From Syntrophorhabdaceae bacterium (lineage in GTDB: Bacteria > Desulfobacterota > Syntrophorhabdia > Syntrophorhabdales > Syntrophorhabdaceae), in the NCBI GenBank assembly GCA_963665295.1, contig OY762209.1:4096001-4160000 (forward strand): DNA of 64,000 bases, read 5' to 3'. The notes below the pieces were generated by a model, which had not been told where the DNA came from, did no database searches, and saw only the letters and a program-made list of their open reading frames with translations. The translations under genes were made by a program, and so were the position numbers. Positions within the stretch are counted from its first letter, which is position 1, and every line of letters begins with the position of its first letter. Positions 1 through 64,000 of the stretch are shown here, one piece after another.

Positions 1-702
1 CCCGGCTTTCTGATGAAGCTCTTTGAGTTGGAAGTTCCTGAAGTCCAGGAAGGGATCATCAAGATTGTCGGCGCCGCGAGAGAACCGGGAGAACGGGCGA
101 AGATCTCCGTTTACAGTGAGGACACGGACGTCGATCCCATCGGCGCGTGCGTCGGGGTCAAAGGTTCGAGGGTTCAGGCGGTCGTCCAGGAGTTGAGGGG
201 AGAGAAGATCGACATCATACCATGGAGCAAGGACCCCGCCAAGTTTGTGTGCAATACCCTTGCACCTGCGAGAGTCTCGAAGGTCTATATAAATGAAGAG
301 GACCATTCCATGGAGATCATCGTCAACGATGATCAGCTTTCTCTCGCCATTGGAAAGAAAGGGCAAAACGTCAGACTCGCGTCGCGGCTGACCGGTTGGA
401 AAATAGATATCAATAGTGAATCCGAAGTGGAGATTACCTCAAGGAAGATCATAGAAGATTTGATGGCCAAATTGAAGGTGAGCGAAATTCTCGCCCGTAT
501 TCTCCACGACGAGTATCTGAGAGACCCTCAGGATCTGGCGAAGCTTACACCTGAAGAACTCAACAAGATTACCAGCATTTCCATCGAAGACTGCAAGAGG
601 ATCATAGAACAGGCGAAGCAAATCAGGGATAGGGAAAAATCGGAAAAAGCTGAGGAACGGCGCGAAGAACCGGGAGTAGACGCCGGGAACCTGCAATCGT
701 AG
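1..702 (+). CDS. nusA: Transcription termination/antitermination factor NusA (5'-truncated by window)
   Basis: KH-domain motifs [21 protein letters not shown] and [14 protein letters not shown]. The frame is open to base 1 and the gene precedes infB. Confidence 0.97.
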
Positions 703-743
703 AAATCACAAAAGAGCGGACGGGAGTTAAGAAGGATTAAAGC

Positions 744-3317
744 ATGACAAAAATTAAAATCACCACCCTCACCGATAAAATAAGCGACGACGAGATTCTC
801 TCGAAGCTGAAGGGTATTGGTGTAAAAATAAAAGACAGAGGCAAGGAAGAACCACCCCATGAGGAAGCCAGGGAAAAGGCCGCTCCCGCGGGTGAGACCC
901 TTGTGGAAAAAAGGGTGGCATCCACAATCATTCGAAGAAGGGTACAGCCCCCTCCTCCGCCCCCGCCGGTCGAAGAAAAGAAAGAAGAATTACCCGTAGA
1001 GAAGAAACCCGAGGTCCAGGAGCCTGTCAGAATAGTGGAGAGAGAGGCCGCTGTCCTGAGACATGCGGAAAAAGAACCGGCCGTAATGCCGGAGCCGGTG
1101 ACGCCGGTCGCAGAAGCAGTCGCCCCGGAACCACCGCCTCCGCAGGAAGAGGCTGTGCAGGAAGAGGCTGTCGAACAACAACAGGTACCCGTCGAAGAGG
1201 CTTCCAAGGGCGAGATAGAGCGCATCGGACAGGACAAAGAGAAAGAAATCACCAAGGTGCTTGAAGAAGCTTACAAGCAGGACCTTGAAAAGGAAGTCAC
1301 CCTCACCGACGAAACCGAGGAAGAACGGAAAAAGAAGAAGACAGAAAAGCTTCTGAAAAAGATTCAGGAAGCGGAGTTTGAAGAAACCAAAGTAAAGAAG
1401 AAAGGACTCCTCAAGAGAAAAGTCGTCGTAAAAGAGGAGGACCTTTATACATTCAGAAGAGGAAAAGGAAGACCCACCCCGGGCCGGAAAGGTAGCAGGC
1501 TCGATGAAAGAAGGGCTGAAGAAGAAAGAAGGCTTGAGTCAAGGCCGCCCCGGAAAACCATCAAGGTCGGCGATGAAATCCAGGTAAGCGAACTTGCGAA
1601 GAGAATGGGCGTGAAAGCCCAGGACATTACCGCAAAGCTTCTGCCTTTGGGTATTCTCATACCGATAAACCAGAATATAGATTATGACACCGCGTATCTC
1701 GTGAGCACCGAGTTGGGCTTCGACGTGGAGAAGATAGTTTCCATTGAAGAAGAGTTCCTTGCCCTCGAAGAAGAGCAGAAAGAGAGCAGCAGCAGACACC
1801 TGAAGCCGAGATCACCGGTAGTGACCATCATGGGCCACGTCGATCACGGCAAGACACTGCTCCTCGACACTGTCCGCCATACCAACGTGGCAGAGAAGGA
1901 AGCGGGAGGGATCACACAGCACATAGGGGCTTACGTGGTCAATGTGGAAGGAAAGGAGATCGTCTTCGTGGACACGCCGGGTCATGAGGCCTTTACGGCA
2001 ATGAGAGCTCGCGGCGCCCGCGTCACCGATATAGTCGTCCTCGTGGTTGCAGCCGATGATGGTGTCATGCCCCAGACGATTGAAGCCATAAACCATGCCA
2101 AAGCGGCAAACGTGCCCATTATTGTAGCCATCAACAAGATAGACAGGCCGAATGCGAATCCCGACAAGGTCCTGAAGGAACTCGCCGAGTTCGGGCTGGT
2201 CCCCGAGGATTGGGGCGGCACCACGCTTTTCGCGAAGATTTCGGCAAAAAAGAATATCGGCATAAAAGAACTGCTCGAACTGATCGCCTTGCAGGCGGAG
2301 ATGCTCGAACTTAAGGCAGACCCGGATCAACTCGCAAAGGGTATTATTATAGAATCGGAACTCGACAAAGGTCAGGGACCTGTAGGAACGGTTATCATCC
2401 AGGAGGGTACCCTCAAGATAGGAGACCCCTTCATCGCGGGAAGCATGTTCGGGAGAGTACGCGCCATGATAGACGACAAAGGCAAAAGGATACAGAAGGC
2501 CCCGCCTTCCGCCCCTGTGCTTGTCGTGGGATTTCAGGACGTACCTCACGGAGGCGACCGTTTTATTGTAACAACGGAAGAAAGATATGCGAGAGAACTG
2601 TCCAAGTACCGCCAGGAAAGGTTGAAGGAAAAGGAGATTCTGAAAAACTCCCGCACTACTCTCGAAGAGCTCTATTCCAAGATGAACGAGACCGGAAGGG
2701 TCACCCTCAACGTAATCGTGAAGGGCGACGTGAGAGGAACGATCGATGCCATAGTGGAAGCCCTTAGAAAGCTCTCTAATGATCAGGTTGAGATTCAGAT
2801 AATACATAGCGGCGTGGGAGCCATCACGGAGACGGACGTAAACCTCGCCATGGCGTCGGGTGCGATTATCATCGGCTTCAACACAAGGCCGGTCGGCAAG
2901 GCGCAGGCCCTCGCCGAGCACGAAAAGATTGATATCAGGACTTATTCGATCATATACGAACTCATCGATGAGATAAAGAAAGCCATGGAGGGCATGCTGG
3001 CGCCCAAGATAGTCGAGACGGACATCGGCAAAGCGGAGATCCGGAAGGTCTTTTCCGTTTCAAGGATAGGGACCATCGGCGGATGCTATATGCTCGAAGG
3101 CAAAGCCACGAGAAACGCCATAGTAAAAGTGACAAGGGGCAACAATGTGCTCTTCACCGGCAAACTCGCATCCCTTAAGAGGTTCAAGGACGACGTGAAA
3201 GAGGTTCTCGCCGGTTATGAATGTGGAATATCGGTAGAAGGTTACAACGATATTAAAGAAGGGGACATTCTGGTGTTCTCCATTCAGGAAAAAGAGAAGC
3301 AGACCCTTGATGGTTGA
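744..3317 (+). CDS. infB: Translation initiation factor IF-2
   Basis: [16 protein letters not shown] and NKID GTPase motifs; C-terminal [16 protein letters not shown]. Confidence 0.99.
1142..1171 (+). repeat. Exact 15-bp tandem repeat (GCAGGAAGAGGCTGT x2) in the infB N-terminal linker
   Basis: Read directly from the sequence; encodes [10 protein letters not shown]. Confidence 0.9.
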
Positions 3318-3322
3318 GGAGC

Positions 3323-3610
3323 ATGATTGTCGGTGTTTCAACCATAGAAATATTCTTTTCCGAAAGCCACTCTCTCAAAGATAAAAGGCAAACGACAAGA
3401 AAGATAGTGGAGAAGATAAGGACGAAGTTTAATATATCCGTCATGGAAGTGGAACAGACGAACCTCTGGCAGAGAGCCCACGTCGCGTTCGCAATCGTGG
3501 GGGTAAAGAAGGACCACGTGGAGGCCGGAATCGAGAGCATCCACAAATACGTGGAATCCCTGTATGTTGGTGAAATTATTGACACCAAAACAGATATTAT
3601 AGTGATGTGA
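3323..3610 (+). CDS. DUF503 (YlxP) family protein
   Basis: SHSLKDKR...KFNISVMEV...LWQRA pattern and conserved position between infB and rbfA. The start could be TTG 3314. Confidence 0.88.
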   Translation: MIVGVSTIEIFFSESHSLKDKRQTTRKIVEKIRTKFNISVMEVEQTNLWQRAHVAFAIVGVKKDHVEAGIESIHKYVESLYVGEIIDTKTDIIVM

Positions 3611-3616
3611 GAGACA

Positions 3617-3967
3617 ATGAAGTATAGAAAATTAAGGGTTCAAGACCTTCTGAGAGAGGAAATTTCTTCCATAATCCAACGGGACATCAAGGATCCGGGT
3701 ATCGGCTTCGTCACCATACTTGAGGTCAAAATGACCGACGATCTGAAGATAGCAAAAGTGTACTGCACCATCTACGGCGATGACGAGACAAAAACGAAGA
3801 CCCTGAAAGCCCTCAAGAGGTCCAAGGGATATGTAAGGTTTCTCATCGGAAAGCGTATAAATCTCCGGTACACGCCGGAAATCGTCTTCGTCCTCGATAC
3901 CGCTTACGAAACCGCTATGAAGATAGAGGAAATTTTGCACAAGGAATCTCATGCTGACGAAGATTAA
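3617..3967 (+). CDS. rbfA: Ribosome-binding factor A
   Basis: IKDPGIGFVTI..V..T.DLKIAKVY and LRYTPEI.F..D motifs; synteny. Confidence 0.96.
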   Translation: MKYRKLRVQDLLREEISSIIQRDIKDPGIGFVTILEVKMTDDLKIAKVYCTIYGDDETKTKTLKALKRSKGYVRFLIGKRINLRYTPEIVFVLDTAYETAMKIEEILHKESHADED

Positions 3968-4895
3968 AGAAGTCATCGACAGGGGTGACCGCTTCTTGAT
4001 AACGAGCCATATAGATCCTGACGGAGATGCGATAGGTTCCGCCTTTTCCATGTACTGGGCCCTCGATTCCCTCAAAAAACATCCATTGGTCTATCTCAGG
4101 GACAAGGTACCCTCCAGATACGAGTTTCTTCCCCGGCCGACCCATCTCACCAACGCGTTCCCCCACGAATCGTTCGACGCGATCTTTGTCCTTGATTGCG
4201 GCAATTTGTTCCGCGTCGGCGAGGGCTACGAGCAACTGAAGGACATGGGATATCTCATAAACATCGACCACCACAAAACCAATGAGACCTTCGGACTTAT
4301 AAACATGATAGATCCGGATGCTTCATGCACCGCGGAGTTACTTTATTTTCTCTATGAGCACCTCCATGTCCCCATGTCTCTCGACATGGCCCTCAATATA
4401 TACACCGGTATACTGACCGACACCGGCTCTTTCCGGTTTGGGAATGCGAACTCCAGTGCTTTCTTTATTTCCGGGAAAATGCTGCAGGCGGGGGTAAAAC
4501 CCGCGTATGTATCTCAAATGGTGTACAACAACCACCCCAAGGAACGGTTTAAGCTCCTCGGTCTTGTTCTCTCGGGCCTCGAAGCCTTTGATAACGATAA
4601 GATTGTAATGACCCACGTCACAAACGATATGTTTGAGGAGGCCGGCGCCTCAAAAGAGGACACCGACGGTTTTGTAGAGTACATAAAAGAGATAAGAGGC
4701 GTGGAAGCAGCTCTTCTCTTAAGGCAGGTCCCCGGGGGCTACAAGGTCAGTATGAGGTCAAGGGGAACAATGGATGTCTCCCATATCTGCGCCCTTTTCG
4801 GCGGCGGAGGGCATAGGAATGCCGCCGGGTGTACCATCGAGGGCAACCTCGGGCAAGTGGAAAATAGATTAAAGGAGGCATTGAAGGTCCAGTGA
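3951..4895 (+). CDS. nrnA: DHH/DHHA1 oligoribonuclease / pAp phosphatase NrnA
   Basis: HIDPDGDAIGS, NIDHH, TDTGSF and GGGGHRNAAG motifs. Confidence 0.92.
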   Translation: MLTKIKEVIDRGDRFLITSHIDPDGDAIGSAFSMYWALDSLKKHPLVYLRDKVPSRYEFLPRPTHLTNAFPHESFDAIFVLDCGNLFRVGEGYEQLKDMGYLINIDHHKTNETFGLINMIDPDASCTAELLYFLYEHLHVPMSLDMALNIYTGILTDTGSFRFGNANSSAFFISGKMLQAGVKPAYVSQMVYNNHPKERFKLLGLVLSGLEAFDNDKIVMTHVTNDMFEEAGASKEDTDGFVEYIKEIRGVEAALLLRQVPGGYKVSMRSRGTMDVSHICALFGGGGHRNAAGCTIEGNLGQVENRLKEALKVQ

Positions 4896-5776
4896 ACGGC
4901 TTTCTCATCATAGATAAAGACTCCGGCATTTCCTCTTATGACGTCATCCGGAAACTCAAGAGGATACGTCAATTCAAGAAAATAGGTTACATCGGCACCC
5001 TCGACCGCAATGCAACGGGCATACTCCCTGTTGCGCTGAACGAGGCGGTCAAGCTGATTCCGTTCCTCGAGAACGGGCAGAAGGCTTACAGGGCCACCAT
5101 TCTCCTCGGTACCACCACAGACACACTGGACATAGAGGGCAAGGTCCTCTCCACTGTCGAGACTGACCCCTTTGATACGGCCATACTTAAGGACCTGCTC
5201 AAGAAGTTCGAGGGAAAGATAACACAACAGATCCCCGTCTACTCCTCCAAGAAGGTCAACAAAAAACCTTTGTACAAATGGGCGAGAGAAGGTGTCGCCA
5301 TCGAACCGCCAACCAAGGAAGTGGAGATTTTCGGCATAGACTTTCTCGAGTATAAACATCCCTACCTTACCATAGACGTAGCGTGCTCAAAAGGTACTTA
5401 TATCAGGGCCTTAGCCCAGGATTTCGGCGCCGGCCTCGGGTGCGGAGCAACCCTTTATGCGCTGAAAAGAACCAAACATGGCGAGTTTACTGAGGATATG
5501 TGCATAAGCCTCAAAGATATAAATGTTGAACAAGATCTGGTAAACGGTTTAATATCATTGGAAAATGTGTTAAAATACTTAAAAGAGACCGTAGTTGAGG
5601 CTCCTTTGGAGAAATTTCTGAAGCAGGGTATGCCCGTTCCGCTCCTGGGCAACTCAAAGGAATGGATGCACGGCGAAACAACCAGGCTTTTCAGCAAGAA
5701 AGGGGTCCTTATTGGAATAGGGACGGCAGATACGTTATCAAAGACGATCAAGATAAAGAGATTAATTAATAATTAA
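4892..5776 (+). CDS. truB: tRNA pseudouridine(55) synthase
   Basis: GTLD with catalytic Asp, [19 protein letters not shown]; synteny. Motif II is atypical (see findings). Confidence 0.94.
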
Positions 5777-5786
5777 GGAGGATTAC

Positions 5787-6056
5787 ATGTCACTTACCCC
5801 TGGACACAAACAAGCCATTATAGAGGGTTATAAAATCCACGAGAAAGATACTGGCTCTCCGGAGGTTCAGATTGCGCTTCTTACCGAGCGGATCAAGGGT
5901 CTCACCGAACATTTTAAAAAATTCTCTAAAGACCACAATTCAAGGAGAGGTCTCCTTGTGCTGGTGGGCAGCAGGAGAAGGCTTCTCAACTACCTCAAGG
6001 CCAAGAACGTAGATCGGTACAAGAAGGTTATTGAGAGACTGGGCTTAAGAAAATAA
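5787..6056 (+). CDS. rpsO: 30S ribosomal protein S15
   Basis: [37 protein letters not shown]. Confidence 0.99.
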
Positions 6057-6083
6057 ACCCCATAGAGGACAGAAAGGAAAACT

Positions 6084-8165
6084 ATGAAAGAAAGCATTAC
6101 GATTGATTATGCTGGAAGACCATTAACAATAACTACAGGAGAAATGGCCAAACAAGCGGGAGGCAGCGTAGTCATACAGTACGCCGACACAGTCGTGCTC
6201 GTGACTGCAGCCGCCCGGAAAGAGGCATCCGACAGGGATTTTCTTCCCCTTACGGTAAACTACCAGGAAATGTCCTATGCAGCGGGAAATATCCCCGGAG
6301 GATTCTTTAAACGGGAAGGCAGACCTTCCACCAACGAGATACTCACGTCCCGTCTCATTGACAGGCCCATTCGTCCCCTCTTCCACAAAGGTTTTAGAAA
6401 TGAAACCCAGGTTATCGCGACGGTACTGTCCGCAGATCAGGAGTGCGATCCTGCCGTGCTCGGCATCATAGGCGCCTCATGTGCGCTGACTATCTCGCAG
6501 ATACCCTTTGACGGCCCCCTGGCAGGAGTCAAGATAGGCAGGAAAGACGGCATATTCATCGTGAACCCCACCACCGAGGAGATGGCGGACAGCGATATGG
6601 ATATCGTGGTCACCGGCACGAGAGATGCCATCATGATGGTTGAGGGCGGCGCGAAGTTCGTGAGTGACAGCGACCTCATCGAGGCCATCCATTTCGGCCA
6701 ACAGCAACTGCTGCCGTTGATTGAGATCCAGGAACAACTCCTGGCCAAGGTGGGCGCGAAGAAAAAATGGACCGTCGAGGTCCACGAGGCCCCTGAAGGG
6801 TTCAAGGAAAGCCTGAGGACCAAAATAGAAAAAGACCTTATCGATACGTTCGCCATAGGGCCGAAACTCGAGAGAGGCGACCGGCAGGCCGAACTGTTCG
6901 ATTCCATCGTAAAAGACTACCCGGATATGCAAGCATCCCTGCTGTCCAAGGTTTATGAGGACATCACAAGGGACGTCCTGAGGGAACAGCTTTTTGCAAC
7001 CGGCAAGAGAATTGACGGTCGGTCTCCCGACGGCATCAGGAATATTACCTGCAAGGTAGGATTGCTTCCCAGAACACATGGTTCCGCCCTCTTCACGAGA
7101 GGCGAGACCCAGGCGCTGGCCATCACTACCTTCGGAACATCCGATGACGAACAGAAGGTCGAATCCCTCCTCGAAGGGGAGATATTCAAGACTTTCATGC
7201 TTCACTATAACTTTCCGCCCTTCTCCGTCGGCGAAGTATCGATGCTGCGAGGCCCAACGCGTCGTGAAATAGGACACGGAAACCTTGCAGAAAGGGCGCT
7301 TACCCGAATCCTCCCCTCTAAAGAGGACTTTCCCTATACCATAAGGATCGTGTCGGAGATACTTGAATCAAACGGTTCGTCATCCATGGCCACCGTGTGC
7401 GGTGGATGCCTGTCCCTCATGGACGCAGGGGTACCGATAAAGGAGCCTGTCGCCGGTATCGCCATGGGTCTCGTCAAAGAAGGGGACAAGGAGATAGTTC
7501 TTTCAGACATCCTTGGAGACGAAGATCATTTAGGTGACATGGATTTCAAGATCGCCGGTACACGGGAAGGTATAACCGCCATCCAGATGGACATCAAGAT
7601 CAAAGGGATCACAAAAGAGACCATGTGGAAAGCCATTGTCCAGGGCAAGGAAGGCATCACAAAAATCCTGGGTATTATGGCGGAAACATTAGGTACGTAC
7701 AGAGACACTCTTTCTCCGTACGCTCCGAGGATATACACCATCATGATCAAACCTGACCGGATCAGAGACGTCATAGGTCCGGGCGGCAAAGTCATCAAGA
7801 GTATCGTCGAACAGACGGGAGTCAAGATCGACATAGAAGACTCAGGCGTGGTGAAGATCGCTTCTCAGGACGAGGAGTCGGCGAACCAGGCTATCGAAAT
7901 CATCAAAGGCCTCACAAAGGAGGTCGCAGTTGGCGAGATATATCTTGGAAAGGTGAAGAAAGTCATCGATTCCGGCGCAATAGTTGAACTGCTCCACGGT
8001 ATCGATGGTTTTGTTCATATCAGCCAGTTGGCTGACGGTTACGTAAAGAAGGCGTCCGATGTGGTCAAGGAGCGCGAAGAGATGCTCGTAAAAGTCATCG
8101 ACGTCGAGCCTAACGGAAGAATCAAGCTCTCAAGAAAAGCCGTTCTCAAGGAACAGAAGGAATAA
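6084..8165 (+). CDS. pnp: Polyribonucleotide nucleotidyltransferase (PNPase)
   Basis: IPGGFFKREG, SRLIDRPIRP, ESNGSSSMA, EDHLGDMDFK; KH (VIGPGGK) and S1 domains. Confidence 0.99.
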   Translation: MKESITIDYAGRPLTITTGEMAKQAGGSVVIQYADTVVLVTAAARKEASDRDFLPLTVNYQEMSYAAGNIPGGFFKREGRPSTNEILTSRLIDRPIRPLFHKGFRNETQVIATVLSADQECDPAVLGIIGASCALTISQIPFDGPLAGVKIGRKDGIFIVNPTTEEMADSDMDIVVTGTRDAIMMVEGGAKFVSDSDLIEAIHFGQQQLLPLIEIQEQLLAKVGAKKKWTVEVHEAPEGFKESLRTKIEKDLIDTFAIGPKLERGDRQAELFDSIVKDYPDMQASLLSKVYEDITRDVLREQLFATGKRIDGRSPDGIRNITCKVGLLPRTHGSALFTRGETQALAITTFGTSDDEQKVESLLEGEIFKTFMLHYNFPPFSVGEVSMLRGPTRREIGHGNLAERALTRILPSKEDFPYTIRIVSEILESNGSSSMATVCGGCLSLMDAGVPIKEPVAGIAMGLVKEGDKEIVLSDILGDEDHLGDMDFKIAGTREGITAIQMDIKIKGITKETMWKAIVQGKEGITKILGIMAETLGTYRDTLSPYAPRIYTIMIKPDRIRDVIGPGGKVIKSIVEQTGVKIDIEDSGVVKIASQDEESANQAIEIIKGLTKEVAVGEIYLGKVKKVIDSGAIVELLHGIDGFVHISQLADGYVKKASDVVKEREEMLVKVIDVEPNGRIKLSRKAVLKEQKE

Positions 8166-8175
8166 CCGGAGGTAA

Positions 8176-9432
8176 ATGTACAGAAAGACGGTCCTTCCAA
8201 ATGATATCACGGTAGTAACCGAGTCGATTTCCTATTTCCCTACCGTTTCGATAGGGATTTGGTGGAAGACCGGCGGCAGGTTCGAAGACGAGGCGAACAA
8301 CGGCATTTCCCATTTCCTCGAACACATGTTGTTCAAGGGGACGTCTCGCCGGTCCGCCTACGACATCGCTCGCGAGATCGACGCCGTAGGCGGAACGCTC
8401 AATGCCTTCACAGGCAAAGAGTCCACATGTCTCTATGCGAGGGTATTGAAAAAAGACATGGATATTGCTCTCGACATACTCGCCGATATGTGCAAACAAT
8501 CCGTATTTGACGAGGACGACATAGAGAAAGAAAAGTACGTCGTCGTACAGGAAATAAAGATGATCGACGACAACCCCGAGGAATACGTATACGACCTCTT
8601 TAACGCCACCTATTTCTCGGGACACCCCCTCGGTATGTCGATTCTCGGCACACAGAAAAATGTGGAAGCTTTCACCAAGAAAAAACTGACAAGTCATTTC
8701 AAAAGGTATTACAGCCCTCAGAATGTGGTCATTACCGCGACAGGAAGGATCGACCACGACGTCTTCGTGAAGAAGATAGAGGCACTCTTCAGTATAACCA
8801 GGCCCAATGTCCCGACGGCGGTCATCGAAAAGCCTGAACCCCACGCAGGGGTTCATTTTTACGAGAAGGACCTCGAACACGCCTATCTGTGCATAGGCAC
8901 CCGGGGCGTAAGCCAGGTCGATGAAAAACGCTATCCCCTGTACGTGCTCAACGCACTTCTGGGGGGGAGCATGAGTTCCCACCTATTCCAGGAGATCCGT
9001 GAAAAACGCGGACTCGTGTACAATATATACTCTTACGTCAATTGCTACCACGATACGGGTACATTCGGCATTTCCACATCCACATCCCGCGAGTCCGTCG
9101 AGGAAGTTATTACCCTCATCAAGAAGGAAATCATGCGGGTCAGGGATACAGGCATCACCGATGCCGAACTCGCCTTCTCGAAGAAACACATTAAAGGCAA
9201 TCTTTTCATCTCTCTTGAAAGTTCCGAGTCAAGAATGGGGAGACTTGCCAAGAATGAGCTTTATTTCGGTACCTACGTCCCTCTCAAAGAGACCTTACAT
9301 TCCATAGACCGTATCCGCAAATCGGATGTGAATGAAATGGGCCGCTTCATTTTCGGCGATCCCGATCACCTTTCCCTCACGGTCCTTGGGAATGTCGACA
9401 AGAAAACTGTCAAACACGCATGGAAGAGCTAG
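8176..9432 (+). CDS. M16 family (pitrilysin-like) zinc peptidase
   Basis: Inverted zinc motif [28 protein letters not shown]. Confidence 0.94.
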
Positions 9433-9860
9433 AAGTCCTCATCTCCATGGCAGACGGGGCACGACTGCCCGAGTATGCAACCCGTGCGTCGTCGGGCATG
9501 GACCTGTGCGCACTCATCGATCAACCTGTCATCCTCCTGCCTCTGGAGCGCACCCTCATACCTACGGGCATCTTCCTCAGTATCCCTGAGGGCCGCGAGG
9601 CTCAGATACGGCCACGGAGCGGACTTGCCCACAAGTTCGGGGTCACCGTGGTGAATGCCCCGGGGACTATAGACGCGGACTACAGGGGCGAAATCAAAGT
9701 GCTCCTCATCAATCTCGGCAGTGAACCTTTCACCGTAAATAACGGAGACAGAATCGCCCAGATGGTTTTCGGGGGTATAGCCAGGGCCCGTTGGAGGACT
9801 GCCAGTGCATTACCCGAAACTCAAAGGGGCGAAGGCGGTTTTGGTTCCACAGGTATTTGA
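9420..9860 (+). CDS. dut: dUTP diphosphatase
   Basis: [38 protein letters not shown]. Confidence 0.97.
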
Positions 9861-10814
9861 ATGAATCTATACCAGTGCCTTGACAATTTTATCAGCTATC
9901 TCACTGCGGAAAGAGGCGCTTCCGTACACACCGTCGATGCATACAACAGAGATGTTCTCGCTTTCATAAGATATGCCCTGCCCTCCTCCGAAGAAGGCCC
10001 TCATGCCGCGCAAGGAGGCGTTTCCAACGGCAGAAAGAAGCCCTCCTCGTCTCCGGAACGGACATCCCCTCAGGGGGTGGACGCATCCCTGGTTACGAGG
10101 CAAAATATCGAGGCCTACATTGGACATCTGAGACAGGAGGGCAAGAAGACGAGAAGTATTGTGAGGGCCATTTCAGCTCTCAGAAGCTTTTTCGGCTTTC
10201 TCATCACCGACGGCTCCGTGATCAAGAACCCCCTTGAAGAAGTGGAGATCCCGAAATTCACCATGCCCATCCCGGAAGTCCTGAGTGAGCAGGAAGTGCT
10301 GGAACTGCTCAATCTCCCCACGGGAGCGCGCACATCGGTGCGGGACAGGACCATCCTCGAACTTCTGTATGCCACCGGGTTGAGAGTCTCCGAACTTATC
10401 AAATTGAAGAAGAGCGATGTCAACCTCGACGCGGGATTCCTCGTCGCTTCAGGAAAGAGGTCTAAAGAACGCATTGTCCCGTTGGGGTCCTATTCCCGGG
10501 AAGCGATCAAATCCTACCTTCAGGAGGAGGAACCGAAAGGTGCTCACCTGTTTCCGAACAGGCGCGGAGGGATGCTCACCCGGCAGGCTATCTGGAAAAT
10601 CATAAGAAAGTACGGGCTCCAGATGGATAAAGACCATATCTCCCCCCACACCATGCGACATACTTTCGCCACTCACCTTCTCGAAGGAGGAGCCGACCTC
10701 CGTTCGGTCCAGATCCTCCTGGGCCATGAAGATATCTCCACGACCCAGATATACACCCACGTGGACAGTAAGAGGCTAAAGGAAGTACACAAAAAATATC
10801 ATCCCAGGGGCTAA
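9861..10814 (+). CDS. xerD: Site-specific tyrosine recombinase XerD
   Basis: YATGLRVSEL, SPHTMRHTFATHLL.GGADLR.VQ.LLGH..ISTTQIYTHV, HPRG end; carries a ~30-aa N-terminal insertion. Confidence 0.92.
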   Translation: MNLYQCLDNFISYLTAERGASVHTVDAYNRDVLAFIRYALPSSEEGPHAAQGGVSNGRKKPSSSPERTSPQGVDASLVTRQNIEAYIGHLRQEGKKTRSIVRAISALRSFFGFLITDGSVIKNPLEEVEIPKFTMPIPEVLSEQEVLELLNLPTGARTSVRDRTILELLYATGLRVSELIKLKKSDVNLDAGFLVASGKRSKERIVPLGSYSREAIKSYLQEEEPKGAHLFPNRRGGMLTRQAIWKIIRKYGLQMDKDHISPHTMRHTFATHLLEGGADLRSVQILLGHEDISTTQIYTHVDSKRLKEVHKKYHPRG

Positions 10815-13474
10815 TGAAAGTCATTACGAGTCATAATAATGCCGATTTTGATTCGCTTTCATCCATGGTAGCCGCAAAAAAGCTCTATCCCGACGCCATC
10901 CTGGCCTTTCCCGGCTCCCAGGAAAAGACGCTGAGGGAGTTCCTCATCAATTCCACCCTTTATGTCTACGACATAGGGAAGATGAAGAAGATCGACTACG
11001 AACTCATCGACACATTGATCCTTGTGGATACCCGGCAAAGGACAAGGATCGGGGATTTCGCTAAAGCCGCGGCCAATGAAAAGGTGAAGATTCACATATA
11101 CGATCACCATCCACCTTCCAGGGAAGACCTGAAAGGTGAAGTCGAGGTTATAAGGAATACGGGGGCCTGCGTCACCATACTCATATCCCTGCTGAGAGAG
11201 CAGCAAATACCCATCTCCCCGGAAGAGGCAACCATCATGATGTTGGGCATTTACGAGGAGACTGGCAGTTTCCTTTTCCCTTCCACCACCATCGACGATT
11301 TTCAGGCTGCATCCTTTCTCCTCTCAAAAGGGGCGAACGTCAACCTCGTCTCCGATATGCTCGTAAAAGAGATCACCCCTGAACAGGTATTCCTTCTCAA
11401 TGACCTTATCAGCAATGCGACCGTTTACAGCATCAATGGAGTGGACGTGGTAATAGCCGAGGGAAGTTCCGAGAGCTACGTGGGAGATCTCGCCGTGGTT
11501 GTCCACAAATTCAGGGATATGGAGAATATCAACGTGGTATTTGCTTTGTTCAGAATGGAGGACAGAGTGTATATCATAGGGAGAAGTCGTATTCCCGAGG
11601 TCGATGTGGGTCACATATTGTCCCTCCTTGGCGGTGGCGGGCACAAGGAGGCAGCCTCTTCCACGATCAAGGATATGACCATAATCGAGGCGCAGGAATC
11701 ACTCCTGGAGCATCTGAGGCATAATGTGAAACCCCTGTGGAGGGCAAGGGACATCATGTTCTTTCCCGTAAAATCCATAGACGCCGATGCAACTATAGAA
11801 GAAGCGCGGGTATTGATGGTCAAATACAATATAAATGCGCTCCCGGTGATTCTCAACGGCAAGGTTGCCGGCATCATCAGCAGACAGATAGTGGGCAAAG
11901 CCGCATTCCACAGGCTTGAAGATATTGCGGTAAGGGAATACATGAGCACCGAATCGGCCACGGTGGAAGAAAACGATTCCATCGAAAAGGTAAAAGAGGT
12001 CATCATCGGCGGTAATCAAAGGTTTGTGCCCGTGGTACGGGAAGGAGAACTGATCGGAGCCATTACACGAACCGATCTCCTTCGGGTGCTTGAAGACGAG
12101 ATAGCGAAGTCCATTCTCGGCAAACTTGAGTCTCACGACCTTTACCGGAAGCACAAGAACGTCAAAAAACTGATGGAGGAAAGACTCGACAGGAGCACCC
12201 TCCAGAAGCTGACGGACATAGGGAAGCTTTCGGACTCCATGGGATACCACTCCTTTCTCGTCGGCGGATTTGTAAGGGACCTTCTTCTCCGGATAGAGAA
12301 TTCCGACATCGACATCGTGATAGAAGGGGATGGTCTGACCTTTGCGGAGGAGATGGCGAAGGCCTTCAACGCCAAGGTCCGTCCCCATAAAGAATTCGGT
12401 ACGGCAAAGGTCATCTACGCCGACGGTTTCAAAATCGATATCGCGACTGCCAGGCTTGAATATTACAAAGCGCCCGCGGCTCTCCCCATAGTCGAACACA
12501 GCTCTCTGAAACTCGACTTGCACAGAAGGGATTTTACGATAAACACACTTGCCATATCCTTGAACAAAAACAACTTCGGCCAGCTCATCGATTTCTTCGG
12601 TGGACAGCGGGATATAAAAGAGAGAACTATCAGGGTGCTCCATAGCCTCAGCTTTGTGGAAGATCCGACAAGGGTGTTCAGGGCCATAAGGTTTGAGCAC
12701 AGGTTCGGGTTCCAGATCGGCAAACACACCCTCAACCTCACCAAGAACACCATCAAGATGGGCTTTTTGTCCAGGATCAGGGGCAAACGGCTATGGACCG
12801 AACTCTCGCTTATCCTTTTGGAAGACCAGCCCGAAAAGATCCTGAAGAGGCTCCAGGAGTTCGACCTTTTGAGGTCCGTCTCCCCCCACCTTACCTTCAG
12901 CAAGGAAAAGGAAAGACTCTTTCAGCAGATGCACGACGTATACAGGTGGTATGAACTCCTTTACAAGGGCAAGCCCTGTGAAAAGATCGCCTTCTACGTG
13001 CTGGGCCTGATCGATCATATGAAGCCCGAAGATATCTGGGATTTCTGCAGAAAGATGGAGATGACCGAGAGCCTGAGGCGCAAAACGGTGGGCGACATGG
13101 ACAAGATAAGGGAGATCATGGCAAAGCTCTCCTACGGCACACATACCATGAAGAAAAGCGATGCCTACAGGATGTATGAAGTCCTTTCGCAGGAAGCCAA
13201 GCTGTTTATCATGGCTCGGACCAGGTCGGAGGATATAAAAAAATCCATATCGAATTTCATTACTTACAGCGATACGTTCAAGCCGGTACTCTCGGGGAAG
13301 GATCTCAAGAAGATGGGCGTGAAGGAAGGCCCCGTGTACCGGGAGATACTGGACAGATTGAGGGATGCAAAGATCGACGACAACCTGAGGACCAAAGAGG
13401 AAGAGATAACCTTTGTAAATAGTTACATGTCAGAGAGAGGAATCACCGATGAACATGTTTCCCACACCCCTTGA
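10814..13474 (+). CDS. DHH/DHHA1-CBS-CBS-tRNA nucleotidyltransferase fusion (probable A-adding enzyme)
   Basis: HNNADFD, YDHH and GGGGH; CBS pair; GGFVRDLL..DIDIV, RRDFTIN, EDPTRVFRAIRF. Confidence 0.9.
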   Translation: MKVITSHNNADFDSLSSMVAAKKLYPDAILAFPGSQEKTLREFLINSTLYVYDIGKMKKIDYELIDTLILVDTRQRTRIGDFAKAAANEKVKIHIYDHHPPSREDLKGEVEVIRNTGACVTILISLLREQQIPISPEEATIMMLGIYEETGSFLFPSTTIDDFQAASFLLSKGANVNLVSDMLVKEITPEQVFLLNDLISNATVYSINGVDVVIAEGSSESYVGDLAVVVHKFRDMENINVVFALFRMEDRVYIIGRSRIPEVDVGHILSLLGGGGHKEAASSTIKDMTIIEAQESLLEHLRHNVKPLWRARDIMFFPVKSIDADATIEEARVLMVKYNINALPVILNGKVAGIISRQIVGKAAFHRLEDIAVREYMSTESATVEENDSIEKVKEVIIGGNQRFVPVVREGELIGAITRTDLLRVLEDEIAKSILGKLESHDLYRKHKNVKKLMEERLDRSTLQKLTDIGKLSDSMGYHSFLVGGFVRDLLLRIENSDIDIVIEGDGLTFAEEMAKAFNAKVRPHKEFGTAKVIYADGFKIDIATARLEYYKAPAALPIVEHSSLKLDLHRRDFTINTLAISLNKNNFGQLIDFFGGQRDIKERTIRVLHSLSFVEDPTRVFRAIRFEHRFGFQIGKHTLNLTKNTIKMGFLSRIRGKRLWTELSLILLEDQPEKILKRLQEFDLLRSVSPHLTFSKEKERLFQQMHDVYRWYELLYKGKPCEKIAFYVLGLIDHMKPEDIWDFCRKMEMTESLRRKTVGDMDKIREIMAKLSYGTHTMKKSDAYRMYEVLSQEAKLFIMARTRSEDIKKSISNFITYSDTFKPVLSGKDLKKMGVKEGPVYREILDRLRDAKIDDNLRTKEEEITFVNSYMSERGITDEHVSHTP

Positions 13475-14192
13475 AGTAAGTGTCGCCTGCTATGAGGGGC
13501 CGCTCGCCGTCCTCATCACCCTCATAAAGAAGAACAAGGTAAGTATCTGGGATATACCCCTTGCCGACATTACGGAAAGGTTTCTCCAATATGTGGAACT
13601 GGTAACGGAGATGAATCTCAGGATCGCGGAAGACTTCATCGAGATGGCCTCCCTTCTTATCTTCATTAAATCAAAAATGCTTCTTCCATCGGACAACGGC
13701 AACGTAGAGGACGATACGGGCGAGGAACTTGTCGAGAGGATCATTGAATACGAGCGGATAAGGGATATGTCCCGCGCGGTGGATAACCTCCCCATGCTTG
13801 ACCGTGATGTGTTTGCCCGGGGTGTGAAGACGATCGACCGTGAAACGGAGTACAATCTTCTGGAGCTTTCCTCGGTATTCTTCGAGCTTATGAGGAGCAG
13901 GGAAGAGCGGTATATGGAGATAAAGGAGATAAGACCCACCCTCGAAGAGAGGATACATATGCTCCGCACCGTTCTTGACGCCTCCGGCCTCTATGTCTGG
14001 GCTGTGGACGCAGAGGAGGAGCACAACGAGAAGGTAGCCACCATTCTCGGCATGCTTGAACTGACCAAGGTCAATGTGGCGACCTTACTCCAAAGAAGGC
14101 CTTTCGGCAAAGTCATTTTGCGGAAAAGGGGATACCCCGTTGGCGGTGGACGGCAGGGCGTACCGGCGGCGTTCGATACGAGCGCCGAATGA
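13449..14192 (+). CDS. scpA: Segregation and condensation protein A (kleisin)
   Basis: YEGPL..LI.LIKKNKV.I.DIP..ITE.FL and A.DFI.MAS.L..IKSKMLLP. Confidence 0.88.
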   Translation: MNMFPTPLEVSVACYEGPLAVLITLIKKNKVSIWDIPLADITERFLQYVELVTEMNLRIAEDFIEMASLLIFIKSKMLLPSDNGNVEDDTGEELVERIIEYERIRDMSRAVDNLPMLDRDVFARGVKTIDRETEYNLLELSSVFFELMRSREERYMEIKEIRPTLEERIHMLRTVLDASGLYVWAVDAEEEHNEKVATILGMLELTKVNVATLLQRRPFGKVILRKRGYPVGGGRQGVPAAFDTSAE

Positions 14193-14227
14193 GCACGATA
14201 TGAGACGGGCGATAAAAGGGGGTCAAC

Positions 14228-15091
14228 ATGTCTAGAACCAAGAAAACGCTTTTAGTCCTGGTGGTAATAGTAATATTCGTCTTTGTGGGCTCCTTTATCA
14301 TAGGCATCTCAGGCAAGGGTTTCGGTGACAAGATAGGAGTTGTCGAGATAGAAGGGGTCATTACCCAGTCAAGTGAAACCATGGAAGACATCGTCAAGTT
14401 CAAAGAGGACGACGCAATAAGGGGGGTCATCCTCCGGATCAACTCTCCCGGCGGGTCAGTGGGGCCCACGCAGGAAATATACCGCGAGGTAAGGAAGCTG
14501 AGAGAGAAGAAAAAGGTCTTTGTCTCAATGGGCTCCGTGTGTGCCTCGGGAGGATATTACATTGCCAGCGCGGCCGACAGGATATATGCGAACCCTTCCA
14601 CTATTACGGGGAGCATAGGCGTCATAATGGAACAGACCGTGATCGAGGACCTCCTGAAGAAGATCGGGGTGCAGGCGAATACACTTAAGGCAGGCGAATA
14701 CAAAGACGTGGGTTCTCCTTTCAGAAAGATGAAACCGGAAGAGAGGGCTTACCTCGGACGCATAATTACCGGCATACATGAACAGTTCATTTCTGACGTC
14801 GCCGCAGGAAGAGGCATGACGGTTGAAACCGCAAAAACCTTCTCCGATGGAAGAATCTACACGGGAACTCAGGCAAAAGAAATAAAGCTCGTGGACAGGA
14901 TCGGCACGTTCTACGATTGCCGGGATGAACTGAAGAGCACCCTCAACATCAAGGGGAAGCCCGTCCTCGTGTATGGAAAGAAACCCTTCTCATTTGCGAA
15001 ATGGCTTTTTTCGTCCATGGCGCACGAACTGATTTCCCAGAGCGCCACATCCCCCTTCAAGTTCCTGTTCAAGGGCGGATTGGACCTTTAA
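14228..15091 (+). CDS. sppA: Signal peptide peptidase SppA (36K type)
   Basis: N-terminal TM; LRINSPGG, ASGGYYIA, TGSIGVI, KAGEYKD, DGRIYTG. Confidence 0.95.
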   Translation: MSRTKKTLLVLVVIVIFVFVGSFIIGISGKGFGDKIGVVEIEGVITQSSETMEDIVKFKEDDAIRGVILRINSPGGSVGPTQEIYREVRKLREKKKVFVSMGSVCASGGYYIASAADRIYANPSTITGSIGVIMEQTVIEDLLKKIGVQANTLKAGEYKDVGSPFRKMKPEERAYLGRIITGIHEQFISDVAAGRGMTVETAKTFSDGRIYTGTQAKEIKLVDRIGTFYDCRDELKSTLNIKGKPVLVYGKKPFSFAKWLFSSMAHELISQSATSPFKFLFKGGLDL

Positions 15092-15108
15092 ATAAGCAAT
15101 GTTACCCT

Positions 15109-15858
15109 ATGACCACAAGAACCTCACAGCTGTCACTTCTCCTGCTTGCATGCGTACTCACAGGCCTGTCCGTTTTCGGCCATGTCGGTATGCCTGCCAC
15201 TCTCGCACAGACCGTGACTGATCCGTTCAGCCCCAGCCTCAACCTCTCATTCGCAGGCATACCGGGAGAATCGACCCAACTTCTCCTTGCAGTGGGCGAA
15301 AACCGCGCTACCAGGTCGGTTGTCCTCTACGTCCTGGAGAAGAATCGCAATGGCTGGACTTCCGCCTTTCCCTCCCCCATCAACGCGGTCATCGGTCGGA
15401 ACGGTTTCGCCGAACCAGGAGGAAAACGCGAAGGTGACGGCAAAACACCCTCCGGTGTATATGCCCTTGAGTTCGCTTTCGGCTATACTCCGGAGGCGAA
15501 CACCAGGATGCCTTACAGGAAGGCAACGGAGGCCGACGTGTGGGTCGATGACCCTGAATCTCCCGATTATAACAGGTGGGTTTCGGGAAAAACGGGGGCC
15601 TCTTCTTTTGAGCAAATGCGGCGCAGCGATGGCCTTTACAAGTACGGTATTGTAATCGGGTACAACACGAGGCCCGTGGTTCGGGGGTTGGGCAGCGCCA
15701 TATTCCTCCATCTCTGGAAAGGGACCGGGGCGCCCACGTCAGGCTGCGTGGCCATGGCGGAAAAGGACCTCCTCCGTATTCTTGCCTGGCTCGATCCAAA
15801 GAAAAAGCCCCTCATCGCCATGGGGGAGCAAAAAACCATTTTCTCTCTCGTAAAGTAA
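15109..15858 (+). CDS. Exported L,D-transpeptidase-family (YkuD-like) protein
   Basis: Signal-like N-terminus from ATG 15109; KREGDGKTPSG, GSAIFLH...PTSGCVA (His/Cys). Start uncertain. Confidence 0.85.
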   Translation: MTTRTSQLSLLLLACVLTGLSVFGHVGMPATLAQTVTDPFSPSLNLSFAGIPGESTQLLLAVGENRATRSVVLYVLEKNRNGWTSAFPSPINAVIGRNGFAEPGGKREGDGKTPSGVYALEFAFGYTPEANTRMPYRKATEADVWVDDPESPDYNRWVSGKTGASSFEQMRRSDGLYKYGIVIGYNTRPVVRGLGSAIFLHLWKGTGAPTSGCVAMAEKDLLRILAWLDPKKKPLIAMGEQKTIFSLVK

Positions 15859-15889
15859 GAATGTATGGACGGAATAGTATCGCGGGGTG

Positions 15890-17578
15890 TTACTGAAGCG
15901 TGAGCCCACCTTCTTCAAGGGCCTTTATGCACGCGTCGACCACGGAGGAGTCGTAAAGCACGCCCCTATGGCGCGAGACTTCCTGCAAGGCCTGTTCAAT
16001 CCCCAAGGCCGGCCTATAAGGTCTATGGGAAGCCATTGACTCAACTACATCGGCAACAGCCAGGATCCTCGCCTCAAGTATGAGGTCATCTCCTCTGATA
16101 CCCTCCGGGTAGCCTGAACCGTCCAGCCTCTCGTGGTGCTGTAGAACCGCCACGCTTACCGGCCAGGGAAACTCTATACCTTTCAGGATATTATATCCTA
16201 CCTGGGAGTGGGCTTTGATCATGTTGAATTCAAGGTCATTGAGTTCACCCGGTTTGCTCAGTATCTCTGCAGGAACTACTATTTTCCCTATATCGTGAAG
16301 AAATCCGATGACCTGCATACCTTCAAGCCTGTCCTCGGTAAGACCCAACTGTCCCGCTATTGCGCATGCGAGCTGCGCCACACGTCTCTGATGCCCTGCC
16401 GTGTAAGGGTCTCTCATCTCTATGGTGGTGGCGAGGGCCCGCACCGTGCCGTCAAGACTCTTTCTCAGGTTTTCAAAGCTCTCATTCAACGCCTCCCCCG
16501 CCTTCTTGCTCTCCGTGATGTCTTCCACGGTGCCTTCATAGTACTCGACCCGGCCATTGCTGTCCCGTACTGCATGGGCATTCATTGCAATCCAGATTGT
16601 CCGTCCGTCCCTTCGGAATATCCTTGTTTCAAAGCGCTGGACCGAGCCTTGTGTCTCAAGGGCCTGCCCCAGCGCGGCCCAACTCTCGGGATCGACGTAA
16701 CGCCGGTTCTTTATGTAATCCGATGCTCCATACATCTCCTGGGCCGACGAGAAACCAAGCATCCTGGCATACGCGGGATTCACGCTCAGAAATGTGCCTT
16801 CCGGAGTGCTCCGGAAAATACCGTCGATAGCATTCTCGAAGATGCTCCGGTATTGCTCCTCGGACTCCACGAGCGCGGCTTGGGCTTTCTTCCGTTCCAG
16901 GATTTCTTCCTCGAGGAAGCGCGTCTTTTCCTGCACCCTCTCTTCGAGATGATTGTTCAATTTCTTAAGTTCGAGCCTTGTCTGTTCAAGATTCCGGTTC
17001 TGGTGAAGCATGTTCTGATACGTAGAGAGCAGGTAGTTCACGATCTTTTGCGGTTCAACAGCGACGCGGAGCGTCTCCTCTCCCGTCTTGATCTCCACCA
17101 TGGCTTTTCTATCATCCTTGTTGCCCCGGGACCCTGTTTTTCCGTCGGCAAGGATGACCTCTATGGCAGAGAGCAGCACCTGTTTGTCGTAGGGCTTTGT
17201 AAGGTAATAGTCCGCCCCGGCCTCAAGACCTTTTACAATATCCCGTATGTCCGAAAGAGATGTGAGGAGTATAACAGGGATGCTATGGAGGTTCTTGTCA
17301 TCCTTTACTGCCCGGCAGAACTCATAACCGTTCATTTTTGGCATCCACACATCGCTGACAATCAGGTTGGGCCTGATCGTCATGAGCTCATACAACCCCT
17401 CGAGCCCATTCTCCACGGCGTGAACACCGTATCCGTTTTCGGTGAGAATCTTTGCGAGCGCTACAGACTGGGCTTTACTGTCCTCTGCAATGAGAATCTC
17501 CGCCTTAGCCCTGTTCAATTCTGCTCCTCCAAAACCAGGCCACCATCTTTTGACATCCTCGTCATCTCTTTGCCCCAT
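15890..17578 (-). CDS. REC-PAS-HD-GYP cyclic-dinucleotide phosphodiesterase response regulator
   Basis: Receiver (IAEDS, SDVWMP, TKP), PAS/PAC, RDPYTAGHQRRV, LHDIGK, HHERLDGSGYP. Start uncertain. Confidence 0.92.
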   Translation of the reverse strand: MGQRDDEDVKRWWPGFGGAELNRAKAEILIAEDSKAQSVALAKILTENGYGVHAVENGLEGLYELMTIRPNLIVSDVWMPKMNGYEFCRAVKDDKNLHSIPVILLTSLSDIRDIVKGLEAGADYYLTKPYDKQVLLSAIEVILADGKTGSRGNKDDRKAMVEIKTGEETLRVAVEPQKIVNYLLSTYQNMLHQNRNLEQTRLELKKLNNHLEERVQEKTRFLEEEILERKKAQAALVESEEQYRSIFENAIDGIFRSTPEGTFLSVNPAYARMLGFSSAQEMYGASDYIKNRRYVDPESWAALGQALETQGSVQRFETRIFRRDGRTIWIAMNAHAVRDSNGRVEYYEGTVEDITESKKAGEALNESFENLRKSLDGTVRALATTIEMRDPYTAGHQRRVAQLACAIAGQLGLTEDRLEGMQVIGFLHDIGKIVVPAEILSKPGELNDLEFNMIKAHSQVGYNILKGIEFPWPVSVAVLQHHERLDGSGYPEGIRGDDLILEARILAVADVVESMASHRPYRPALGIEQALQEVSRHRGVLYDSSVVDACIKALEEGGLTLQ

Positions 17579-17852
17579 TCACCGGAAAACTTGGAACCCA
17601 TTCCGGACCCGGCGTGGTGATACCAATAAATGCAACTTCCCCGAAAACCCGTCTTATGTTCCGCCTACGTCCATGTGGGCATCACGGGGTTGTGCGGGCA
17701 AACTACGGGACCTCCCCCGCACCAAGGCAAGAACCTTCACTACCTCTTAAAGTTTTCGGGTAAATTCTCAAATTCTTTAGTGCATTTTTTAACTTTCTCG
17801 GAATTTCCGGACAACTCTCCGGTTACGCCGTCAATCCCGGCGCGCAGCAGGG

Positions 17853-18308
17853 CTAAAACCCGTTCTTTGCCGAGAGAATGGCATATTCAAACCCATCGAC
17901 AAGGGCGATGAAGGATGCCATGTTGATGTTGGGCGAAATAGCGGCTACACTCCATATCTCCGCGCCGTCCGTAAATATGATAGTGACTTCCACTTGTGCC
18001 GCCGTGCCCGTCTTCGATTCGTGTATCCGCGACGAAAAGTCCACGAGCTTAATGCTCTGTATCACGGGGAATATGGAAGCAAGGGATTTCTTCAACACGT
18101 TCGCAAGGGCATCCACAGGCCCTACCCCCGTCGATGCTTCATGCATCTGACGGTCCGCCGTCCTGATAATTACGGTTGCCTCCGGTCTCACGCCGTCATC
18201 GATCAGCCTGTAGGCCCCTAAGACTTCGAAGGGGCTCCTGTGCCCGTCAAGGGAGCGGAGTATGTTGAGTTCCTTTGTCGCATCCTTTATGTCAAGAAGC
18301 CTCTTCAC
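17853..18308 (-). CDS. Free-standing LeuA/CimA allosteric (dimerisation) domain protein
   Basis: Aligns by eye with the C-terminal ~145 aa of the adjacent CimA ([26 protein letters not shown]). GTGA overlap with the cimA stop. Confidence 0.85.
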
Positions 18309-19876
18309 CTGTCCTTCTCCTCTTCAATGAGCAGTTTGTAGTCTATGCTGTCAACCAGGGCGAGCCAACTCGCCTCAATAATATTCTCGGATACACCTAC
18401 CGTACCCCATGTATGCTTTCCATCGCTGCTTTCGATAAGCACCCTTGTCGGCGCCTGAGTGCCGTCCTTCGTCGACAGTACCCTCACCTTGTAATCGACC
18501 AGTTCCATCTCCTCCAGCACCGGGTAGATCTTGTAAAGGGCTTTGCGCAACGCGTTGTCGAGAGCGTTTACCGGGCCCGTTCCGAGTGCTGCCGTATGTT
18601 CCACCCGGTCATTCACTTTCACAAGTATCGTGGCCTCGCACACGGGGTGATTCTTTTCCTTCTTGTCCACAATAATTCTGAATCCGATGAGGTCGAAATA
18701 TTTCTTGTGTATGCCCAGGCTCTTCTTGATGAGAAGTTCGAGGGAACCTTCCGCCCCCTCGAACTGATATCCGAACATTTCCAGGTCCTTTATCTTCTTT
18801 ACTACCTCTTTTGCAAGCTTCTTGTCTTTGTCTATATCTATGTTGAATTCTTTCGCCTTATAGAGAATGCTGCTTTCTCCCGAAAGATCGGAAATGAGCA
18901 CCCTCTGGACATTTCCTACAACGGCAGGCTTTATGTGTTCGTATGTCTCGGGATTTCTCCGTATGGCGCTCACATGAATGCCGCCCTTATGGGCAAAAGC
19001 ACTCTCGCCCACATAAGGTCTGTGTTTGTCGGGAATGAAGTTCGCCATCTCGTCCACGAAAAGGCTTAGCTCTCTGAGCCTGGTCAGCCTTTCCTTTTCC
19101 ATACCCTCGCAACCCATTTTCAGGACAATGCTCGGAATAATGGAACAAAGATTCGCATTGCCGCACCGCTCGCCGTAACCGTTTATCGTGCCCTGGATAT
19201 GGCGGCATCCAGCCTGTACCGCCATTAAGGTATTTGCCACCGCAAGTTCCGTATCGTTATGGGTATGAATCCCCAACGTAATCCCCGTGCCCTCCCCCAC
19301 CTTCTTTACAACTTCAAACACCTCATAGGGCATACTCCCGCCGTTGGTGTCGCAAAGTACCAGGGCATCCGCCCCTGCATCGCCGGCGGCCTTTAACACC
19401 TTCATCGCATAGGCGCTATTCTTCCTGTATCCATCAAAGAAATGCTCCGCGTCGAAGAATACGGTTTTTCCACGTCCCTTCAGATAACGGATGGTCCCGT
19501 CGATCATCTTCAGATTTGCGTCGAGACTAACCTTAAGGGCATCCCGCACATGGAGGTCCCAACTCTTGCCCACGATGGTGACATACTCCGTCTCTGCTTC
19601 CAGTACCGCCCGAATAACCTCGTCTTCCTCGGGCCTCGTCTGCGACTTCATAGTCATGCTGAACGCCACAATCTTTGTGTTCTTGAGGCGCATATTCCTG
19701 ACTTCCTTGAAATAGCTCAGGTCTTTCGGGTTCGAGCCGGGCCAGCCCCCTTCGATGTAGTGGATGCCGAACTCGTCCAGCTTCTCCGTAATCCTCAGCT
19801 TGTCCGTGAGAGAAAAGGCTATGTCTTCAGACTGTGCTCCATCACGGAGCGTGGTGTCGTAAAACTCAACCCTCAC
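18305..19876 (-). CDS. cimA: Citramalate synthase
   Basis: [53 protein letters not shown]. Confidence 0.93.
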
Positions 19877-20376
19877 TTCTCCTCCTGCACATCCTCGGCG
19901 TCAAGGCCAAAAGCCGCATGAAGGGCCCGTACCGCAAGTTCCCCGTACTTGCTCTCAATTACGCAGGAGACTTTGATCTCCGATGTTGTAATGGCTTCAA
20001 TGTTGATTCCCTCCGCCGCAAGGACAGAAAACATCTTTGACGCGATGCCCGCGTGGGATATCATGCCGCGGCCGACAATGCTTACTTTGGCGATATTGTC
20101 ATCCACGGTCACCTGCGCCGCGCCGACCTCTTTCGCCTTTTCCTCCATTATCTTGTACGCCTTCTTTGCGTCCGCCCTCGATGTGGTGAAAGTAATATCC
20201 GTAAGATTGCCATGGCTCACGTTCTGCACTATCACATCCACCACGATATTTGCATCGGACAGGGCGGTAAAGATGCCTGCCGCGATTCCCGGTTTATCAG
20301 GCACGGCGTTCACGGTAATTTTTGCCTCGTTTTTACTGTAAGTTACCCCAGAAATTACAACTTTTTCCATAGACAT
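19873..20376 (-). CDS. Putative aspartate kinase beta subunit from an internal in-frame start
   Basis: SD AGGAGG (20382-20387, - strand) lies 5 nt before in-frame ATG 20376 (alternative ATG 20370) at the kinase/ACT boundary. Confidence 0.55.
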
Positions 20377-21108
20377 CATTCCCTCCTCGCATACAAGCGT
20401 CCCTTTCCCTTCCACCAGAGAGGATTTCACGAGAATCGGGACATTATATTTCTGTGCAAGCTCCACCGACCTTATCTGCAACACCTTCGCACCCAGGCCT
20501 GCCATTTCGAGCATCTCATCGTAAGATATCTTGTCGAGCCGCTGCGCCTTGTCACAGATATTCGGGTCCGTCGTATACACGCCGTCCACATCCGTATATA
20601 TCTCACAAAGGTCCGCGTTGAGAGCAGCAGCCAAGGCCACTCCCGTAGTATCGGAGCCTCCCCTTCCGAGGGTCGTAATATCCCCCTCTTCATTGATACC
20701 CTGAAAACCCGGTACCACCACGATCCTGCCCTTTTTCAACTCATCGAGGATGCGCTCCTTCTCCAGCCTGTCAATCCGAGCCTTTCCAAAACTTGAGTCC
20801 GTCACTATCCTTATCTGGTGACCCTGCACAGACACGGCATCATGTCCCATTTCCTTCAAGGTCAACGCAAGGAGAGCGGATGTGACCTGCTCACCCGTGG
20901 ATATGAGGACATCTACCTCTCTCTCGTCGGGAAACTTCGCAATCTGGCCGGCCAGATTAAGTAACCGGTCCGTTTCTCCGGACATCGCAGAAACAACAAT
21001 CACCATGTCGTTGCCACGATTTTTGTAGTCCACCGCCCTTCCGGCTACATTTCGAATCCGCTCAACATCTCTTACTGAGGTTCCGCCATACTTCTGCACG
21101 ACTAACAT
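19873..21108 (-). CDS. lysC: Aspartate kinase (alpha subunit; two ACT domains)
   Basis: [35 protein letters not shown]. Confidence 0.96.
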
Positions 21109-21523
21109 CTTCTACCTCCAATCTGATTATTCGGTCTTCATCTCCTGTAATATCTATGTACACTCCGATAGTGCCCTCCGGCCACATGGTCCTTTCGGCC
21201 CACTCCACCACAACTATGCCGGTTTCGAGATATTCTTCCATATCAAGACCTTCCGCCTCATCGCCGTCGATCCTGTACAGGTCGGCGTGGCAGAGCGTAT
21301 ACGTTCCTTCATATACATTCATCAAGGTGAACGAAGGGCTCAGGACATATTGCCAGTCCGGAACTCCGAGACCCCTTGCAATGCCTTTCACCAGTTGAGT
21401 CTTGCCCGCTCCGAGCTCCCCATAGAGGGCATAGCGGTCACCCCGCCTGGCGCCACTGCCGATGCACTCGCCGATATCCCATGTGTCAGAGGGACTTCTC
21501 GATATAAACTCTATCCGTTCCAC
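21062..21523 (-). CDS. tsaE: tRNA threonylcarbamoyladenosine biosynthesis ATPase TsaE
   Basis: [25 protein letters not shown]. Confidence 0.95.
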
Positions 21524-23063
21524 CCTTTATATTCCTTAAAGCCTTGCCGAGTCCCGCGAGAAGATCGCCGGCAAGGAGATCCATGTCCGTGGATTCCTCC
21601 ACAAAACTGTCGGCCGCATACCCGTGTACATAGGCCCCAAGGAGGGATGCCTCGGTCATTGAGTACCCCTGGGCCACTGCGCCTCCAATGAAACCAGTTA
21701 GTATATCACCACTTCCACCTTTTGCCAAGGACTGGTTGCCCGTGGGTATTATATAGGCTTCTCCCCGTTCATTAAAGACAATCGTCCTCGCCCCTTTCAG
21801 GACGAGGTTTGCCCCGGTTCTTTCGAAAAAACTTCTTCCCGCAGCCATCCGATCGGCATTGATGGCCTTCGGCGACATCTCCATGATGCGGCCGAGTTCA
21901 CCCGGGTGGGGTGTAAATACGGCGTTCTTTTTCGCCTTTGTGAACAGGTCCATATGCCCTGCGAAGGCGTTTATCCCGTCGGCGTCGATGATAAAGGGTT
22001 TGTGTGCCTCCGTAAAGACCCTCCTCACTATTTCCGAGGTCTCGGGGTTTTGGGAAAGGCCCGGCCCCATGATAATCACATCCTTGTCCGCGACAAATTC
22101 CATAATCTTCCGGTACGACGAAAGAGTGAAATATCCTGTCCCCTGGTCCGCCACGGGATAGGTCATCACTTCGGTAAGCTTCGTTGCCATTATACCGTTC
22201 AGGGATTCGGGGATGAGAAGAGTCACCAGGCCGGCCCCGATCTTCAGCGCGGCCAGAGACGCCATGTGGGCTGCCCCCGTCTTTCCGGGAGAACCTGCAA
22301 TCACTGCCACGTGACCGAAGGTGCCTTTGTGGGACCAAGGCATCCTCTCCTTAAGAAAACCCCTTATCATCTCCCCATCCACCAGACGGCCATCCATGCC
22401 CAAGCTCTCTTCGGCATGGGAAGGCAATGAAATGTCGATGACCGTGAGTTTTCCCGTATGGTATGCCCCGGGGTAAAAAAGCTGTCCTATCTTCGGAAAA
22501 CCATAGGTAAACGTATGGGTTGCCATGACAGCCCGGCCAAGCGCCATGCCCGTCCTGCCGTCAATGCCCGAAGGTATGTCAACGGCAATGACCGGTCCGC
22601 CCGATCCGTTGATCAACTCGATCGCCCTATCCTCTTTACCCTGCACCATCTTCGACAAGCCTGTTCCGAAGATCGCATCCACCGTAATGTCCGCTTCTCT
22701 GAGTTCTTCCTTTACGAGACCGAAAGAGGTATCATCAACCTCGATGATCTCTCCTCCCAGAGAAGCATAGAGACGCATGTTGAGAGCCGCGTCTCCCTTC
22801 AGATCGGAAGTCCGGCATAGGAGATAAACCTTCACGGTAAATCCGTCCCTGAGGGCATATCGCGCAATCACGAAACCGTCGCCGCCGTTGTTCCCTCTGC
22901 CACAGAAAACGGCAAGCCTGCTTTTAGGCTCCAGATAACGTTCCTTCGTCAAGCGGTACGTATTCCGCCCCGCGTTCTCCATGAGCACCGCAGAGGGGAT
23001 ACCCCATTCCTTGATCGCATATTCGTCGTATTTTGCCATTCTTTCAGGGGAGAGTACCTTCAT
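21486..23063 (-). CDS. nnr: Bifunctional NAD(P)HX epimerase/dehydratase
   Basis: LMENAG, GRGNNGGDG, VDIPSG, HKGTFG, TPHPGE, GGSGDIL; start at ATG 23063 after GGAGGA. Confidence 0.95.
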   Translation of the reverse strand: MKVLSPERMAKYDEYAIKEWGIPSAVLMENAGRNTYRLTKERYLEPKSRLAVFCGRGNNGGDGFVIARYALRDGFTVKVYLLCRTSDLKGDAALNMRLYASLGGEIIEVDDTSFGLVKEELREADITVDAIFGTGLSKMVQGKEDRAIELINGSGGPVIAVDIPSGIDGRTGMALGRAVMATHTFTYGFPKIGQLFYPGAYHTGKLTVIDISLPSHAEESLGMDGRLVDGEMIRGFLKERMPWSHKGTFGHVAVIAGSPGKTGAAHMASLAALKIGAGLVTLLIPESLNGIMATKLTEVMTYPVADQGTGYFTLSSYRKIMEFVADKDVIIMGPGLSQNPETSEIVRRVFTEAHKPFIIDADGINAFAGHMDLFTKAKKNAVFTPHPGELGRIMEMSPKAINADRMAAGRSFFERTGANLVLKGARTIVFNERGEAYIIPTGNQSLAKGGSGDILTGFIGGAVAQGYSMTEASLLGAYVHGYAADSFVEESTDMDLLAGDLLAGLGKALRNIKGGTDRVYIEKSL

Positions 23064-23079
23064 GCATTCCTCCACGCCG

Positions 23080-23397
23080 TTATATTATCACCACGGAGAC
23101 TGCGTATGCCTTCTCATGGGAAATACTCACTCCGTCGTACCGTATGCCGCGGCAGGTTACGAAGGGCTTGCCTCCTGCCCCGGACACCATAATCTCCTTC
23201 CACGGCAAGCCCTTGCCGAGGGCTTTTATGAAGGCCTCTTTTGCCGCAAACCTTCCTGCAAGGGTCTGATACATGTTCTTCCTGCTTTGAGCGTATCGCA
23301 GCTCCTCGTCGGTAAAGACCCTGGTCAAGAACCTGTCGCCGAACCTCTCCACGGCCCGGGCGATCCTTGACACGTCGACAATGTCTATACCAATCAT
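23080..23397 (-). CDS. acpS: Holo-ACP synthase
   Basis: GIDIV, RVFT..E, AGRFAAKEA, SISHE. Confidence 0.94.
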   Translation of the reverse strand: MIGIDIVDVSRIARAVERFGDRFLTRVFTDEELRYAQSRKNMYQTLAGRFAAKEAFIKALGKGLPWKEIMVSGAGGKPFVTCRGIRYDGVSISHEKAYAVSVVII

Positions 23398-23431
23398 CGC
23401 TCCCTGGCCTTCAGCATATGAGGCGGCAGTC

Positions 23432-24148
23432 TCATCCGCCGATCAGGGCGATCATATCCCGGACAGCCCGGTCCAGACCGACAAAAACCGCCCTGGCAAT
23501 AATGGCGTGTCCTATACTCAATTCATCCATTCCCGGAATCGATGCAATCTCTTTCACATTGTGATAGTGCAGCCCGTGGCCGCCGTTTACCCCGAGGCCA
23601 AGCTCCTTTCCCCGGGCGACAGCACGTATCACCTTTTTCAGCTCCTCGGCCCTGAGCTCTCCCGTCTTCGCATCGCTGTATGCCCCCGTGTGTATCTCGA
23701 TCATATGGGCACCCACTTTGTGCGCCGCAAGGATCTGTGCTTCCTCGGGGTCGATGAAGAGACTCACCTTTATTCCCTTTTCTCTCACCGATTCCACCGC
23801 TTTCTGAACCCTCGCGGAGAGGCCCACCACATCGAGTCCCCCTTCCGTGGTCAATTCCTGTCTTTTCTCAGGTACGAGGGTAACCATGTAGGGCCGTACT
23901 TCCCTGGCTATCCCGACCATCTCGTCGGTAGCCGCCATTTCAAGGTTCAACTTCGTCTTTATTACGTTCTTCAGGATAGCCACATCCCTGTCTTTTATAT
24001 GTCGTCTGTCTTCCCTCAAATGCACGATGATACCCGAGGCCCCTGCCATTTCCGCAATTCCCGCGGCATGCACGGGATCAGGGTACGCCGTGCCCCGAGC
24101 CTCCCTCAAAGTCGCGATGTGGTCAATATTTACCATTAGTTCAGGCAT
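23432..24148 (-). CDS. pdxJ: Pyridoxine 5'-phosphate synthase
   Basis: [37 protein letters not shown]; start at ATG 24148. Confidence 0.97.
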
Positions 24149-24149
24149 A

Positions 24150-25508
24150 TCAATCTCCTCCGAGTTCTTTCCGTGCCGACTCTGCAATCTCCTCGGCAAA
24201 CCGGTCTACCTGCTTCGCATCCACCCCTTCGACCATAACCCTCAGTTTCATTTCCGTCCCTGAATATCTCACCACCACTCTGCCTTCGTCCCCAAGGAGG
24301 TCCCTAATTCCCTGAATGGCGCCTGTGAGACCCGGGCAGTCTTCAATGGGTTTCTTTTCTTTTACCCTTACGTTCTTTTCTACCTGGGGAAACTCGGTGA
24401 AACCCTCCATCAGGTCGCCCAGCCCCTTCTGTTCCTCTATCATAACGTGCAGCATCTTCAGGGCCGTAACCATACCGTCCCCGGTGGTATTATGGTCGAG
24501 AAATACAATGTGACCGGATTTTTCTCCCCCGAGATTGAGGTCTTCCTTAAGCATAGTCTCAAGGACATATCTGTCCCCCACGTTTGCCCTCAACACCTTT
24601 ATACTTTCACTCCTGAGGCAGGTCTCCACTCCCATGTTGCTTGCTATGGTGGCGACCAGCGTGTTCTGTTTCAGGCCGCCCTTTTTCTTGAGGTGTCTTG
24701 CCAGTACTACCATGGCGCCGTCCCCGTCGATCACCTGTCCTTTATCGTCGACAAAAGTAACCCTGTCGGCGTCCCCGTCAAAGGCAATGCCTATGTGAGC
24801 ATTGTGTTCCATCACCTGTTCCCTCAGGCGGTCGGGATAGAGACTCCCGCAGTCCTTGTTGATATTCTCACCGTCCGGTTCAACACCGACGGCCAAAACA
24901 TGGGCGCCAAGTTCCTCGAAGACGCTGGGGGCCACTTTGTATGCGGCGCCGTGAGCGCAGTCTACTACCATCCTCAACCCATCGAGAGAATAAGGTTGGG
25001 GGAAGATATTTTTCAGAAATACAATATACCGGCCCACGGCATCATCTATCCTGTGAGCCTTCCCTACCTCGTTGGCCACAGGTCGGAGCGTGTCCAACGA
25101 ACCATCCAGCATCAGCTTCTCGATCTCATATTCCAGTTCGTCCGGCAGCTTAAAGCCGTCCCCGGAGAATATCTTTATCCCATTGTCTTGATAAGGATTG
25201 TGCGACGCGGATATGACTATGCCCGCGTCCGCCCTCATGCTGCTCGTAATAAAGGCAATCCCCGGCGTAGGCAGCGGCCCCACAAGCCACACATCAAGGC
25301 CCATGGAGCATATGCCGGAAGCTATGGCGGTTTCGAGCATATAACCTGAAACCCTCGTGTCCTTCCCCACCACGATCCTTCCCCTGCCATGCCTCTCTTT
25401 AAAAATATACGATACAGCGCGCCCAAGTTTCAGGGCGACTTCCGACGTCATGGGGTACACATTGGCAATCCCACGTATCCCGTCGGTGCCGAATAGTCTT
25501 CTTTCCAT
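24150..25508 (-). CDS. glmM: Phosphoglucosamine mutase
   Basis: [34 protein letters not shown]. Confidence 0.97.
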
Positions 25509-25509
25509 C

Positions 25510-26151
25510 CTAATCCCTCCTTAAACGGACCTTGACGGCATCGGGTATTATCTTCCTCAAAAGCAACCCTTTCACCGCCAAAGGAGCCAACACCTCTTCT
25601 TCTTTACCTCTAAAATCCCCGTCCACCGGTAACGTCTCTATAGTCTCTCTCTCTTTCAAGGTCCCTTCGGACCCCTCAACGGTCACATAGCGGGGATTCC
25701 ACGACTTTGCCTCATATGTCCCCGCCCATTTACCATCCAATCTTACAACAACCTTGAGTCGCCTCTCTACAGCTTTGTCCACTTCGATTGTCACGTAGTC
25801 AGGTTTTACCTGCTCGACCTTTATCCCTTTCGGTACTACCACCTTGTCTTTTTGTATGGTAAAGACATGGGCCCCGCTCTTTACACCTGCCAGGTTGATC
25901 ACGAGCCTGATGTCGTGGGCCCTCAGGTTCTTGAGGATTGAAATAGGACCGTTTATCGTTACAAGCAGCGCGTCGGATTCCATATTTCCTATCATCAGTT
26001 CCCTTCCGAGGTTTTCCGTAATGACCGGCACCGAAACCGTCATTTTCGATTCTCCGATATAGGATATGGCGAACCAGAGCATGGCCGCAAGGACGAGAGA
26101 CAAAGCCTTGAGTTTTAAGTCCTTAAGTATATACTGTCTCACAAACTTCAT
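25510..26151 (-). CDS. cdaR: CdaR/YbbR-domain regulator of diadenylate cyclase
   Basis: [15 protein letters not shown] followed by YbbR-like repeats; lies between cdaA and glmM. Confidence 0.85.
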
Positions 26152-26183
26152 CGCCTAATCCCTTGTTGTCCTCACATACACCA

Positions 26184-26924
26184 TCATTTCAACAGCTCCC
26201 GAAGCACCTTCTTCAGGCTATCGCCGTCCACGTTCCAATGAAACTCCCCCTTGAAGGTGTAAGATATCTTTCCCTTCTCTTCGGAAACCGCGAGAGTAAC
26301 CGCGTCGGTTACCTCGCTGATGCCTATTGCAGCTCTGTGCCTCGTGCCCAGTTGTTTGTCGATGGTGTCCTTCATCGTCAGAGGGAGTATGCAACTCGCC
26401 GCCCTGATCCTTCCTTCCCTGATGATCATCGCGCCATCATGAAGAGGCGATGCATATTGAAATATGCTCAGTATCAACTCGGCGTTGACCTCTGCATCAA
26501 GGCGCACCCCTATCTCCATGAATTCCTCAAGTCCGACCTCACGCTCTATGACAATGAGGGCGCCCGTCTTCTTTTTCGCCATGGCGACGCACGCATTGCA
26601 GAGTTCATCGTAAAAGAGTGTCTCTTCAACATAGGTGATCTTCTTGAAGAAAGGGCTTCTGCCCAGGGCCAGCAGCACCCTTCTTATCTCATTCTGAAAT
26701 ACGACCACCACCACAAGAATGATGGAACTGACAAAATTGTTGAGTATCCATCCCAGGGCAAAAAGTTCAAGTTTTTTCGACAGATAGAAGACGAAGACGA
26801 TTATGATCACGCCCACGATGAGCTGACTCGCCCTTGTCCCTTTCACCAGGAGGAAAGTCCTGTAGATAATGAAGGCTACTATTAATATATCTAAGACATC
26901 TTGCCATCTCAGAGACGTTATCAT
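26184..26924 (-). CDS. cdaA: Membrane diadenylate cyclase CdaA/DacA
   Basis: Three TM helices, FQNEIRR, PLHDGA and LGTRHRAA catalytic motifs. Confidence 0.96.
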   Translation of the reverse strand: MITSLRWQDVLDILIVAFIIYRTFLLVKGTRASQLIVGVIIIVFVFYLSKKLELFALGWILNNFVSSIILVVVVVFQNEIRRVLLALGRSPFFKKITYVEETLFYDELCNACVAMAKKKTGALIVIEREVGLEEFMEIGVRLDAEVNAELILSIFQYASPLHDGAMIIREGRIRAASCILPLTMKDTIDKQLGTRHRAAIGISEVTDAVTLAVSEEKGKISYTFKGEFHWNVDGDSLKKVLRELLK

Positions 26925-27739
26925 GATTTTATGATAGCGTCTACAAGCCTGACGACTTTACGCGCTCCCTTGACATTGTGGACCCTTACGATGTCCGCCC
27001 CGTTCCAGACGCTGATGGCGACGCTTGCAAGGGTTCCCTCTACCCTCTCTTCGAGGGGCCAGTCGGTCACTTTTCCGATAAAGGTCTTCATGGAGGTGCC
27101 CACAAGGAGGGGCCTGCCGAGCACCTTAAAAGCACGAAGGTCTTTTATCAGCTTCAGATTGTCCTCGACTCTCTTGCCGAACCCGATACCCGGATCGAGT
27201 ATGATATCTTCTTCTCTTATTCCCCGGCTCACGGCAAAGGTGACCCTCGCCTTGAGAAAATCCCCTACTTCCCTGATTACGTCATCATAGCACGGGTCTT
27301 TCTGCATATCTTCAGGCGTACCCTTGATGTGCATGAGGACGACGTACATTCCAAGGCGGGCTGCGACGGACGCCATTTCCGGATCGAAGGTGAGGGCGCT
27401 TATGTCGTTCACCATATCCGCGCCCGCGCGCCCGGCTTCTTCCGCCACTTTTGATTTATAGGTATCTATGGAGATTATGACGTCCGAATGCGCGCGTATC
27501 TCTTGTATTACAGGTATGACTCTTTCAAGTTCTTCGTTCGCGGTCGCCCGCTGAGAAAACGGCCTTGTGGACTCTCCGCCCACATCTACGATGTCAGCCC
27601 CTTCTTCGACCATCTCCAGGGCGTGTTGTACGGCAATTCTAGGGTCAAGGAACTTTCCCCCGTCAGAAAAGGAGTCGGGTGTAACATTCAGCACCCCCAT
27701 AATGAGAGGCCTTTCTTTACATGGCAACTTCCTCTTCAT
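26921..27739 (-). CDS. folP: Dihydropteroate synthase
   Basis: [34 protein letters not shown]. Confidence 0.97.
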
Positions 27740-29546
27740 TTGAGCTTTCCTTGATAATCGCATCTATTTCCTGGCCATCCAGCACTTCTTTTTCCAAAAG
27801 CTTATTCGCAATGGCATGGAGTCCTTTCATGTTATTGTAAAGGATCCCTTTTGCCCTCTCAAAACACTCTGTAACTATCCGCCTCAGTTCCTCGTCTATA
27901 TCCTGCGCCGTATCTTCGCTGAAATCCCTGTGTTGGGCTATTTCCCGGCCGAGAAAGATATGTTCCTCCTTCTTGCCGTAATTCAGGGGACCGAGTTTTT
28001 CACTCATTCCCCACTCGCAGACCATCTTCCGCGCTATCTCAGTGGCTCTCTCGATGTCGTTCCCCGCTCCGGTGGTCTCATGATTAAGGACAAGCTCTTC
28101 GGCAACCCTTCCCCCTAAAAGGATCGTGATGTTCTCGAGGAGAAACGATTTCGAATAGGTATGTCTTTCATCTATGGGCAACTGCTGCGTAATTCCAAGT
28201 GCCCGCCCCCGGGGGATGATGGTAACCTTGTGGATCGGGTCTGAACCGGGGATCATCCTCGCCACCAGTGCGTGACCCGCTTCATGGTACGCCGCATTCC
28301 TCCTCTCCTCGAAGGGAATTATCAGGCTCTTCCTCTCCACGCCCATGAGCACTTTGTCTTTTGCCTGCTCAAAATCGTCCATCTCGATTTCTTTCTTGTT
28401 CTTTCTCGCTGCAAGAAGGGCGGCTTCGTTCACCAGATTTTCCAGGTCCGCCCCTGAAAACCCGGGAGTGCCCCTGGCAATCACTGATAACTCCACGTCT
28501 CCGGCAACAACCGTCTTTCGTGTATGGACGTTAAGGATTGCCTCCCTCCCCTTTACATCGGGGATGGAGACGACTATCTGCCGGTCGAACCTTCCCGGCC
28601 TTAAAAGTGCGGGGTCCAGTACGTCAGGTCTGTTTGTCGCCGACATAACGATAACCCCTTCATTAGATTCAAATCCATCCATTTCGACGAGGAGTTGATT
28701 CAAGGTCTGCTCCCTCTCATCGTGCCCGCCTCCGAGGCCTGCGCCCCTGTGCCTGCCGACCGCGTCGATCTCGTCGATAAATATGATGCAAGGCGCATGT
28801 TTCTTCCCCTGGTTAAACAGGTCTCTTACCCTAGAAGCCCCTACGCCCACAAACATCTCCACAAAGTCCGAGCCGCTTATACTGAAAAACGGCACATCCG
28901 CTTCTCCCGCGATCGCTCTCGCCAGCAACGTCTTTCCTGTTCCGGGAGGACCCACGAGAAGCACGCCTTTGGGTATCCGACCGCCGAGCTTCGTGAACTT
29001 TTTGGGATCGATGAGAAACTCTATAATCTCCTGCAGTTCCTCTTTTGCCTCATCAATGCCGGCCACATCGCGGAAAGTGACCTTATTCTCTTTTCCGGTC
29101 ACAAGTCGCGCCTTGCTCTTCCCGAAGGCCATAGCCTTCCCGCCCCCTGCCTGCATCTGCCTCATAAAAAATATCCACACGCCAATAAGGAGGAGCATGG
29201 GAAACCACGATATGAAAATGTTCTGCCATATCCCGGAATCCTCATCGGGCTTCGCGTTGATTCTCACGTTATGGGTCCTGAGCATCTTCATCAACTCGGG
29301 ATCGTCAGGGGCGTAGCTCTTGAATTCCTTACCATCCTTGAACGAACCCAGGATATGCTTGCCCTGGATGGTAATAGATTGAATCTTGTCAGTCTCAACG
29401 GCTTCCACAAAGTCGCTGAATATGACGCTTTCATAGCTCTTCTTGGGCTTGTAGTAGACGTTGAAAATAAAGAGCCCCAGCAGGATTATGAAGAGCCAGA
29501 CGAAGATATTCTTGTTCATGGGATTAATGTTCGTATTCTTGGGCAC
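27717..29546 (-). CDS. ftsH: ATP-dependent zinc metalloprotease FtsH
   Basis: Two TMs, [27 protein letters not shown]. Start is GTG 29546 or ATG 29519. Confidence 0.98.
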
Positions 29547-29620
29547 CTATCCTTTGTACCATAAAAACCGTGCGTTATCAATAGCTGAATGCCTGTGAAG
29601 CTGTTTTATCGTCCGTAATT

Positions 29621-29629
29621 TGTTATAAT
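29621..29629 (+). promoter_or_regulatory. Extended -10 promoter (TG-T-TATAAT) for the flavoprotein gene
   Basis: Perfect extended -10 consensus ~30 nt upstream of ATG 29659 in the divergent ftsH intergenic region. Confidence 0.6.
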
Positions 29630-29658
29630 AGGCACAATCAAATGGGGGGATAAAAGCC

Positions 29659-30510
29659 ATGAAAGAAGGCGGGACCGGGTTGGATGCACAAAAGAAAAAA
29701 GTCCTTGGACTTGTGGGATCTCCTCGCAGACTCGGCAACTGCGAAGTCATGGTCAAGGAAATATCTAACAATATCAAGGAAGAACACACACTCGGACTCA
29801 TCCGCATACCCTCTCTCAACATCCGACCCTGCACGGCCTGTTATGGCTGTGTCATGGACAAACCCTGCCCCAAAACAGACGATATGGCGTTCCTTCTCGA
29901 CAACCTTGCAGGGGCGGATGCCTTTATCATCGCGTCGCCCGTATATTTTCTCGGCGCCCACAGCATATTCAAACAGGTCCTCGACCGGGGCTTCCTTCTC
30001 TACACTATCCTCCCGAGGACCTACGGTAAACCTTGCATCCTCCTCAACCTGTATGGTATGGACGACAGGTTGGGCGCAGCGCCCCACACCCTTATGACAT
30101 TTGCCTCATTCCTCGGCCTGCAAATAAAGGCGCAGGAGAATATCAAGGCCGCCCTCCCGGGAGAAGCCCTTCTCGTCAATGGAATGGCGTCCAGGACAAA
30201 GGCAATGGCAGAGAGCCTGTTTTCCCCGGGCAAAGCCCCCCACAACCACGGCTGTCCTTTCTGCGGGTGCGACATAGCGCGGTTCGGAAAGAAAGAGTTT
30301 ACCTGTACTTTGTGCCACGGGACTTTCCGCCTCGACGGCAAGGGCAACACAGAAGGACTGAAGGAAGGCGGGATCTTCGGAACCCTTGAGCATATGCTCC
30401 TCCACAAGACATGGCTTGCGGGCATGAAGGACGAATTTCTCACGCGAAAGCGTGAGTTGATAAAGATGACCCTGCCCTACAAGGACACAGGGGAATGGCT
30501 CGAACCGTAG
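29659..30510 (+). CDS. Iron-sulfur flavoprotein / NADPH-dependent FMN reductase family protein with C-terminal Cys4 motif
   Basis: GSPRRLGN, CTACYGC-x5-C, SPVYF; C-terminal CPFCG...CTLC. Confidence 0.85.
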   Translation: MKEGGTGLDAQKKKVLGLVGSPRRLGNCEVMVKEISNNIKEEHTLGLIRIPSLNIRPCTACYGCVMDKPCPKTDDMAFLLDNLAGADAFIIASPVYFLGAHSIFKQVLDRGFLLYTILPRTYGKPCILLNLYGMDDRLGAAPHTLMTFASFLGLQIKAQENIKAALPGEALLVNGMASRTKAMAESLFSPGKAPHNHGCPFCGCDIARFGKKEFTCTLCHGTFRLDGKGNTEGLKEGGIFGTLEHMLLHKTWLAGMKDEFLTRKRELIKMTLPYKDTGEWLEP

Positions 30511-30639
30511 CCTTATCAAGACAATAAGATGTCATATATCAAATACTTTCACTTCTTATTTCATAACTGACATCATGTTATTATTCTAAGGTTCCGCTTT
30601 CCTGGTCATAGTTGACCCATAACCCGCGCTTCCAACCCG

Positions 30640-31149
30640 TCAGCGGATCTTGCCGAGGGTCTTCGTCGCTTTTCTGAGTTTCTTCGGGAGCTTTCTAGGG
30701 TTACCCTTTTTGGGGAGTCCCCCTTCTTCTTCGTCCCCGAAGTCCTCGACCTTCCCCGACATCTCCCCTCTAATCAGTTCCTCTAATCTCTGGGGCGTAA
30801 TAAAGGCAGTACCCGCTCTCTTGGCTTCGTCGATTATTGCCCGGTCGGAAGTAACCACAACCATGTTCCCTCTTCCCTCTCTGATCCAGCCGATTATCAC
30901 GTCATCCGCCGTCTCGTTTTCCCTGGAGTAGACCACATCCACGCCAAGGTGGTTTTCCCTCTGTCTTCCCGGCGAACGGCTATTGTAGGCATCGAAGACA
31001 ACCGTCACCTTGGAGCCTCTCCGCCTCTTATAGTGGGCGAGTTTGTCCAGTATGGCACGCCTCAGGGTTTCCATGCTCGACCCGCTCTGCACCTGGGGGC
31101 TCGTGGTCCTCATCATGTAGTTGTATCCGTCGATAATAATGTGCGCCAT
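30640..31149 (-). CDS. NYN-domain (YacP/Rae1-like) ribonuclease
   Basis: IIDGYN, VVFDA, TADDVI, VVTSD motifs; basic C-terminal tail. Confidence 0.88.
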   Translation of the reverse strand: MAHIIIDGYNYMMRTTSPQVQSGSSMETLRRAILDKLAHYKRRRGSKVTVVFDAYNSRSPGRQRENHLGVDVVYSRENETADDVIIGWIREGRGNMVVVTSDRAIIDEAKRAGTAFITPQRLEELIRGEMSGKVEDFGDEEEGGLPKKGNPRKLPKKLRKATKTLGKIR

Positions 31150-31280
31150 AGGAACCCGTCTTTATTTTGCGCGGCGGAACCAGCCGTGGGGTGATGCCGG
31201 TAGCGGGCGCCGGCCCCCAGGGCCAACTTGTTGTGAACCGCCCCGGAAGCCTCAAGGGCGGACGACAATACTGCCGAAAA

Positions 31281-31727
31281 CTACCTGGAGCGGGCCGGCT
31301 TCACTGTTTCGCGCAGCCCTTCCTCTTTGTAATGGTCCTTCATGATCCTGTCAAGGACTCCATTGATAAATTCACCCGAGTCTTCGCTTCCATATTTCTT
31401 GGCCAACTCGATAGCCTCGTCGATAGCCACCTTCGGCGGCACGTCCGGAGAGAAAAGCATCTCGTATATGCTCAACCTCATAATTCCCTTATCGACATAG
31501 GTAATGCGACCCAGCTTCCAGTTGTCGCAGGCACGCTCAATATATGCGTCGATCTTCTCCCGCTCTTGCTTCACCCCCGACAGTATGGAGTCCGCATAGG
31601 ATACTATGTCCTGCTGGTAAGGAAAGGACTCACAATACCGGGCCAGCGCATGCTCGGGATCGTTGCCGTTCGTTTCGAACTGGTACAGCATTCTCAGCGC
31701 TAATTCTCTTGCTTTTCGTCTACGCAC
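31281..31727 (-). CDS. nusB: Transcription antitermination factor NusB
   Basis: RRKARELAL, VAIDEAIELAKKYG, FINGVLD; follows ribH. Confidence 0.97.
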   Translation of the reverse strand: MRRRKARELALRMLYQFETNGNDPEHALARYCESFPYQQDIVSYADSILSGVKQEREKIDAYIERACDNWKLGRITYVDKGIMRLSIYEMLFSPDVPPKVAIDEAIELAKKYGSEDSGEFINGVLDRIMKDHYKEEGLRETVKPARSR

Positions 31728-31733
31728 ACGGCC

Positions 31734-32189
31734 TCATTTTTTTAACAGATTTGCCATTTCAATAATGGAGACAGCGGCGTCAAACCCCTTGTTTCCCGAC
31801 TTCGTGCCGGCGCGCTCTATTGCCTGCTCTATGTTCTCACTGGTAATAACTCCAAAAGAAATGGGTTTTTCGCTTTCAAGGGAAACCAGCGCGATGCCTT
31901 TCGCCACTTCGGAAGCGACATATTCAAAATGGGGGGTAGCCCCTCGAATAACCGCCCCCAGACAAATAATACCGTCGAGATCCGCTTTCTTCGACAGGCG
32001 CTTTGCCATAAGAGGTATCTCAAAGGCGCCGGGCACCTTATAAATATCCACCTCGCCCTCTTCCGCTCCATGTCTTCTCAGTGCGTCAAGAGCGCCTTCC
32101 AGAAGCCTCTCCGTAATGAAGCTGTTGAATCTGCTCACGACTATTGCAATCTTCAGACCCTTCGCATCGAGTTTTCCCTCGTAGATCAT
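31734..32189 (-). CDS. ribH: 6,7-dimethyl-8-ribityllumazine synthase
   Basis: [31 protein letters not shown]. Confidence 0.98.
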
Positions 32190-32199
32190 TATCGGCTCC

Positions 32200-33405
32200 T
32201 TATATGTTATTCAGAATGTGCCCAAGTTTCTCTTGCTTGGTCTTAAGGTATGCAAGGTTATCCTTTGTAGGCGACATCTCCAGAGGCACTCTCTCTACCA
32301 CGGTAAGACCATACCCTTCGAGTCCTTTGATCTTTCTTGGGTTATTCGTGAGAAGCCTCATTTTTCTCACGCCGAGGTCATTCAGGATCTGAGCGCCGAT
32401 CCCGTAATCCCGCAAGTCGGCGGAAAATCCGAGGGCTATGTTCGCCTCCACGGTGTCGTGTCCATTATCCTGAAGGTTGTACGCTTTCAGCTTGTTCAGG
32501 AGGCCTATCCCTCTACCCTCCTGCCTCATATACACGAATACCCCTTTCTCTTCCTTTTCTATCATCTTCAGGGCCAACTGCAACTGTTCTCCACAGTCGC
32601 ACCTCATGGACCCAAGCACGTCTCCGGTAAAGCATTCCGAGTGAACCCTTACGAGAACCACATCATCCGGCCCGATATCGCCTTTCACCAGTGCAAGGTG
32701 GGTCTCTTTATCTACATCGTTCTCGTATCCCACCAACACGAAGTCCCCGCCGTACCTGGTGGGTATCCTCGTCTCCGTGGCTCTTCTCACGAGTTTCTCG
32801 TTCTTCGTCCTGTATTTTATCAGGTCGGCGATGGTAGCGATTTTCAAGCCATGTTCCACGGCAAAACGCTCCAGGTCGCCCATCCTTGCCATAGTGCCGT
32901 CTTCTTTCATGATTTCACAAATAACACCCGCCGGTTTGAGACCGGCAAGCCTTGCGAGATCGACAGAACCTTCCGTATGGCCCACCCTGACGAGTACTCC
33001 GCCGTTACGCGCCATCAGGGGAAACACATGACCTGGCTTTGCAAGGTCTTCAGGTCCCGTCTTGTCGTCCATGGCCACCGCGATGGTAGTTGCCCTGTCC
33101 TGCGCTGAAATCCCGGTGGTCACACCTCTCCTCGCTTCTATGGAAACCGTGAAAGCCGTATTGTGGGCAGAGGTGTTCTCACGAACCATCAAGGGCAGTC
33201 CCAGCGCCCTGACTCTATCCTCGGTAAGTGAAAGACAGATGAGACCACAGGCATACCGCGCCATAAATGTGATCGTCTCAGGTGTGGCCTTTTCCGCCGC
33301 CACCATGATATCACCTTCGTTCTCTCTGTCTTCATCATCGACGATGATGACCATCTTTCCGTTTTTGACATCCTCGATTACATCTTCAATTCTCGATATC
33401 GCCAT
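32200..33405 (-). CDS. ribBA: Bifunctional DHBP synthase / GTP cyclohydrolase II
   Basis: [30 protein letters not shown]...RCDC, QEGRGIG; start at ATG 33405. Confidence 0.97.
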
Positions 33406-33406
33406 A

Positions 33407-34054
33407 TCAGTCCCCTTTTGCATAGCCGTGCTCATAGAGAAAATTCAAGTCCATGCCCCGGCCCTTGTCTTTCGCCATGAAGCTGTCTATATATCTGCCG
33501 ATAATATCGGTCTCTATATTCAGTTTATCCCGCGGTTTCTTATCGCCTATCGTGGTTTTTGATGCGGTGTACGGGATTATGTTAACATTAAATAAGGTAT
33601 CACTTCGATCGTTCACTGTCAAGCTTACTCCATCCAGCGTAACCGACCCTTTTCTCACAATGTACCGCAACACGTCAGGATTCGACTCAATTTCAAATCT
33701 CAGGGAATCGCCGACCTGACTTATCCCTTTTATCACTCCCACTCCGTCCACATGGCCCATGACGATGTGCCCCCCGAACCTTCCGTCGGCTTTCATGGCC
33801 CTCTCCACATTGACGGCGTCTCCCGGTTTCCTGTCCTTCAAGGTGGTGACGCCGAGAGTCTCAAGGGATGCATCTGCATAAAAGCCATCTCCCGCCAATC
33901 TGACAGCCGTAAGACACACCCCATCTATCGCAACGCTGTCCCCCTCCTGAATGCCATGGGGTTTCATGTTGGTCCGGACATAGAACTCCCACCTGCCGGA
34001 GAGTTTTCTGATCCCTGCAATCTTTCCTACGTCCTCAATAATCCCTGTGAACAT
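33407..34054 (-). CDS. ribE: Riboflavin synthase (alpha chain)
   Basis: [27 protein letters not shown]. Confidence 0.96.
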
Positions 34055-35138
34055 AGGCCTCCACATATATGTCGTCTTTGAAGCGTTTGACCGTTACAAT
34101 GTCCAGTTTATGGGCATCCCGAAGAAAGTCCACCCCTTTTCCCCCAATGAGACTCTGGGCATTTTTGCCTCCTATCATGATGGGGGCATAGAAAAGAAGA
34201 ACCTTATCGAGGAGATTCTCTTTAAGGAGGCTGCTGTTCACCTCGCCGCCTCCTTCCACAAGCACGCTCTGGACTTCCCTCTTATAGAGTTCGTCGCACA
34301 CCTGTTTCAGCGAGACCCGTCCATTTTCATCCTTAGCAACCCTGATCACATCAAGCCCAAGAGACTTTAGACGCGCTTCTTTATCATGACGGGAGTCTTC
34401 GGACGCAAAAATCCATGTCCTGTATTTCTCAGCAGTCTTCACTACATCACACGACAAAGGTATCCTGAGTTTCGAGTCAAGGATGATCCTTATGGGAATC
34501 TTCTTGGGCTTGGCCACCTTCGGTACAAGGAGCGGGTTATCGGAAATTACCGTATTGATTCCCACCATCACTCCGTCCATTACAGACCGCAGCTTGTTTA
34601 CGTGACGCCTTGATTCCTCATTGGATATCCACTTGGAATCACAAGTTTTTGTCGCTATCTTCCCGTCAAGGCTTGCGGCAGCCTTCAAGGTGAAAAAAGG
34701 TCTTTTCCTTTCCATATAGACAATAAAAGCCTCATTCAACTTTCGGGCTTCTTCTTCAAGAAGGCCGACTTTCACGTCTATCCCCGCATTCCTCAGTGTT
34801 TCCACGCCCTTGCCGTTCACGAGCGGGTTCGGATCGAGCATGGAGACCACGACCTTCTTTATCCCCGCCCGGATCACCGCCTCGACGCAAGGGGGTGTTT
34901 TCCCCACGTGCGCGCAAGGCTCCAGATTAATAAAAAGCGTGGCGCCTCTGGCTTCTTCCTTTGCATCGTTGATCGCCACGACCTCGGCATGGTAAAGTCC
35001 CGCCTTGCGGTGATAGCCCTTTCCTACGATGTTTTTCCCTTTTACAAGAACTGCACCAACCATGGGGTTGGGGGAAGTGGCGCCAAGCCCTCTCTTCCCG
35101 AGAGAGAGCGACATGCGCATATATTCTTCTTCTTTCAA
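34035..35138 (-). CDS. ribD: Riboflavin biosynthesis deaminase/reductase RibD
   Basis: PNPMVG, HAE, LEPC.H.GKTPPC, SLDGKIA, VEGG; probable TTG start at 35138. Confidence 0.96.
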   Translation of the reverse strand: MKEEEYMRMSLSLGKRGLGATSPNPMVGAVLVKGKNIVGKGYHRKAGLYHAEVVAINDAKEEARGATLFINLEPCAHVGKTPPCVEAVIRAGIKKVVVSMLDPNPLVNGKGVETLRNAGIDVKVGLLEEEARKLNEAFIVYMERKRPFFTLKAAASLDGKIATKTCDSKWISNEESRRHVNKLRSVMDGVMVGINTVISDNPLLVPKVAKPKKIPIRIILDSKLRIPLSCDVVKTAEKYRTWIFASEDSRHDKEARLKSLGLDVIRVAKDENGRVSLKQVCDELYKREVQSVLVEGGGEVNSSLLKENLLDKVLLFYAPIMIGGKNAQSLIGGKGVDFLRDAHKLDIVTVKRFKDDIYVEAYVHRDY

Positions 35139-35196
35139 GGTTAGCCCTCTCAAACAACGCTCAGCACGCGAAAAGCCACGGTGCATCCGATCTCTG

Positions 35197-35661
35197 TCAA
35201 TTCTCGCCTTTCTTCAGGACGAGATCTTTCAATTCATCCATAAATTCGTTAATGTCTCTGAACTGCCTGTATACGGAGGCGAACCTGACATATGCGATTT
35301 CATCCAGTTTTCTCAGTTCATCCATGACCATCTCTCCTACCTCGGATGCCCTGATCTCTTTCTCTCCCTTTTCGAGGAGGTTATGCTCTATCCTCAATAC
35401 TATCTTCTCCAGGTTCGTTATACTCACGGGCCTCTTCTCGCATGCCCTTTTCAATCCACCCAGGATCTTATCCCGCTCGAACACCTCGCGCCTGCCATCC
35501 TTCTTGATGACCAGAGGCAACCCCTCCTCGAGCCTTTCGGCTGTGCTGAACCTCTTCCCGCACTTGAGGCATTCTCTTCGCCGTCTGATGGTATCCATCT
35601 CTTTGCTTAATCTCGAATCGAGAACCTTGCTCTCAATGTGACTGCAGTAAGGGCATTTCAT
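35197..35661 (-). CDS. nrdR: Transcriptional repressor NrdR
   Basis: [19 protein letters not shown]-cone, AYVRFASVY. Confidence 0.98.
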
Positions 35662-36137
35662 GGCTCAGGGCTTACCGGCGCGTCCGGCAATTCTACCTTC
35701 CGTATCACCATCTCCGATTCCTTCATGATCTCCGCCGCAAGTTCGTCAGGATACCCGTCAATATAGAATACCTTAGAAATGCCCGCATTGATGACCATTT
35801 TTATGCATATAGAGCAAGGTAAATGAGTTGTATAAAGTTGGGCTCCATTTATGGAAGCACCATGATATGCCGCCTGAACAATTGCATTCTGTTCAGCATG
35901 GAGGCCCCGGCATAATTCGTGTCTTTCCCCGGGGGCAACCTTCAACTTCTCTCTGAGGCATTCTCCATCCGTACAATGCGCGAGCCCCATGGGTGCGCCA
36001 TTGTACCCTGTCGATAGAATTCTCTTATCCCTGACGATCAGGGCCCCGACGTTTCTTCTCTTGCATGTAGACCTTTTCGATATGATCCTCGCAATCTCCA
36101 TGAAGTAAGAATCCCAGTCAGGGCGAGGATTCCTCAT
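35658..36137 (-). CDS. dCMP deaminase family protein (ComEB-like)
   Basis: [28 protein letters not shown]. Confidence 0.93.
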
Positions 36138-37390
36138 ATCGTGTATATACGGGAATAGAAGGGGAATCTCTCACATAAAGCCTTTACTTCAGCCCTTATT
36201 TCGCTATACACGGACTCATTGTTGAGGTTCGTTAGTGCCCTGTTTATGAGCCCCGCAATCACGTCCATCTCCTCTTCTTTAAAGCCCCTCGTGGTCACTG
36301 CGGGGGTTCCTATCCTTATCCCGCTCGTAATGTTCGGCCCTTTGGAATCAAAAGGAATGAGGTTTTTGTTGACCATGATCCCGCTCGGTTCGAGGGCCTC
36401 CTGGGCCTCTTTCCCCGTAATACCTTTGTGGGAAAGGTCGACAAGGAACAGGTGAGTATCCGTACCGCCGGATACTATTCTGTAACCCAGTTCTTCCATG
36501 TTTCGGGACAGACGTTGTGCGTTTCTCACCACCTGTCTCTGATACTCTCTGAATTCCTCCGTCATGGCCTGCTTCATGGCAACTGCCTTCGCGGCAACTA
36601 CGTGCATCAACGGCCCGCCTTGTATGCCGGGGAATATGGCTGAATCGATGGCCTTCGCAAATTCTTTCTTACAGAAAACCAGCCCTCCTCTGGGGCCTCG
36701 CAACGTTTTGTGCGTCGTAGTAGTTACAAAGTGCGCATGCTCCATAGGACTCGGATGGCACCCCGCCGCTATCAGCCCCGCAATGTGGGCCATGTCCACG
36801 GTGAAATACGCCCCTACCTCATCGGCGATCTCCCTGAATTTCTTGAAGTCGATCACTCTCGGATAGGCGCTCGCACCGGCAATGATCATTTTCGGTTTCT
36901 CTTCCCGTGCGATTCTCCGAATATCGTCGTAGTCAAGTCTCTCGTCGCCCGATGACACCTTGTAACCCACAGCAGTGTAGTACTTGCCCGAGAAACTGGC
37001 CCGCGCCCCATGGGTCAAATGCCCCCCATGGGCGATGTCCATACCGAGTATCTTGTCTCCTGGTTTAAGCACAGCGTAAAAAACCGCCATGTTCGCGGAG
37101 GATCCCGAGTGGGGTTGCACATTCACATGCTCCGCATGAAACAGCTCTTTCGCCCTCTCAATGGCAATATTTTCGATCTCATCGAGGAACCGGCAACCGC
37201 TGTAGTATCTCTTGAACGGGTAGCCTTCCGCGTATTTGTTCGTCAATACGCAGCCCTGTATCTCAAGTATCTCCTCATTTACATAATTCTCCGAGGCTAT
37301 CAGGATAAGGCTGTGCTCCTCCCTTTCGAGTTCCCGCCTCACAAGTTCATAAACTTCTTTGTCTTTAAAATCCTCGCTTTTCATCTTCAT
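36134..37390 (-). CDS. glyA: Serine hydroxymethyltransferase
   Basis: [34 protein letters not shown]. Confidence 0.98.
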
Positions 37391-37842
37391 GGCCTTGACA
37401 GGTATTTATCTTCCCACTCCGTTATTTTATCTATCCTTCTAGTGTGCCTTCCACCTTCGAAAGGCGTGTCGAACCAGACCTTCACGATCTCCTCCGCGAG
37501 GCCCTTCCCTATCACCCGGCCTCCCAGGACAAGAACGTTCGTGTCGAGATGGCGCCTGCTTTGCATGGCTGTATAGATATCCTGGGCGAGAACCGCCCTG
37601 ACCCCTTTCACCTTGTTTGCCACCACGCTCATTCCCACGCCTGTCCCACATACGAGGATACCCCTGTCGGCCGATCCGTCGGATACAAGCCCGGCGGCTT
37701 TCAGACCGTAATCAGGATAGTCCACGGATGCCTCGGTGTCGGTCCCTGCATCAATAACCGTATAACCTCTCTCTTTTACAAGGTTCTTCACAAATTCTTT
37801 CAGCTCGTATCCCGCGTGATCCGACCCGAGAGCTACCCTCAC
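37387..37842 (-). CDS. rpiB: Ribose 5-phosphate isomerase B
   Basis: GSDHAG, DYPD, CGTGVG, FEGGRH. Confidence 0.96.
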
Positions 37843-39080
37843 TTTTCGAACCTCCGGAAGACAAGGGTGCAGTTGGTTCCGCCGAAACCGAAGGAATTCG
37901 ACATAGCCACCTCGATACCATGCTTTCTCGCGGCGTTGGGCACATAGTCCAGATCACATTCAGGATCGGGATTTTCGTAATTTATGGTGGGCGGGCACAC
38001 CTGGTCTCTTATGCTCAAGGCCGAAAACACGGCCTCAACAGCTCCCGCCGCGCCCAGAAGATGACCTGTCATCGATTTGGTGGAACTTACGGGTATCTTA
38101 TACGCCCGCTCCTTAAAAACCTCTTTTATTGCAATGGTCTCTATGTGATCGTTCAAGCCGGTGGAGGTCCCGTGGGCATTGATATAATCCACGTCGTCCT
38201 CAACCAGCCCGCCGTCTTTCAAGGCCATTTTCATACATCGAACGAATCCGTTCCCGTCAGGGGCCGGAGCGGTAATGTGGTACGCGTCACCGTTATAGCC
38301 ATACCCTGCCAGTTCCGCATAAATCTTTGCGTTCCTCTTCAGGGCGTGTTCGAGTTCTTCCAGAATTACAATGCCTGCGCCCTCGGCCACCACAAAACCG
38401 TCCCGGTCCCTTTCAAATGGCCTTGAGGCCTTTGCGGGCTCACCATTCCTTCTCGAAAGAGCCTTCATGGCGTTGAAACCTCCCACGGTGAGAGGGGTCA
38501 GGTTCGCCTCGGTCCCCCCCGCAACCATCACGTCTGCATCACCGTACTGTATGATCCGGAAGGCGTCGCCTATGGAATGGGCGCCCGTCGCACAGGCTGT
38601 CACGATACAAAGGTTGGGCCCTTGAATGCCGTGTTGTATGGCGATATGACCCGGAGCCTCGTTTGCTATCAACATGGGAATGAAAAAGGGTGATATCCTG
38701 CCCGGTCCCCTTTCAAGGAGGATCGTGTGATATTTCTCCAGCGTGGGGAGACCGCCAAGGCCGGTTCCGGCCACGACTCCCACTCTCGTCCGGTCTTCAG
38801 AAGCCATATCGAGTTTCGCGTCTTCAATGGCAATCTGCGTCGCACCGAGCACATACTGAATAAACAGGTCTATTTTCTTTATTTCTTTCGGGGATATAAA
38901 ATCCTCCGGCTTAAAGCCCTTGACCTCTCCCGCGATCTTCGTCTCAAACTGGGATGTGTCAAATCGTGTAATCGCCGATATACCCGACTCACCATTCAGT
39001 ATCTTACTCCAGACGCTTTCATTCCCGGTGCCGAGGGGCGTTACGAGACCTATTCCTGTCACCACCACTCTTCTCTTCAA
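37839..39080 (-). CDS. fabF: 3-oxoacyl-ACP synthase II
   Basis: TACATG, NAHGTST, KSMTGHLLGA, SNSFGFGG. Confidence 0.97.
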   Translation of the reverse strand: MKRRVVVTGIGLVTPLGTGNESVWSKILNGESGISAITRFDTSQFETKIAGEVKGFKPEDFISPKEIKKIDLFIQYVLGATQIAIEDAKLDMASEDRTRVGVVAGTGLGGLPTLEKYHTILLERGPGRISPFFIPMLIANEAPGHIAIQHGIQGPNLCIVTACATGAHSIGDAFRIIQYGDADVMVAGGTEANLTPLTVGGFNAMKALSRRNGEPAKASRPFERDRDGFVVAEGAGIVILEELEHALKRNAKIYAELAGYGYNGDAYHITAPAPDGNGFVRCMKMALKDGGLVEDDVDYINAHGTSTGLNDHIETIAIKEVFKERAYKIPVSSTKSMTGHLLGAAGAVEAVFSALSIRDQVCPPTINYENPDPECDLDYVPNAARKHGIEVAMSNSFGFGGTNCTLVFRRFEK

Positions 39081-39097
39081 TGCGGTCCACCCCTTAA

Positions 39098-39349
<252 letters not shown>

Positions 39350-39381
39350 TCATAATAAATAGAAGAAACAAGATCTCCTTA

Positions 39382-40113
39382 CTACATATGTAAACCGCCG
39401 TTGACGTTTATCACCTCTCCGGTAATATAACTCCCGTACTCCGAAAGAAGGAAATACACGACACGCGCAACGTCGGTTGTTTCTCCCAACCGGCCAAGGG
39501 GAATCGCCCTAAACAACTCCTCTCTTGCCTTCTCGCTCAGTTCATCCGTCATCTTGGTCCGAATGAAACCGGGAGCCACTGCGTTGACCCTGATGCCCCT
39601 CTCTCCATATTCCTTGGCCACGCTTTTGGTAAACCCGATCAGTCCGGCCTTGCTCGCCGCGTAATTAGCCTGACCCGCATTACCCATAATACCGACAACA
39701 GAGGTAATGTTCACGATCGCCCCTCCTGTCCTCAACATAGGTTTGATCACTGCCCTGGTGCAGTTGAAGGCGCTCTTCAGGTTCACGTGGATGACTCTGT
39801 CCCAATCCTCTTCCTTCATCCGTATCAACAATTTGTCGTTGGTGATACCCGCGTTGTTTACCAGGCAATGTACCTTGCCCAGTGTCTTTATCACCGCGCC
39901 TACCGCTTCTTCCACGGCATGGAAATCGGTCACGTCGACGTGAAAGAATTCTGCCCTTCTGCCCTTCGCCCTGATCTCCTCCACCACTCCGCTGCCATCA
40001 GCAATATCGAATACCGCGATGTCGCCACCCTTTTCCGCAAGGAATTCGGCTATTGTCTTTCCGATGCCTTGGGCGGCGCCCGTTATGATGGTAACCCTAT
40101 TATTCATCTGCAC
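39382..40113 (-). CDS. fabG: 3-oxoacyl-ACP reductase
   Basis: TGAAQGIG, NNAGIT, GNAGQANYAASK, VAPGFI. Confidence 0.97.
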   Translation of the reverse strand: MQMNNRVTIITGAAQGIGKTIAEFLAEKGGDIAVFDIADGSGVVEEIRAKGRRAEFFHVDVTDFHAVEEAVGAVIKTLGKVHCLVNNAGITNDKLLIRMKEEDWDRVIHVNLKSAFNCTRAVIKPMLRTGGAIVNITSVVGIMGNAGQANYAASKAGLIGFTKSVAKEYGERGIRVNAVAPGFIRTKMTDELSEKAREELFRAIPLGRLGETTDVARVVYFLLSEYGSYITGEVINVNGGLHM

Positions 40114-40134
40114 ATTCTCCCCATAGTCCGGCCG

Positions 40135-41073
40135 TCACGCCAATAAGCCCTTCAGCGCTTCGATCTCGTCCAAGTTTTCCACGTTGTAACAAGGAACAGT
40201 CGGTTCGATCCTCTTGATAAGGTTGGTGAGAACCTTCTGAGGTCCCACTTCAACAAATATCTCCACGCCTTCCGCCACCATTCTTCTGACGCACTGTTCC
40301 CAGCGAACGGGAGAGAACATCTGTCTGTAAAGCTTATCGGCAATTACATCCCTGTCCTGCTCCGGAGCGGCATCCACGTTACCCATCACGGGAAAGTTCA
40401 CATTCCTCTTCGCAACAAGCCGTATCTCTTCTTTTAGTTTCTCCGCCCCTTCTTTCATGAGAGGGCTGTGAAACGGTCCCGACACATTGAGAAAAACGGC
40501 TTTCTTATACCCTACGCCTTTCAGCTTCTCCACGCTTTCCTTCAAAGCGCCGATATCCCCCGACAGGACCACCTGGTCCGCCGAGTTCAGGTTGGCCGGC
40601 ACTGCAACGTAATCACCGTGAGAGATATCCTTCAGGAGGGGTTCCACCTTTTCCATGTTCGCCCCGATCAACGCCACCATGCCGCCCTTACCCTTCGGAC
40701 ACGACTCCTCCATGAGGAGCCCTCTTTTCCTTGTTATGTTGAGGGCGTCTTCGAAGGTAAAATAACCGGCGGCGAGCAACGCGGTATACTCACCGAGGCT
40801 GTGACCCGCAAAAAGAAACGGCGTCAGCTGTGTCTCCTTCTTCAGAACCTCCCACACCGCATAACACGTGAGAAGGAGCGCCGGCTGGGTATTATATGTC
40901 TGCCTCAGTTCTTCCTCGGGTCCGCTGAAACAGAGGTCCGTAATCGGAAAACCGAGAACCCTGTCCGCTGTTCCGAACAACTCCTTTATTTCATCAAACC
41001 TGTCGTAAAGTTTTTTCCCCATGCCGACATATTGAGAGCCCTGCCCGGGGAACACAATACCTATCTTTTTCAT
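40135..41073 (-). CDS. fabD: Malonyl-CoA:ACP transacylase
   Basis: FPGQGSQ, TQPA, GHSLGEY, VSGPFHS. Confidence 0.97.
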   Translation of the reverse strand: MKKIGIVFPGQGSQYVGMGKKLYDRFDEIKELFGTADRVLGFPITDLCFSGPEEELRQTYNTQPALLLTCYAVWEVLKKETQLTPFLFAGHSLGEYTALLAAGYFTFEDALNITRKRGLLMEESCPKGKGGMVALIGANMEKVEPLLKDISHGDYVAVPANLNSADQVVLSGDIGALKESVEKLKGVGYKKAVFLNVSGPFHSPLMKEGAEKLKEEIRLVAKRNVNFPVMGNVDAAPEQDRDVIADKLYRQMFSPVRWEQCVRRMVAEGVEIFVEVGPQKVLTNLIKRIEPTVPCYNVENLDEIEALKGLLA

Positions 41074-42234
41074 TTATCTTCTCTTTTGGGCTGCTTCCTT
41101 TACAAGCTCAAGGCCGATCACATTTCGCTGAATCTGATTCGTGCCTTCATAAATCTGCAAAATCTTTGCATCTCTCAGCATCTTCTCAACCGGGTATTCC
41201 TTCATGTATCCGTACCCACCGAAGACCTGCAGCGCATCCACGACGACCTTCATCGCCACATCGCTCGGGAACACCTTGCTCATGGCGGAAACTTTGGAGG
41301 TATCCTTCGGGTTGCTGTCGATAAAACGAGCCACCGCGTACACAAGTGCGCGGGCGGCCTCTACCTGGGTCGCCATGTCGGCAAGCATATGCTGTATGGC
41401 CTGGAAGGAAGCTATCTTTCTATCGAACTGCTCCCGCTCCCTCGCATAACGAACTGCTGCGTCCAACGCGGCATGAGCTACCCCAACAGCCTGGGCGCCA
41501 ATACCGGGCCTTGTCTTGTCAAAGGTCCGCATGGCATAGATAAACCCCATACCCTCTCTACCTATAACATTTTCCTTGGGAACTTTGCAATCTTGAAATA
41601 CAAGCTCTCTCGTTGCGGAGGCTCTGATGCCAAGCTTGTTCTCCTTCTTTCCGAAGGTAAAGCCTTCCATCCCTTTTTCCAGGATAAAAGCGGTGGCGCC
41701 TCTGCCGCCTTTCGTCTTGTCGGTCTTCGCAATAACCGTATAAATATCGGCCTCTCCGCCGTTTGTAATCCACTGTTTCGTGCCGTTGAGGATATACTCG
41801 TCCCCCACTTTCTTTGCCTCTGTGCGTATGCTCTGTGCGTCGCTACCCGCACCTGCTTCCGTGAGACCGAAGGCACCAAGCTTTTCTCCCGAGGCAATCT
41901 GACTCAGGTACTTCTTCTTCTGTGCTTCGGAACCTCCGAGGAGGATCGGGTACGCCCCCAGGAGACTTGCTGCATAACTCACCGACACCCCGAGGCACGC
42001 TTTGCTCAATTCTTCAACCACGATGCAGTTTTCAAAACATCCGCCGCCCAGTCCACCGTACTCCACAGGTATACTCACACCGAAAAGTCCAGTGTCTCCA
42101 CAGACTTTCATCACGCTCCACGGAAACTCCTGTTTCTCGTCGAGTTCGGCCCGAACGGGAACAACCTTCTCTTCAGCAATCCTGCGGGCCAGGGCGCGAA
42201 TATTCTTCTGGTCTTCTGTGAGGAAATAATCCAT
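41074..42234 (-). CDS. Acyl-CoA dehydrogenase family flavoprotein occupying the fabH position
   Basis: GLTEAGAGSD, NGTKQWITNG, KLGIRAS, REQF, QVFGGYGY, IYEGTNQIQR (catalytic Glu intact). Confidence 0.95.
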   Translation of the reverse strand: MDYFLTEDQKNIRALARRIAEEKVVPVRAELDEKQEFPWSVMKVCGDTGLFGVSIPVEYGGLGGGCFENCIVVEELSKACLGVSVSYAASLLGAYPILLGGSEAQKKKYLSQIASGEKLGAFGLTEAGAGSDAQSIRTEAKKVGDEYILNGTKQWITNGGEADIYTVIAKTDKTKGGRGATAFILEKGMEGFTFGKKENKLGIRASATRELVFQDCKVPKENVIGREGMGFIYAMRTFDKTRPGIGAQAVGVAHAALDAAVRYAREREQFDRKIASFQAIQHMLADMATQVEAARALVYAVARFIDSNPKDTSKVSAMSKVFPSDVAMKVVVDALQVFGGYGYMKEYPVEKMLRDAKILQIYEGTNQIQRNVIGLELVKEAAQKRR

Positions 42235-42235
42235 G

Positions 42236-43243
42236 CTATCTCTCCTTTATCTTCTGAAGTGACTCGTAATTCTGCATCGTTTCCTTGATAGATTCATTCA
42301 GGTTCCTATCTACAAAATTGCCGGCCATAATGATGGCATTCCTTATCGCGTAGTGACTCGACTTGCCGTGACATATAATGGACACACCATCCACACCCAA
42401 CAGAGGCGCACCCCCTATATTCGCATAGTCGAACCTCTGCCTTATCTGCTTCAATATCTCCTGCATAAACGCATAACCGGCAACATTATGGATGTTTTCC
42501 GCCGCCTTTTCCTTCAAGAATCCCATCAACATTTCGGCGATTCCTTCCGTGATTTTCAGGGCCACATTTCCCACAAAGCCGTCGGTCACCACCACGTCGG
42601 TGTTTCCGTTATGCATGTCCGTGCCTTCCACATATCCCAGATAATTGAGGTCTATGTTCTTCAGAAGGCTGTTGGCCTCCCTTGTCAACTCGTTACCTTT
42701 CGTCTCCTCCGTGGCATTACTCAACAGGCCCACTTTCGGAGCGTCAAAACCGAAGGCGCATCGGGCGAAAATATCACCCATTATGGCAAACTGGATAATA
42801 TGTGTCGCCCGGCAGTCCACATTGCCCCCCGAATCGACGAGAACCGTCGTCCCCCCCTTGGCATTCGGGTGAAGCGTGGCAATGGCGGGCCGGTCGACAC
42901 CCGGCAGCCTTCCCAGGGTAAAAATGGCGAAGCCCATGGCAGCGCCGGAGTTCCCCGCAGTCACCACCCCTTGAACGGCCCCCTGTTTCAGCAACTCAAA
43001 GGCCTTATTCATGGAGCAGTCTCTTTTCTTTCTCAGGGCGTTCGAGGGAGACTCGTCCATCCCGACCACCGTCGCCGTGTGCACAATCTCCATGGAGGAA
43101 TCGCCTATCAGGGGCCGGAGCTTCTCCTCGTCACCGACGAGAACGATATCCGCTATCCTGTCGCTATGTACAGATAGAGCCCCTTTCACGACCGCATGAG
43201 GCGCAAAATCTCCCCCCATACCGTCTACCGCTATCCTCACCAT
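42236..43243 (-). CDS. plsX: Phosphate acyltransferase PlsX
   Basis: IAVDGMGGD.AP, AGNSGA, DRPA, DGFVGN, GGAPLLG, CHG.S. Confidence 0.97.
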   Translation of the reverse strand: MVRIAVDGMGGDFAPHAVVKGALSVHSDRIADIVLVGDEEKLRPLIGDSSMEIVHTATVVGMDESPSNALRKKRDCSMNKAFELLKQGAVQGVVTAGNSGAAMGFAIFTLGRLPGVDRPAIATLHPNAKGGTTVLVDSGGNVDCRATHIIQFAIMGDIFARCAFGFDAPKVGLLSNATEETKGNELTREANSLLKNIDLNYLGYVEGTDMHNGNTDVVVTDGFVGNVALKITEGIAEMLMGFLKEKAAENIHNVAGYAFMQEILKQIRQRFDYANIGGAPLLGVDGVSIICHGKSSHYAIRNAIIMAGNFVDRNLNESIKETMQNYESLQKIKER

Positions 43244-43246
43244 TAA

Positions 43247-43429
43247 TTATGCTTCCTTTACTTCAAGGTACTTCTTGCCTTTATACATCCCGCACTTCGG
43301 GCATACAGCGTGAGGCAGTTTGGGCTGTTTGCAGTTCGGGCAGGAAACCACAGCCACCGGGATGGCCTTGTAATGGGTCCTTCTCTTATCTCTTTTTGAT
43401 TGCGACGTCTTCCTTTTTGGAACGGCCAT
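43247..43429 (-). CDS. rpmF: 50S ribosomal protein L32 (zinc-ribbon form)
   Basis: MAVPKRKTS..KRDKRR, CPNC..PH.VCPKCG.Y. Confidence 0.97.
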   Translation of the reverse strand: MAVPKRKTSQSKRDKRRTHYKAIPVAVVSCPNCKQPKLPHAVCPKCGMYKGKKYLEVKEA

Positions 43430-43442
43430 GATACTCTCCTTG

Positions 43443-43961
43443 CTAATTTAGAAAAGATTTTAGTTTTTCGCCTAACAGGGTGTGAGATACCCCGCTGCAC
43501 CGGCACTCCTCGTAATTCCTGTTGCCGCCGCACGTTTCGCACAATCCCTTGCAATCTTCCTTGCAGACCGGTTTGATGGGTATACTAAGCATAAGTTCTT
43601 CGTACACAAACGGGTCCAGGTCGATCTCATCACCCTCATAATAGTAAATATCGAGGTCCTCACCCGTCAGCTCCAACTCCGATGCCGACGGCATGAGCGC
43701 TTTCGGTGCAAGTTCTATATCAAGAAAGGTTTCCACAGGTAACGTAAATTCTTCCAGGCACTTGCTGCATGTCAGGGTCAGGGTGCATGCAATCCGTCCC
43801 TTCACGACTATTATGCCGCCGTTCTTTCCGGCCGTAAGCTCATAATTCGCGGGTCTAAGAAAAGCAACGTCGCCGTATCCTTCCATGTCCCGGAGTTTCG
43901 AAGCCTCTATCGCCCCTTCCACTACTGCCCGGTCTTCTATGTCAGAAACCTTGATAATCAT
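43443..43961 (-). CDS. yceD: YceD / DUF177 family protein
   Basis: CSKCL and P.KPVCKEDCKGLC..CG.N motifs; upstream of rpmF. Confidence 0.92.
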   Translation of the reverse strand: MIIKVSDIEDRAVVEGAIEASKLRDMEGYGDVAFLRPANYELTAGKNGGIIVVKGRIACTLTLTCSKCLEEFTLPVETFLDIELAPKALMPSASELELTGEDLDIYYYEGDEIDLDPFVYEELMLSIPIKPVCKEDCKGLCETCGGNRNYEECRCSGVSHTLLGEKLKSFLN

Positions 43962-43982
43962 CGAACCCCTTTAAAGTTTGAT

Positions 43983-44011
43983 AATATAATGGGTTTACCC
44001 TTGCTTGTCAA
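43983..44011 (-). promoter_or_regulatory. Sigma70 promoter of the yceD-rpmF-plsX-fab-rib supra-operon
   Basis: TTGACA (44011-44006), 17 nt, TATATT (43988-43983) on the - strand. Confidence 0.8.
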
Positions 44012-44089
44012 GCAAATTAACCCGTTGTAACCGTTGCCTTTTCCCGAAAATTGCCCACGAGGAAACCAAAACGGCGCCCACCTATGTCC

Positions 44090-44356
44090 TCAAAATCTCT
44101 CCGGGCTTTCGGCCATCCTCGACTCGAATTCACCTTCGCTGACGGGGATGGAAACAACTTTTCTCTTATCTTTCTCGCCTTTCAGTATCTTCACGTCTGA
44201 TTTTCTCACCCCGAAGACCTCGGCGAGAAAGCCCGCAAGTTCCTCATTGGCTTTGCCGTCTCTCGGAAGGGAGATCAGCTTTACCTTCAGCCCGGCCCCT
44301 TCCTTTTTGATTTCCTTCTTCTTTGCCCTGGTGACGACCTTGATCTCCACGTTCAT
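44090..44356 (-). CDS. DUF167 / YggU family protein
   Basis: IKVVTRAKK, P.DGKANEEL..FLA..F.V.KSDV.IL.G. Confidence 0.9.
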   Translation of the reverse strand: MNVEIKVVTRAKKKEIKKEGAGLKVKLISLPRDGKANEELAGFLAEVFGVRKSDVKILKGEKDKRKVVSIPVSEGEFESRMAESPERF

Positions 44357-44389
44357 GCCGTTATGTCTTCCCGATATTGCCTCATGTCC

Positions 44390-44689
44390 TTACCTCAGTC
44401 TCACGGCGAGATCGAAAAGACTGGCCACCACGAACTTCTGGAGAAAAATAACTATCAATATAATAATGAAAGGCGCCACGTCAAACATGCCTATCCTGGT
44501 GGGAAATATCCTGGATATCCGGTACGTCACAGGGTCCACGACCCCGTAGATGATCCGGACGAGAGGGTTGTACGGGTTGGGCCTTATCCATGAGAGGATG
44601 GTCCTTATAATCACCACCCACAGGTACATTTCAAGCAGTATATTCATCACATATGCTGCGCCGTTCAAAAAATTTCCAACAATGAACAT
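44390..44689 (-). CDS. yggT: YggT family membrane protein
   Basis: ILSWI.PNPYNP.V, DP, FDVAP; hydrophobic. Confidence 0.9.
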   Translation of the reverse strand: MFIVGNFLNGAAYVMNILLEMYLWVVIIRTILSWIRPNPYNPLVRIIYGVVDPVTYRISRIFPTRIGMFDVAPFIIILIVIFLQKFVVASLFDLAVRLR

Positions 44690-44734
44690 CAAACCTCCCA
44701 TATCAGGACATGAATGGAAAGGGGTCCGGGACGG

Positions 44735-46006
44735 TTAGCCCCCGCATACCTCGCCCATTACCGCGACTCCCTGTATTTCCTTTATTTTAACTTTGACCAG
44801 ATTATTTTCAAGACTTTTTTTGTATGGAACAAGAACGGGGATGTAGTTTTCCGTATAACCTCTCAGGTATGCCCCTTTATAAACCTTACTTTCAGGGATG
44901 ATCCATGCCTCGCTCCCGAGAAACCGCCCGTAGAACTCCTCCCTCTTTCTTGCGTCAAGTCTTTTGAGTGTGGATACCCTCTGTTTCTTTACCTCAACCG
45001 GCACCTTTGCCTCCATGACGGCAGCCGGAGTGCCGGGCCTGGCTGAAAAAGGAAACACGTGAAGATAATATATATCAAGAGAGTCAATGAGCGAATAAGT
45101 GGCCGCGAACGATTCTTCGTCCTCGGAAGGAAACCCGGCTATCACATCCATTCCTATGCCCACCCCTTCAATTCCCCTCACCAGCCGCTCAACTGTCTCC
45201 CTTATGTAATCACCCGTATAGTTTCTTCCCATCTTCTTCAATATCCTGTCGGACCCGCTCTGAAGAGGAATGTGGACGCTCTTCGCGATCTTGCGTGAAT
45301 GCGCCATAATTTCGATGAATTCATCATCGAGGTACAGGGGATCGACTGAACTGAGCCTTATTCGCGGGGGGGTCTCGCTCTCCTCCATGAGTCTGAGTAT
45401 TGCCCTCAGGTCCGCGCCCGTTTCTCCGTCCCGGTAAGCGGAGATCTCGATACCCGTGAGAACAACTTCCTTTACGCCCCACCTCGCAAGATCTCTCAGG
45501 GTTTCCATGACCTCCGGCACCGGTCTGCTTCTGGGCCTGCCCCTGCCGAGAGGGACCACGCAGTAGGAGCAAAAATGATCGCAACCGTCTTGTATCTTGA
45601 AGAAGAAACGTGTCTTTCCCTTTGGGAGACTGCGTATCCTGCCTTTCTCGATAGGGGAATCCTTTTCGGGAGAAACAAATGACCCTTCCTTCCCCAGGTA
45701 TTCCTCAATCCTGAATTTCTCGGTCCGGCCCAGGACCGTCTGGGCCCCGAAATTCTTATCAGGGTATACCTGGCCGTGACATCCGGTCAGTATGACCCGG
45801 GCATCAATGTTTTGACTGCCGAGCCTCCCCATGAACCTCCGCAGGTCCCGCTCCGCCCCGTCCGTTACTGCGCACGCGTTCACCACGATTATATCGGCGT
45901 CAGCCAGGGGGCCGGCGCAGTGGCCGGCGTCCTCGAGCCTGTTCATGATGACATGGGAATCCCACTGATTTGCCTTGCAGCCTGTGGTATGGATGTAAAA
46001 TTTCAT
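44735..46006 (-). CDS. mtaB: tRNA t6A37 methylthiotransferase MtaB (radical SAM MTTase)
   Basis: GCKANQ, NACAVT, TGC (auxiliary cluster); KIQDGCDHFCSYC; HVFPFS.RPGT.A. Confidence 0.9.
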   Translation of the reverse strand: MKFYIHTTGCKANQWDSHVIMNRLEDAGHCAGPLADADIIVVNACAVTDGAERDLRRFMGRLGSQNIDARVILTGCHGQVYPDKNFGAQTVLGRTEKFRIEEYLGKEGSFVSPEKDSPIEKGRIRSLPKGKTRFFFKIQDGCDHFCSYCVVPLGRGRPRSRPVPEVMETLRDLARWGVKEVVLTGIEISAYRDGETGADLRAILRLMEESETPPRIRLSSVDPLYLDDEFIEIMAHSRKIAKSVHIPLQSGSDRILKKMGRNYTGDYIRETVERLVRGIEGVGIGMDVIAGFPSEDEESFAATYSLIDSLDIYYLHVFPFSARPGTPAAVMEAKVPVEVKKQRVSTLKRLDARKREEFYGRFLGSEAWIIPESKVYKGAYLRGYTENYIPVLVPYKKSLENNLVKVKIKEIQGVAVMGEVCGG

Positions 46007-46094
46007 CGAGACGGTCCTTCATTTGTATGGCATGGATCTCTGCGATTTCCGGATACGCCTTCACTGAAAACGCATCGGGTTCATCGCAAGACCG

Positions 46095-47255
46095 TTACTT
46101 TTCATAGAGAGGTGACATGGCCCGCAGTCTTTCCACTACACCGGGGATAACCGAGAGGGCGTAATCTATATCCTCCTCCGTATTATCCTTGCCGAGACTG
46201 AAGCGGACCGCGCTCTGACACAGTATTGCCGGTATGCCCATGGCAGTGAGTACTGGTGAAGGCTCGGAAGAACCCGAGGAACACGCGGAACCCGAAGAGA
46301 CTGCAATTCCATTCATATCCAGGGCAATAACCAGGGACTCCCCCTCCGCGCCCTCGAAACTCAGATTGAGTGTGTTGGGCAATCTCCGGTCAGGATCCCC
46401 ATTCAGCGTCACCTTGTCCACGCGCCCCATAATACCCTCAACCAGTCTGCGCCTCAGGGACTCTATTCTCGCGTTCCGTCGGTCCATCTCGTTCCGCGCA
46501 AGCTCGCACGCTTTGCCGAAAGCCACTATGCCGACCATGTTCTCAGTGCCCGCTCTTCGCGAGGACTCCTGATGTCCGCCGTGGACAAGAGCGTCCAATT
46601 CGACGCCGCCCCTTATAAAGAGGGCCCCGACGCCTTTGGGCGCATATATCTTATGACCCGAGAAACTGGCGAGGTCGACGTTGAGGGCTTCCATATCACA
46701 CGGGATCTTGCCCAGGGCCTGCACCATATCGGAGTGAAACAGAATGCCCCGTTCCCTCGCGATCTCTCCGATCTCCTTTATGGGCATCACGGTTCCCGTC
46801 TCATTATTCGCATACATGACGGTAATCAGTACCGTCTCCTTCCGTATAGCCTCCCTCACTTCCTCGGCTTCCACACGACCGTTTCGGTCAACGGAAAGGT
46901 AAGTAACGATATATCCCTGTGATTCTAAATACTTACATGAATTAAGGACTGCAGGATGTTCTACAGTGGTTGTAATTATATGATTTCCTTCACTTTTTCT
47001 TGAATAGGCCACGCCTTTCACGGCATGGTTGTCACTTTCGGACCCGCAACTTGTGAAGACGACCTCCCCGGGGTCCGCGTGAATCATCGCAGCCACCTGC
47101 TCCTTCGCTAATTCATGACAACCTCGTGTCTCTCTTCCCGCCCAGTGGAGGCTCGATGGGTTTCCAAACAGCTCCTCAAGAAAAGGCCGCATCGACGCGG
47201 CGACCTCAGGATCGACAGGAGTGGTCGCATTATAGTCGAAATAAACCCTTCGCAT
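46095..47255 (-). CDS. iscS: Cysteine desulfurase (IscS/NifS group I)
   Basis: YFDYNATT, GNPSS, NNETG, SGHKIY.PKG, SSGSACSSG; real start ATG 47255, so the ORF track over-extends it. Confidence 0.92.
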   Translation of the reverse strand: MRRVYFDYNATTPVDPEVAASMRPFLEELFGNPSSLHWAGRETRGCHELAKEQVAAMIHADPGEVVFTSCGSESDNHAVKGVAYSRKSEGNHIITTTVEHPAVLNSCKYLESQGYIVTYLSVDRNGRVEAEEVREAIRKETVLITVMYANNETGTVMPIKEIGEIARERGILFHSDMVQALGKIPCDMEALNVDLASFSGHKIYAPKGVGALFIRGGVELDALVHGGHQESSRRAGTENMVGIVAFGKACELARNEMDRRNARIESLRRRLVEGIMGRVDKVTLNGDPDRRLPNTLNLSFEGAEGESLVIALDMNGIAVSSGSACSSGSSEPSPVLTAMGIPAILCQSAVRFSLGKDNTEEDIDYALSVIPGVVERLRAMSPLYEK

Positions 47256-47266
47256 GGCTCTCCCGG

Positions 47267-47674
47267 CTAATCGAAAAAGACATTCATCGCTTTGACAGGG
47301 CACACCCTGACGCACAGTTCGCATGCCACGCATTTTTCGTAGTCGAATACCACGTTCATGGTCTCCCTGTCCAGATGTAACGCCTCGGGGGCGCAGACAC
47401 TGGTGCACACGCCACAGTGAACGCACTTCGACTCATTTCTCTGGATATCCTGCTCTATCGGTTCAGTGTCGATATTAAGGCTCTTCAGATACTGGATGCC
47501 CTTCCCGAAGTTCTCCTCCGTGCCCTCTATCTCCAGCACCATCATGGATTCGGCCCTTGGAGACACGTTTGCCCTCAGAATGTTGAAAACAAGATCATAC
47601 CCTTTCGCCAGTTTGTAGACTATGGGCTTGTCTATGGTGTTTCTCTTGAACCTCAGAATTATTCTCTTTTTCAT
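47267..47674 (-). CDS. NIL domain + 2x[4Fe-4S] ferredoxin (MA1822-like)
   Basis: PIVYKLAK.YDL.FNILRA (NIL); CVHCGVCTSVC and CVACELCVRVCP. Confidence 0.9.
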   Translation of the reverse strand: MKKRIILRFKRNTIDKPIVYKLAKGYDLVFNILRANVSPRAESMMVLEIEGTEENFGKGIQYLKSLNIDTEPIEQDIQRNESKCVHCGVCTSVCAPEALHLDRETMNVVFDYEKCVACELCVRVCPVKAMNVFFD

Positions 47675-47726
47675 GCCGAACCTCACTTAATTTTGTTCCA
47701 GCCGCCCGCGCGAACGCCTTAAGCCT

Positions 47727-48449
47727 TCAAATTTTCACGATCTCCAAATCTCCCCACAACCCGATATGATCGCCGAGTATGATCAGAATACCCAAAACGC
47801 CGGGGTACTTCTTCCCTACATCAATGGCGTGGGGTATATCATCTTTCCGTTTGACAATATTGCCCACCCTCGTTGCAAGCCCATCGGCAAGAAGGGCGGA
47901 CCTCCCTACAATACACACTGCATCGGCTCTGCCGAAGCTTATGGAAGGGCCCACCGTTCCCGAAGACGTGCACACCCCGTAGGGTATGCGGTCAGGCTTG
48001 ATCCGGATTCCTATCCTTCGACTGAAAGGGGAATCCTTGGCATAGACCAGTACCACCCTTTCCCGTTTGGTCAGGAGGGCTATATCCCCCCCATTCTCTA
48101 TCATGTATTCGTCCGTAAGGGGGGTAATATCCTTCCCCACAAACTCTGCGATTGCGCCCGCCACCGTGGCCATGGGCCCAATGCCGAGGCTCGCCGAAAC
48201 ATTGATCATTTCTCTTAACAGCGCCGGAGCGAAGAGATCATCAGGGACAGGCGTCAGACTCTCACGGAATTCCGGTTTCAATCTAATGTACTCTTCCAGT
48301 TGATTTCTGTAGAAAAGCACTCTCTCCTCAATAAATCCGCTTAAGTCTTCTCCTGTGCAACAGAACAAGTCTGTTTCCTTGATCTTCACCTCATAACACT
48401 TGAGGTCACGGGGTCTTGAAATACCCCTGTAGAATCTCTCCTCGTACAT
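47727..48449 (-). CDS. UPF0280 / ApbE-like family protein (MA1715-like)
   Basis: ETDL, GPMATVAGAIA, ENGGDI, CTSSGTVGPSISFGRADA; start ATG 48449 (MYEERFYR). Confidence 0.9.
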   Translation of the reverse strand: MYEERFYRGISRPRDLKCYEVKIKETDLFCCTGEDLSGFIEERVLFYRNQLEEYIRLKPEFRESLTPVPDDLFAPALLREMINVSASLGIGPMATVAGAIAEFVGKDITPLTDEYMIENGGDIALLTKRERVVLVYAKDSPFSRRIGIRIKPDRIPYGVCTSSGTVGPSISFGRADAVCIVGRSALLADGLATRVGNIVKRKDDIPHAIDVGKKYPGVLGILIILGDHIGLWGDLEIVKI

Positions 48450-48627
48450 AAAATCCCTGTCCCCGGACGAAGCCCTCCAGGATCGCAGGTTCGGACTTCG
48501 AAGCACCTCCTATGCCGCCCATCACATGAAGCCGGAATTGATGAGCCGGATACTCACGGTGTCCCGGCCGCTACGTTGTCAAAATATGCGGCCCACCTTC
48601 GCGAATCCTTTTGAACATGAGGACTTA

Positions 48628-48656
48628 AATATATCAATCCTGACTTTATCTGTCAA
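48628..48656 (-). promoter_or_regulatory. Sigma70 promoter of the UPF0280-ferredoxin-iscS-mtaB operon
   Basis: TTGACA (48656-48651), 17 nt, TATATT (48633-48628) on the - strand. Confidence 0.75.
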
Positions 48657-48739
48657 ATAAAAGGACCTATTCCTTCCCGGCTACAATTTCTCGTAAAATA
48701 GGATATACTTGTATCAGTGACACCCGGGAGACAGACACT

Positions 48740-51700
48740 ATGAATTATGACCACGGGGGCAACAAGGGCGGGGAGGACCCTCTGCGCGATCTCGCCGAGT
48801 CGAACCGGCGGGTCAATGAACTGGAGAAGATAGAGAAGGACCGTGCCTGCGCGCACGAGCAGATACTCAAAGTGAATGCAGTAAAGGAAGGCCTCATCGG
48901 CCCCGGAAATCCTGGAGAAAAACTCTCCCGCGTGGCTGAGGCAATGGCGGAAATCTTTGACGCCTCCCTGGCTCGGATATGGATTGCAGGCGCAGCCGAT
49001 CTATGCAACAAAGGCTGCCCTTGCAGGGTACCGGACGCAAATCCCGACTCGTGCCGGGGGCGCACCCGCTGTCTTCATCTCGTGGCGTATTCGGACGCCG
49101 GTTGCACCCGTGCCGACGACAGGCACTTACGGATGCCCTCCGACGGCAACGAGATTCAATACCTCATATCAGGAACGGAGTTCGGGTCTTCTGCAGACAC
49201 CACTAACGTCTTCCCTCTCTCCGACCATCTATGGACCGGAACCCTGGGCTTGACTTCGTGCGCGGCACACAGGCTTTTTTCCCGGTCAGGCACGGCCGTA
49301 GGCATCATTGCCATCTTTGCCTCACGGGCGATGAATTCCCTGGAAGTGTCGCTCTTCAAGGACTTTGCCACCTTCACTTCTCTGCTTGTCCAGTTGGGAG
49401 AGGCCGAGGAGAAGGATTTACCCGAAGGCCACGAAACATACCGGAGCATCTTCGAGAATGCGGTTGTGGGCGCCTTTCAGGGCACGCCTCAGGGGAAATT
49501 CATCCAGGTGAACCCGGCATTCGCACGTATGCATGGATATTCATCTCCCGAGGAGATGATAGACGCGGTGAGCGGTATCGAGGAGGATCTATGCGCAAAT
49601 CCTCCCGAAGGGAGACATCTGCGGCACATCCTTCAAACAGACGGGGTTGTGGAGAATTTCGAGATGCGGGTTGTAAGAGGGGACGGTGTCCCGATCTGGA
49701 CATCGATCAGCGCCAGGGCGGTGAAAGACCTCACAGGCAAGGTGCTCCGCTTCGAAGGCACCGTAGTCGATATATCAGATCGCAAGTATGCGGAGGCAGC
49801 CCTGAAGGAGAGAGAGGGCATCCTATGGGCGCTGGTCAACGCTGTTCAGGAGACTTTGATGCTTCTCGGCCCGGACGGTACGGTCCTGTTGGCCAACGAG
49901 ATACTCGCCCGGAGATTGGGCACCACGCCTCAGGAACTCATCGGCTCCAACCTTTACGATCATCTGCCCCCTGAGGTCGCACAATTTCGCAGGAAACAGT
50001 TTGAATGGGTTGCCGCCATGGGAGAATCGGTCCATTTCACTGATGTGAGAAAAGGCAGGCACTACGAAACGCACGCGTACCCCGTCTTCGGCGAAGGGAA
50101 AGTGACAGCCGTGGCCGTGTTCGCCTATGACATAACCGAGCGGGGACAGTCCGAGCAGAGACTCCTGGAGTCAGAGGAGCGTTACCGCGTGGCAACGGAA
50201 CAGTCCAATGACGGGGTTGTCATCCTCAGAGGTAACGAGCGTCTTTACTATAACCGGAAGTATCTGGAAATGCTCGGCTACGAACCTGAAGAACTTGCGG
50301 GGACATCTCCTTTCTCCACCGTCCATCCGGGTGACAGACAGATGGTGGTTGAGAACGCAAGACGGAGACAAAAAGGGGAAAGTGTCCCGTCAAAATATGA
50401 ATGCAGGATGATAAGAAAGGACGGCTCCGAATTTCATGTTGAAATCTCGGCATCCACCATCATTTACGACGGCGCTCCGGCATCGCTCGGGTATATCCGG
50501 GACGTTACTTTCCGAAAACACGTGGAGGAAACGCTCCACGAATCGGAGCTAAAATACCGGAGCGTGGTAGAGAGTTCTCTCGTGGGCTTCTATCTGATAC
50601 AGGATGACCTGTTCCGCTTCGTCAATCAGCGCTTTTGTGAAATATTCGGATTCACCCACGATGAAATCGTGGACAAACTCGGCCCTCTGGATCTCGCTCA
50701 CCCCGATGACAGGGCCCTCATCAAAGAAAACCTCCTGAAGAGACTGACCGGCGAGAAGGACCGCATCGAGTATGAATTCAGAGGCTTCAGAAAGGACCGT
50801 AAGCCCATCACCGTCAAGGTGTTCGGCGGTTGCCTCACCTACCGGGGAAAGATAGCCGCCGTCGGTACCCTTATGGACACTACAAGAGAAAACATGCTTG
50901 AATCGCAACTTCGCCAGTCTCAAAAGATGGAGGCCATAGGTATCCTCACCGGTGGCATCGCCCACGATTTCAATAACATCCTGACTGCAATCATCGGATA
51001 CGGTACTCTCCTCAGAATGCAGATAGGGGACCGGGATGTCCTGAGATTGTATGTGGACGACATCCTGTCGTCCTCGGAGAAAGCCGCCGCCCTCACTCAG
51101 GCGCTCCTCGCTTTCAGCAGGCAGCAGCCGGTAAGCCTGGCGCCTGTGGACCTGAACGAACTGGTAAAAGGAACGGTAGCCCTCCTGGGACGACTGCTCA
51201 CGGAAGATATAGCTATGGATACTTCTCTGGCTCCGGAAAAGATCGTCATAATGGCGGATGCGAGCCGCATAGACCAGATATTGATCAATCTCGCCACGAA
51301 TGCGCGGGATGCGATGCAAAACGGCGGGACCCTGACGGTGGAGACGAAACGCGTGCAGTTGGATAGTGAATTCATTCATTTCCACGGGTATGGTGCGGAG
51401 GGATATTATGCCTTGATCACGGTAATCGATACCGGCTCCGGAATGGACGCTCAAACGAGAGAGCGAATATTCGATCCCTTCTTTACCACCAAGCCGGTAG
51501 GGAAAGGCACCGGCCTCGGTCTGTCCACCGTGTACGGGATTGTAAAACAGCATGACGGGTATATCAATGTATACAGCGAACCCGGGCACGGTACGACCTT
51601 CAACATCTATTTCCCTGTCGCATCTCCGGAATATGTCGAAATAGACGGACCCCGCCCCGAAGCAAGAGGTGGAACCGAAACAATCCTCGTTGCGGAAGAC

Positions 51701-52036
51701 GATAAGGACGTAAGACGCTACGTCGTGGAAATACTCGTGAAGCATGGGTATCGCGTTATTGAGGCTATCGACGGTCAGGATGCCATCGACAAGTTCAGAG
51801 AGCATCACCGGATCGATCTTGTCCTTATCGACTCTGTCATGCCGAGACGAAACGGAAGAGAAGCGTACGATGAAATAAGGCGCATGGCTCCCCATGTCAA
51901 GGCAGTCTTCACGAGTGGATACACAAGGGACGTAATCCTCGACAAGGGTATCGGAGACAGGGAATTCGAATTCATATCTAAGCCCCTCCTACCCCACGCC
52001 CTTCTCGCCAAGGTCAGAGAAGTGCTCGACAAATAA
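48740..52036 (+). CDS. Cytoplasmic hybrid histidine kinase: Cys-rich GAF, four PAS, HisKA, HATPase, REC
   Basis: GGIAHDFNNIL, NARDAM, DTGSGM, PFFTTK..GKGTGLGL; receiver VAEDD..IDSVMP..SKP; no TM seen. Confidence 0.93.
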   Translation: MNYDHGGNKGGEDPLRDLAESNRRVNELEKIEKDRACAHEQILKVNAVKEGLIGPGNPGEKLSRVAEAMAEIFDASLARIWIAGAADLCNKGCPCRVPDANPDSCRGRTRCLHLVAYSDAGCTRADDRHLRMPSDGNEIQYLISGTEFGSSADTTNVFPLSDHLWTGTLGLTSCAAHRLFSRSGTAVGIIAIFASRAMNSLEVSLFKDFATFTSLLVQLGEAEEKDLPEGHETYRSIFENAVVGAFQGTPQGKFIQVNPAFARMHGYSSPEEMIDAVSGIEEDLCANPPEGRHLRHILQTDGVVENFEMRVVRGDGVPIWTSISARAVKDLTGKVLRFEGTVVDISDRKYAEAALKEREGILWALVNAVQETLMLLGPDGTVLLANEILARRLGTTPQELIGSNLYDHLPPEVAQFRRKQFEWVAAMGESVHFTDVRKGRHYETHAYPVFGEGKVTAVAVFAYDITERGQSEQRLLESEERYRVATEQSNDGVVILRGNERLYYNRKYLEMLGYEPEELAGTSPFSTVHPGDRQMVVENARRRQKGESVPSKYECRMIRKDGSEFHVEISASTIIYDGAPASLGYIRDVTFRKHVEETLHESELKYRSVVESSLVGFYLIQDDLFRFVNQRFCEIFGFTHDEIVDKLGPLDLAHPDDRALIKENLLKRLTGEKDRIEYEFRGFRKDRKPITVKVFGGCLTYRGKIAAVGTLMDTTRENMLESQLRQSQKMEAIGILTGGIAHDFNNILTAIIGYGTLLRMQIGDRDVLRLYVDDILSSSEKAAALTQALLAFSRQQPVSLAPVDLNELVKGTVALLGRLLTEDIAMDTSLAPEKIVIMADASRIDQILINLATNARDAMQNGGTLTVETKRVQLDSEFIHFHGYGAEGYYALITVIDTGSGMDAQTRERIFDPFFTTKPVGKGTGLGLSTVYGIVKQHDGYINVYSEPGHGTTFNIYFPVASPEYVEIDGPRPEARGGTETILVAEDDKDVRRYVVEILVKHGYRVIEAIDGQDAIDKFREHHRIDLVLIDSVMPRRNGREAYDEIRRMAPHVKAVFTSGYTRDVILDKGIGDREFEFISKPLLPHALLAKVREVLDK

Positions 52037-52072
52037 CCGCGCAACCCCCCCCTTCCCCCGCGTATCCGGGGG

Positions 52073-52101
52073 TTGACAGAAGAGGGCAAAAAAACTACTC
52101 T
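52073..52101 (+). promoter_or_regulatory. Sigma70 promoter of the cyclophilin gene
   Basis: TTGACA (52073-52078), 17 nt, TACTCT (52096-52101). Confidence 0.7.
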
Positions 52102-52164
52102 ATTTAAGGCAGTGCCGGGTTCCCGATCAATGGCTTTATCAGACCCGAAACCCTGACGGAACGG

Positions 52165-52794
52165 ATGGTCATGAGAAAGAGCGTCAACTTACTCGTTACA
52201 TTGTTCATCGCGGTATTCTTCCTTTGTTGGGGGGCGGCTGCTGCCGAGAAAAATACAGAGAAAGGCGGAAAAATGACACAGACTCCATTGACTGCAATCA
52301 TTCACACAACGAAAGGGGATATCCGGCTCAGACTCTTCCCCGATAAAGCCCCTCTCACGGTCCTTAATTTTGTAAACCTTTCGAGCAAGGGGTTTTATGA
52401 TGGACTGTCCTTCCACAGGGTCATCCCGGATTTCATGATCCAGGGAGGGTGCCCGCTGGGGACCGGGACAGGAGGTCCGGGATACCGTTTCAAAGACGAA
52501 TTTTCCCCGGAATTGAGACACGACAAGCCCGGCATGCTCTCTATGGCCAACGCCGGTCCCGGCACGAATGGAAGCCAGTTTTTCATCACTCATGTCCCCA
52601 CCCCGTGGCTCGACAACAGGCACGCCATCTTTGGACAGGTTGTGGGCGATGAAGACCAGAAAGTGGTGAACAGCATTGTCGTGGGCGACAAGATCAATTC
52701 CATCACCATACAGGGCGACTATGCGGACCTGGCCGAACAGCACAAGGACCTGTTGGAGAAATGGAACAAGGCATTGCCTCCGGCGAAGGAATAG
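52165..52794 (+). CDS. Cyclophilin-type peptidyl-prolyl isomerase with signal peptide
   Basis: [42 protein letters not shown]-terminal AAAA cleavage-like site. Confidence 0.94.
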
Positions 52795-52974
52795 ATACTC
52801 CCCTATATCCCGGGATCTTTCCCACCGTCCGACCGACTGCGGCCAAAGAGCCCGGGATAAAAGCACCTGCGCCGGAATCATTCAGCGCCGCCTTTCGGGG
52901 CGAAACCCGCAAAAGAATTATACCCGGCTCATCCCGACATCTTGAGTTCAAATGGGTCACCTTCCGTGCATTTA

Positions 52975-52983
52975 TGCTATACT
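52975..52983 (+). promoter_or_regulatory. Extended -10 (TG-C-TATACT) upstream of the HDOD gene
   Basis: Near-consensus extended -10 about 75 nt before ATG 53059. Confidence 0.5.
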
Positions 52984-53058
52984 GATACAAATGTCACGTG
53001 AGCATGCCGCATCCATGATTGCCATGTTCGAAGGATTCCCCCTCAAAGGGTCCGGAAC

Positions 53059-54249
53059 ATGACGTCTGAAATTCACCCCGACCTTTTAAGACATCTTGAA
53101 GCCGGTTATTCCCTGCCTTCCCTTTCTGTGGTCGTTATAAGGCTTGTGGAACTCGCGTCCGATGAGCGTTGTTCCGTAAACGACATTGCGGGTTTGATCG
53201 AGAAAGACCCCTCCCTTACCGTGCGCCTCCTTAAACTGGCAAACAGCGCGTTCTTCAGGGGCAGCCAACCCGTGGTAACCCTGAAACATGCAATTCTACG
53301 GATCGGATTCCGCCAGTTGAGGATAATGGCGCTTTCATTGTCCCTGAGAGACACCTTCCCCATGGGCAAGGTGGGAGTCCTCGACTACGAACGTTTCTGG
53401 CGCACCTCTCTCTACAGGGCCCTCCTTGCCAAATCCTTCGCACATCACTTGGGAACATGCGATCCGGAGGAAGCCTTCGTCGGAGGATTGACTCTGGGTG
53501 TGGGCTTTCTGATCTTCTTCGACCTTTTCGTGAAGGGAAAGGGAGTGGACATGGATTCCGGACTCGATACCCTCGACAAGCTCCTTGCGTGGGAGACGGA
53601 ACGGTTCGGCGTGGACCACAGGAAGATCGGCCGTGCCGTGCTCCGCTACTGGGGGTTTCCCGAGGAGATCGTCGATTGTCAATTGGGGTATAAGGGAGGG
53701 ACGACCGGACCTCTTGCGCGGGTTTGCGAATCGGCCAGAGTGTTGTCGAACATATTACTTCGCAGATCCGCGGGCTTCCATTCCCTTTTCCGCGAAGGGA
53801 ACGAAAAACTCGGTCTCTCCGACGAGACCATAAACGACATCGTCCTTGCTACCTTTGAAGAAGTCCAGGATATCGCTGAAAGCTTCCGGATAGAGATGAA
53901 CAAGGAGAAGGACCTGCTTGAATTGATGGAGAAAGCCAACCGCGCGCTAAGTCAGATATCAGAGAAGATGTCCCACTTACAACAAGAAGGTTCGCTCCCC
54001 TCCTTTGAGGGCCTTTCCGGAGAGCAGACCGCCGGACAGACTTATGTAAACGAAACCTTGCAGGCTGTGGCCCACGAGATCAGGAATCCCCTTGTGGCCG
54101 TGGCGGGTTTTGCGAAGAGACTTGCCGCTACGGTAGATCCTTTGTCAAAAGGCGGCGAATACGCACGGATCATACTCGAAGAAGCCGTCAGACTGGAAAC
54201 CGCCCTTACCGAAATGACCCGGGACAGACTCGCGAAAAATACAGGATAG
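53059..54249 (+). CDS. HDOD domain + HisKA dimerisation domain protein (no ATPase domain)
   Basis: LPSLS, DPSLTVRLLKLANSAFF, FW..S, DH..IG....YW.FP (HDOD); C-terminal VAHEIRNPL H-box. Confidence 0.85.
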   Translation: MTSEIHPDLLRHLEAGYSLPSLSVVVIRLVELASDERCSVNDIAGLIEKDPSLTVRLLKLANSAFFRGSQPVVTLKHAILRIGFRQLRIMALSLSLRDTFPMGKVGVLDYERFWRTSLYRALLAKSFAHHLGTCDPEEAFVGGLTLGVGFLIFFDLFVKGKGVDMDSGLDTLDKLLAWETERFGVDHRKIGRAVLRYWGFPEEIVDCQLGYKGGTTGPLARVCESARVLSNILLRRSAGFHSLFREGNEKLGLSDETINDIVLATFEEVQDIAESFRIEMNKEKDLLELMEKANRALSQISEKMSHLQQEGSLPSFEGLSGEQTAGQTYVNETLQAVAHEIRNPLVAVAGFAKRLAATVDPLSKGGEYARIILEEAVRLETALTEMTRDRLAKNTG

Positions 54250-54317
54250 CCCGGGGAACTGCGGGTCCTTTCTTCACCGTGTTTATGGTCCCTCCATCCC
54301 ATGGGTCTGCCGGCAGA

Positions 54318-55148
54318 TCAGTGGAACACCCCTACGACGAGGAGCATGATGAATATGCCCACCGACAGGGCAGAAAAACCGACGACTGCTGCCGCAACTT
54401 CCAGCCACAGTGCGGGCGGATCGCTCTGGATAGCTTTCAGCCTGCCTTCCCGTTCGAGTCTTTCATACTCGGTGGAACGTTCCTCTCTGAATTCCTCTTC
54501 CTCAACACGTCCCGTAAAAATCACCGGGTCAAGGGGAAATTTGTCCCCCCGAAGATGAGTATGGATAAAGTGGAAGATGAAGATGAAACCCGTAGCAAGG
54601 AGAGCTTCATCACTGTGGACGATAGTGGCGATATTAAGCACCCATCCCGGGAAAAGACGAGCGGCAAGCGTTGGAAACCAAAGAAAGAGTCCCGAGACTC
54701 CTATCATCCCTACCCCCCAGAATACCGCCCAGTAATCGAATTTCTCCCAGTATGTCCACCTGTCAAACCTCGGTCTCGGACCGAGGCCGAGGAACCACCT
54801 GAAATTGGCGTACAGGTCTTTCGCATCCTTGATTCCAGGCACCATCGAATTCGGGCCCAGAAGAAAGGTAAAAAGTGGCTGGGTCAATTTGTACTTGAAA
54901 AAATAGCATAGATAACAAAGATGAGCGGCGAAATACCCGAATGTCACCACCGCACAAACCCGGTGGAGAAAACCGGCCCTCTCGAACCCTCCCAGAAAGG
55001 TTACGAGGTAACGAGCCCACAGACTGTCACTGTACTTGAGTGGAAGACCTGTCAGGGCAAGACCGAGAAAACTGGTCATGACGAATAAGTGCATGACACG
55101 GTGGAAATGGTTAAACCGCACAAAATATATCCGCTTGGCCCGCGTCAT
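54318..55148 (-). CDS. Membrane di-heme cytochrome b subunit (CbcL/CbcB- or FdnI-like)
   Basis: HRVMH..LALTGLP, LHR, RWTYWEKFDYWAVFWG, IVHSDEALLA..FIFIFH; about five TM segments. Confidence 0.88.
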   Translation of the reverse strand: MTRAKRIYFVRFNHFHRVMHLFVMTSFLGLALTGLPLKYSDSLWARYLVTFLGGFERAGFLHRVCAVVTFGYFAAHLCYLCYFFKYKLTQPLFTFLLGPNSMVPGIKDAKDLYANFRWFLGLGPRPRFDRWTYWEKFDYWAVFWGVGMIGVSGLFLWFPTLAARLFPGWVLNIATIVHSDEALLATGFIFIFHFIHTHLRGDKFPLDPVIFTGRVEEEEFREERSTEYERLEREGRLKAIQSDPPALWLEVAAAVVGFSALSVGIFIMLLVVGVFH

Positions 55149-56509
55149 TTGCCCCTCCTCTCCCGCCTCTTCCGCAGACGCTCAATCCAGGACCGTGGGA
55201 GCCAGAGAAGGGCGTGGATTCCAAAAAATCCGAAGGTCGCCACAAGAAGGGCTGTCATGAAAAGCCACACATAGTAAAAAATGGGGTGATCGCCCTTGTG
55301 TGTATAATCCGCATGGACCACAAATTCCGTGAATCCCTTTTCGGCCTTCGGGTGACATTGCCGACACGTTGTAAGCAGGTTCTCAGCCGAAATCCTGGAC
55401 CTGGGGTCTGACCGGGGAAGGACATCGTGGGCGCCATGACAGTCCGCGCACTTCGCTACCCTGGTAAAACCAAGGTTGGTTACCTTTCCATGATATGAAT
55501 GATGGTACGTCTCGAGGGGGTCTCTATGACAGCTTCCGCATTCCCTGATCGCGTCCAGCATCCAGGTGTTTGCCTTTACCCGTCTTATCTCATGCGCAGG
55601 GTGACAGGTAGAACAACTCGGAGCGTTCCTGTTCCCTTTTGCCACTGCCCGGGAGTGAGCGCTTATCTTGTAGGCCTGTTCCGCTTTTGAATGGCATTTT
55701 CCACACGATGCGGAGATATTGGCAGGATATATCAGTGAGGTAGGATCCGTGTGAGGTTTTATTGCATGGGAACCGTGACAATCATTGCAGGCGGCCGAGA
55801 CGAGGACTCCCGATTTAGTGAGTGCTTGTCCATGGATACTATCCTTGTAAAGAGCGTACGCCTTTTCCGCGGGGATCTTGTATTTCTTTACCATCTCCGG
55901 GTTCGAATGACAACGGGAACATGTTGCCGGCAGGTTGACGGCATAGACGGGCGAACGGGGGTTGTTTTTGCCAAGCATATCATGGGTCTTTCCATGACAA
56001 TCAGCGCAGGCTGCCGTTTCACCCATGCCTTTGCCGCCCGTCTTTGCCCGGGAATGAATTCCTTCCCCGTATTCGCGATACACAGTTGCGTGACAGGTCC
56101 GGCATGTCGTTGCAGTCAACGTCTTCGCCTTCTCCACCCCGTGATAGCCGTGGCAATCCTTGCAGGTTGCCCCCTGCCCTTTGCCGCTCCCGTGAACGCT
56201 CGTACGGTAATGCTTGTACGTATCTCCATGGCAGGCACCGCAGGAGCGCACACTCACAGTCTCAGGATGGGGCAGGTCTTTGATGTCGTGACATCCCACA
56301 CAGTTCAGTGAGCCATGGACCGATTTGTCGAAAATGTCCTTGTTGAAGAAGAGGGAAATCGTTTTCCCCCCGGAGGCCTGCTTGGTGAGTTCTTTCTCTC
56401 CGTGACATCCCATGCAGTCGTCGTTGGTAATTCCGGCCCCATGGGCGTTTGCCCAGAGAAACAGCAAAGACAGTAAGAAAAGACCGCCGAATAATGCTCT
56501 CTTCTTCAA
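55145..56509 (-). CDS. Membrane-anchored multiheme cytochrome c (13 CxxCH)
   Basis: Signal peptide from TTG 56509 (SD GGAGG 8 nt upstream); 13 CxxCH motifs counted; C-terminal TM; ATGA overlap with cytochrome b. Confidence 0.93.
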   Translation of the reverse strand: MKKRALFGGLFLLSLLFLWANAHGAGITNDDCMGCHGEKELTKQASGGKTISLFFNKDIFDKSVHGSLNCVGCHDIKDLPHPETVSVRSCGACHGDTYKHYRTSVHGSGKGQGATCKDCHGYHGVEKAKTLTATTCRTCHATVYREYGEGIHSRAKTGGKGMGETAACADCHGKTHDMLGKNNPRSPVYAVNLPATCSRCHSNPEMVKKYKIPAEKAYALYKDSIHGQALTKSGVLVSAACNDCHGSHAIKPHTDPTSLIYPANISASCGKCHSKAEQAYKISAHSRAVAKGNRNAPSCSTCHPAHEIRRVKANTWMLDAIRECGSCHRDPLETYHHSYHGKVTNLGFTRVAKCADCHGAHDVLPRSDPRSRISAENLLTTCRQCHPKAEKGFTEFVVHADYTHKGDHPIFYYVWLFMTALLVATFGFFGIHALLWLPRSWIERLRKRRERRGK

Positions 56510-56740
56510 AACCGCGTCCTCCCTTTCTCTTGCTGAAGTCATTTTACCCCATTTTCTCTTATCTGACAATTACTTTCATTTCCCCTTCACCGGCGGAGGC
56601 CCCTCTCGCGGGTCCGTTGCAAGGAAGACCCTGGTGCCGACGCCGACACGAGGGAGATGCGAAAGCGCGGCCCTGCGCCTTTTTTCACTGAAAATGATGA
56701 GGGTAGACTAAAATAGGGAGAAGGCGGCCCGGTTAAGCCG

Positions 56741-57088
56741 CTATACGAAGGTATCGAGGGTATGTTTTACGATCTCGTCCTGTGCCTGGAAGGCTTTAAG
56801 CGTTGCTTCATAACTTCTTTGCAGGAGCACCAACCTGGGCATGTCCTGACTGTGAATGACGTCGTATACCTCGGCAAAAAGCCCACTGGATGCCTGGGCT
56901 ATCGAACCGTACGGGTCCATCCTGATCCCTTCCCCGACTGCAAGACTTGCAGATGCGCCCTTTTCCGCGGCTACAACAGTCTTCGGGTCCGGAGGTCCCG
57001 AACCGGCACCGGCTCGTGGGCCTTCCCGGCCCATCCTGGCCCCCTGGGTAGTGCTCCCCACTATGTACGGATACACGCTTTCAATCAT
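56741..57088 (-). CDS. Small protein with flagellar basal-body rod/hook C-terminal-like helix
   Basis: C-terminus DMPRLVLLQRSYEATLKAFQAQDEIVKHTLD resembles the rod/hook C-terminal (QR.YEAN.K....DE) motif; supported by a well-placed promoter. Confidence 0.65.
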   Translation of the reverse strand: MIESVYPYIVGSTTQGARMGREGPRAGAGSGPPDPKTVVAAEKGASASLAVGEGIRMDPYGSIAQASSGLFAEVYDVIHSQDMPRLVLLQRSYEATLKAFQAQDEIVKHTLDTFV

Positions 57089-57094
57089 GAAGCG

Positions 57095-57140
57095 ATATTA
57101 GCAGAGATACAGGCGGCAGTCTGTGACAACCATCACATTT
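57095..57140 (-). promoter_or_regulatory. Class II CRP-family-activated promoter: TGTGA-N6-TCACA box plus extended -10
   Basis: TGTGA-caacca-TCACA-ttt at 57122-57140. TG-C-TAATAT at 57103-57095 (-). Box centre is -41.5 from predicted +1 = 57088. Confidence 0.72.
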
Positions 57141-57218
57141 TTCCGATAGACTTCTGCCCACGGGTACCGCTCACTAAATCGTGGGTCGCCAATAGAAGAG
57201 TCCGTGATCCCGAATGTC

Positions 57219-58673
57219 TTATCCGCCGGGACCCGGTCTCCTTGTCTGGCCGAATCGGTCCGGCTGGTCCTGTTCGTCAGGGAATATTTTGCCGGGGTTC
57301 AAAATCCCCTTTGGATCGAATGCCGCCTTTATACGCTTCATGAGGTCTATTTCCGTTTCCGTCATCTGGAGCCGCATATAGTTCTTTACCGTAATGCCCA
57401 CTCCGTGCTCGCCGGTCAGTTTGCCCCCCATGTCCACCGTCTTTCTGTATATCTCTCCCAATAGCTCATTCGCCTCCTGAAGCTCTGCGAAATTCTTTCT
57501 CCTGTACTGTATGGTCACGTGCAGGTTGCCGTCGCCTCCGTGGCCAAAAGTCGCCACCTTTACCAGTCTGCCCGCCGCGCTCTCTTTGATAGCCCGCACC
57601 AACCGGGGGAGATGGTAACGGGGTACGACGACATCTGCCTCCAGATGATCCTTGCCTTTCGACTTAAGGGCGGGCAATGCCTCCCTCCTGATCCTCCACA
57701 GCTTCTCTGCCTCCTTGTCGTCGACGGCAAGTCTTGCCTCCATAATACCCGCTGTTCCGTCGGCCAGAGCGAGGACACGTCCGGCCTGCTCATCCACCGC
57801 TCCACGGTGGTTCCCATCAATCTCGATAAGAACGAGGGCAGCGGCGTCCCTTTTCAGTTCTTCCGTGCCCGGAAGATAATCGGCCACGCAATTCATGGTG
57901 TAGTTGTCCATGAACTCTATGGCGCACGGGATCGTCCCACTCTCGAACACGGCGGCTACCAGATCCGCGGCAAGGGAAAGGTCGTTCACATAAAAGATAC
58001 ACGTACGATGGTAATCGGGCATGGCGAGCACTCTGCACGTAATCTTCGTGATAATTGCAAGGGTTCCTTCGGAACCCGTGAGAAGCGCCACCAGATCGTA
58101 TCCGGTTACGTTCTTTACCGTACGCCCTCCCGCGTTGATTATGCCTCCATCAGGCAGAACCGCCTCCAATCCCAGTACGTAATCTCTCGTGACCCCGTAT
58201 TTCACGGCCCTCGTGTATCCCGCGTTTTCTGCGACATTGCCGCCCAGAGTACTCTCTACGGTGCTCGATGGGTCGGGCGGAAAGAACAGGCGGTGATATG
58301 CGAGGGTCTTCTGGAGATCCGCAGATATGACGCCGGGTTCCACCACGACCTGCATGTTGTCCTTGTCGATCTCAAGTATCTTGTTCATCCGGAGAAGGGA
58401 TATCACGACGCCACGTTCCACCGGCAACGCGCCCCCTGAAAGCCCCGTCCTGCCCCCCTGGGGCGTCACCGGCACACCCGTCTCACACGCAAGTTTCATG
58501 ATTCCCGACACCTGTTCCGTATTCGTGGGAAGGAGCACGGCGTCGGGCATAAATCGCATTTCCGTCGCATCGTAGCAGTAATGGGAAAGGCCGTCCCTGT
58601 CTGAAATCACCTGGTCCGCCTCAAGAAACTTCTTCACTTCTTCCATAAATATCCCAATGCCCTGCCCGTTCAT
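57219..58673 (-). CDS. FAD-linked 2-hydroxyacid oxidoreductase (GlcD / D-lactate dehydrogenase family)
   Basis: GGRTGLSGG, PPDPSS..STLGGNVAENAG, GSEGTL, GHGGDGNLH, GEHGVG, DPKGILNPGK; start ATG 58673 after GGAGG. Confidence 0.92.
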   Translation of the reverse strand: MNGQGIGIFMEEVKKFLEADQVISDRDGLSHYCYDATEMRFMPDAVLLPTNTEQVSGIMKLACETGVPVTPQGGRTGLSGGALPVERGVVISLLRMNKILEIDKDNMQVVVEPGVISADLQKTLAYHRLFFPPDPSSTVESTLGGNVAENAGYTRAVKYGVTRDYVLGLEAVLPDGGIINAGGRTVKNVTGYDLVALLTGSEGTLAIITKITCRVLAMPDYHRTCIFYVNDLSLAADLVAAVFESGTIPCAIEFMDNYTMNCVADYLPGTEELKRDAAALVLIEIDGNHRGAVDEQAGRVLALADGTAGIMEARLAVDDKEAEKLWRIRREALPALKSKGKDHLEADVVVPRYHLPRLVRAIKESAAGRLVKVATFGHGGDGNLHVTIQYRRKNFAELQEANELLGEIYRKTVDMGGKLTGEHGVGITVKNYMRLQMTETEIDLMKRIKAAFDPKGILNPGKIFPDEQDQPDRFGQTRRPGPGG

Positions 58674-58991
58674 CGAACCACCTCCATCAATATCCGTTCC
58701 TTCCATCCCGCTCCGAATCACAGGCCATCCCCACCCCTTCGCACGGGATACATACCATAACAATTTATACAAAGTCGGTTGAGCCATTGCAATCATTTCC
58801 TTTAAACAAGCAACCGGGCCTGTGTCGGATAGACATGTGCACCGGCGTTCTCGCCTTTTCCCGCGCGACGTACCTCACCAATTTCCCTTAATAGCTTAAG
58901 AAAGGTTATAATAAAACCGATAACAGCAGAAAGCATTGCAAAACAAAGGCAGGTTTGTGTGTATGGTCTACGACCGGGGGGAGAGACTAGA

Positions 58992-61484
58992 TTGATCAAA
59001 AAGGCCTATGGCAGGTTCAGGCGCGTGGGCATTCTCCCCAAATTGCTTACCTCGTTCCTTATTCTCTCTGTGGTCCCCTTGATTATCCTGGGATATTTTG
59101 CCAACGAAAACCTCAAAGACACCGGGTTCCAGGCTGCGGGGAAGGCGGAGGAAATGGGCCGGATGAACCTGACCGCCGCTAAAGATATCGGTAAGGTGGC
59201 GATTGAAGACAGCACTCATGCTCTGGACCGTAAATCCACCGAGGCCATTGAACTGAGAACAGTGGAACTCGCCGCAAGAGTAGCCGATTTTCTTTACGAG
59301 AGAGACAAGGACATTCTCGTTCTCGCTTCCATTACACCGCAATCGCAGGAGTACCACAAGATCTATAACGCTTTGAAGAAAGAGATAATAATTGCCGAAA
59401 AGCCCGGATATCGGCGCGGGGCGCCGGATCTGCAGTCCCGGAACCCCGAGAACAGGGAGGAATGGAGACACAGACCGCCGGACTCTTTCAGGAGGTTGTC
59501 AAAACCGCTCTACCGGGAGATCACGTACGTCGACCTCACCGGCATGGAGAGGATCAAAATAGTCGCCGGCAAAATTTCCGACAATCTCCTGGATGTAAGC
59601 GTCAGGGAAAACACCAGTTGCAGGGCGGAGGACTACTTCTCGCACCTTGGCCGGTTGAAGCCGGGAGAGATATATGTGTCCGGCGTGATCGGCGCACACG
59701 TGAAGGGCTGGCTCTACAGGACTCCGGAGGGCCTCAAGGTCAAACGTCAAAGCGCTTACGCCGGCAAAGAAAACCCGGAGGGACGAAGGTTCGAGGGCAT
59801 CATCAGGTGGGCAACCCCCGTATATAACCGCAGGGGCGAAAAGACCGGGTATGCAACTATGGCGCTGGATCATTCCCATATAATGGAATTCACCGCCCAC
59901 GTGATGCCTACGGACGAGCGGTTTACCATGCACCCTGACGGCGGCTCCGGCAATTATGCCTTTATCTGGAACGACAAAGACAGATGTATATCCCATGCAA
60001 GGCACTTCTTCATATACGGATATGATCCGGCCACAGGAGAAGAGGTGCCGGGATGGATAAGTCAGGACACCTATGACCGGTACAAGAAGAGTGGTCAGTC
60101 CTTGCGGGAGTTTACCAACCGCCTGCCGTCATTCAGAAATTTCAGCCAGAAGAAGCCCGGCTCGGCGGAGCAACTGGCGTCCGGGGACATTGCCCTGGAT
60201 TGCAGGATACTCGACACCGCCCCTCAGTGCCAGGGTTGGCACGAGGGGACCGAAGACGGTGGCTCGGGCTCGTTCCTCATCCTGTGGAGCGGCCTATGGA
60301 AACTTACCACCTATGCGGCCATACCCTACCATACAGGTATGTACGGCCGGTCGAAAAGGGGTTTCGGATACGTAACCATTGGGGCCAACGTAGACGATTT
60401 TCACAAGGAAGCGAATATTACCAAAGCAAAAATAGAAAAGGGCATCTTCAACGAGAGCAAGGAGATCCTTTCCACAAACAGTATGACCAGGCAGTTCATC
60501 AGCGAACGGGTCGCCCGGAACCGCAAGGTGATTACCATCATTACTTTTGTTGCGGGCATGGCCGTCATCGGGACATCCATTATCTTGAGTCTGGGCATCA
60601 CCACGCCCCTCAGACGACTGACGGAGGGTGCGATGGAACTCAGCAAGGGAAACTACGGGCATTCCATTGAGGTGAAGTCAGGAGACGAAGTAGGGAAGCT
60701 GGCAAACTCGTTTAACGAGATGGCAAAGGCAATTTCGGAAGTGGACAGAATGAAAAGTGATTTTGTCACCATAGCGTCGCACGAACTGAGAACGCCCATA
60801 CAGGCGATGCTTCTCGGGGTGTCAGGCGTACTGGAGGGTTACTCGGGAACTATAGACGAAGAAGCGCGGGAAGACCTCGAACTTGCAAGGCTCGGCATCG
60901 AACGGTTGATGCGCCTCGTAACGGACCTCCTCGACCTGTCCCGCATCGAAGCCCGGAAGATTGAACTCAATATCACGGAAACGACTGTTTTCGCTGTTGT
61001 AGGGAGGGCCGTAGAAGAGCTTTCGGAACTGGCTCAGGTCCACAGCCATACGGTAAGGAATGAAATAGTCCCGGGCGGTGCATTGATCAAGGTTGACAAA
61101 GACCGCATGGTGCAGGTAATGATAAACGTGATAAGTAATGCGATAAAGTATTCTCCCGATGGGGGAAAGATTCTCATAAGAGCGGAAAGCGACAGTGAGG
61201 AGGTGGTAATCCGTGTCGCGGATAACGGGTACGGGATACCTCCCTGGGCCGGGGAAGAAATCTTCAAGAAGTTTTTCCAGGCCGACAGTATCATGTCGCA
61301 GAAAGTGGGCGGTACCGGGCTGGGGCTCACCATTACAAGGGGTATAATAGAGAAACACGGAGGCACCATTGTCTGTGAGAGCCCGTTGCCCGAAAACGAG
61401 TTTCCCGATCTCCCTTTGAGCGCTGAGCGAAAAGGATCGGTCTTTATCATCCGCCTGCCCATCGATGTCCGGTCAAAGGGCTGA
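58992..61484 (+). CDS. Membrane sensor histidine kinase with ~480-aa extracytoplasmic domain and HAMP
   Basis: TM1 (LLTSFLILSVVPLIILG), TM2, HAMP (DEVGKLANSFNEM), SHELRTP, NAIKYS, GGTGLGL; probable TTG start 58992. Confidence 0.92.
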   Translation: MIKKAYGRFRRVGILPKLLTSFLILSVVPLIILGYFANENLKDTGFQAAGKAEEMGRMNLTAAKDIGKVAIEDSTHALDRKSTEAIELRTVELAARVADFLYERDKDILVLASITPQSQEYHKIYNALKKEIIIAEKPGYRRGAPDLQSRNPENREEWRHRPPDSFRRLSKPLYREITYVDLTGMERIKIVAGKISDNLLDVSVRENTSCRAEDYFSHLGRLKPGEIYVSGVIGAHVKGWLYRTPEGLKVKRQSAYAGKENPEGRRFEGIIRWATPVYNRRGEKTGYATMALDHSHIMEFTAHVMPTDERFTMHPDGGSGNYAFIWNDKDRCISHARHFFIYGYDPATGEEVPGWISQDTYDRYKKSGQSLREFTNRLPSFRNFSQKKPGSAEQLASGDIALDCRILDTAPQCQGWHEGTEDGGSGSFLILWSGLWKLTTYAAIPYHTGMYGRSKRGFGYVTIGANVDDFHKEANITKAKIEKGIFNESKEILSTNSMTRQFISERVARNRKVITIITFVAGMAVIGTSIILSLGITTPLRRLTEGAMELSKGNYGHSIEVKSGDEVGKLANSFNEMAKAISEVDRMKSDFVTIASHELRTPIQAMLLGVSGVLEGYSGTIDEEAREDLELARLGIERLMRLVTDLLDLSRIEARKIELNITETTVFAVVGRAVEELSELAQVHSHTVRNEIVPGGALIKVDKDRMVQVMINVISNAIKYSPDGGKILIRAESDSEEVVIRVADNGYGIPPWAGEEIFKKFFQADSIMSQKVGGTGLGLTITRGIIEKHGGTIVCESPLPENEFPDLPLSAERKGSVFIIRLPIDVRSKG

Positions 61485-61509
61485 TGACGGCGGCGAAAGG
61501 AGTGTATCC

Positions 61510-61881
61510 ATGAAGATTAAAAACATTTTGGTGGTGGATGACGAAAAAACCATCTCTCTCTACCTCCAGAAGAAACTCACCAAACTGGGTTTCACCGTGT
61601 ATCTCGCGGAAGATGGCGAGGAGGCGCTCAGGCAGGCTTATTCCGTCCTTCCCGATATCATCCTCCTTGACGTCAAGCTTCCGAAATTAAATGGCATCGA
61701 AGTCTGTAAGAACCTCAAATCGGACGACAGAACGAAACATATCCCCGTCGTAATACTCTCGGCAAAAGCGCAGTCCTTCGAGATTGAGCAGGGTCTGGAA
61801 GCAGGGGCCGACAAATATTTGTGCAAGCCTATGAGTTTTCCCGATATTTTGAGGGAATTACTGGCCTTCGAGACAAGGTAG
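61510..61881 (+). CDS. Single-domain response regulator
   Basis: LVVDDE, LLDVKLP, LSA, CKP; SD AAGGAG before ATG 61510. Confidence 0.93.
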   Translation: MKIKNILVVDDEKTISLYLQKKLTKLGFTVYLAEDGEEALRQAYSVLPDIILLDVKLPKLNGIEVCKNLKSDDRTKHIPVVILSAKAQSFEIEQGLEAGADKYLCKPMSFPDILRELLAFETR

Positions 61882-61922
61882 CGAAAAGGGATGCCAAACC
61901 CGGCTGTCAGAGGAGATTCGGC

Positions 61923-64000
61923 ATGGAAGATAATCATATGAATCAAGACGAACAGCAACGACGTGTCCTACAGGAATACATCTTCAATCTCGAAACCACC
62001 AGGGAAGAAGTAGAGGAACTTGCGGCGGCTCACGCGAGGCTGAAGGAGTCTCAGGACCTGCTTGTGGCCGTCCTTGATAGCACGTCCCATGGCATATGTC
62101 TGATCAGGAACCACATATTCGTCTGGTGCAACAGGGGCTTCTCCCATATACTGGGATGGGAGCAGGAGGAATTGGCGGGCCTGAGCGCGGGCATCCTCCA
62201 TCCTGCCGGAGAGAAGGATAATGCAGTCCGGACCATCCTTAACGACGCCTCCAGAAAGGGCGGGCTGGTCACCAGGGAATGCAACCTCCTCCACAAAAAC
62301 GGCCATCCCGTCCCCTGTCTCGTAAACGTCCGGCCCCAGGACGAGAATGAGCCCTCCAGAGGCTGCGTCCTGTCCATCACCAATTTTACCGAGTTGAAAA
62401 ACGCTCAAATGGAATTACAGACCGCATACAGGGAATTGGAGGCCCGTACAACCGACCTGGTGCTGACTAACGCCCAGCTCAGCAAAGAAATCGTGGGGCA
62501 CAGGGAAGCCCGGGAAAGATTGAGCCGGTACAGAAATCACCTTGAAGATCTCGTGAAGCAACGTACGGAAGAGCTCAAGAAGACCAATGAATATCTGCGA
62601 AGAGAAATATCCGAACGAAAACAGCAGGAAGAAACATTACAGGAACTGGAGGAACTGGAATCATCGATTCTCGGAGCCATTTCCCACGCGGTAATCGGTC
62701 TCAAAAACAGGATCGTCATTTTCGCGAGCGATGCAGTGGAGGATGTTTTCGGCTGGAGGCCGGACGAGTTGATCGGCAAGAACACAAGGCTTTTCCACGC
62801 AACGGATGAAGAGTACGAGAGGATCGAACTCATGTACGATGTCCTCGCGAAGCAGAAGCTGTACTCCGCGGAACTTCCCTGTCGTCACAAGGACGGGAGA
62901 GACATCATGTGCCGGCTCACTGCCTCCAGAATCGGACCGAGCCTTACGGATCGACAGATCGTCGTAACCCTCGAGGATATTACCCAGCGACAAAGGGTTG
63001 AAAACGCTTTAAGGGAGAGCGAGGAAAAGTATCGGAACATATACGAGAACACCTTCGAAGGAATCTTTCAGGCGACTCCGGACGGCCGAATGCTCAGCTC
63101 CAACCCCGCCCTCGCCCATTTGTACAAGGCGGCGTCACCTGATGAGTTCATGAGGGAAGTAGAAGACCTCGGGGCCCTTTGGGCCGACCCCGTCCGGAGA
63201 AATGAGTTCTGGCGGGCGCTGGAGGACCAGGGAATTGTCCAGAATTTCGTGGCCCAGATAGGCTGTAAGGACGGTGACAGGAAGTGGGTTTCCGTTAACG
63301 CCAGGTCGGTCCTCGATAAAGAGGGCCGCCCATTATACTGCGAAGGGACCTTCCAGGACATATCCGAGCACAAAAGGCTTGAATCCCAGCTTGTCCATTC
63401 TCAGAAGATGCAGGCTATCGGGACTCTTGCGGGAGGTGTGGCTCACGATATAAACAATATCCTCATGGGCATACAGGGATATGCTTCTCTCATGCTCTAC
63501 GACCCCGACCGGTCCCATTCGGACCGCGAGAGGCTTTCAAGGGTAGAGGAACTTGTGCGAAGCGGGGCGGACCTTGCGAGGCAGCTCCTCGGATTCGCAA
63601 GAGAAGGTAAATACGAAGTCCATCCTATCCGGGTAAATGAAACAATCAAAGAGACTTCCACCATGTTCGGCCGTACGAAGAAAGAGATCACCATTCACCT
63701 GAGCTTCCAGGAAGATCTCCTTGCCGTGGACGCGGACCGGGGACAGATCGAGCAGGTCCTCGTAAACCTCTATGTAAACGCCTGGCACGCCATGCCCGGA
63801 GGAGGAGCGCTCTTTCTCGCCACAGAAAACACCTTCGTCGATACCCACCAGGCTAAGGCATGCTCGGTCAGTCCCGGCAGGTACGTCAAGATATCCGTGA
63901 CCGACACGGGCACCGGCATGGACGGCAAAACCAGAGAGAGAATATTCGAGCCCTTCTTCACCACCAAGGAAATGGGTAGAGGCACCGGCCTGGGCCTGGC
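61923..64000 (+). CDS. Multi-PAS histidine kinase, 3'-truncated by window (absent from ORF track)
   Basis: My translation from ATG 61923 (SD AGGAG) is open to the window end: three PAS domains, SQKMQAIGTLAGGVAHDINNIL, NAWHAMP, DTGTGM, PFFTTKEMGRGTGLGL. Confidence 0.92.
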   Translation, partial: MEDNHMNQDEQQRRVLQEYIFNLETTREEVEELAAAHARLKESQDLLVAVLDSTSHGICLIRNHIFVWCNRGFSHILGWEQEELAGLSAGILHPAGEKDNAVRTILNDASRKGGLVTRECNLLHKNGHPVPCLVNVRPQDENEPSRGCVLSITNFTELKNAQMELQTAYRELEARTTDLVLTNAQLSKEIVGHREARERLSRYRNHLEDLVKQRTEELKKTNEYLRREISERKQQEETLQELEELESSILGAISHAVIGLKNRIVIFASDAVEDVFGWRPDELIGKNTRLFHATDEEYERIELMYDVLAKQKLYSAELPCRHKDGRDIMCRLTASRIGPSLTDRQIVVTLEDITQRQRVENALRESEEKYRNIYENTFEGIFQATPDGRMLSSNPALAHLYKAASPDEFMREVEDLGALWADPVRRNEFWRALEDQGIVQNFVAQIGCKDGDRKWVSVNARSVLDKEGRPLYCEGTFQDISEHKRLESQLVHSQKMQAIGTLAGGVAHDINNILMGIQGYASLMLYDPDRSHSDRERLSRVEELVRSGADLARQLLGFAREGKYEVHPIRVNETIKETSTMFGRTKKEITIHLSFQEDLLAVDADRGQIEQVLVNLYVNAWHAMPGGGALFLATENTFVDTHQAKACSVSPGRYVKISVTDTGTGMDGKTRERIFEPFFTTKEMGRGTGLGL

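What the first reader, a model, noticed from the sequence alone, without database searches (positions are those of the whole stretch)
41074..42234. Acyl-CoA dehydrogenase replaces fabH in the core fatty-acid synthesis operon: candidate new FAS-II chemistry
Seen: the order is yceD-rpmF-plsX-[ACAD]-fabD-fabG-acpP-fabF. The ACAD starts 1 nt after the plsX stop and its TAA directly abuts the fabD ATG, so it is tightly co-expressed. FAD and catalytic motifs (TE..AGSD, GGYGY, YEG) are intact. No fabH, enoyl-ACP reductase, fabZ, ETF or beta-oxidation gene is present in the window. Known: this slot normally holds fabH (sometimes followed by fabK), and in anaerobes ACAD/ETF pairs run reductively, often with electron bifurcation. 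Inference, three options: (1) an ETF-dependent enoyl-ACP reductase replacing FabI/K/L/V; (2) supply of a short acyl-CoA primer for FabH-independent initiation; (3) an acyl-ACP dehydrogenase for O2-independent unsaturation. I know of no characterised ACAD in housekeeping FAS-II.
Basis: partly seen in the sequence, partly recalled or inferred. Interest (0 to 1): 0.8.

Follow-up and report, generated by a model that had tools for sequence, protein, structure and literature searches.

The report
Acyl-CoA dehydrogenase in the FabK slot
A flavoenzyme of the fat-burning acyl-CoA dehydrogenase family is a fixed part of the fatty-acid synthesis operon of this anaerobe and its relatives, where it most likely runs backwards as an undescribed enzyme for the last reduction of each chain-elongation round, although no experiment has shown this yet.

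Summary
Observation confirmed (minus strand). The ACAD does not replace fabH: an ordinary fabH lies elsewhere here and in 57 of 61 family genomes. It belongs to a single-copy clade fixed in fab operons across several anaerobic phyla, found in 60 of 61 family genomes. It behaves like an enoyl-ACP reductase. Of 60 relatives, 38 carry it with no FabI, FabK-like or FabV hit. In 281 phylum genomes, none of 38 with a strong FabI has it. In 7 of 40 ACAD-less operons FabK fills the same slot. Against: this genome also encodes a FabI above a curated cut-off and a FabK-like protein, and ACP binding is untested. Many relatives co-encode a bifurcating EtfB/ferredoxin-EtfA; this family does not. Its likeliest partner is a distant thiolase-crotonase-etfBA operon lacking its own dehydrogenase (EtfB in 58 of 61), whose ETF lacks the bifurcation motifs and ferredoxin domain. 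Best reading: ETF-fed enoyl-ACP reductase (0.68); main rival, CoA-only crotonyl reductase (0.17). The scan found the ETF-containing form before on other DNA; the ETF-less form and FabK swap were tested here. No paper found.

The parts
41074..42234 (-). fab-operon acyl-CoA dehydrogenase (386 aa), proposed ETF-fed enoyl-ACP reductase
   Evidence: context
42236..43243 (-). plsX, acyl-ACP:phosphate acyltransferase; 1 nt upstream of the ACAD start
   Evidence: TIGR00182 347.6 bits, cut-off 243.4
40135..41073 (-). fabD, malonyl-CoA:ACP transacylase; ATG abuts the ACAD stop
   Evidence: TIGR00128 321.6 bits, cut-off 260.9
39382..40113 (-). fabG, 3-oxoacyl-ACP reductase
   Evidence: TIGR01830 317.7 bits, cut-off 297.75
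39098..39337 (-). acpP, acyl carrier protein (DSLD motif, Ser36); presumed substrate carrier
   Evidence: TIGR00517 116.4 bits; alignment
37839..39080 (-). fabF, 3-oxoacyl-ACP synthase II
   Evidence: TIGR03150 650.8 bits
43247..43429 (-). rpmF (ribosomal protein L32)
   Evidence: ORF; name from sequence and position (recalled), homologues flank the operon
43443..43961 (-). yceD (DUF177), first gene of the operon
   Evidence: NF008395 E 1.3e-7, below cut-off
43983..44011 (-). sigma-70-like promoter (11 of 12 matches, 17-nt spacer) about 20 nt upstream of yceD; likely start of the operon transcript
   Evidence: consensus match only (10 sites found, 5.9 expected in shuffles)

Best explanation
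The ACAD is the housekeeping enoyl-ACP reductase of type II fatty-acid synthesis in this lineage. FabZ makes trans-2-enoyl-ACP; the ACAD's reduced FAD gives a hydride to C3 and Glu363 protonates C2, the acyl-CoA dehydrogenase reaction run backwards on an ACP thioester; an electron-transfer flavoprotein re-reduces the FAD. In many relatives the ETF is encoded in the operon, is of the bifurcating type with a ferredoxin-fused EtfA, and would use NADH while also reducing ferredoxin. In this family the ETF acts in trans, most likely the one in the thiolase-crotonase-etfB-etfA operon. SHOWN: gene position, conservation, family assignment, fold, profile against FabI/FabK/FabV, slot exchange with FabK, ETF motifs. 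INFERRED: reductive direction, ACP as substrate carrier, chain-length range, identity of the ETF partner, bifurcation.
For: (1) Fixed in the operon: 29 of 29 family loci; 45 of 80 loci from several phyla carry plsX, fabH, fabD, acpP or fabF, many of the rest being short contigs; 32 of 40 hand-picked phylum loci, namely all with E <= 6.1e-144. In those 32, fabH (14), etfB/etfBA (22) and fabD come and go while the ACAD stays. (2) Housekeeping signature: one copy in 60 of 61 family genomes; the single miss, G015, also lacks fabD; median identity 87% against 63% for PlsX and 73% for FabD. (3) The step is otherwise unfilled: FabI in 13 of 60 relatives, FabK-like (>170 bits) in 9 of 60, none over cut-off, FabV in 0 of 61 (the model did ring in G201); 38 of 60 have none, all 38 have the ACAD, 27 of them >= 95% complete. 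(4) Phylum sample of 281: ACAD in 140; 0 of 38 genomes with FabI >= 280 bits and 2 of 43 with FabI >= 230 bits have it; 74 of 140 have no FabI, FabK-like or FabV hit. (5) Slot exchange: in 7 of 40 ACAD-negative rpmF loci a FabK-like gene sits in the slot; G067 and G109 show yceD-rpmF-plsX-fabK-fabD-fabG-acpP-fabF-rpiB-glyA, this window's order with FabK for ACAD. (6) 48 of 48 EtfBs beside clade ACADs loci carry DGDT[AG]QVGP, the b-FAD motif of bifurcating ETFs (PMC9232219, passage), so the partner is built for reduction by NADH. (7) The clade lacks the one-residue helix-E insertion of the butyryl-CoA dehydrogenases 4L1F and 5OL2 and has conserved basic positions that the 13 genome paralogs mostly lack, e.g. 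R303 100% vs 0%, K197 96% vs 8%, R236 94% vs 8%, K173 83% vs 8%.
Against: This genome encodes a FabI over a curated cut-off (NF005717 424 of 337 bits; C1:2358215-2359033) and a FabK-like protein (297 of 453 bits), so the ACAD is not needed by exclusion here. FabK-like genes co-occur with the ACAD in 61 of 140 phylum genomes. 28 of 141 ACAD-negative genomes also show no FabI, FabK-like or FabV hit, so absence of known reductases is not specific to ACAD carriers and further unknown reductases or missed hits exist; searches scored only 6, 9 and 7 candidates per genome. 32 of the 40 ACAD-negative slots hold no reductase at all, and the 7 FabK cases were picked for their high FabK score. No ETF is in the operon, and the bifurcation motif is in only 24 of 61 family genomes. 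The candidate trans-ETF is co-transcribed with thiolase and crotonase, CoA-pathway enzymes. The CoA-site residues D239 and R242 are conserved (their role is recalled from MCAD). Many clade members are not next to fab genes (35 of 80 loci; 95). Genomes are kin, so the Fisher p-values overstate. No biochemical or expression data.
Confidence: 0.68

Rival explanations
1. CoA-only crotonyl-CoA reductase (Bcd-like). It completes the dehydrogenase-less thiolase-crotonase-etfBA operon, making butyryl-CoA as primer for FabH or as an electron sink, and sits in the fab operon for co-regulation.
For: Best solved relatives are Bcds (4L1F about 51% identity, TM 0.95). The thl-crt-etfB-etfA operon has no ACAD in any locus examined (G000 and relatives), its EtfB is in 58 of 61 family genomes, and the same operon occurs in 6 of 10 other genomes whose fab operon has an ETF-less ACAD. 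Three 3-hydroxyacyl-CoA dehydrogenase domains exist in G000.
Against: Does not explain exclusion with FabI, exchange with FabK in the slot or who reduces enoyl-ACP in 38 of 60 relatives. The Bcd helix-E insertion is missing. Most clade loci have etfBA but no thiolase or crotonase beside them.
Confidence: 0.17
2. Dual enzyme: enoyl-ACP reductase that also serves as the cell's crotonyl-CoA reductase with the thl-crt ETF, as FabI and FabV accept both carriers (recalled).
For: Combines the fab evidence with the thl-crt-etfBA link. Retains CoA-site residues and adds basic ones.
Against: No direct evidence for flux through butyryl-CoA; 13 other ACADs in G000 could serve. Overlaps with the best explanation and differs only in added scope.
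Confidence: 0.1
3. Oxidative acyl-ACP dehydrogenase for oxygen-independent unsaturation.
For: ACADs normally oxidise; ACP/PCP-acting ACADs exist (RedW, PigA, MbtN models hit weakly); the family's trans-ETF lacks the NADH-side motifs and could be an acceptor.
Against: FabZ already yields trans-2-enoyl-ACP, and no isomerase is linked. A FabX-like protein (199 bits to 7E1Q, H. pylori FabX per PMC8626469 passage) is present here and similar hits are widespread in the family. The operonic ETFs elsewhere are of the NADH-using type. Does not explain FabI exclusion.
Confidence: 0.05

Closest known systems
Bcd-EtfAB, electron-bifurcating butyryl-CoA dehydrogenase (PDB 4L1F, 5OL2, 1BUC)
   Same: Fold (TM 0.95, rmsd 1.5 A), about 50% identity, catalytic Glu, physiological reduction of an enoyl thioester with ETF electrons (PMC5861303 passages).
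   Different: Clade lacks the helix-E insertion, lies in the fab operon and not in a butyrate operon, and is proposed to act on ACP thioesters of all lengths. In this family no bifurcating ETF is linked.
CarCDE, caffeyl-CoA reductase-Etf of Acetobacterium woodii (PDB 6FAH)
   Same: Three-gene ACAD-EtfB-EtfA layout with an N-terminal 2x[4Fe-4S] domain on EtfA (PMC5861303) as in 47-48 of 80 clade loci.
   Different: CarC scores lower than Bcds (326 bits); no caffeate genes; the window's operon has no ETF genes.
FabK, flavin enoyl-ACP reductase II (TIGR03151)
   Same: Same operon slot before fabD, flavin hydride transfer to enoyl-ACP, typical of anaerobes (recalled).
   Different: FabK is an FMN TIM barrel that binds NAD(P)H itself (PMC8626469 passage); this is an FAD ACAD fold that needs an ETF.
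Carrier-protein-acting ACADs of secondary metabolism (RedW, PigA, AnaB, MbtN)
   Same: Show that the fold can accept a carrier-bound thioester (family names).
   Different: Far below their cut-offs (262 of 650, 250 of 500, 81 of 700 bits); they oxidise and are not housekeeping.
FabI / FabL / FabV (SDR enoyl-ACP reductases)
   Same: Proposed same net reaction; near-exclusive distribution with FabI.
   Different: Unrelated fold; direct NAD(P)H hydride, no flavin or ETF.

Membership tests
Acyl-CoA dehydrogenase superfamily | N, M and C domains (PF02771, PF02770, PF00441) and ACAD fold | tested here: met
   All over cut-off; model pLDDT 94.8, TM 0.95 to 4L1F
Acyl-CoA dehydrogenase superfamily | FAD motifs and catalytic Glu in the YEG loop | tested here: met
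   T125, S131, T157, E363, G364 invariant or nearly so in 54 sequences
Butyryl-CoA dehydrogenase (Bcd) | One-residue helix-E insertion seen in solved Bcds (its role in a shallow pocket is recalled) | tested here: not met
   Gap in the query against 4L1F and 5OL2
Butyryl-CoA dehydrogenase (Bcd) | Clustering with thl, crt, hbd, etfAB | tested here: not met
   Sits in the fab operon; thl-crt-etfBA is about 480 kb away without an ACAD
Butyryl-CoA dehydrogenase (Bcd) | Crotonyl-CoA reduction activity | not testable with these tools
   needs assay
Named ACAD equivalogs (AcrC, cyclohexanecarbonyl-CoA DH, glutaryl-CoA DH, RedW, PigA, MbtN) | NCBIfam curated cut-off | tested here: not met
   All 23 hits below cut-off
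Bifurcating ACAD-EtfAB complexes (Bcd-EtfAB, CarCDE) | Partner EtfB with DGDTAQVGP and RxFxG, co-encoded | tested here: not met
   Not in this operon; thl-crt EtfB has neither motif in 10 of 10 family sequences, whereas operonic EtfBs of other lineages have them in 45 and 44 of 46. G000 has two unlinked motif-bearing EtfBs
Enoyl-ACP reductases (functional class) | Position in the fab operon and complementary distribution with known reductases | tested here: met
   exception: G000 and 13 relatives also have FabI
Enoyl-ACP reductases (functional class) | Basic surface for docking acidic ACP | tested here: inconclusive
   Clade-specific conserved K/R positions; their location near the thioester entrance is recalled from MCAD, not measured
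Enoyl-ACP reductases (functional class) | Reduction of enoyl-ACP; rescue of fabI(ts) | not testable with these tools
   needs experiment
FabK / FabI / FabL / FabV sequence families | Sequence family membership | tested here: not met
   No such family among the NCBIfam or Pfam hits of the protein

The most novel reading that the evidence does not exclude
The clade is a new structural class of housekeeping enoyl-ACP reductase, bifurcating in many anaerobic lineages, and in this syntroph-related family it has been rewired: its ETF has lost the NADH site and ferredoxin domain, so the last step of lipid synthesis is driven by the high-potential electrons released by catabolic acyl-CoA oxidation, the electrons that syntrophs find hardest to dispose of.
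Probability: 0.3. Interest if true: 0.88.

Novelty: new variant of a known kind. Interest (0 to 1): 0.74.

Why it matters
Every round of bacterial fatty-acid synthesis needs an enoyl-ACP reductase, yet 74 of 140 sampled genomes with this gene show none of the known ones. An ACAD/ETF enzyme would fill that gap across many anaerobic phyla, add a new fold to the known reductases, correct thousands of annotations that read this gene as beta-oxidation or butyrate metabolism, and link membrane synthesis to electron bifurcation or, in this family, to syntrophic electron disposal. It is directly testable by fabI(ts) complementation and a simple assay.

Tried and rejected
Replacement of fabH: rejected. 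FabH-independent initiation: rejected for the same reason. A relocated copy of the operonic ETF in this genome: not supported; neither ferredoxin-EtfA set (one beside a membrane FeS oxidoreductase, one beside fixC) nor the thl-crt ETF nests in the operonic ETF clade, they form its sister group with modest support (0.70), and motif-bearing EtfBs are in only 24 of 61 genomes. G015 as a natural ACAD-to-FabK swap: rejected, it also lacks fabD and its FabK-like gene is in a catabolic context. Seven weaker hits (53-58% identity) were dropped from the fab-linked set: not in fab operons, different ETF; they remain among the 140. PF12241 and NF010177 rang in no control genome; NF010177 was validated by G201. 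FabL in G000: best 170 of 328 bits, none over cut-off. Literature: ten searches listed no paper on an ACAD as enoyl-ACP reductase or in a fab operon; I saw listings and abstract starts only, plus passages of PMC5861303, PMC9232219, PMC8958531, PMC8626469 and PMC7382037; the library lacks most subscription papers and no supplements were read. A source for the chain-length role of helix E was not found, so that point is recalled.

Full report
Observation. The operon yceD-rpmF-plsX-ACAD-fabD-fabG-acpP-fabF lies on the minus strand exactly as described, with a 1-nt gap after plsX and the ACAD stop abutting the fabD start. The Fab proteins pass curated cut-offs, the ACAD passes none of 23 ACAD-family models but is a complete ACAD by Pfam, by sequence to solved structures (best 4L1F, 393 bits) and by fold (pLDDT 94.8; TM 0.95). 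A strong promoter-like site lies just upstream of yceD (consensus only). The nearest named records are Syntrophorhabdaceae at 86% identity, so I infer that family.

It does not replace fabH. The genome (G000, 98% complete) has a stand-alone fabH over cut-off and fabZ beside lpxA. fabH is found in 57 of 61 family genomes, in 27 of 80 related loci and directly upstream of the ACAD in 19 of them. fabH has simply moved out of the operon in this lineage.

The ACAD is the fixed member. It is single-copy in 60 of 61 family genomes; the one miss also lacks fabD. All 29 non-self family loci inspected show plsX and/or fabD beside it, and it is more conserved (median 87%) than PlsX (63%) or FabD (73%). 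Among 80 loci from Desulfobacterota-type Deltaproteobacteria, Nitrospirota, Omnitrophota, Elusimicrobiota, Actinomycetota, Bacillota and others, 45 carry core fab genes within 5 kb (my count) and 48 have etfB next to it, followed in 47 by an etfA-type gene, whose scanned representative has a 4Fe-4S dicluster domain. In a sample of 281 genomes from the phylum of G061, 140 have a hit at E <= 1e-130. I picked 40 of these hits by hand (genomes with few ACADs, or long contigs): the 32 with E <= 6.1e-144 are all inside the fab operon, 22 with etfB or etfBA and 14 with fabH; the other 8 are not. Fab-linked and unlinked members interleave in one clade of 109 sequences (support 0.65) within a group of 119 (0.999) that also holds one G000 paralog.

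Profile against known enoyl-ACP reductases. In the 60 relatives FabI occurs in 13, FabK-like proteins above 170 bits in 9, none over cut-off and, in the loci read, not beside fab genes, FabV in none (model validated). Thus 38 have none, all 38 have the ACAD, and 27 of these are at least 95% complete. In the phylum sample none of 38 genomes with FabI >= 280 bits has the ACAD, 2 of 43 at >= 230 bits and 8 of 53 at any score; none of 4 with FabK over cut-off has it; 74 of 140 ACAD genomes have no FabI, FabK-like or FabV hit. Limits: kin are not independent, the phylum sample overlaps the family sample, only 6-9 candidates per genome were scored, FabK-like genes occur in 61 of 140 ACAD genomes, and 28 of 141 ACAD-negative genomes also have none of the three.

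Slot exchange. I located rpmF in 58 of 60 ACAD-negative genomes and read 40 loci. Seven, chosen for their top FabK scores (372-502 bits), have fabK in the slot; G067 and G109 repeat this window's gene order with fabK in place of the ACAD, and G087 shows plsX-fabH-fabK-fabD. One (G137) has a different, 557-aa ACAD there (40% identity). The other 32 have no reductase in the slot.

Evidence against in this genome. G000 has a FabI over the PRK07533 cut-off, stand-alone among unrelated genes, and a FabK-like gene among CoA-transferase-like genes. In 9 of 14 family FabI loci the neighbour is an ATP-grasp acyl-CoA ligase subunit, which hints at CoA-ester rather than FAS use (inference). These are patchy accessories, while the ACAD is near-universal, but they mean the ACAD cannot be assigned by exclusion here.

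Electron supply. All 48 EtfBs beside clade ACADs in the loci have DGDT[AG]QVGP, the motif for the bifurcating FAD (PMC9232219 and PMC8958531, passages). This family has no ETF in the operon and the motif in only 24 of 61 genomes. A thiolase-crotonase-etfB-etfA operon without an ACAD (G000 C1:3656243-3660133) is conserved in every family locus read; its EtfB is in 58 of 61 genomes at 74-87% identity. In 6 of 10 other genomes with an ETF-less fab ACAD, and in G065, the same operon carries a motif-bearing EtfB and ferredoxin-EtfA. These and the family's ETFs are sister groups (0.997), but the family's 10 sequences have neither DGDT[AG]QVGP nor RxFxG nor the ferredoxin domain. So the likeliest partner is this trans ETF, which in this family probably cannot take electrons from NADH. 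Other ETF types were not profiled family-wide, so the pairing is an inference. It supports both the novel case (electrons from catabolic ACADs, of which G000 has 13) and the Bcd rival. Acyl-CoA oxidation electrons are called the hardest step of syntrophic fatty-acid metabolism in PMC7382037 (passage).

Protein features. The clade lacks the helix-E insertion of 4L1F and 5OL2 and has small residues at 84 and 88; from recalled MCAD/VLCAD work, not found in the library, this fits a deeper pocket than Bcd. It has a set of conserved basic positions rare in paralogs (K23, K173, K175, K197, R226, R236, R303, K310, K345, K379), compatible with docking the acidic AcpP, but their location was not measured, some are shared with Bcds, and CoA-site residues D239 and R242 are kept.

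Mechanism and rivals. Best: reverse ACAD chemistry on trans-2-enoyl-AcpP with ETF electrons (0.68). Rivals: CoA-only crotonyl-CoA reductase (0.17), dual use (0.10), oxidative unsaturation (0.05; a FabX-like protein is present).

Comparison and novelty. It works like Bcd-EtfAB or CarCDE (PMC5861303, passages) in chemistry and like FabK in role, but fails membership tests for Bcd, for named ACAD equivalogs and for FabK/I/L/V. Ten literature searches listed nothing on it, within a library that lacks most subscription papers. The scan noted the ETF-containing form several times on other genomes and a long-ACAD form once; these notes came after my first reading and are not evidence. Tested here and not in the lines I saw of those notes: the ETF-less form, the FabK slot exchange and the motif-less trans ETF. 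Verdict: real, conserved, a new variant of a known kind with a good chance of being a new class of enoyl-ACP reductase; interest 0.74.

Noticed in passing
G000 C1:3656243-3660133 (L087), minus strand: Thiolase-crotonase-etfB-etfA operon without an acyl-CoA dehydrogenase, near-universal in the family; its ETF lacks the bifurcation motifs and ferredoxin domain that sister-lineage orthologs keep.
   Followed up: yes
L339:7567-9237 (G137): A second, 557-aa ACAD type (40% identity) occupies the rpmF-fabG slot in an ACAD-clade-negative genome.
   Followed up: partly
G000 C1:2620078-2621109 (L084): FabX-like flavoprotein (199 bits to H. pylori FabX 7E1Q); similar hits in most family genomes, in several beside a second fabH-like gene; no TIGR03151 hit in genus g14 (0 of 4).
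   Followed up: partly
L122-L135: The patchy PRK07533-type FabI lies next to an ATP-grasp acyl-CoA ligase subunit in 9 of 14 loci.
   Followed up: partly
phylum sample: 28 of 281 genomes show neither this ACAD nor FabI, FabK-like or FabV; several have a complete fab operon (e.g. G088, G301, G122, G082), so another reductase may be unrecognised or missed.
   Followed up: partly
L233, L234, L236-L240: A related ACAD-EtfB-EtfA group in small (1.5-1.8 Mb) genomes, often the only ACAD there, not in the fab operon, with an ETF lacking the bifurcation motif; none of these genomes had a FabI, FabK-like or FabV hit.
   Followed up: partly
L008, L057, L061 and related Actinomycetota loci: Clade ACAD-etfBA lies beside biotin carboxylase, biotin carrier, BioY and biotin ligase genes in a few loci instead of fab genes.
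   Followed up: no
G000 C1:1178000-1208500: Large accessory cluster with four FabF-like, two ACP-like, FabG-like, DarB/FabH-like and radical SAM genes, resembling an aryl-polyene/dialkylresorcinol cluster (partly; label recalled).
   Followed up: no
window 40468-42288 (+): 606-aa ORF antisense to the ACAD and fabD; antisense ORFs recur over these genes in relatives and look like shadows of codon usage.
   Followed up: no
window 47267-48506 (-), 46095-47426 (-): NIL-domain ferredoxin, a 259-aa protein without Pfam hit and a cysteine-desulfurase-like gene upstream of the fab operon.
   Followed up: no
window 54318-58796 (-): FAD-linked oxidase, multiheme cytochrome c and cytochrome b561-like genes in a row.
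   Followed up: no
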